A stretch of 32,000 bases of DNA, from assembly GCF_000017845.1 (NCBI RefSeq), contig NC_010546.1:900001-932000 (forward strand). The letters are read 5' to 3'. The notes below the pieces were generated by a model. That model did not search any database and had not been told where the DNA came from. It saw nothing but the letters and a program-made list of their open reading frames with translations. Positions 1 through 32,000 of this stretch are shown piece after piece. A program made the position numbers and the translations under genes. Origin of the DNA: Crocosphaera subtropica ATCC 51142. GTDB taxonomy: Bacteria; Cyanobacteriota; Cyanobacteriia; Cyanobacteriales; Microcystaceae. Positions within the stretch are counted from its first letter, which is position 1, and each line of letters begins with the position of its first letter.

Positions 1-43
1 AGGCTAGTGGGGAAATTTCAATTATAGAAATTCCCCTCTTTTT

Positions 44-814
44 TTAACTTTCTACAGTTAACAACATTAATTCATCAGCCATTTCAAAGTTAGTGGTCAC
101 ATTCTGTACATCATCCAAAGATTCTAAGGCTTCGATGAGTTTAATAATGGATTTTGCCTGTTCATCATTCTCAATGTAAATGAGATTATTAGGTATCCAT
201 CGTAATTCTACTTCTGTGACATTAAAGTTTTTATCATTCAATGTCTGACTTAATGTATCTAAGTTAGTCATCTCTGTAAAGACTTCTGCTGCTTGATCGT
301 CGTCTTCTTCGTATAATTCATAACTGTCGGCTTCTCCTTCCATAGAAGCTTCTAATAGGGCATTTTCATCGATGTTACCTTCTATTCTCACCACCCCTTT
401 TTGTTCAAACATCCAACTGACACAACCGGTTTCCCCTAAGTTGCCCCCGTTTTTATTAAAGGCAGACCGCAAGTCGGCTGCCGTACGATTTCTGTTATCG
501 GTAAAGGCTTCAATGAGAATAGCAACCCCCCCAACGCCATACCCTTCGTAGCGAATTTCTTCATAAACCGTGTCATCGTTTTCGTAGGTTCCGGCACCTT
601 TAGCGATCGCCCGTTCTATATTATCATTGGGTATGCCGGCTGCTTTGGCTTTTTCGATAGCTGTTCGTAGTTGAAAGTTTCCGGCTGGATCAGGAATGCC
701 GTGTTTCGCTGCGACAATAATTGCACGGGATAATTGAGCAAAGGTTTTCCCTTTTTTGGCATCTACTCTTTCTTTTTGGCGTTTAATATTTGCCCATTTA
801 CTATGTCCTGCCAT
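44..814 (-). CDS. yebC: YebC/PmpR-family DNA-binding transcriptional regulator
   Basis: 256-aa ORF. N-terminus MAGHSKWANIKRQKERVDAKKGKTFAQLSRAI is the family hallmark, and the length is typical. Confidence 0.9.
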   Translation of the reverse strand: MAGHSKWANIKRQKERVDAKKGKTFAQLSRAIIVAAKHGIPDPAGNFQLRTAIEKAKAAGIPNDNIERAIAKGAGTYENDDTVYEEIRYEGYGVGGVAILIEAFTDNRNRTAADLRSAFNKNGGNLGETGCVSWMFEQKGVVRIEGNIDENALLEASMEGEADSYELYEEDDDQAAEVFTEMTNLDTLSQTLNDKNFNVTEVELRWIPNNLIYIENDEQAKSIIKLIEALESLDDVQNVTTNFEMADELMLLTVES

Positions 815-857
815 AAGAATATTTTTAATAACTATCTTTATTATATTTTAGCTTATT

Positions 858-2327
858 TTAGAGTTTGTATTGTTCTTGAATTGATAAGAATTTTTGGTTA
901 ACTTCCTTTGCATTTTTAGCAATTTTACCAAACTCTACAAATCGTTTTAACTCTTTTCTTAATAAGTTTCGTTCTACTTCCCAAGTTTCTCGATCTAAAT
1001 CGGGAGGCATCACTATCATATCATAGATGATCGCTTGTTTTTTATCAGGATAAGGTCGCAACACTCTGCCTCTTCTTTGAATAAATTGATGGGGATTTCC
1101 ACTACTGGCTAAAATTACTGCTTGTTGAATTTCTGGGATGTCTATCCCTTCATCTAAACAACGAATAGAGACTATGCCTTGTAAGTCTCCTTTTTGCAAT
1201 TGTTGACGAATTTTTTCCCTTTCTGCTAAGGTATTTTCGGCGGTATAAGTGTTGACTCGATATCCTAATTCTCTACCTAAAATGTGAGTCACTGCCGAAA
1301 TTTGTTTTTGATAATTGTTCGGTTCATTTTCTAAATAGCCATCCCCACAATAAAATAGAGTATGTTTAGTTTCTAATAAGGTTTTCATCAATTTTCTGAG
1401 GGCGGTTAATTTATTTTCTGCGGTTCCAATTAAACGCGATCGCTGAATTAATAAGGAGGTTAAGTTATCATTATTTTTTAGATTATCATTTTTTCCTAAT
1501 GCCCAACCAATACGCTGAGTTAATTTAGCATAGGTAAAGGCTTCTGATTCGGTTAAATTAACAAATATAGGGTAGTATAAATAAGGCACTAAGGCTTGTT
1601 TTTTGATGGCATCAGCTAAGGTAAATTCTGGTTTTATGATGTCTCCAAAATAGTTTAATAAAGCGTCGGTTCCTTCTTCATCAAAATAGCGTTCTGGGGT
1701 AGCTGATAAAGCTAATCTTAAGCCAATATTACGGGGTAAACTAGATTCTAAACGAGGGGACCCTAAATGATGCGCCTCATCGCCAACAATTAAGGTTTTC
1801 TCAGGAAAAAATTTAACTTGTGATTGAAATCCTTGATTAATTAAAGTAGAATTAGTGGTAATAATAGTTAAAAAAGGTTTTTGTTTACACTGTATATTAT
1901 AGAGTTCCGTTGCTAGTTGACTTTGCCAATTATACACACTTTCAAAGGCTAAAATAGGATTAAGATTAAACTTTTTACATTCTCTTTCCCATTGAAGAAC
2001 TAAATGACGATAGGGACAAAGCACTAATAAAACTTGCAATTTAATCGTTTCATACAATTCTGTGGCAATGGCTAAAGCAGTAATCGTTTTTCCGCTTCCT
2101 GTCGCCATTTTCAAAGTTCCTCGACCTTTATTTGTAAACCAGTTAATAACAGCTTCTTGCTGATAATCTCGTAATTTTATAGATTCTGGTATTTGAGGAA
2201 TGCCTTGAGTAAAAACTTGATAACTTTTTTTCTTTTCTCTAACTCGATAATTAGAATATTTTTTTTTATAATCTGTAATTAATTCATTCCAATCAATTGT
2301 TAAATTAATTTGATTATATTCATCCAT
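858..2327 (-). CDS. Superfamily-2 DEAD/DEAH-box helicase (type III restriction Res-subunit-like helicase core)
   Basis: 489 aa. Motif I MATGSGKT, motif II GDEAHHLG (DEAH), motif III SATPER, motif VI QFIQRRGRVLR. No methyltransferase or nuclease gene is adjacent. Confidence 0.8.
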   Translation of the reverse strand: MDEYNQINLTIDWNELITDYKKKYSNYRVREKKKSYQVFTQGIPQIPESIKLRDYQQEAVINWFTNKGRGTLKMATGSGKTITALAIATELYETIKLQVLLVLCPYRHLVLQWERECKKFNLNPILAFESVYNWQSQLATELYNIQCKQKPFLTIITTNSTLINQGFQSQVKFFPEKTLIVGDEAHHLGSPRLESSLPRNIGLRLALSATPERYFDEEGTDALLNYFGDIIKPEFTLADAIKKQALVPYLYYPIFVNLTESEAFTYAKLTQRIGWALGKNDNLKNNDNLTSLLIQRSRLIGTAENKLTALRKLMKTLLETKHTLFYCGDGYLENEPNNYQKQISAVTHILGRELGYRVNTYTAENTLAEREKIRQQLQKGDLQGIVSIRCLDEGIDIPEIQQAVILASSGNPHQFIQRRGRVLRPYPDKKQAIIYDMIVMPPDLDRETWEVERNLLRKELKRFVEFGKIAKNAKEVNQKFLSIQEQYKL

Positions 2328-2359
2328 TAGCTTTTAATTATTTATATTCTAATTTTTAT

Positions 2360-2383
2360 AGAGACGCTATTAATAGCGTCTCT
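2360..2383 (-). terminator. Perfect 24-nt palindrome AGAGACGCTATTAATAGCGTCTCT; hairpin between the DUF360 gene and the helicase gene
   Basis: Read directly: 10-12 bp perfect stem, 23 nt downstream of the stop of the 2407-2745 ORF. The flanking T/A runs are weak, so terminator function is not certain. Confidence 0.4.
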
Positions 2384-2406
2384 TACTCAAACTTTTTTGA
2401 GAACTC

Positions 2407-2745
2407 TTATCCTACAAAATTCGATAAAACTCCATTAATAAAACTGAGACAAATTGATCCAAAAAGCGCACTCCAAAAACCATAACGCAAGCGAAAACCA
2501 CTCACTAAAGCAGCAGCTAAGCCAAATACGATGGCATTAACAATTAACAAAAATAATCCTAATGTTAATATTGTTAAAGGAATGCTAAGAAAAATTAGAA
2601 TTGGTTTAACTAAGGCATTGAGAATACCAAAAACAATGGCAGCCACTAAAGCTTTCCAAAAATTATCCACTTCTACGCCTATAGGTAGTTGTGCAATAAT
2701 CAATAAACTGATAGCGGTGATTAGCAAAGAAATTAATATTTCCAT
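2407..2745 (-). CDS. DUF360 / phage-holin-4-like small integral membrane protein
   Basis: 112 aa with about 4 hydrophobic segments. The pattern ALVAAIVFGILNALVKPILIFLSIPLTILTLGLFLLIVNA is typical of the YvlD/DUF360 family. Confidence 0.75.
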   Translation of the reverse strand: MEILISLLITAISLLIIAQLPIGVEVDNFWKALVAAIVFGILNALVKPILIFLSIPLTILTLGLFLLIVNAIVFGLAAALVSGFRLRYGFWSALFGSICLSFINGVLSNFVG

Positions 2746-2812
2746 AATCTTATGTTTTTCAATTTATTAGCATTTTCTCCTATATTATAAGACAAACAAT
2801 TAAAGAAGAAAG

Positions 2813-4114
2813 TTATACGTCTTTATGAGTAAAAGCTTTTGCATTATCACCAGAATAAGTAGCTGCAATGTGACCTTTTCCTGTAACTTGATACTTATAG
2901 GTAACTAACCCTTCTAATCCCACAGGACCCCTAGGAGGCATTTTCTGGGTACTGATGCCAACTTCTGCCCCAAACCCATAACGAAACCCGTCAGCAAACC
3001 GTGTTGAACAATTATGATACACGCCAGCAGCATCCACTTGATTCATAAATGTTTCTGCGCTATTTCTATCCTCGGTAACAATAGCATCAGTATGTTTTGA
3101 ACCATAGGTATTAATATGATTAATGGCTACTTCTAAAGAGTCTACAACTTTAATAGATAAGATCAAATCACTGTATTCTGTCTTCCAGTCTTCTTCGGTT
3201 GCTGCTTCAATATTTAGATAATTTTGAGTTAATTTATCCCCTTTTAATTTAACTTGATGGGAGTTTAATGCCTCCGCAATTTTAGGTAAAAATTCAGCAG
3301 CAATGTCTTGATGTATTAATAAGGTTTCAATAGCATTACAAGCAGCAGGATATTGAGTTTTTGAGTCTACTGTAATAGAAGTTGCTGTTTCTAAATCAGC
3401 TTGTTTATCAATATATAAGTGACAAATTCCATCCGCATGACCTAAAACGGGAATATTGGTGTTTTGTTGAATAAATCTGACAAATTCATTGGAACCTCTA
3501 GGGATAATTAAATCAATATATTCATCTAAAACTAACAAGTTTCTAATTTCTTCACGAGTTGTTAATAACTGTACTGTATCGGGATCAACTTTGGTGTTTT
3601 TCAAAGCTTCTCTAATAATTTTCACTAAAGTTTGACAAGAATTAATTGCTTCTTTTCCTCCCTTTAAAATAACGGCATTCCCTGATTTTATAGCTAAACT
3701 GGTAATCTGAATCAAAGCTTCTGGACGGGCTTCAAAAATGATTCCTAATACCCCTAAAGGACAACTTACCCGTTTTAAAATCAAACCTTCATCTAATTCT
3801 CTATGAATGGAAATATGACCCAAAGGGTCAGCTAAATTAACCACATCTCTGACCCCTTTTATGGTAGCTTTTAGTTTAGTTTCTCCCAGTTTCAAACGGT
3901 TATATAAAGGTTTAGAAATCCCTTCTTTTTCTGCTAGTTCACAGTCTAATTCATTGGCTTTTATAATATCGGCTGAAGCAGTTTCTAAAGCTTGTGCGAT
4001 CGCTTCTATGGCTTGGTTGCGATCATCCGTGGAAAGTCCCCCTAATTTTCTCGCTGCTTGAGAAGTTTTCTCGGCAATTTCTTTTAATAATAATGATGAT
4101 GAATTAACTATCAT
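2813..4114 (-). CDS. proA: Gamma-glutamyl-phosphate reductase
   Basis: 433 aa. Aldehyde-dehydrogenase-like ProA blocks are present: [82 protein letters not shown]. Confidence 0.93.
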
Positions 4115-4143
4115 TGCTAATAATAATTTTTATTTTATAAAGG

Positions 4144-4338
4144 CTAATTTTGAGATTTAGAACGAAAGATATTATCTAACTCTTCTTTGCTCATACTATG
4201 AGGATAGGGATATTTTTTAGCATTAGGGCTACGACGATTAACAAATAGTTCTCTAATTGCTTCATCATCAGTAGGGTTTTGTCGGATATAAGTTTTTAAT
4301 TCTTTACGAGTCATTTGTGTAAAATTAGGTTTCGTCAT
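4144..4338 (-). CDS. Small hypothetical protein, DUF6887-like (cyanobacterial)
   Basis: The ORF track gives 4144-4368. The internal ATG at 4338 yields MTKPNFTQMTRKELKTYIRQNPTDDEAIRELF, which fits the N-terminus I recall for this family. That start overlaps the upstream stop by 14 nt; another ATG at 4314 is also possible. The family name is from memory only. Confidence 0.5.
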   Translation of the reverse strand: MTKPNFTQMTRKELKTYIRQNPTDDEAIRELFVNRRSPNAKKYPYPHSMSKEELDNIFRSKSQN

Positions 4339-4519
4339 CTTCGTAAAATTCCCAGTTTCCTTGTTCAAAAATTATAATTTCTATTCCTTCGTTATTGCCA
4401 GCCAAAATATAGATGTGTTTATACAGTGGATCATATCTAAATAAATGGATGGGTTGCAACATATCCGATAAAGATTGACAAACACAAACTGAGGCAATAG
4501 CTTGTTCATGACTAGGCAT
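4325..4519 (-). CDS. Small hypothetical protein, DUF6888-like (cyanobacterial)
   Basis: 64 aa. The pattern QAIASVCVCQSLSDMLQPIHLFRYD...IYILAG...IEIIIF..GNWEF resembles the family as I recall it. It sits immediately upstream of, and overlaps, the 4144 gene. Confidence 0.5.
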   Translation of the reverse strand: MPSHEQAIASVCVCQSLSDMLQPIHLFRYDPLYKHIYILAGNNEGIEIIIFEQGNWEFYEDDET

Positions 4520-4649
4520 TTAAGAGCAGGTTCTCACTTAATCTTGTTTGTTCATAATAATATCTTTAAATTATTCTACCCTAAAATTCCGTTAACTTTT
4601 GGGTTTGTTGGCTTTTTTACTGGTTTCATCCGAATAATCTGCCGAAAAA

Positions 4650-4953
4650 TCATTTATTTTCTAATTTTTTCACTTGATTAAGGGCATCTACATAGTCATC
4701 CATTTTGTTTTGTTGTGAGTAAAGTTGTGCTGCTTGATTGTAGTCGGCGATCGCCCCTTCATAATCCCCTGATTTACCTTTGTTATAACCACTGTTAAAC
4801 CATTCTTCTGCGGTTAAAGTGACGGTTTAGGTATTTGAGGGCGGTTTAACCCCCGTAATACCCCATTCTAGGTTATGAAAAGCCCTACTATCATCCTCTT
4901 GTTCAAACTTCACCCAATTAAGTTCTTTGAGGAAGTGTAAATCATCATTTCAA
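4650..4953 (-). pseudogene. Remnant of a TPR-containing gene interrupted by an in-frame TAA
   Basis: Minus-strand frame reads NDDLHFLKELNWVKFEQEDDSRAFHNLEWGITGVKPPSNT-TAA(4827-4829)-TVTLTAEEWFNSGYNKGKSGDYEGAIADYNQAAQLYSQQNKMDDYVDALNQVKKLENK-stop(4650-4652). There is no start codon, and a TGA lies just upstream. The GDYEGAIADYNQA motif is TPR-like. Confidence 0.4.
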
Positions 4954-5369
4954 ATAAGTTTGAGACAGAGGAGTGTGAGCATCTTGCTCACTATGCTAAC
5001 AATACAGTAGGCACGTTTGGTCTCATTTCTATTTGAATTAACTAGAGAAAGCGGGTTTTCAAATTATTAGACAAGATAAACATATTTCCATGAGTAATGG
5101 CAACTGTTACAGTTTATACGAAAACCCAATAACCTAAGTGTCTTTTTATACAAATACCATGTATAATTAAATTAATGGATGTTAAAATCTCCCTTTATTT
5201 CCCTAATTTTCTACTTTATTAACAGAATCTTCTACTCATTAATTCAAAAAATTCTCTTTTTTTTGGGACTGAAGTATTACGATTAACCCGATAAACTAAG
5301 ATTAAAGGCAAAACGCAGTTACCAACCCATATCAACTGACTGCCTTTGTCCGACATCTATAATCTGTTT

Positions 5370-5470
5370 TTTGCAAAGCGTTTTCTCAAACAGATGACTA
5401 GGTGTGAGGGGTCATTGTTTTGAGGGAGGAGTTGGCGTTGGTGATAACCCTATCACCTCTCCTCTTTTTC
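5370..5470 (+). ncRNA. Candidate about 100-nt small RNA (promoter-like hexamers, two hairpins, T-run)
   Basis: CTGACT (5336-5341), 16-nt spacer, TATAAT (5358-5363). Hairpin 1 pairs 5385-5398 with 5411-5424. Hairpin 2 has GGTGATA (5440-5446), loop accc, TATCACC (5451-5457), plus an outer GAGGAG/CTCCTC stem (5426-5431/5459-5464) followed by TTTTT (5465-5469). No ORF is present. Purely structural inference. Confidence 0.25.
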
Positions 5471-5595
5471 TTCTCAAATATTAGTTAATTATTGACCCAA
5501 ATTGAAATAAAAACATGAAAAAATTACCAGGACTTTGCACAGATCGTTCTCTTACCTTTTACGAAGTTGCTGTATCTTTGATTTTGGTAGCTTTT

Positions 5596-5979
5596 TTATG
5601 AGTTGTTGTTATTATTCGAGAGTAAAAGTGATTCTTTTTGATCAGAAGAAGCGATCGTTTGTGTGAGGAGATAATTAAGAATTGTTCGTACGGCAATAAT
5701 AAGAATTAATCTGGCCAGATCATCCCAACGACTAGAGATCATCGTTTTCAAAATACTTGCCCCCACCAAAAAGCTTAACCCCAAAGAAAAAGAATAACCC
5801 ATTGCCAAACGACTGCGTTGAAACGCTTCGGTTGTTTGGGGTTTAAACAATAAATCTTTGAGAAAAATAATTAAAGCCCTCATAATGCCAACAAAAATGA
5901 CAAAGAGGGCTAATAATTGACATAAGCTGGTTAACAGTTCATTACAGTTACGAACCGTTAAGGCAAGGGTTTCACTCAT
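5596..5979 (-). CDS. DUF1622-family membrane protein
   Basis: 127 aa with hydrophobic helices. The block RLAMGYSFSLGLSFLVGASILKT...W.DL..L..I..IRT.LNYLL matches the DUF1622 pattern as recalled. Confidence 0.65.
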   Translation of the reverse strand: MSETLALTVRNCNELLTSLCQLLALFVIFVGIMRALIIFLKDLLFKPQTTEAFQRSRLAMGYSFSLGLSFLVGASILKTMISSRWDDLARLILIIAVRTILNYLLTQTIASSDQKESLLLSNNNNNS

Positions 5980-6051
5980 TCTTAAAGGGACTAGGGAATA
6001 GGGAACAGAAAAACTTGATTTTTATTCCCTTATTAAATATATCTAACTTGA

Positions 6052-7197
6052 TCATTTCCCCTTATTCTCTTTCATCATGTTGACAAACTTCTCAAATAAG
6101 TAGTCTGCATCGTGGGGACCGGGACTGGCTTCGGGATGGTATTGTACCGAGAAGAACGGTAAGGTTTTGTGGGATAAACCAGCTACCGTGCGATCGTTTA
6201 AATTTAGATGGGTAATTTCTACCTCTGCATCTAAAGATTTTTCCGTTACTGCAAAACCATGATTTTGACTGGTAATTTCCACCTTTTGTTGCAGTCCACA
6301 GGGTTGATTTAAACCCCGATGACCAAACTTTAACTTAAAGGTTTCAGCCCCCAAAGATAGCCCTAAAATTTGGTGGCCCATACAAATGCCAAAAGTCGGT
6401 TTTCCTTGTTCAATTAAGGCTTTAACCGTTGTCACCCCTTCTGTTACTGCCGAAGGATCACCAGGACCGTTGGATAAGAAAATACCATCGGGATTGTACT
6501 TCAAAATGTCTTCAGGAGGGGTATCAGCAGGAACCACAATGATTTTACAACCATAACTAGCTAACCGTCGTAAAATATTCCGTTTTACGCCAAAATCAAT
6601 GGCTACCACTGTTAAAGACTCAGAAGAACCATCCCCGTTTTTAGGCTTAAATTCCCAGTGTCCTTCTGTCGGAGTCGACCACTCATAAATCTCTTTAGTG
6701 GTTACTTCCTTAACTAAATTCAACCCTGCCATGGAGGGGGCTGATTGAACTTGACGTAATAATTCGCTTTTATCCAAGATTTCTGTAGAAATAATTCCAT
6801 TCATTGCCCCTACAGAGCGAATTTTACGGGTTAACGCCCTGGTGTCAATACCGTAGATGCCAACAATTTTATGACGAATTAAATAATCAGGTAAGGACTC
6901 GGTTGATCGCCAATTACTGGGGCGATAAGTTACGTTACGGGCGATCACCCCTTTAACCTGGGGTTTTTCTGATTCCTCATCATCGGGGTTAACCCCTGTA
7001 TTCCCTAATTCTGGATAAGTAAACGTAACAATCTGACCACAATAACTGGGATCGGTCAAAACTTCTTGGTATCCTGTCATTCCTGTATTAAATACTACCT
7101 CTCCCACCGTGGTTCCTTTTGCCCCGAAGGATAACCCTTCAAAACTTGTTCCGTCAGCTAATACTAATAAAGCGGGTTTTCCCTTTGCCATTGCCAT
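6052..7197 (-). CDS. carA: Carbamoyl-phosphate synthase small (glutamine amidotransferase) subunit
   Basis: 381 aa. Blocks [33 protein letters not shown], the GATase catalytic block GICMGHQ, and the C-terminal [15 protein letters not shown]. Confidence 0.93.
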
Positions 7198-7394
7198 AAT
7201 CGTTAAGTTTTTGATACTAAGAAGGGATGAAACCTAGCGGTTAACGATACACTAGATCAGGCAATCCATAAAATCCTGATGTCCTAGCCACCTGTTGAGA
7301 ATAAGTTTACCCCTAGGTTACTGGGGATAATTCTAGCAGATGCTTCTGGGGTGTTAAGGTAGAGTCGAACTGCCAAAAAGGTAGGTATAATCCC

Positions 7395-8276
7395 ATGAGT
7401 CCCAAGAAATTAACCGACGACGACAAACAAGAAATTCTTAATCTTTATCGTCAAACCCCAGAAACTACATCTACCTTAGCTGACCGTTACGGGGTCAGTA
7501 GTTCTACCATTAGTCGTTTTTTGAAAAATACTCTATCCGATGTGGAGTATGAAGATTTAATTCAACAAAAACGCTTAGCCAGAACGAATAAACTTCAAAC
7601 AAACCCGGAAGTCGATTCTACTCCCCAGGCAACAAAACCGATTCTCAAAGTGAGTGAGGAAGTTCCCCCACCAGAACCTACGACCAATCAAACAGAAAAA
7701 CCTGAGACTTTATCTCCAGAATCCACCTCAAAACCGAAGCCAGTGGTTAAAAAAGAAACCCCTGTTTTACTGTCTCAACAAGAAGACGAAGAAACCGAAG
7801 AAACTGAAGAGTTGGAAGAAGTCAATGTCGTCGCCGTTGGCGAAATGCTAGGAGAAGAGTTAGAAGATAGTGATGAGGACTGGGACGATGAAGAAGATGA
7901 GGATGAGGGTGAAGAAGAAGAAGAGTACAACGACTCTTTATCCACACCAGAAGATGTTCAAGTTCTCCCCTTATCTGCGGCCACCTTCCCCAAAACTTGT
8001 TATCTAGTTATCGATCGATCAGCTGAATTAATTGCCAAACCTTTAAAAGAGTTTGCCCACCTTGGTCAAATTCCTGTCGATGAGGTACAACAAAAAACGC
8101 TACCGATTTTCGATAATCATCGGGTCGCCCGTCGTTTTTCCAATCGTTCTCAACGAGTGATTAAGATTCCTGATGGCCGCCTTCTCTACAAAACTTGTGA
8201 CTATCTACAAGCTAAAGGAATTACTCGTATTCTTATGGATGGTCAAATTTATTCCCTAGCGACTAAATCAGACTAA
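7395..8276 (+). CDS. Hypothetical protein: N-terminal HTH-like segment, long proline-rich/polyacidic linker, C-terminal globular domain
   Basis: 293 aa. TSTLADRYGVSSSTISRFLK resembles a resolvase/sigma-type HTH. Residues about 120-180 are a D/E low-complexity tract. Transcribed divergently from carA. Confidence 0.55.
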   Translation: MSPKKLTDDDKQEILNLYRQTPETTSTLADRYGVSSSTISRFLKNTLSDVEYEDLIQQKRLARTNKLQTNPEVDSTPQATKPILKVSEEVPPPEPTTNQTEKPETLSPESTSKPKPVVKKETPVLLSQQEDEETEETEELEEVNVVAVGEMLGEELEDSDEDWDDEEDEDEGEEEEEYNDSLSTPEDVQVLPLSAATFPKTCYLVIDRSAELIAKPLKEFAHLGQIPVDEVQQKTLPIFDNHRVARRFSNRSQRVIKIPDGRLLYKTCDYLQAKGITRILMDGQIYSLATKSD

Positions 8277-8687
8277 ATTGTTGTTCATCAATTTTATAAT
8301 TAAATTATGATAAGGAGATCAGGGAAAATGCAACTCCACCAATGGAAAAAACAGAAAAAACCCTAGTAATATTTCAGTAACAAAATAGACATTATTTAAA
8401 ACTTAGATATTAATACGGAGGATAAGATAAAATACTTTACAAAATAATATGAGTAAAGTTAAATAACAAATAAGTTTTTTAACAAATAGGAATTGATTAC
8501 ACCAATCGGATTTTCTTCGGAGTAAAATGAAAAATACAAACACTTTCATCCTGTTATCTCAGGATAACTAATAGCAGTGGATTGGTTGATCTCTTAAGGA
8601 GATAATATCTGGTTGACATGAACTAGAAGACAATTGGATTTACTGCGATTTATTAAGCTACCATTTTTGAGCGTGTCTAATCCTACT

Positions 8688-9575
8688 ATGAATATTAGTC
8701 ACCTATTGCGACAATATGAACAAGGTTATCGAGAATTCCCAGAACTAGATCTAAGTGGGGCAGATTTATCACGAGTCATGTTAATCTGCGTCGATTTAAG
8801 CAGATCGAACTTAATGGGAATTAACCTGAGTCGTGGATTTTTAACAAAATCGAATTTAAGTCAAGCTAGTTTAAATTGGGCAGATTTATCCTATGCAAAA
8901 ATGAGTCAGTCTCAACTCATCAAAACAGATTTAACCAAAGCCAATTTAACTGGGGCGTTTATGGTTAAATCGATTTTAATTAAGGCTAAGTTAAGTGGGG
9001 CGAATTTATCTCATAGTAATTTACGGTCTGCCGATTTATCTTATGCTAATTGTTGTGGGGCTAATCTTCAGAAAATTAACCTCAGAGAAGCTAATTTAAC
9101 AGGGGTCAATTTTAATTGGGCTAATCTTTCACAAGCCCGTTTAAGTTGTGCAAATTTACAAGAAGTATCCTTTTTTGGGGCTAATTTAAGTCATACGTTT
9201 ATCAAAGACGTTGATTTAAGTTATGCTGATTTAGAAGGAATTAATTTTGAAAAATGCCGACTTGGATCTAGTAATCTTCAAGGGGCTAAGTTACAAGGGG
9301 CTAATTTTCAAGGGGCTAAGTTACATCATATCAATTTACGAGGGGCAAATCTTCAAGGGGCTAATTTAAGGGATGCAGATTTAGAAGGGTCTGATTTAAC
9401 CAATGCTATTATTGAAGATGCTGATTTTACTAATGCTAAATTTAACGAGACTAAGGTTATTGGAACTCATTTAGCCCCCCAAACTATCCTCCCAAATTTA
9501 CCACGATCGCAAGTTCACGAAACCTCTAAATATGTCGGTTCTTTTGAACTTTTGCAAACAGGTTTTGCTGTTTAA
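8688..9575 (+). CDS. Pentapeptide-repeat protein
   Basis: Continuous A(D/N)LSxA(N/D)Lxx pentads run for more than 230 aa. The ORF track starts at a TTG (8634); the first ATG is at 8688, so the start is uncertain. Confidence 0.88.
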   Translation: MNISHLLRQYEQGYREFPELDLSGADLSRVMLICVDLSRSNLMGINLSRGFLTKSNLSQASLNWADLSYAKMSQSQLIKTDLTKANLTGAFMVKSILIKAKLSGANLSHSNLRSADLSYANCCGANLQKINLREANLTGVNFNWANLSQARLSCANLQEVSFFGANLSHTFIKDVDLSYADLEGINFEKCRLGSSNLQGAKLQGANFQGAKLHHINLRGANLQGANLRDADLEGSDLTNAIIEDADFTNAKFNETKVIGTHLAPQTILPNLPRSQVHETSKYVGSFELLQTGFAV

Positions 9576-9656
9576 TCATTGATGATTATCGAACAATTTA
9601 GTTATCAATGAATAGCGGCCACTGGTCACTACTCACTGATAACTGTTGACTGTGTT

Positions 9657-9766
9657 AACGTGAGTTCGGAGGTCGAAGTTAGGATTTTTTTAGCGAGGAA
9701 ATCAGGGTTTAAAACTTCTTTTTGGTTGTCAGTTCTCCATAGATTCTCTTCTGTCGAACTCACGTT
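9657..9766. mobile_element. 110-bp MITE-like element: 12-bp perfect terminal inverted repeats flanked by a 5-bp direct repeat
   Basis: AACGTGAGTTCG (9657-9668) is the reverse complement of CGAACTCACGTT (9755-9766). GTGTT lies immediately outside both ends (9652-9656 and 9767-9771). No coding capacity. Confidence 0.45.
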
Positions 9767-9772
9767 GTGTTA

Positions 9773-10870
9773 TTATTTGTTTTTTTGTTGATTTTTAGCT
9801 TGTTCGATGGCTATTTCTTTCATCGCTTCAAAGGAATTTCGATTTGAACTCCCTTCAATGGCTTTAACCGCTAAATCTTGAACTTGTTTTAGGGAAGCTT
9901 CTAACTGTTGAGAGAGTTTTTGCTGACGAATTTCTTGATTATTGATGGTTTCTTCTAAAGCAACAATTCTTAGTTCATAATTGTGTTTTTCTCCTTCTAT
10001 TTCTTTACTTCGTAAGTCCGATTTTATTTTAGCTTGATAGGTTCCAATTCCCTTTCCTTCTTCTTTAGCCTGTTTGATTTTCTGTTCTAATTCCTCTTGT
10101 AATTGTTCAAGTTTAGCTTTTGTTTCTTGCTGTTCTTTTTCTTGTTGACTAATGTTTTCTTCCTTTTCTTGCCATTGTTTTTCTTGGGTTTCTCTAGTCT
10201 CTTTTAGTTCTTGATATAACCCTTGTTTTTCTGCTTGATATTGTTCTTCATCCAGTTGTCTTTCTAATTTTACATTATAAGTATATTGTTCTTGTTCTCG
10301 TTTCTTATTCGTCAAATATTCTTGTTCTCTTTCTTGGATTTCTCGATTATAATTTTGTTTTTCTTTGTGCCAATTTTTTTGTAATTCTTCTAATTCTTTA
10401 GCTAGGGTATCTTGTTGTTTGCTTAATTCTTCTTCGTTAGTTTTTGAGGTGGTTTGATACTCTTCAATTAGGTTAGATAGAGTCTCATCTTCGATGGTTT
10501 CAATATTATGTAATTCTTCTAATTCTGCTAACTCTTCTGTCGCAATTTTATTGAGTTCTGCTAGTAAGGAAGCTTCAGCTATTAATTGTTCTGATAAATG
10601 GCTAACGGCACTACCAAAATTATTTTGTACTTTTTCTAAACTTTCAATGGTTAAAGTAATGTTATTATTGAACAGGGTGTTTGCTGCTGTCATGACTTTT
10701 TTCTTGGCAGAATTAGAATCTTGATTATTCGATGTAATAGTTTGAGTGACTTGTGGTGTTTTTGTCAGTTGCTTAACTTGACTTTCTAATGCTGATTTTT
10801 CCTGCATTAGTTCTTCATAAGCCTCTAAAATCTGGGATTTTGTGTTTTTAGAATTTATTTTTTGTGCCAT
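9773..10870 (-). CDS. Coiled-coil protein B (paralog of the upstream gene), function unknown
   Basis: 365 aa, very E/K/Q-rich with heptad-like periodicity. No TM segment, signal peptide or catalytic motif. AAGAGGTG lies 7 nt before the ATG, 34 nt after the stop of the upstream gene. Confidence 0.7.
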   Translation of the reverse strand: MAQKINSKNTKSQILEAYEELMQEKSALESQVKQLTKTPQVTQTITSNNQDSNSAKKKVMTAANTLFNNNITLTIESLEKVQNNFGSAVSHLSEQLIAEASLLAELNKIATEELAELEELHNIETIEDETLSNLIEEYQTTSKTNEEELSKQQDTLAKELEELQKNWHKEKQNYNREIQEREQEYLTNKKREQEQYTYNVKLERQLDEEQYQAEKQGLYQELKETRETQEKQWQEKEENISQQEKEQQETKAKLEQLQEELEQKIKQAKEEGKGIGTYQAKIKSDLRSKEIEGEKHNYELRIVALEETINNQEIRQQKLSQQLEASLKQVQDLAVKAIEGSSNRNSFEAMKEIAIEQAKNQQKNK

Positions 10871-10904
10871 TTATACACCTCTTGATTTGATGATTTAGGT
10901 TAGT

Positions 10905-11882
10905 TTAGTTGTTGCCTTGAAATGCTCTTAAAGCTAAGTTTTGCGCTTGGGTAGTTGTATTTTGCAGTTGGGTATTTAATTCTGCTATTTGTTCATTATT
11001 TTGAATAATTTTTGTTTCTAAAGCTTGGATTTTAAATTCATATCCTTGCTTATTTAATTCCCATTCTTTTTCGAGTAAATCGATTTTAATTTGGGCTTCT
11101 CTATCAGCTGATTTAATAGCTTCTCCTTTAGCTTTATTGTATTCTTCTTTGATTTTTGCCTCTAATTGATCTATTTTTTGCTTGTTAGCTTCAAATTCTT
11201 CTCCATTTTGAGCTAAGATAGCTTCTCGTTCTTTCCAGGCTTTTTCTTTTGCTGTATTTAACAATTGTATTTCTCTTTCTTGTTGCCGTTTTTTCTCTTC
11301 GTATTCATCCTGTTCTATTTTGCGGATTTTTTGAATTTCATATTGATAATTAGCTGCTTCTTGTTCCCTTTGTTTATTGATTAACTCCGTTTCTTCTTCT
11401 ATTCTTGCGCTAAATTCTTCCGCTTCTTTTTCCCAAGTATTCCTTGTTTTCTCTTGTTCTTTTTCTAAGCATTCTTTTTGTTGATTACTTTCTTCTTGTA
11501 ATCGTCTTAGTTTCTCTTGATATTCCTGTCTTAAAATATAAAGGGCATCAGAAACTAATCTCACTTGACGTAGTTTTTGCAGTTGTTCTTGTTTAACGGT
11601 AATGGCTTTTTTAAGGTCATCTAATTTAGTAGATTCTGTAGTTAAATTTCGGGATAAATCTTGGATAATTTGTCCGAAGTCTAATTGCAGAGAAGCCATA
11701 CTATTAACAATGTTATTAACGGTATATTCGCCAGCTTTCTCTAATAATTGTTTATTTTTTTCCTTTTCTAGTTCTTCCTCTTTGGTGATGACACTAGATT
11801 CTTGTTGATGATATTTGCCTAAGAATTGCGTAAAATTAGACAAAATTTGCTCTTTAGTCCCTGTTAAAGTTTCTTGTACCAT
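10905..11882 (-). CDS. Coiled-coil protein A (paralog of the downstream gene), function unknown
   Basis: 325 aa, E/K/Q-rich. Shares ordered blocks with protein B, listed in the 9773-13029 finding. AGGAAA precedes the ATG. Confidence 0.7.
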   Translation of the reverse strand: MVQETLTGTKEQILSNFTQFLGKYHQQESSVITKEEELEKEKNKQLLEKAGEYTVNNIVNSMASLQLDFGQIIQDLSRNLTTESTKLDDLKKAITVKQEQLQKLRQVRLVSDALYILRQEYQEKLRRLQEESNQQKECLEKEQEKTRNTWEKEAEEFSARIEEETELINKQREQEAANYQYEIQKIRKIEQDEYEEKKRQQEREIQLLNTAKEKAWKEREAILAQNGEEFEANKQKIDQLEAKIKEEYNKAKGEAIKSADREAQIKIDLLEKEWELNKQGYEFKIQALETKIIQNNEQIAELNTQLQNTTTQAQNLALRAFQGNN

Positions 11883-11970
11883 AATTGTAATTTTCCTGGT
11901 GTTAAATGCTCAAAAATTGGGCAACCTTTCTGATAAGGTTTCCTTTGACTTTCTGGAATTCCCTGGTAAG

Positions 11971-12023
11971 TTGATTTTTTAGTCAACACTGTTATGGTAA
12001 GCTAATATTGATTTTTTAGTCAA
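11971..12023. promoter_or_regulatory. Two identical 16-bp palindromic boxes TTGATTTTTTAGTCAA in the divergent control region (putative XRE operators overlapping back-to-back promoters)
   Basis: Exact copies at 11971-11986 and 12008-12023, 37 bp start to start. Each has inverted TTGA/TCAA ends. The reverse complement supplies TTGACT (-35-like) for the leftward operon. TAATAT (12003-12008) is a -10-like hexamer for the rightward XRE gene. Confidence 0.5.
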
Positions 12024-12057
12024 GTGTCATTGAGAAAAAAGTTACCCAGGAGAAACC

Positions 12058-12405
12058 GTGAGTCAAAGTTTTGGTCAAGTGATACGTCAGAGGCGCAAAA
12101 AGAAGGGATATAGTCAAAGGGAATTAGCCCAGAAGCTAGAAATAGATTTTACTTACTTATCCAAGTTAGAGAATGATAGGGCTAAATATTCCCCAAAAGA
12201 AGACATTATTAGAGATTTAGCAGCTTATCTAGACTTAGACGCAGACGAGTTAATTTTTCTAGCAGGGAAACTCCCGGAAGACAATGAGGACTTTTTGCGA
12301 GAACACTATAAAAGTATGCCCACTTTGTTTAGAAGAATGAAAGAAAATCCTAAATTTGCAGAAAAAATATTTAATCAAGCTATCCAAGAAGATACAGAGG
12401 GGTAA
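12058..12405 (+). CDS. XRE-family helix-turn-helix transcriptional regulator
   Basis: 115 aa, GTG start with AGGAG 5 nt upstream. Contains IRQRRKKKGYSQRELAQKLEIDFTYLSKLENDR (HTH_3-type), then ...DLDADELIFLAGKLPED. Confidence 0.85.
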   Translation: MSQSFGQVIRQRRKKKGYSQRELAQKLEIDFTYLSKLENDRAKYSPKEDIIRDLAAYLDLDADELIFLAGKLPEDNEDFLREHYKSMPTLFRRMKENPKFAEKIFNQAIQEDTEG

Positions 12406-12408
12406 ACC

Positions 12409-13029
12409 ATGCAAATATTTAAGCCATTTCGTTTCATTCCGAAAAAAAGGATTGAAAAGCAAGCAACTAGCATTTTGCAGCAGATGCAACAGACACCTAG
12501 CTATGAGTTAAAATTTCCCCTAGATGCTAGTCGAGTGGCAGAATTTTTAGGGTTAGACGTGGTTTGGGATAGTATTCCCAATGACGAGAAAGGAATGATT
12601 GCTGCGAGAATTTTACCCTTAGAAAAGTTAATTGAAATTAATGAATTGATTCCAGAATTAAAGGGAGGGTTTGGAGAATCTACCATTGCCCATGAAATCG
12701 GACATTGGGTATTACATATTGATCAAAATACGGTTGAAAACTGTTTATCAACCGATATAAATATCGTGAAAGTTGACCCCTTATTGTGTCGGAATGAAGT
12801 TAACTTAAGTGGCATTGAGTGGCAAGCACAATATTTTGCTACTTGCTTATTAATGCCTCGTTTTAAATTAAAAGAAATTTGTTACAATCGGAATTTACAA
12901 CAATGGAGAGAATTATATAGTATTGCTGAAGAATTTGGGGTGACTATTTCTAATTTAGTTCATCGATTAAAAGATTTAGAATGGATTGAATTAAAAGAAA
13001 ATTCTCGTAAAATTGAAATTAGAAAATAG
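12409..13029 (+). CDS. ImmA/IrrE-family (COG2856, M78-like) zinc metallopeptidase
   Basis: 206 aa. HExxH motif AHEIGHWVLH, and the downstream block EWQAQYFATCLLMP is typical of the family. The start is 3 nt after the XRE stop, consistent with translational coupling. Confidence 0.85.
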   Translation: MQIFKPFRFIPKKRIEKQATSILQQMQQTPSYELKFPLDASRVAEFLGLDVVWDSIPNDEKGMIAARILPLEKLIEINELIPELKGGFGESTIAHEIGHWVLHIDQNTVENCLSTDINIVKVDPLLCRNEVNLSGIEWQAQYFATCLLMPRFKLKEICYNRNLQQWRELYSIAEEFGVTISNLVHRLKDLEWIELKENSRKIEIRK

Positions 13030-13042
13030 GGCTTTCAAATTA

Positions 13043-13672
13043 TCAATTAACAATGGCTAATTCTCCCTGATTAATAGCCCAACGACGATCAGCGATCGCC
13101 AATAATTCATCGGGATCATGAGATACAATTAATAAAGTCCAATGTTGCTTTAATTTAGATAAAAGCTTAGCCAATTGTAACCGCATAGACCAATCTAATC
13201 CGGCGGTGGGTTCATCTAATAACAATAAATTAGGTTGACGAATTAATTGAACGGCTAAGGCTAAACGTCTTTGCTGTCCCCCACTTAAACGATGGGGAGA
13301 GGTATTCAGAGGAATATCTTGTAAGCCCACTTCTGCTAACGCATTTCTAATACTTTCTGTGGTAATTTCTGGATGACCTAAGCGTAATTCTTCTAAAATG
13401 TTACTGCCACAAAAATGCCGTTCAGGAAACTGAAAAACTAAACCACAGAGTTGTTGTAATTCTAAAAAAGTTAACTCTTGATCTCGCCAAAAAATACGTC
13501 CTTTTGTTTGTTGGGCTAACCCTGCTAAAATTTCTAACAACGTTGTTTTTCCCGAACCACTCGGACCGACAACCAGCCCCAATTCTTGTGATCCCAACTC
13601 TAAATTAGTCGCTTTTAAAATAGGGTCAACGGTTGCAGGGGGATGATACATAACATCTTTAAGATATAACAT
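13043..13672 (-). CDS. ABC transporter ATP-binding protein (ECF/CbiO-like), no adjacent permease
   Basis: 209 aa. Walker A GPSGSGKT, signature LSGGQQRR, Walker B LLLLDEP, H-loop SHD. Convergent with the ImmA gene, with a 13-nt gap. Confidence 0.85.
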   Translation of the reverse strand: MLYLKDVMYHPPATVDPILKATNLELGSQELGLVVGPSGSGKTTLLEILAGLAQQTKGRIFWRDQELTFLELQQLCGLVFQFPERHFCGSNILEELRLGHPEITTESIRNALAEVGLQDIPLNTSPHRLSGGQQRRLALAVQLIRQPNLLLLDEPTAGLDWSMRLQLAKLLSKLKQHWTLLIVSHDPDELLAIADRRWAINQGELAIVN

Positions 13673-13815
13673 TATTTAATTGCTAATTCCTAATAATTAG
13701 TATGAATGAGGGACTATTTGATTTTTCTAACGTTTTATTTTACCTTAAAATTCTTCTATCCTTGTTAAATAAGGTAATATACAATAATAGCTATAACGGT
13801 TAACTTCTAAATCCT

Positions 13816-14061
13816 ATGTCTAAAAACAATTTATCTCCTGCTATTTCCCAGGAACCACGATATGAACCGGCTGCAGTCATTCCTGTTAAGCGGGACTCTT
13901 CTATTATCAATTGGTTAGAAGCGACGAATCGCTTAATTTATCGTGAACAGGAAGAGACAAAAACCCCTCTAGAAGAAGATGCAGAAATCTCTGAATTAAT
14001 CGAGGTGGATGACAACTACGATGATGATGACGATGATCTTAGTATAGACGATGAAGATTAA
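13816..14061 (+). CDS. Small acidic protein, DUF3134-like
   Basis: 81 aa. EPRYEPAAVIPVKRDSSIINWLEATNRLI followed by a polyacidic tail. Family assignment is from memory. Confidence 0.5.
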   Translation: MSKNNLSPAISQEPRYEPAAVIPVKRDSSIINWLEATNRLIYREQEETKTPLEEDAEISELIEVDDNYDDDDDDLSIDDED

Positions 14062-14077
14062 GTCATAAAAGCATAGT

Positions 14078-14105
14078 AAGGGGAACAATTCTTATCATTC
14101 CCCTT
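14078..14105 (+). terminator. Hairpin downstream of the DUF3134-like gene
   Basis: AAGGGGAA (14078-14085) pairs with TTCCCCTT (14098-14105) around a 12-nt loop. The T-run is weak. Confidence 0.3.
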
Positions 14106-14146
14106 TCATCCCATGTAGTTAATGTTGAGTTGGTAATGGTATTTTA

Positions 14147-15256
14147 ATGGCTGTGGTAGATGCAAACGTTTCTCCTGAAATCTCCCTAAGAAAACCCTCA
14201 GGAAACAACTTGTTAGTGTTACTAACTGGGTTATTATTACTTCTTACCTTTGGTTTTGCTGAATTTTTTGGTCAACTGGCCACTTTTAGTCAGGTATTAT
14301 TGCTTCCTTTGGGGGTGTCTGCCGTCATTAGTGGCTTAATGGGTTATGGGGTGGTGCCTTTTTTACGACGGTTAAAAGCCGGTCAAATTATTCAAGAAGA
14401 CGGGCCACAAACCCATCTAAGCAAAGCCGGAACCCCCACCATGGGAGGAATTTTTTTTGTCCCGGTGGTGGTGATTATTGCGGTAATTGGATCACACTTT
14501 GCCTCGGCTGCGATCGCGGTTTCTCTGGTCACTTTAGCCTATATGATGATTGGCTGGATTGATGATTGGCAAATTTTACGGCAACAGTCCAATAAGGGAC
14601 TTACGCCCCGAATGAAACTGATTTTACAAATTGCGATCGCTGTTGCCTTTTGTGTTTGGACGGCTTGGACTCAATCGACCACCATTACCAACGTAACCTT
14701 ACCAGGGAGTCTCATTCTACCCCTAGGAACATTATTTTGGGCTTTAGCAGTATTTGTTCTCGTTGCTGAAAGTAATGCTACCAACCTCACCGATGGGGTA
14801 GACGGGTTAGCTGGAGGAACAGCAGCCTTAGCCTTTCTAGGGTTAGGCATTCTAGTGGCAACTACCACCCCAGAATTAGGAATATTTTGTGCTTGTATGA
14901 GTGGGGGATGTTTAGGATTTGTCCTTCATAATCGTAACCCGGCCACCGTCTTTATGGGGGACACCGGATCGTTAGCTTTAGGGGGGGCGTTGGCTGCCGT
15001 TGGAATTTTAAGTGGTAATCTATGGGCATTATTTGTGGTGAGTGGCATTTTCTTTGTCGAATCTCTATCGGTGATTGCTCAAGTGAGTTACTATAAAGCC
15101 ACAAAAGGGCCTGACGGCGTTGGAAAAAGATTGCTAAAAATGGCACCGTTACACCATCATTTAGAATTGAGTGGTTGGTGCGAAACCCAAATTGTGGGAA
15201 TTTTTTATTTGATCAACGCAGGATTAGCAATATTAGCTATTCTTTCATCATTATAA
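14147..15256 (+). CDS. mraY: Phospho-N-acetylmuramoyl-pentapeptide transferase
   Basis: 369 aa polytopic membrane protein. Blocks KAGTPTMGG, NATNLTDGVDGLA, HNRNPATVFMGDTGSLALGG, APLHHHLE. Confidence 0.93.
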   Translation: MAVVDANVSPEISLRKPSGNNLLVLLTGLLLLLTFGFAEFFGQLATFSQVLLLPLGVSAVISGLMGYGVVPFLRRLKAGQIIQEDGPQTHLSKAGTPTMGGIFFVPVVVIIAVIGSHFASAAIAVSLVTLAYMMIGWIDDWQILRQQSNKGLTPRMKLILQIAIAVAFCVWTAWTQSTTITNVTLPGSLILPLGTLFWALAVFVLVAESNATNLTDGVDGLAGGTAALAFLGLGILVATTTPELGIFCACMSGGCLGFVLHNRNPATVFMGDTGSLALGGALAAVGILSGNLWALFVVSGIFFVESLSVIAQVSYYKATKGPDGVGKRLLKMAPLHHHLELSGWCETQIVGIFYLINAGLAILAILSSL

Positions 15257-15314
15257 GCATATGAAAAATGTCCTAACTAATTTTTGTCCTACTATATTGT
15301 CTCCTGTGCTTGGT

Positions 15315-15351
15315 GCGCTTTCCAACCGCCGTGGGACGACGGTTGGGTCGC
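15315..15351. terminator. GC-rich nested hairpin at the convergent mraY / metalloprotease junction
   Basis: CCAACCG (15322-15328) pairs with CGGTTGG (15340-15346), plus inner CG/CG and outer GCG/CGC pairs. No clear U-run. Conspicuously GC-rich against AT-rich surroundings. Confidence 0.3.
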
Positions 15352-15395
15352 ATCCGCAATAATGCTCTAACGACGAACTACGAACTCAGGTGATC

Positions 15396-18300
15396 TTAAG
15401 CAAAGACAAAATTGTTACTGTTCAAATCCAAATTATTACTATCTTTAACGATAGCCACTAATTCGTCTTGCATACCAGCAACTTTGAGGAAGATACCCTG
15501 ATCATTACTTCCTGAAGGAGACGCACCGATTAAGTAATCATTGGCAGTTCCGTGTAATTGAATGATATCTTGAGAAGCATCAAATCCAGAGATTTCTAGA
15601 TAATCTTGTTGTCCGTAGGAATCATAGAATGATTCGGTTGCATCCCCTACCACAAAGCTATCTTCTCCTGCGGTTCCCAATTGCTGCTTCATTAATCCCA
15701 GTAACGCATCAGCATTAGCCGATCCAGTTAAGGTTCCCGTTCCCTCAAAGGCAAAGAAATTGACACTTTCGGTGGTGTGGTTGATTTCATCATCCTTACT
15801 GGTATCTTCTTCGATCATGATTTCCACTTGTCCATTGCTCAAATTTTGATATCTTAAACCTGAAGAATCTGGACCGTCATAACTAGCAATATTGCCTAGA
15901 AATTGAGGGGTTGTGTTAAAGATGTTACCAAAATCAAGGGTATGCCAGTTATGGGTAACATGGTCGCCAGTATTTCCAGCAATAAAGGTATTTCCATCCC
16001 AATTTCCTTGTCCTGGAGAGATGGCTAACCAAGCAATGGTTTCTGCACCACGTCCATTATTAAGATAAGCTTCTTCTGCTTCTAGGGCAACTTGAAATCC
16101 ATTATTCGTTGTATTATTTTGACGGGTTCGGACAAAGGTGGCATCGTTATCGGTTTGAACTTGGGTTAAAACAATGGGAGTATCCGTAAAATCATGATTA
16201 AAGGTGATATTATGCCAATCTGATCTGGTTGTGGCATTCGTGGTAACTGTACCGACTTCGATAATAGTACCATCAGACAATTCCCAAACCCCTTGTTCTA
16301 GGACTAGGAAACTAAACGTCTCTGTAGTGTGGTTGCCACTGTGGGTATTGCCCTTAATTAAAGTGGTTTCTTGAACTTGGACTGAAAAGCGATCGCTTTG
16401 AATATCAGTAATTCTGACAATGGAAGGATCAGGACCATCGTAGGATAAGGGCCCGGCAAAGATAACCGGGTTGATGAAGTTGTGATCAAGAATGATCGTT
16501 TGACTGTCATGGGTTAAATCGTTAATTTGACCCATGTGAGCAATGATCTGATTGTTGGTTATGGGGTCAGGATCGGTATGAGGATCGGTACTGGGATCGA
16601 GATTAGTTGATCCCGTTAAAGTTCCTATTTTGTCAATGGCAAAGAAATTAACAACTTCGGTGGTATGGTCCGTTTCATTATCCTTACTGGTATCTTCTTC
16701 GATCATGATTTGTACCTGTCCATTGCTCAGATTTTGATATCTTAAACCTGAAGAATCTGGACCGTCATAACTAGCAATATTGCCTAGGAATTGAGGGGTT
16801 GTGCTAAAGGTATTACCAAAATCAAGGGTATGCCAGTTATGGGTAACATGGTCACCAGTATTTCCAGCAATAAAGGTATTTCCATCCCAATTTCCTTGTC
16901 CTGGAGAGATGGCTAACCAAGCAATGGTTTCTGCACCACGTCCATTATTAAGATAAGCTTCTTCTGCTTCTAGGGCAACTTGAAAGCCATTATTCGTGGT
17001 GTGATTTTGACGGGTTCGGACAAAAGTAGCATCGTTATCGGTTTGAACTTGGGTTAAAACAATGGGTGTATCCGTAAAATCATGATTAAAGGTGATATTG
17101 TGCCAATTGGAACGAGTGGTAGCATCGGTGGTAACACTACCCACTTCGATAATTGTGCCATCAGATAGTTGCCAAACCCCCTGTTCAACTACGAAAAAAC
17201 TAAAAGTTTCTGTCGTATGGGAACCACTGTGAGTTTTTTGGTTAATTAAAGTGGTTTCTTGAACTTGGACTGAAAAGCGATCGCCTTGAATATCGGTAAT
17301 TCTGACAATGGAAGGATCGCCACCATTACGAGATAAGGGTTGAGCAAAGATAACGGGGTTAATGAAATTATAATCGAGAAGAATCGTTTGACTGTTATGG
17401 TCTAAATTGGTAATTCGACCCATTTGAGCGATGATCTGATTGTCAGTTACGGGATCAGGATCGGTATTAGGGTCAGTATTGGGATCAACAGTTGGTTCTA
17501 TATCACTGTAAAGAATTTGGATTTGTTGATTGGGATCAGCGTAATAATTCACTAACTCAATAGAACCATTACTACCAAAATTTAAAATCAGGTTTTGACC
17601 ACTTTGGGTTTGGGTGACTTCATTGGAGGCATAATCTAGTTTGAGGATATCTTCATTGCTTCCATAATAGATTTTATCGTGACCGGTGAAGCGATCGCTG
17701 AGATAGCCACTAATCTCATTGGCAACATTGTTGAGATAAATTGTGTCATTACTACTAGAGTTAATCACATTTTCTACATCAAAACCGTAAGACACTGCAG
17801 TAGAATAATCGGTTGTACTACTGAAAGTTTTACTCAGCAGTCCTCCTTGTCTTAGATCAAGATGAAATCCACTACTTTGAGCATTTAAACCCGAAAAATC
17901 TAAAGTATCAATGCCATCAGAGTCCCAGAGGGTTTGTTTGGTTCGATTGGACGTTTCTACAAGAGAAACCCCATTAACCGTGACTTGATCGATATAATTC
18001 CCAAAAACATAGGTAGTATCTCCAGCATTATGGGTTTTAGCCCCATATAAATGCTGTAAGGCCGCAATATCGAGTGGCATAAAAGTAGCTGCGGAATTCC
18101 CAGTAAAATTATAGGTCATCACTGAGTTATCCGTGTTATCTAACTGTGCAGATAAAGGGGTTCCACTATGAGTATGGGCTAATCCTAGAGCATGACCTAG
18201 TTCATGAACTAAAGTCATGTAACCATGTTTTCCAGGATCGTGTTGGAAACCATTGGTATCTCCATAGCGATCATAATTAGAGTTTAAATGAACATCCCCA

Positions 18301-18827
18301 GCAACTTTTGAATAGGGACTGGTGGGATAATAAGCATAAGCATAATTGGGATTGTTAGAATCTTGAATACGAATGTCACCATAGGTGTCTTTATTAATTT
18401 CATCAACTTCAACAAAATCAACATCAATAACGTTTTCTAACCAAGCAAAAATTTCTCTATAATTGATTTTAACGGCGTTACTAACTTCTTTAACTCCTGA
18501 TTCTGATCCATAATAGGAGTTAGTAAAATCATCATCTTCATAAAAACTATAGGTAATCACTTTATCTGAACTAAGGTTCCATTGATAACCAGATAAAACC
18601 CCCTCAATCGGTGGAGAAATTGCTTCAGAATCAGAAGAACTAGAGGGATTTTCACTGGTGGTATTATTAGCAGTCTCATTAGTGTTTTGGGTTTCAGTGA
18701 GATGACAAGAAGGACAGTCACATTTAATATTATTAACCCACAGGCTATGTTGATTATCTTGATTAGAACCCCTATTTTGTTGTGATAATACCTGTGTTGT
18801 TAAATCTTGATTTAATAACTTATTCAT
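15396..18827 (-). CDS. Large secreted serralysin-like (metzincin, M10B-type) zinc metalloprotease with two 296-aa tandem modules and an RTX-like C-terminal secretion region
   Basis: 1143 aa. HELGHALGLAHTH zinc site, Met-turn SVMTY, DIAALQHLYGA, DTLDFSG. No N-terminal signal peptide. The C-terminus GTAGEDSFVVGD...DIIQLHG...DELVAIV...NNFVFA resembles cyanobacterial T1SS substrates. Confidence 0.85.
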   Translation of the reverse strand: MNKLLNQDLTTQVLSQQNRGSNQDNQHSLWVNNIKCDCPSCHLTETQNTNETANNTTSENPSSSSDSEAISPPIEGVLSGYQWNLSSDKVITYSFYEDDDFTNSYYGSESGVKEVSNAVKINYREIFAWLENVIDVDFVEVDEINKDTYGDIRIQDSNNPNYAYAYYPTSPYSKVAGDVHLNSNYDRYGDTNGFQHDPGKHGYMTLVHELGHALGLAHTHSGTPLSAQLDNTDNSVMTYNFTGNSAATFMPLDIAALQHLYGAKTHNAGDTTYVFGNYIDQVTVNGVSLVETSNRTKQTLWDSDGIDTLDFSGLNAQSSGFHLDLRQGGLLSKTFSSTTDYSTAVSYGFDVENVINSSSNDTIYLNNVANEISGYLSDRFTGHDKIYYGSNEDILKLDYASNEVTQTQSGQNLILNFGSNGSIELVNYYADPNQQIQILYSDIEPTVDPNTDPNTDPDPVTDNQIIAQMGRITNLDHNSQTILLDYNFINPVIFAQPLSRNGGDPSIVRITDIQGDRFSVQVQETTLINQKTHSGSHTTETFSFFVVEQGVWQLSDGTIIEVGSVTTDATTRSNWHNITFNHDFTDTPIVLTQVQTDNDATFVRTRQNHTTNNGFQVALEAEEAYLNNGRGAETIAWLAISPGQGNWDGNTFIAGNTGDHVTHNWHTLDFGNTFSTTPQFLGNIASYDGPDSSGLRYQNLSNGQVQIMIEEDTSKDNETDHTTEVVNFFAIDKIGTLTGSTNLDPSTDPHTDPDPITNNQIIAHMGQINDLTHDSQTIILDHNFINPVIFAGPLSYDGPDPSIVRITDIQSDRFSVQVQETTLIKGNTHSGNHTTETFSFLVLEQGVWELSDGTIIEVGTVTTNATTRSDWHNITFNHDFTDTPIVLTQVQTDNDATFVRTRQNNTTNNGFQVALEAEEAYLNNGRGAETIAWLAISPGQGNWDGNTFIAGNTGDHVTHNWHTLDFGNIFNTTPQFLGNIASYDGPDSSGLRYQNLSNGQVEIMIEEDTSKDDEINHTTESVNFFAFEGTGTLTGSANADALLGLMKQQLGTAGEDSFVVGDATESFYDSYGQQDYLEISGFDASQDIIQLHGTANDYLIGASPSGSNDQGIFLKVAGMQDELVAIVKDSNNLDLNSNNFVFA
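15714..17486 (-). repeat. In-frame tandem duplication, period 888 bp (2 x 296 codons), inside the metalloprotease gene
   Basis: Register verified at several points: ATGATCTGAT at 16543 and 17431, GATCC(A/C)GTTAA at 15721 and 16609. Copies span about 15714-16598 and 16599-17486. Confidence 0.9.
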
Positions 18828-19280
18828 AATTTTTTTTATTTTTATTTAGTAATTACCCGTTACTCAACTATGTCAATGAGTAAGCTATTAATAATCCCGT
18901 GTTCTTTATCACGTTATTATTGTTTATTGCTTAATTGTATGTTTTGTGATTGCAAAAAAAGAATCGAAAAAGCACTGGTTTTTTCAATTTTTTTATAGTT
19001 AATTCTGTTTTCTACTGATAAAAAAAATATTTAAAAAATAATACCTAGGTTAATAGTTTGGGTCAATGTCTAGGATAAAAATACGGATTTTGGGAGAAAT
19101 AAAATAACTCAATTAATATTTTTTTCTAAAATCATGATAGTTTTACATAAGTAAAATCTAGCAAGATTAACGGTTGCTTTATATTTACAGTTTCATGAAA
19201 TTCTTACAATTATCTGATGAAAGAAAAAAAGAATCTACTTAAATAAATTCCTCTATGAACTATGAGTAAATTCACGAAAG

Positions 19281-20093
19281 TTAAAGGATTAATTCTGTTA
19301 GATTACCGATAGTTAACTCAGTAATAATAGGCAAAGAATAATCTTGGGTTCCGTGATCGCAACGCAACCATGCTAAATATTCCGTATTTCCCGCAGGTCC
19401 AGTAATAGGAGAAACTGTTAACCCGCAACAAAACCAACCGAGAGTATAAGCAGTTTGTAACACTTGATAAATAGCTTGACTCTGATCTTGAGGATCACGG
19501 ACTACCCCTTTTTTGCCAACGCGCGATCGCCCGACTTCAAATTGAGGTTTAATTAATAAAATGACTTCTCTAGGTTCTTGTAACAAGTTCCATAGAGGTT
19601 CTAAAACTTTAGTTAAAGAGATAAAGGAAACATCCATGACCCCTAAATCTGCTTTGGGATTATCTTGATATAATTCTTCAGGGATAAGATAACGAAAGTT
19701 CGTTCTTTCCTTTAAGATCACTCGCTGATCTTGACGTAATGACCAAGCGACTTGGCCATAACCCACATCTACCCCGTAAACTTGTTTAGCCCCTGCTTGT
19801 AATAAACAGTCAGTAAACCCCCCTGTAGAAATGCCCCCATCTAGGCATATTCGGCCTTCTACAGCAATCTTAAACATTTTTAGGGCTTTTTCGAGTTTAA
19901 GACCGCCACGAGAAACGTAGGGAGGCTTTTGTTTGAGTTCAATGTCTGCTGTAATCTCGATTTCTGTTCCAGGTTTATCAATAATTCTTTGATTAACTTT
20001 AACTTCTCCGGCCCGAATGCAGCGTTGTGCTTGTTGACGGGAGGAACAAAGGTTACGTTCCACTAAAAGGAGATCCAGACGTAGTTTAGACAA
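19281..20093 (-). CDS. tlyA: TlyA-family rRNA (cytidine-2'-O)-methyltransferase
   Basis: 270 aa. N-terminal S4-like RLDLLLVERNL..SR.QAQ..I..G.V.VN, then the FtsJ-type SAM motif LDGGISTGGFTDCLLQ.GA..VYGVDVG. Confidence 0.85.
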   Translation of the reverse strand: MSKLRLDLLLVERNLCSSRQQAQRCIRAGEVKVNQRIIDKPGTEIEITADIELKQKPPYVSRGGLKLEKALKMFKIAVEGRICLDGGISTGGFTDCLLQAGAKQVYGVDVGYGQVAWSLRQDQRVILKERTNFRYLIPEELYQDNPKADLGVMDVSFISLTKVLEPLWNLLQEPREVILLIKPQFEVGRSRVGKKGVVRDPQDQSQAIYQVLQTAYTLGWFCCGLTVSPITGPAGNTEYLAWLRCDHGTQDYSLPIITELTIGNLTELIL

Positions 20094-20158
20094 GGAACAG
20101 ACAAAAAATAGGGCAATCTAATTATAAATTTACTTAATTATATAGACAACCAGAAGCA

Positions 20159-20503
20159 TTAACTCACCTGTTCTAAATATTGTCCTAAATCTTCGATAAT
20201 ACGAGTTAGTTCTGCTTCTGTGGTTAAGCGTATTTTGTCGTCTCGAACGGTTAATAAGACTTTAGCAGCAAAAGGACTCGGATAGATGTTAGGATTACAA
20301 AAAACTTCTAAAAAGACCTCCCCTGTATAGCGATATTCCATTGGTTTTTCAGGTTGTGGCCGTCCCCCACTTCCTGCATTAGCGGCCACTGTTTTTAACC
20401 GTTGCATTAATTGATCAATTTCTGATTTAAGAGACGTTGCAGCTTCAGCAGAAAAATTAAACCTAACCGATCCTTGTACTAAATTAAGGGTAAGTTGAGT
20501 CAT
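20159..20503 (-). CDS. Hypothetical protein
   Basis: 114-aa ORF with no recognisable motif. The coding call rests on ORF length and tight packing with its neighbours. Confidence 0.45.
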   Translation of the reverse strand: MTQLTLNLVQGSVRFNFSAEAATSLKSEIDQLMQRLKTVAANAGSGGRPQPEKPMEYRYTGEVFLEVFCNPNIYPSPFAAKVLLTVRDDKIRLTTEAELTRIIEDLGQYLEQVS

Positions 20504-20579
20504 TACTAAACACTATAATAAAATTAAGATCCCTATTATCTCAATGATTGGTTAACCTTGTACAGTTTATCTCAATATT

Positions 20580-21524
20580 GTGACAAAAGATAATCGTTCT
20601 CAAGTGCGTCGAGTGTTGTTAATAACCTTATTACTTAATTTGTTGGTGATGGGGTTAAAAGCAGTTGTCGGGGTGATTACAGGGTCTTTAAGTTTACAAG
20701 CAGATGCCCTTCATAGTGTTACTGATAGTGCGAATAATGTGTTAGGGTTAGTAGCCAGTCATTTTTCTTCCCCTACTCCCGATCGCCGTCATCCTTATGG
20801 ACACCAAAAATATGAAGGGGTAGCAGCGTTAGGGATTGCTGCATTTTTAGCCATTGCTTGTTTTGAAATTCTACAAGGTGCAATTGAAAAAATTTGGCAT
20901 GGTGGTGATCCTGTTAATATTTCAGGGGAACAATTATGGATTTTATTAATTGTTTTAGGAATTAATATTTTTGTAGCTTTTTATGAACGAAAAATCGGAA
21001 AAGAGGTTGATAGTCCTATTTTAATTGCCGATGCTTATCACACCATGAGTGATATTTGGGTAACCATTATGGTCTTACTGGGATTGATTGGTATTTGGCA
21101 AGGACAACAATTTAACTTACCTCAATTACAATGGTTAGATGTTATTTTTGCTTTTCCCGTGGCTATTTTGGTTTTTTATAGTGGTTGGCAAGTCGTGCGC
21201 TCTAATTTACCTTGGTTAGTAGATGAAATGGCCATTGCACCAGAGAAAATTTATGAAATTGTCATGACTGTTCCTGGTGTAATTAACTGTCATGATATTG
21301 CTTCAAGGGGAATAGTAGGACGGCAACTTTTCCTAGAAATGCACTTAATTGTTGAAGCGAAAGATGTGGAAAATTCTCACAGAATTACGGAAGAAGTTGA
21401 AAAAACATTAAAAGAAAAATTTGATCCTATTCGTATTCTAATTCATGTAGAACCCCCTAATTATGAATCATCAAATATTAGTTTTGGTTCCGATAATAAC
21501 AATAAAAGTAAAACTAACTTATAA
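20580..21524 (+). CDS. Cation diffusion facilitator (CDF) family metal efflux transporter
   Basis: 314 aa, GTG start. SLSLQADALHSVTDS (TM2 metal site), ADAYHTMSDIWVT (TM5 HxxxD), and a C-terminal cytoplasmic domain ending ILIHVEP. Confidence 0.88.
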   Translation: MTKDNRSQVRRVLLITLLLNLLVMGLKAVVGVITGSLSLQADALHSVTDSANNVLGLVASHFSSPTPDRRHPYGHQKYEGVAALGIAAFLAIACFEILQGAIEKIWHGGDPVNISGEQLWILLIVLGINIFVAFYERKIGKEVDSPILIADAYHTMSDIWVTIMVLLGLIGIWQGQQFNLPQLQWLDVIFAFPVAILVFYSGWQVVRSNLPWLVDEMAIAPEKIYEIVMTVPGVINCHDIASRGIVGRQLFLEMHLIVEAKDVENSHRITEEVEKTLKEKFDPIRILIHVEPPNYESSNISFGSDNNNKSKTNL

Positions 21525-21540
21525 TTAAAAGAAAAAGAAA

Positions 21541-22236
21541 ATGGTAGAATCAGTTGCTAGAGCAAATCAATCTAATATTACCTATCCTGAAAGAGATGGA
21601 AACTCCATGTCAGATAATACAAAACAGTTTCGTTGGATAGTAGTTATCAAAGAAAACTTAGAATTATTATTTGCTGATAATCCTAACATTTTTGTAGCTG
21701 GTGATTTACTTTGGTATCCCATCAAAGGAGATAATAAGACTCGTCAAGCACCAGATGTTATGATAGTCTTCGGAAGACCAAAAGGCGATCGGGGTTCCTA
21801 TCGACAATGGGTCGAAAATAATGTCACTCCTCAAGTGGTTTTTGAGATTTTATCCCCAGGAAATCGTTTATTGGAAATGGCCAAAAAGTTCAAGTTTTAT
21901 GAACATCATGGAGTGGAAGAATATTATATTTATGACCCCGATAAAATTGATTTACAAGGGTGGTTAAGGAAGAATGGAGAGTTAACTGTTATTGAAGAAA
22001 TCGATGGTTGGGTGAGTCCCAGACTCGGCATAAAGTTTGAGTTAACGACAGAAACATTAGAGATTTTTAGACCCGATGGGGATAAGTTTTTAACCTTTGT
22101 TGAGTTGGGAAAATTGAGAGAAGCTGAAAGAAAAAGAGCCAAGGAATTACAAAAACAATTAGAACAAGAACAAGAACAAAGAAAACGATTAGAAGATAAA
22201 TTAAGAGAGTTAGGAATTGATATTAATGATGTTTAA
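21541..22236 (+). CDS. Uma2-family (DUF820) restriction-endonuclease-like protein with C-terminal coiled-coil tail
   Basis: 231 aa. PDVMIVFG....R.SY......TPQVVFEILSPGN and KF.FYE..GV.EYYIYDP are the family blocks. The tail is ERKRAKELQKQLEQEQEQRKRLEDKLRELG. Confidence 0.8.
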   Translation: MVESVARANQSNITYPERDGNSMSDNTKQFRWIVVIKENLELLFADNPNIFVAGDLLWYPIKGDNKTRQAPDVMIVFGRPKGDRGSYRQWVENNVTPQVVFEILSPGNRLLEMAKKFKFYEHHGVEEYYIYDPDKIDLQGWLRKNGELTVIEEIDGWVSPRLGIKFELTTETLEIFRPDGDKFLTFVELGKLREAERKRAKELQKQLEQEQEQRKRLEDKLRELGIDINDV

Positions 22237-22262
22237 ACGACTCTTTTTTAGATAATTGTAGG

Positions 22263-22314
22263 GTGTATTAGCTGAGCGTAATACACCCAAAAACTTAATT
22301 GTAGTTCGTTACAG
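22263..22314. repeat. Hairpin mini-element (10-bp perfect stem) bracketed by a 9-bp direct repeat
   Basis: GGGTGTATTA (22271-22280), loop gctgagcg, TAATACACCC (22289-22298). TAATTGTAG occurs at 22263-22271 and 22306-22314. Confidence 0.45.
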
Positions 22315-22319
22315 AATAA

Positions 22320-22592
22320 AAAAATGATAATTTTACTAATATCATTCTAGTTCCTTTTCTTTTTACTAATCAACGTTCTGGTAAAAAAAGACCTGCGGTT
22401 ATTGTTAGTTCTGATGTTTATAATCACGCTAAACCTGACTTAATTATTATGGCAATTACTAGCCAAATTGCTGTACCGTTAAGTTTGGGAGAGATTCAAA
22501 TTATTGACTTTTCTGCTATTAGCAAGTTGGCGTTTAAATGCACCACCAAATGCGATCGCAGTTCCTGCGCATCTCATGACGAAGTTTACTAA
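22320..22592 (+). pseudogene. MazF/PemK-like toxin remnant (no in-frame ATG, aberrant C-terminus)
   Basis: The open frame after TAA (22317-22319) reads KNDNFTNIILVPFLFTNQRSGKKRPAVIVSSDVYNHAKPDLIIMAITSQIAVPLSLGEIQI..., matching the MazF/PemK N-terminal core. The only nearby ATG (22324) is in another frame and stops after 8 codons. The tail FKCTTKCDRSSCASHDEVY is atypical. Confidence 0.5.
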
Positions 22593-22809
22593 ATTACTGG
22601 CAACACACATAAATGTCATTTTGTCAAGATAAAGAATAATGAAGATAGAAAGGATACATTTCGTAACAAACCTCCTCAGAAAGCCCGAAACAGTTTAATC
22701 TAGATGCTGATTAACTTTTTAAGAAACATCTGGTTTTAATCAAGATGTTGCGAACATCTGCACTTATTCCGTGTAGTAGATTAGCAATTTTTTCATGGGA
22801 GATAGTTGA

Positions 22810-25509
<2,700 letters not shown>

Positions 25510-25538
25510 CGTCCCCGAATCATTCCCTGAAATTTGAT

Positions 25539-25570
25539 AAAAAAAGGCGCGAGGGATCGCGTCTTTTTTT
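25539..25570 (+). terminator. Rho-independent terminator of apcE (A-run / GC hairpin / T7)
   Basis: AAAAAAA GGCGCGA-ggga-TCGCGTC TTTTTTT. The stem is 25546-25552 with 25557-25563 (one G-U pair), and T7 lies at 25564-25570. Confidence 0.75.
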
Positions 25571-25698
25571 CCTGGGACTTTAGCTAATTTTAAATCTAAA
25601 TGTGGCCAAAACTAGCTTTCTAGCTTAATCCCTAGACAACAAACTGTCTTCACTCCACTAATCTGTCACCAATGACCAATAATGTGTTACTGTACAAA

Positions 25699-25771
25699 CG
25701 AACACGGAGGGATTTGAACCCCCGACACCCAGGACCGGAACCTGGTGCTCTATCCACTGAGCTACGTGTCC
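25699..25771 (-). tRNA. tRNA-Arg (anticodon CCG)
   Basis: The reverse complement GGACACGTAGCTCAGTGGATAGAGCACCAGGTTCCGGTCCTGGGTGTCGGGGGTTCAAATCCCTCCGTGTTCG folds as a cloverleaf. It has a 7-bp acceptor stem, anticodon stem CCAGG/CCTGG with loop TTCCGGT, and a GGTTCAAATCC T-arm. CCA is not encoded. Confidence 0.9.
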
Positions 25772-25994
25772 ACACACCCTATTACAATAACACGATTTTC
25801 TCAAAAGCGGTTAATCATTAAGTTTCAGTTAAGGCTCTTATCAGCCTACTTATTCTATGGGAAAGCCTAAATTTCTGTGTAATTTCGCTGTTTTAATCTG
25901 AATCTCGGTATGATTAAAATAGTGATAAATCTGATCAGACAATCAAAAACCTGAGATGATAGAATTGCTATGAATTAAGGGTCAAGAGTCTGCT

Positions 25995-26987
25995 GTGAGT
26001 CATACTCCAACATTAATGCCACATCTGGCGATGTCGTCATTGTCAGATAATAATCGTCTGAGTTTGTTTTGTGGATCGTCTAATATTGCGTTAGCCCAAG
26101 AAGTTGCCCGTTATTTAGGGATGGACATCGGGCCGATGATTCGTAAACGATTTGCTGATGGTGAATTATACATCCAAATTCAGGAATCAATACGGGGTTG
26201 TGATGTTTATTTAATCCAACCCTGTTGTAATCCAGTCAATGACCATTTTATGGAATTATTGATTATGATTGATGCTTGTCGTAGAGCATCAGCTAGGCAA
26301 ATTACCGCCGTCATTCCCTATTATGGTTACGCTAGGGCCGATCGCAAAACGGCTGGCCGTGAATCCATTACTGCTAAATTAGTCGCTAATTTAATTGTTG
26401 AGGCCGGGGCAAATCGGGTTTTGGCTATGGATTTACATTCAGCACAAATACAAGGTTATTTTGATATTCCTTTTGATCATATTTACAGTACACCAGTTTT
26501 ACTTGATTATTTTGCCACTAAGGATCTTTCTGATATTGTCATTGTTTCTCCCGATGTGGGAGGGGTTGCCAGGGCAAGAGCCTTTGCCAAGAAATTAGAT
26601 GATGCACCTTTGGCTATCATTGATAAGCGTCGTCAGTCTCATAACGTGGCTGAAGTCATGAATGTTATTGGCGATGTCAAGGGCAAAACGGCTGTTTTAG
26701 TGGATGATATGATTGATACAGCCGGAACCATCACCGAAGGGGCTAAATTGCTCCGAGAAGAAGGAGCTAGGCAAGTTTATGCTTGTGCTACCCATGCGGT
26801 GTTTTCTGGTCCTGCTATTGCCCGCTTATCCAGTGGGGTATTAGAAGAAGTGATTGTTACCAACACCATTCCTATCCCAGAAGAACATCGTTTTGAACAA
26901 TTAACTGTTTTGTCTGTGGCTAACCTCTTAGGAGAAGCTATCTGGCGTATTCATGAAGATACTTCTGTAAGTAGTATGTTTCGTTAA
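25995..26987 (+). CDS. prs: Ribose-phosphate pyrophosphokinase (PRPP synthetase)
   Basis: 330 aa. RFADGELYIQIQESIRG, YYGYARADRK, DLHSAQIQGYF, and PRPP-binding loop VLVDDMIDTAGT. GTG start in the ORF track; internal ATGs are possible. Confidence 0.92.
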   Translation: MSHTPTLMPHLAMSSLSDNNRLSLFCGSSNIALAQEVARYLGMDIGPMIRKRFADGELYIQIQESIRGCDVYLIQPCCNPVNDHFMELLIMIDACRRASARQITAVIPYYGYARADRKTAGRESITAKLVANLIVEAGANRVLAMDLHSAQIQGYFDIPFDHIYSTPVLLDYFATKDLSDIVIVSPDVGGVARARAFAKKLDDAPLAIIDKRRQSHNVAEVMNVIGDVKGKTAVLVDDMIDTAGTITEGAKLLREEGARQVYACATHAVFSGPAIARLSSGVLEEVIVTNTIPIPEEHRFEQLTVLSVANLLGEAIWRIHEDTSVSSMFR

Positions 26988-27033
26988 CTTTTTCTGAGTT
27001 TCAAAAAGCACTCAGCACTCAACAGTCAGCTTT

Positions 27034-27104
27034 TCAGAAGGGGATTTAAACCCCTCCTGAAATCAAACGAGTTATAGAAGTCGGGGATTTAGACCCGAGC
27101 CTTC
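27034..27104. repeat. Two tandem related hairpins sharing the core GGGGATTTA(A/G)ACCC at the convergent prs / rodA junction
   Basis: Hairpin 1 is 27034-27060: TCAGAAGGGG, loop atttaaa, CCCCTCCTGA, with one mismatch. Hairpin 2 is about 27077-27104: GAAGTCGGG ... CCCGAGCCTTC, imperfect. Confidence 0.35.
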
Positions 27105-27186
27105 AGATATCTAATTGATACGAAAATTTTTAGGCTGGTAGCTAGTTAAAAATTTAGAAGTTTAGTTATTCAACCTTTAAACCTAT

Positions 27187-28461
27187 CTAAAACCGTTTTT
27201 TCGGGCGATAATTAGCCACTGATTCCACTAAACCCAAGGCGATAAAATTCGTTAATAAAGCCGATCGCCCGTAACTTAACCAAGGTAAAGGAATGCCTGT
27301 AATGGGTGCTAAACCAACCGTCATACAAATATTAACAATAACCTGAAAAGAAATCATTGATAACATTCCGATGGCTAATAATGAGCCAAAATTATCATTA
27401 GCTTGACAAGCAATAACCACTAAACGAAAACAAATCAACCAAAACGCCACCAAAACAGCGATCGCACCAATAAAGCCAAATTCTTCACCCACCGCCGAAA
27501 AAATGAAATCCGTATGTTGTTCAGGGATAAAGTTTAACTGGGTTTGAGTCCCTTCAAACAGTCCTCGTCCCCATAATTCACCGGAACCGATAGCAATACG
27601 AGATTGTATGAGTTGATAACCCCCACCCAAAGGATTTTTTTCCGGTTCTAAAAATAAGGTTAAACGGTCTTTTTGATAATCTTTTAGCAGTCCCCAAAAA
27701 ATACCACTAAGTTTCCCAGCCCCAAAATTCATGGCCATAGCGAGAATAGTAGACACAAAACGCAAGGGTAACGTCAACCAAGCCACTAACCCCATTAAAA
27801 TCGCCCAAACAATCCACCCAGGAAACAGTACATTGAATAAAATGGCAGAAACAATAGGAGACAGCATCAAAATTAACCATCCTGGAGACATATTCGCCCA
27901 ATACAGCATCCCCAACGTGATCGCCCCAAAGACTAAACCGGTTCCTAAGTCCGGTTGTAACATAATTAACACCCAAGGGACAGCAGTTACCCCGACAATT
28001 CGTAAGACTGACGGAATAGTTTGGGCATCCTTTTGATGTAACAGGGCTGCTAAAGTGATAATTAGTCCCACTTTGGCAAACTCCGACGGCTGAATATTAA
28101 ACCCTGCAATTTCGATCCAACTTTGCGCCCCGTTGGCTGCTACCCCAATGGCAATAACAGCAATGAGAGAGATATTGGTGATAGCATAGGTGATCCAGTG
28201 CCACTGCATTAAATTTTCATAGCGAAAACGGGCTAAAAATAAAGCGATCGCCACCCCTAACCCCCCAAATAGCCAATGTTGCCACCAGTCCACAGAGGTT
28301 TCGTGGAGTTCTGTACTACGAATCATCAGCCCCCCGATACTGGTTAGGCTCACCACCAAGATTAATAATAACCAATCAACTTGGGGCAAAGACGATAACC
28401 AGAGGGGAAGCGATCGCTTACGACTGCCTCGGTAATGGTATTTGCTAGCCCGTAACATCAT
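27187..28461 (-). CDS. rodA: SEDS-family peptidoglycan polymerase (FtsW/RodA/SpoVE), RodA-like
   Basis: 424 aa polytopic protein. QPSEFAK, LQPDLGT, LPE.HTDFIFS..GEE.GF.G, and PITGIPLP..SYG.S blocks. The choice of RodA over FtsW is a judgement call. Confidence 0.8.
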   Translation of the reverse strand: MMLRASKYHYRGSRKRSLPLWLSSLPQVDWLLLILVVSLTSIGGLMIRSTELHETSVDWWQHWLFGGLGVAIALFLARFRYENLMQWHWITYAITNISLIAVIAIGVAANGAQSWIEIAGFNIQPSEFAKVGLIITLAALLHQKDAQTIPSVLRIVGVTAVPWVLIMLQPDLGTGLVFGAITLGMLYWANMSPGWLILMLSPIVSAILFNVLFPGWIVWAILMGLVAWLTLPLRFVSTILAMAMNFGAGKLSGIFWGLLKDYQKDRLTLFLEPEKNPLGGGYQLIQSRIAIGSGELWGRGLFEGTQTQLNFIPEQHTDFIFSAVGEEFGFIGAIAVLVAFWLICFRLVVIACQANDNFGSLLAIGMLSMISFQVIVNICMTVGLAPITGIPLPWLSYGRSALLTNFIALGLVESVANYRPKKRF

Positions 28462-28637
28462 AATGGGGACAACTCCTCACAGAACTATCTAAACACAATT
28501 AGCCCTATTCGTTAAATTGAGCTTCGGGAGTAGGGAATTGAGCCAATTTCCTCTATTTGACATCTTAGGATTAAAGTCAAGGAAAAGACAAAAATCTTAA
28601 TCTTTCGATCACTTCTCACCTCATTAACGATCCAGAC

Positions 28638-29699
28638 CTAAGCTAAGGCCGCCACGGACACTTTAGCTGCAATATTTTGGGCGATGGCCGTTAAAGCTTG
28701 AGCGGAAGCCGACTCTGGGGCTGACATCACAATGGGAACCCCTTTATCTCCCCCTTCTCTCAGGGCAATCTCTAGGGGAATACAGCCCAGTAGAGGCACC
28801 TGTAACTCTTTGGAGGCTTTTTCACCTCCCCCTGAGCCAAACAAGTCATATTGGCGATCGGGTGCGTCTGGAGGGATAAAATAGCTCATATTCTCCACGA
28901 TACCCAACACCTTAACTCCCAACTGTTCAAACATTTTTAAACCACGACGGGCATCTAAAAGGGAAACGGTTTGAGGGGTAGTAACAATGACAGCACCCGC
29001 CATCGGTACGGCTTGGGTCATGGTTAATTGAGCATCTCCAGTGCCTGGGGGCATATCCACCACTAGATAATCTAAGTCTCCCCAGTTAACTTGATAGAGA
29101 AATTGGCGAATAATGCCATTAAGCATGGGTCCACGCCAGATGACCGGTTGATCGGGATCGATTAAAAAGCCCATTGATACCATTTTTACCCCATAGTTAA
29201 AGGCGGGTTGGAGAATGTCTCCTGCTTCATTTTTTTCGACTTGTACCTCCGTATTTTCCAGTCCTAACATGGTGGGGGCGTTGGGACCATAAATGTCAGC
29301 ATCCAATAAACCGACCTTTGCTCCAGTTTGAGCTAAAGCCACGGCAATATTGACGGCAACGGTACTTTTTCCCACCCCTCCTTTACCACTAGAAACCGCA
29401 ATGATATTTTTTGTTCCTGCTACGGACTGCTGGTTTGGGAGGGCTTTTTGTTGGGGCGTTTCTGCTGTTACCGCTATGTCGATGTTTTCTACTCCTGGCA
29501 AGGTTTGAACGGCTTTTTTACAGTCGTCTACAATAAATTCCCGTAACGGACAAGCCGGGGTGGTTAAAACTAGGGTAAAGCTAACGTTACCGCCGTCTAC
29601 GGCCACGTTACGGATCATATTGAGGTCTACTAAGCTTTTTTGTAGTTCCGGGTCTTGAACGGGTCTTAATACGTCTAAAATTGATTGAGTATCGAGCAT
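28638..29699 (-). CDS. apbC: Mrp/NBP35-family Fe-S cluster carrier ATPase
   Basis: 353 aa. N-terminal DUF59-like segment (DP....SLVDLNMI), deviant Walker A SGKGGVGKST, DMPPGTGD, and the CP-containing region. Confidence 0.9.
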   Translation of the reverse strand: MLDTQSILDVLRPVQDPELQKSLVDLNMIRNVAVDGGNVSFTLVLTTPACPLREFIVDDCKKAVQTLPGVENIDIAVTAETPQQKALPNQQSVAGTKNIIAVSSGKGGVGKSTVAVNIAVALAQTGAKVGLLDADIYGPNAPTMLGLENTEVQVEKNEAGDILQPAFNYGVKMVSMGFLIDPDQPVIWRGPMLNGIIRQFLYQVNWGDLDYLVVDMPPGTGDAQLTMTQAVPMAGAVIVTTPQTVSLLDARRGLKMFEQLGVKVLGIVENMSYFIPPDAPDRQYDLFGSGGGEKASKELQVPLLGCIPLEIALREGGDKGVPIVMSAPESASAQALTAIAQNIAAKVSVAALA

Positions 29700-29915
29700 T
29701 TTAAGTGATGGGTTCTCCTATTCAGCAGCCTTAGAGGTTGCTTCAATTGCTTATATCATCAATCTTAACGGTTTTTGGTTCACTTCTTTGAAGTAGCGGT
29801 GACGGTAACACGGATTAATATAATGTCGCCAGAATCACAACCCTTGGGTTTATAGGGGAGAAAATTCTAGCGACATCACTTGAAAAGGAATAACTGAGGG
29901 ATATGGGATTTTATT

Positions 29916-30851
29916 TTAAGTTCGCCAAATTTTTTCTAAGACTTTTGACGCTTGGATATCCCCTAAATTATAGGTGGAAGATTGAATCCCAATGAAGCGA
30001 TCATCATCGGGAGGAAGCCGTTTCTTAGCGTCGGTTTTGCCAAATAAACCCACCGTATAGGTTCCCACGGCCACCCCTAATTGTAACGGGGGACTATCGG
30101 TAGAGATCATTAAATTTGCCCCGGCAATCATGGCAGCTAATTTGCCAATATCTCCAGGTTTGGTCACCTTTAAATCAGAACAACTACTCAATAAAGGATT
30201 GATCCAAGCCTCATCTCCACTACCCTGTAATAACACAATGGATAATGAGGGCTGTTTTTCTTGAATTCTATTGATAATATTACTCCACTGAGGCACCGGA
30301 TAGGACTCACTTGCCCCTCCATAGATCAAGATATAACCACTTTCGTCGAGTAATAAGCGTTTTTGTTCAGCTTCGGCCCAAGGGATATCGTCTTTTGGTA
30401 AAGCTATTTTCAGAGAAGGACAAGGGGATTGAATTCCTAGTCCTTGCATCAAGTCATGGTACATCTGGGCTGTATACTGTTCTGTTTTTTGGGGAACAGG
30501 GTTAGAAATAAACCAAGAAGATTGACTTCCATAACCAACCGTCAAAGGAATGCCATTCAACCACAATAATAAGCTGATGCTCCAGCGTTTCTCTAAGGTT
30601 AAGGCTATATCATACTCACGATCGCGGATTATCCCTAATAAGTTTAAATAATCAGCTAATCCATTACGATCTTGATAGTCGAATAAGAGAACTTCGTGAA
30701 CCTGAGGACACACTCGATACGCAGCCTTTGCACGGGGTTCAACCAGGACATCAATAATAGCATTAGGATATTGAATTTTGAGGTCTTCTAGGGTCGGAAA
30801 AAATAAAATTTGTTCGCTTATCCCCCCAGGAACCAGGGCTAATATTCGCAT
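29916..30851 (-). CDS. Glycosyltransferase family 9 (heptosyltransferase-like) protein
   Basis: 311 aa. MRILALVPGGI..QILFFPTLEDLK..YP.A.IDVLVEP at the N-terminus and L.ISTDS.P..L..A.G...VGLFG near the C-terminus fit the GT9 pattern. Confidence 0.75.
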   Translation of the reverse strand: MRILALVPGGISEQILFFPTLEDLKIQYPNAIIDVLVEPRAKAAYRVCPQVHEVLLFDYQDRNGLADYLNLLGIIRDREYDIALTLEKRWSISLLLWLNGIPLTVGYGSQSSWFISNPVPQKTEQYTAQMYHDLMQGLGIQSPCPSLKIALPKDDIPWAEAEQKRLLLDESGYILIYGGASESYPVPQWSNIINRIQEKQPSLSIVLLQGSGDEAWINPLLSSCSDLKVTKPGDIGKLAAMIAGANLMISTDSPPLQLGVAVGTYTVGLFGKTDAKKRLPPDDDRFIGIQSSTYNLGDIQASKVLEKIWRT

Positions 30852-30979
30852 AGTTTCGATGTTTAAATGGGTAGAAAGTGGGCTTAGTTACAGCACATCA
30901 GCTTAATTTTAAGGGAAGAGTCCCGGAAATTGCTTTAATGTTCAGAATTAATTATGAACTACAGATAACGGGTCAGTGA

Positions 30980-31168
30980 TCACTGTTCTATCACTTCAAA
31001 GTCTGACTCCTCTAGAGATAATATAATTGATTCAGGTTGGTGATTAAGGGGATTTTGTTCTAATCTGACCAACCACCGTCCATTGCTTTCTTGAGCTTCG
31101 ATAAGCCCTTCCATTCCCCTAGCATAGTCAGGGTAAATGACACGCACGACCATTCCAATGCGGATCAT
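30980..31168 (-). CDS. Small hypothetical protein (62 aa)
   Basis: ORF only. MIRIGMVVRVIYPDY..G.EG.I suggests a small beta-barrel (KOW/SH3-like) protein. No family is assigned. Confidence 0.4.
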   Translation of the reverse strand: MIRIGMVVRVIYPDYARGMEGLIEAQESNGRWLVRLEQNPLNHQPESIILSLEESDFEVIEQ

Positions 31169-31407
31169 AATAATACGTTTCTTTACAAAAAAATAGGTAA
31201 ATTTAAAGTTAACTTTAGGTTAAGTTTAGATTAAAACAGAGAACTCTACAATAGAGATGTGGAAAAGAGAACAAAGAAGGAAAAATATACTCAGAAGCAA
31301 CAAATATAACTTTTTTTATTCCATTTGTCCTGATCATCGAAGTCAAGTCAGATGTTGACCCAAAGGCTAAACTTTAGCCAAGGCCAAGGTATCATAGGCA
31401 AGAAGGC

Positions 31408-32000
31408 ATGGTTTGTTCTGAAAAATTAGGATTTTTAATGACTCTTTTTGATACGTTTGAGCCTATGGCAGCGATCGCTACTACGCCCCAGGCTATCCAA
31501 TTATTACATCCTCTCTGTCATTCGTTCGAGGGAACCTTATATATTCCGAAGACTATCTCTTTAATCGATACAACCACCTGTCATTATCAAGGTTCTCTGA
31601 AAGCCCATTTAGCAACAATTTGGTCAAAAAATCAGGCTTTCGTTTTTTGTTTAGCTACTGGTGCGGTTATTCGTCTGATTGCTCCATTATTGAACAATAA
31701 AGCCTCTGATCCAGCTATTATTGTGATTGATCCTCTGGGTCAATACGTCATTAGCTTATGCAGTGGTCATCAAGGAGGAGCCGATCATTTAGCCCAACTC
31801 ATCGCCCATCATCTCGATGCTACCCCCATTATTACAGGTGCATCCCATAATCTTAATTTACCGGCAATTGATGTTTTAGGCTTACCGTTTGGTTGGCGTA
31901 AAGGACTCGGAAATTGGACAGGGGTAAGCCATGCGATCGCTTCTCAAAAAACAGTTCAAGTGATACAAGAAACGGGTTCTAAGCTTTGGCAAGAGAATTT
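31408..32000 (+). CDS. cbiG: Cobalt-precorrin-5A hydrolase CbiG (N-terminal part; runs off the window)
   Basis: My own translation gives ...FVFCLATGAVIRLIAPLLNNKASDPAIIVIDPLGQYVISLCSGHQGGADHLAQLIAHHLDATPIITGASH..., the CbiG N-terminal domain signature. Alternative in-frame ATGs lie at 31438 and 31465. The frame is open to the window end. Confidence 0.8.
   Translation, partial: MVCSEKLGFLMTLFDTFEPMAAIATTPQAIQLLHPLCHSFEGTLYIPKTISLIDTTTCHYQGSLKAHLATIWSKNQAFVFCLATGAVIRLIAPLLNNKASDPAIIVIDPLGQYVISLCSGHQGGADHLAQLIAHHLDATPIITGASHNLNLPAIDVLGLPFGWRKGLGNWTGVSHAIASQKTVQVIQETGSKLWQEN

Follow-up and report, generated by a model that had tools for sequence, protein, structure and literature searches.

A probable protease-controlled repressor switch facing a ZicK/ZacK-type filament operon in Crocosphaera subtropica

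Introduction

In the genome of Crocosphaera subtropica ATCC 51142, two genes for coiled-coil proteins face away from a gene pair encoding an XRE-family repressor and an ImmA/IrrE-type M78 zinc metallopeptidase. The arrangement raises the question of what the coiled-coil proteins are and whether the regulatory pair controls them. An initial annotation of the locus (cce_0906 to cce_0909, within the 32 kb window that we analyzed) had proposed an undescribed stress- or phage-responsive module, in which a cleavable repressor governs a pair of paralogous, possibly filament-forming proteins. Here we ask how much of this proposal stands.

Results

The gene layout proposed for the locus agrees with the list of open reading frames. 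The first gene of the coiled-coil operon, cce_0907 (CC-A; 10905..11882, minus strand, 325 aa), is followed after a 34-nt spacer by cce_0906 (CC-B; 9773..10870, minus strand, 365 aa). A divergent control region of 175 bp (11883..12057) separates cce_0907 from the repressor gene cce_0908 (12058..12405, plus strand, 115 aa, GTG start). The peptidase gene cce_0909 (12409..13029, plus strand, 206 aa) begins just 3 nt past the repressor stop codon, and the two are therefore probably co-transcribed. These spacings are borne out by the sequence, as are the purine-rich ribosome-binding sites AAGAGGTG 5' of CC-B, CAGGAAA 5' of CC-A and GAGGGG 5' of the M78 gene. The surroundings (carA, mraY, an ABC ATPase and a pentapeptide-repeat protein) are housekeeping genes. 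As the initial annotation noted, no integrase or phage structural gene lies nearby, and no defense system was found among the module's neighbors in the window.

CC-A and CC-B are indeed paralogs, aligning over their full length (about 338 columns) with 30% identity at a BLASTP E value of 1e-29 with composition adjustment, far above chance. Profile searches found no Pfam, NCBIfam or PADLOC domain in either protein, and both lack transmembrane segments and enzymatic domains; each does match phrog_29668, a PHROG family of unknown function (E 1e-15 to 1e-18). The AF2 model of cce_0907 is a near-unbroken helix from residue 34 to residue 321 (mean pLDDT 80). Because both proteins are strongly acidic (pI 5.1 for cce_0907 and 4.95 for cce_0906), their composition argues against direct DNA binding by the predicted cargo.

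The coiled-coil genes are, by sequence, the Crocosphaera copies of Anabaena zicK and zacK and also of Limnospira arhD and arhE. Supplementary File 2 of Springstein et al. (bioRxiv 10.1101/553073) already gives cce_0907 (WP_009546139.1) as the ZicK homolog and cce_0906 (WP_009546138.1) as the ZacK homolog of Cyanothece ATCC 51142, so that the label "undescribed" has to be withdrawn. In Anabaena sp. PCC 7120, the coiled-coil-rich proteins ZicK and ZacK are interdependent and form an intermediate-filament-like heteropolymer (bioRxiv 10.1101/553073), and the guess that the pair builds a hetero-oligomeric filament is thus correct for these orthologs. Gene order, size and acidic pI are shared between the two organisms (Alr4504, 327 aa, pI 5.2; Alr4505, 359 aa, pI 5.5), as is the lack of transmembrane segments and enzymatic domains. 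Limnospira indica PCC 8005 carries the orthologous arh cluster (arhX-arhR / arhA-E, ARTHROv5_10465-10471), which was named, XRE gene included, as early as 2015. Residues 1-152 of ArhD are 45% identical to cce_0907 (E 4e-36), and residues 1-152 of ArhE are 38% identical to cce_0906 (E 1e-24). The two genes are separated by 36 nt in Limnospira versus 34 nt in Crocosphaera, and in Limnospira too the XRE gene, arhR, is divergent and has another gene, arhX, behind it. Cce_0908 is the ArhR ortholog, and cce_0909 is probably that of ArhX. The Crocosphaera window differs in lacking arhA, arhB and arhC, genes restricted to filamentous Oscillatoriales.

Work on these orthologs also speaks to the proposed stress induction, which proves correct for ArhD/ArhE with gamma rays and for Alr4504/Alr4505 with BMAA. 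Gamma irradiation of L. indica PCC 8005 induces arhA-E 8- to 30-fold (PMC8400943, PMC4398503, PMC4550399). The response is dose dependent, lasts through recovery and is seen at the protein level as well, and it is absent in nitrogen deprivation and light/dark shifts; arhR and arhX themselves change by just 1.4- to 2.8-fold. In Nostoc, BMAA stress raises Alr4505 20-fold and Alr4504 4.35-fold at the protein level (PMC8147232). Expression in Anabaena is nevertheless not purely stress-dependent, since transcripts of zicK and of zacK are present under standard growth (no joint transcript was detected) and deleting both genes alters shape and growth even when no stress is applied (bioRxiv 10.1101/553073).

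Both domain calls for the regulatory pair hold up in profile searches. Cce_0908 carries an N-terminal helix-turn-helix domain (residues 5-65; HTH_3, E 5e-14), matches the PADLOC capH profile over residues 1-96 (E 1e-10) and has a conserved C-terminal region in which L90-F91-R92-R93 (LFRR) is invariant in 57 sequences. Cce_0909 matches Peptidase_M78 (IrrE N-terminal-like) above the gathering score (E 1e-9) and the PADLOC capP profile (E 1.6e-17). Across 52 orthologs, its HEIGH motif and EWQAQYFA..LLMP block do not vary, its zinc ligands and catalytic glutamate (H95, E96, H99 and E137) are invariant in 52/52, and C127, which sits in the insertion loop separating HExxH from the Glu ligand, is present in 51/52. 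At 206 aa the peptidase is short: the capP profile match stops at 151 of 242 positions, and the GAF domain found in IrrE and CapP is missing. Because this domain helps form the single-stranded DNA-binding groove of CapP, the trigger of cce_0909 may differ from that of CapP.

The control region contains two exact copies of a putative 16-nt operator, the palindromic TTGA-N8-TCAA sequence TTGACTAAAAAATCAA in the minus-strand reading. O1 lies at 12008..12023 and O2, 37 nt away, at 11971..11986. A promoter-like match reading toward zicK, TTGACT-18-TACCAT, has its predicted -10 hexamer at 11994..11999 on the minus strand. The TTGACT of O1 doubles as the predicted -35 box, and O2 falls just downstream of the -10, approximately where zicK-zacK transcription is expected to start. 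This layout is conserved across cyanobacterial orders: in the aligned control regions O1 coincides with the -35 box, TAnnAT follows after 17-18 nt, and O2 comes next, at a position kept in 18 diverse loci. Nearly all of the 60 XRE-carrying loci have two to four copies of TTGA-N8-TCAA beside the XRE start; the motif has a background rate of 0.044 per kb and only four matches in the whole window. Eight loci without an adjacent XRE gene still have the operator, at 68-378 nt upstream of zicK. The XRE protein probably binds these sites.

The chromosomal module is widespread among cyanobacteria. The zacK gene follows zicK in 75/75 cyanobacterial loci, and among the 70 whose upstream sequence extends for 3 kb or more, a divergent XRE gene is present in 56 and an M78 peptidase gene in 50. 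The orthologs are 47-91% identical and diverge in step with the cyanobacterial orders, the XRE orthologs divergent from zicK are 56-97% identical across orders, and flanking genes are conserved only within Crocosphaera and differ between lineages. At 6/70 loci, of the Geminocystis type, XRE and operators are kept with no adjacent M78 gene. Another 6/70 have neither XRE nor operator. The coiled-coil pair does occur without XRE/ImmA neighbors, in part the finding that the initial annotation had held would count against it: in Nostoc 7120 the genes upstream of the pair are sphR and sphS, and ZicK/ZacK-like pairs outside cyanobacteria lack the switch. Most such cyanobacterial loci, however, keep the operator. 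Given the synteny, the conserved promoter-overlapping operator and its retention where XRE is no longer adjacent, the view that the divergent XRE/M78 genes regulate the coiled-coil pair as their cargo is well supported.

Discussion

We consider it likely that the module is a protease-controlled repressor switch governing a two-gene operon for an intermediate-filament-like heteropolymer. According to this model, dimers of Cce_0908 would occupy both operators in unstressed cells, covering the -35 box of the cce_0907-cce_0906 promoter with one and its start region with the other; the same operators lie in the repressor's own divergent promoter. Genotoxic or oxidative stress, which in Limnospira was ionizing radiation, would then activate the co-transcribed peptidase Cce_0909. 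The peptidase would inactivate the repressor, most likely through a cut at the invariant F91|R92 in its C-terminal oligomerization region. Derepression of the operon would allow the ZicK-like Cce_0907 and the ZacK-like Cce_0906 to accumulate and co-assemble into filaments. Heteropolymer formation and the responses to radiation and BMAA come from papers on orthologs.

The regulatory pair resembles several known systems. For both cce_0908 and cce_0909, the best profile matches are CapH and CapP, regulators of immune operons such as CBASS, and CapP (7t5t) is the only, albeit weak, PDB sequence match for the latter. The divergent arrangement toward the regulated operon is shared, the mapped CapH cut at F82|R83 has a counterpart in F91-R92, and the loop cysteine of cce_0909 resembles the CapP cysteine switch. 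The differences are the missing GAF domain, the lack of an immune operon at the Crocosphaera module and the distribution, which is scattered for CapH/CapP but widespread with order-level divergence here. Deinococcus DdrO/IrrE (PprI) likewise combines an XRE repressor and an M78 metallopeptidase with palindromic operators in target promoters, resides on the chromosome, not on a mobile element, and responds to ionizing radiation, as do the Limnospira orthologs. Cce_0909, however, has no C-terminal GAF-like domain, the TTGA-N8-TCAA operator differs from the RDRM motif of Deinococcus, the sole cargo identified so far is the filament pair rather than DNA-repair genes, and DdrO is absent from the PDB sequence matches at E <= 0.01. 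ImmR/ImmA of ICEBs1 and phage-like elements offers a short, ImmA-size M78 peptidase directly after its XRE repressor, and the PDB sequence search found the ImmR HTH (7t8i) to be similar to that of cce_0908, but no mobile element carries the Crocosphaera module, and integrase and excision genes are absent.

Other interpretations fit parts of the data. The pair may be an essentially constitutive cytoskeletal or scaffold system that XRE/M78 merely trims or autoregulates, with no meaningful stress induction in Crocosphaera. Transcription in standard medium and the unstressed deletion phenotype in Anabaena are what this account would predict, and so is the existence of switchless pairs in Nostoc 7120 and beyond cyanobacteria. 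We nevertheless find it rather unlikely, given the strong induction of orthologs under stress (8- to 30-fold in Limnospira and 4- to 20-fold for protein in Nostoc) and operators that sit on the zicK-facing -35 box and start region, not on the XRE promoter alone, and that persist upstream of zicK where XRE is gone. Moreover, the role in linear trichome shape proposed for Anabaena cannot be the function in Crocosphaera because the latter is unicellular. Less probable still is a switch that works without proteolysis, with the M78 protein acting as a binding anti-repressor or with another signal acting on XRE while the peptidase has a different substrate. Inhibition of oligomerization without cleavage has been proposed for some XRE/IrrE-type pairs (PMC12584617, discussion), and the Geminocystis-type loci have no adjacent peptidase gene; against this stand the invariance of the four catalytic and zinc-binding residues and the match between the repressor's LF|RR and the hydrophobic|Arg site at which CapH is cut.

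The capH and capP matches of the regulators and the phrog_29668 match of both coiled-coil proteins could instead indicate anti-phage defense or abortive infection of the CapH/CapP-regulated type, with the pair as effector. We regard this phage-responsive reading, which the initial annotation had offered as one possibility, as very improbable: the cargo matches no PADLOC model, its orthologs form filaments and have a morphological phenotype, the neighbors include no defense system, divergence tracks the many orders in which the module is found, and searches of 50,697 phage records and of IMG/VR turned up no viral relatives. XRE and COG2856 pairs are typical of mobile elements, and the HTH of cce_0908 resembles phage repressors as well as ImmR, so that the regulatory genes could in principle be the remains of a prophage or ICE immunity module, or a toxin-antitoxin-like XRE-COG2856 pair, that ended up beside zicK by accident. 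This we find scarcely credible, as the adjacency holds in 56/70 loci from many orders despite shuffled flanks, the XRE protein is well conserved across them, integrase and phage genes are lacking, and the operator stays with zicK when XRE is absent. In effect, synteny and operators already refute accidental adjacency.

The module is real, but most of it has been described before, scattered over three bodies of literature with no citations between them. The ZicK/ZacK paper mentions neither stress regulation nor radiation, XRE or the arh genes (bioRxiv 10.1101/553073), and concerns a strain in which XRE and M78 are not adjacent to the pair, whereas Crocosphaera has both next to it. The Limnospira papers suggest arhR as a regulator and leave the function of the cluster unknown, describing no operator, peptidase-cleavage mechanism or link to ZicK/ZacK (PMC4398503, PMC4550399, PMC8400943). 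As far as our literature search reached, the connection among ZicK/ZacK, the Arh proteins and an XRE/M78 switch is unpublished, as is the operator itself, through which a repressor and its peptidase would probably place a filament system under stress control.

A divergent four-gene locus

The locus, from Crocosphaera subtropica (Cyanothece) ATCC 51142, consists of two gene pairs facing away from each other across a 175-bp divergent region. On the minus strand are two neighbouring genes of one orientation, the first encoding a 325-aa coiled-coil protein referred to here as CC-A (cce_0907, WP_009546139.1; 10905..11882) and the second, beyond a 34-nt spacer, a 365-aa protein referred to as CC-B (cce_0906, WP_009546138.1; 9773..10870). 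On the plus strand, the gene for a 115-aa XRE HTH protein (cce_0908; 12058..12405), which begins with GTG, is separated by 3 nt from that for a 206-aa M78 peptidase (cce_0909; 12409..13029). The four open reading frames, their spacings and the purine-rich ribosome-binding sites found at the locus are all exactly as placed in the initial annotation, and its view of CC-A and CC-B as paralogs proved real (30% identity over the full length, E 1e-29 by composition-adjusted BLASTP). Neither protein matches any Pfam, NCBIfam or PADLOC model. An AF2 monomer model of CC-A is one long helix with 0 Foldseek matches in the PDB, and a PDB profile search with the coiled-coil proteins likewise gave 0 matches. 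Both proteins (9773-11882) match phrog_29668, a family of unknown function, over their full length (E 1e-15 to 1e-18). The locus tags cce_0906 to cce_0909 were found in no paper of the searchable literature.

The window holds several further features. A 293-aa protein with an extremely acidic low-complexity centre of E and D runs and no Pfam match (7395-8276, plus strand) is conserved beside carA in Crocosphaera loci only. A 1143-aa protein (15396-18827, minus strand) has an N-terminal matrixin-like (Peptidase_M10) domain and, after it, a stretch of about 300 aa that occurs twice in almost the same form, each copy behind a (D-P-x-T)n linker. A Uma2-family putative endonuclease that also matches the PADLOC candidate PDC-S03 (21541-22236, plus strand) and a tRNA gene (25699-25771, minus strand) are unrelated to the finding.

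The coiled-coil pair belongs to the ZicK/ZacK and ArhD/ArhE families

ZicK and ZacK (Alr4504 and Alr4505) are neighbouring coiled-coil-rich proteins of Anabaena PCC 7120 that assemble, with strict mutual dependence both in vitro and in vivo, into intermediate-filament-like heteropolymers, that have MreB, SepJ, SepI and HmpF as two-hybrid partners, and whose double mutant has zigzag trichomes and fails to grow in liquid culture (Springstein et al., bioRxiv 10.1101/553073). Supplementary File 2 of that work names WP_009546139.1 as ZicK and WP_009546138.1 as ZacK of Cyanothece sp. ATCC 51142 (bioRxiv 10.1101/553073), and these two accessions are exactly CC-A and CC-B. Their lengths and pI agree with those of Alr4504 and Alr4505, and the genes adjoin in one orientation with CC-A (ZicK) first. 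Filament formation is known solely for the Anabaena proteins.

The same proteins have a second set of relatives. In Limnospira (Arthrospira) indica PCC 8005 the top radiation-induced genes are arhA-E (ARTHROv5_10467-10471), which rise 8- to 30-fold in a dose-dependent manner, stay on through recovery and show the response at the protein level too, and which did not respond when nitrogen was withheld or light and dark were switched; a divergent XRE gene, arhR, is their proposed regulator (PMC8400943, PMC4550399, PMC4398503). Arthrospira proteins are absent from the best 120 matches listed for the window queries, and the Arh comparisons were made with translations taken from the paper supplement, which for ArhD and ArhE comprised residues 1-152 only. 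Over these residues, ArhD aligns with CC-A at 45% identity (E 4e-36) and ArhE with CC-B at 38% identity (E 1e-24). CC-A and CC-B are thus almost certainly orthologous to both ZicK/ZacK and ArhD/ArhE, and the locus is the arh cluster in its minimal, Crocosphaera form, with ZicK/ZacK orthologs as its cargo genes. As in the Oscillatoriales loci with arhA-E homologs, a divergent XRE gene stands directly upstream (cce_0908, 175 bp away). Next to arhR lies a gene that the data tables call arhX; judged by its position, it should be the M78 gene.

Strong induction by ionising radiation has been published for Limnospira only. The window differs from the Limnospira cluster in lacking arhA, arhB and arhC, for which tblastn gave no match. 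Homologs of these three genes are confined to about 20-23 loci of the filamentous Oscillatoriales, in which three small genes inserted between XRE and CC-A make a five-gene operon; ArhA, ArhB and ArhC are 65%, 81% and 48% identical to the products of these extra genes. The inserted genes can be seen at L046:6393-7944 and also in L048-L080, Oscillatoriales loci of our comparison set, and encode proteins of about 99 aa (ArhA), about 233 aa (ArhB) and about 122 aa (ArhC), the last carrying a C-x-C...C motif that is conserved. The ArhB proteins of Limnospira and Microcoleus share 81% identity. ArhB has 297 database matches, all within filamentous Oscillatoriales, and no Pfam or PHROG match; it is gone from some Oscillatoriales loci (L053, L057, L079), and its AF2 model is unusable (mean pLDDT 37).

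Conserved synteny and a shared predicted operator

A scan of one genome per species yielded 80 cyanobacterial loci covering Crocosphaera, Pleurocapsales, Spirulina, Geminocystis, Microcoleus, Planktothrix, Lyngbya and others. CC-B follows CC-A in every one of the 75 loci with room for it. The initial annotation had asked whether the pair keeps company with an XRE and an ImmA-type gene, and in most cyanobacterial loci it does. Upstream sequence of 3 kb or more is available for 70 loci; in 56 of them an XRE ortholog (56-97% identity) is divergent from CC-A, and 50 have the M78 gene as well. Because the carA, mraY and ABC ATPase flanks are common to Crocosphaera loci only, the four genes are held together against otherwise poor synteny.

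The divergent region carries two exact copies of a TTGA-N8-TCAA palindrome, O2 (TTGATTTTTTAGTCAA, 11971-11986) and O1 (TTGATTTTTTAGTCAA, 12008-12023), which account for two of the 4 matches to this pattern in the whole 32 kb. Nearly all of the 60 XRE-carrying loci have 2 to 4 copies of the motif (consensus TTGACnAAAAAATCAA) beside the XRE start, the background rate elsewhere in the loci being 0.044 per kb. An alignment of the control regions of 19 diverse loci revealed a fixed layout in which the TTGAC of O1 forms the predicted -35 box, a predicted TAnnAT -10 box comes 17-18 nt later, and O2 lies about 10 nt past the -10 box, near where transcription into CC-A would be expected to begin. Oscillatoriales loci have an additional third operator site adjoining XRE. 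In the window, a partial third copy, the operator right half TTTTGGTCAAGT (12069-12080; repeat family D3), stands 55 nt from O1, a little way into the XRE coding sequence. Eight loci without a neighbouring XRE still keep an operator 68-378 nt upstream of CC-A, as one would predict for direct control of the pair by a repressor relocated in the genome. The comparative evidence for regulation is strong, and by this footprinting the predicted operator sites lie in the promoter of the genes that would be controlled, as in other XRE and M78 switches.

Not every locus has the complete arrangement. Geminocystis-type loci (L030, L032, L034, L035, L037 and L045) have the XRE and three operators with no adjoining M78 gene, so that their peptidase gene must lie at another place or their switch must operate in another way. 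The zicK gene of Nostoc 7120 has no XRE beside it, which makes the alr1976/alr1977 operon of Anabaena, a FurC/PerR target encoding an XRE protein (NsrX) and an IrrE-domain protease (PMC12584617), a candidate unlinked ArhR/ArhX ortholog.

A repressor and peptidase with features of a cleavable switch

The XRE protein matches HTH_3 (5e-14) and the peptidase matches Peptidase_M78 above the gathering score (1e-9); both are also recognised by PADLOC profiles (capH, 1e-10; capP, 1.6e-17). As in other switches of this type, an HTH_3 repressor and an HExxH M78 peptidase are encoded together in the window, across the 3-nt gap. H95, E96, H99 and E137, the HExxH motif and third zinc ligand, are invariant in 52 M78 orthologs. 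C127 is kept in 51 of the 52 and lies in a variable-length insertion between the HExxH motif and the third zinc ligand; in CapP, C113 of the equivalent insertion between H100 and E129 acts as an autoinhibitory "cysteine switch" that is released by ssDNA binding. In the C-terminal region of the repressor, L90-F91-R92-R93 is invariant among 57 sequences. CapH is cut at F82|R83, a site in helix 1 of the domain through which it dimerises; by analogy alone, we predict cleavage of the XRE protein at F91|R92, and this LF|RR sequence is the sole hint of stress-triggered cleavage. IrrE and CapP of the DdrO/IrrE and CapH/CapP systems have a GAF domain, whereas the 206-aa window peptidase lacks one: its match to the capP profile ends at position 151 of 242 and its Pfam match comprises the M78 domain only. 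This short peptidase may therefore be activated by some signal other than the binding of ssDNA in a groove between domains.

Relatives beyond cyanobacteria

Among 1.84 billion representative proteins, a profile search recovered 1823 relatives at E <= 1e-3, 229 of them at E <= 1e-30, and the genomic context of a few non-cyanobacterial examples was examined. Pairs in the A-then-B order, 28-34% identical to the window proteins, occur at the non-cyanobacterial loci L085:6001-8076 and L087:6001-8153, on contigs of 57-60% GC where they adjoin cbb3-type oxidase genes. Neither XRE/M78 genes nor the TTGA-N8-TCAA operator accompanies these pairs in the contexts examined. Compared with the switch, the coiled-coil pair is therefore either more ancient or more mobile, and its coupling to XRE/M78 looks like a cyanobacterial arrangement. 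Upstream of the non-cyanobacterial homologs, a search for LexA-like or shared palindromes found only unrelated, locus-specific inverted repeats. Acidobacteriota have single-copy homologs. One single-copy homolog of 340 aa, on a 184-kb metagenomic contig (L084:6001-8149), lies 11 nt upstream of a gene for RmuC (DNA recombination), a single instance. Another pair (L090:8001-10075) comes from a metagenome-assembled genome labelled "Deinococcaceae bacterium" and has an upstream palindrome, ATATTATG-N7-CATAATAT, in place of the cyanobacterial operator. Homology to D. radiodurans has been reported (PMC4398503); we claim no Deinococcus link through L090, as the label is doubtful (49% GC contig, PatA_N-domain gene).

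Discussion

The initial annotation took the locus for an undescribed regulated module, possibly responsive to stress or phage. Its regulatory reasoning was largely right, as synteny and operators attest, and "undescribed" has to be given up in view of the ZicK/ZacK homolog table and the arh cluster. The defence or phage-responsive reading does not hold either. A resemblance to CapH/CapP would suit an immune operon, but the cargo of a CapH/CapP-regulated operon is a known defence system and that of the window is not: the cargo has no PADLOC match, and the genes around it have housekeeping roles, with no defence system among them. A prophage immunity region had already been disfavoured for want of an integrase or phage structural gene; we reject it too, having found housekeeping neighbours, no integrase, and no relatives of the coiled-coil proteins in 50,697 phage records (tblastn) or in an IMG/VR scan. 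A phage origin is thus unsupported despite the phrog_29668 match.

We instead favour a mechanism in which dimers of an ArhR-type repressor on O1 and O2 would block both the zicK-facing promoter and their own. Genotoxic or oxidative stress would activate the probably co-transcribed M78 peptidase, which would inactivate the repressor, and the ZicK-like and ZacK-like proteins would then accumulate and co-polymerise. We regard this scheme as a whole as likely. Operator-mediated repression by the XRE protein is highly probable; a radiation or DNA-damage trigger in Crocosphaera is reasonably probable, and proteolytic inactivation of the repressor is slightly favoured.

Both coiled-coil proteins of the window have a pI of about 5, with net charges of -12 and -20, and this strong acidity argues against direct coating of DNA. 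In Nostoc 7120 under BMAA stress, Alr4505 rises 20-fold and Alr4504 4.35-fold at the protein level (PMC8147232). Supplementary File 3 of the ZicK/ZacK study lists RecA (7 unique peptides), DnaK2, DnaJ, a ParA-family protein, MreB and Alr4505 in the Alr4504-GFP pulldown, RecA being missing from the wild-type control list (bioRxiv 10.1101/553073). Given the radiation induction of the orthologs, the presence of RecA is suggestive, though only a hint. A broader possibility, which we put forward tentatively and at a little under even weight, is that ZicK/ZacK filaments are not primarily a multicellular-shape device but the output of a LexA-independent, DdrO/IrrE-like genotoxic-stress regulon widespread in cyanobacteria, whose parts would be the ArhR repressor, the ArhX peptidase and TTGA-N8-TCAA operators.

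Taken alone, the window offers a modest result, the ortholog of an already named cluster. Its wider interest is that three literatures, on the ZicK/ZacK cytoskeleton, on arh radiation resistance and on XRE/M78 switches (DdrO/IrrE, CapH/CapP), hold pieces of one module without mutual citation. The ZicK/ZacK paper makes no mention of radiation, Arthrospira, DNA damage or a regulator (bioRxiv 10.1101/553073), and the arh papers make none of ZicK/ZacK (PMC8400943, PMC4550399, PMC4398503). Several points appear to be unreported in the searchable literature: that ZicK/ZacK equate with ArhD/ArhE, that operator and promoter share a conserved architecture, that derepression is likely to be the work of the peptidase, and that a cleavage site and a cysteine-switch residue can be predicted. 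Joining these literatures gives testable answers to two questions: how the arh genes, foremost in every irradiation data set from Limnospira, are regulated, and why "trichome-shape" proteins are retained by unicellular cyanobacteria.

In cyanobacteria, the LexA/SOS paradigm is unclear. Now that an operator is defined and a site of cleavage predicted, it becomes possible to map the whole regulon and to probe the response to DNA damage or oxidative stress. If the genotoxic-stress interpretation is correct, an XRE/M78 switch of cyanobacteria would for the first time have a regulon assigned to it, and this would be the first such switch to drive the assembly of an intermediate-filament-like heteropolymer, with filaments that would perhaps reinforce the envelope of damaged cells or organise their repair.
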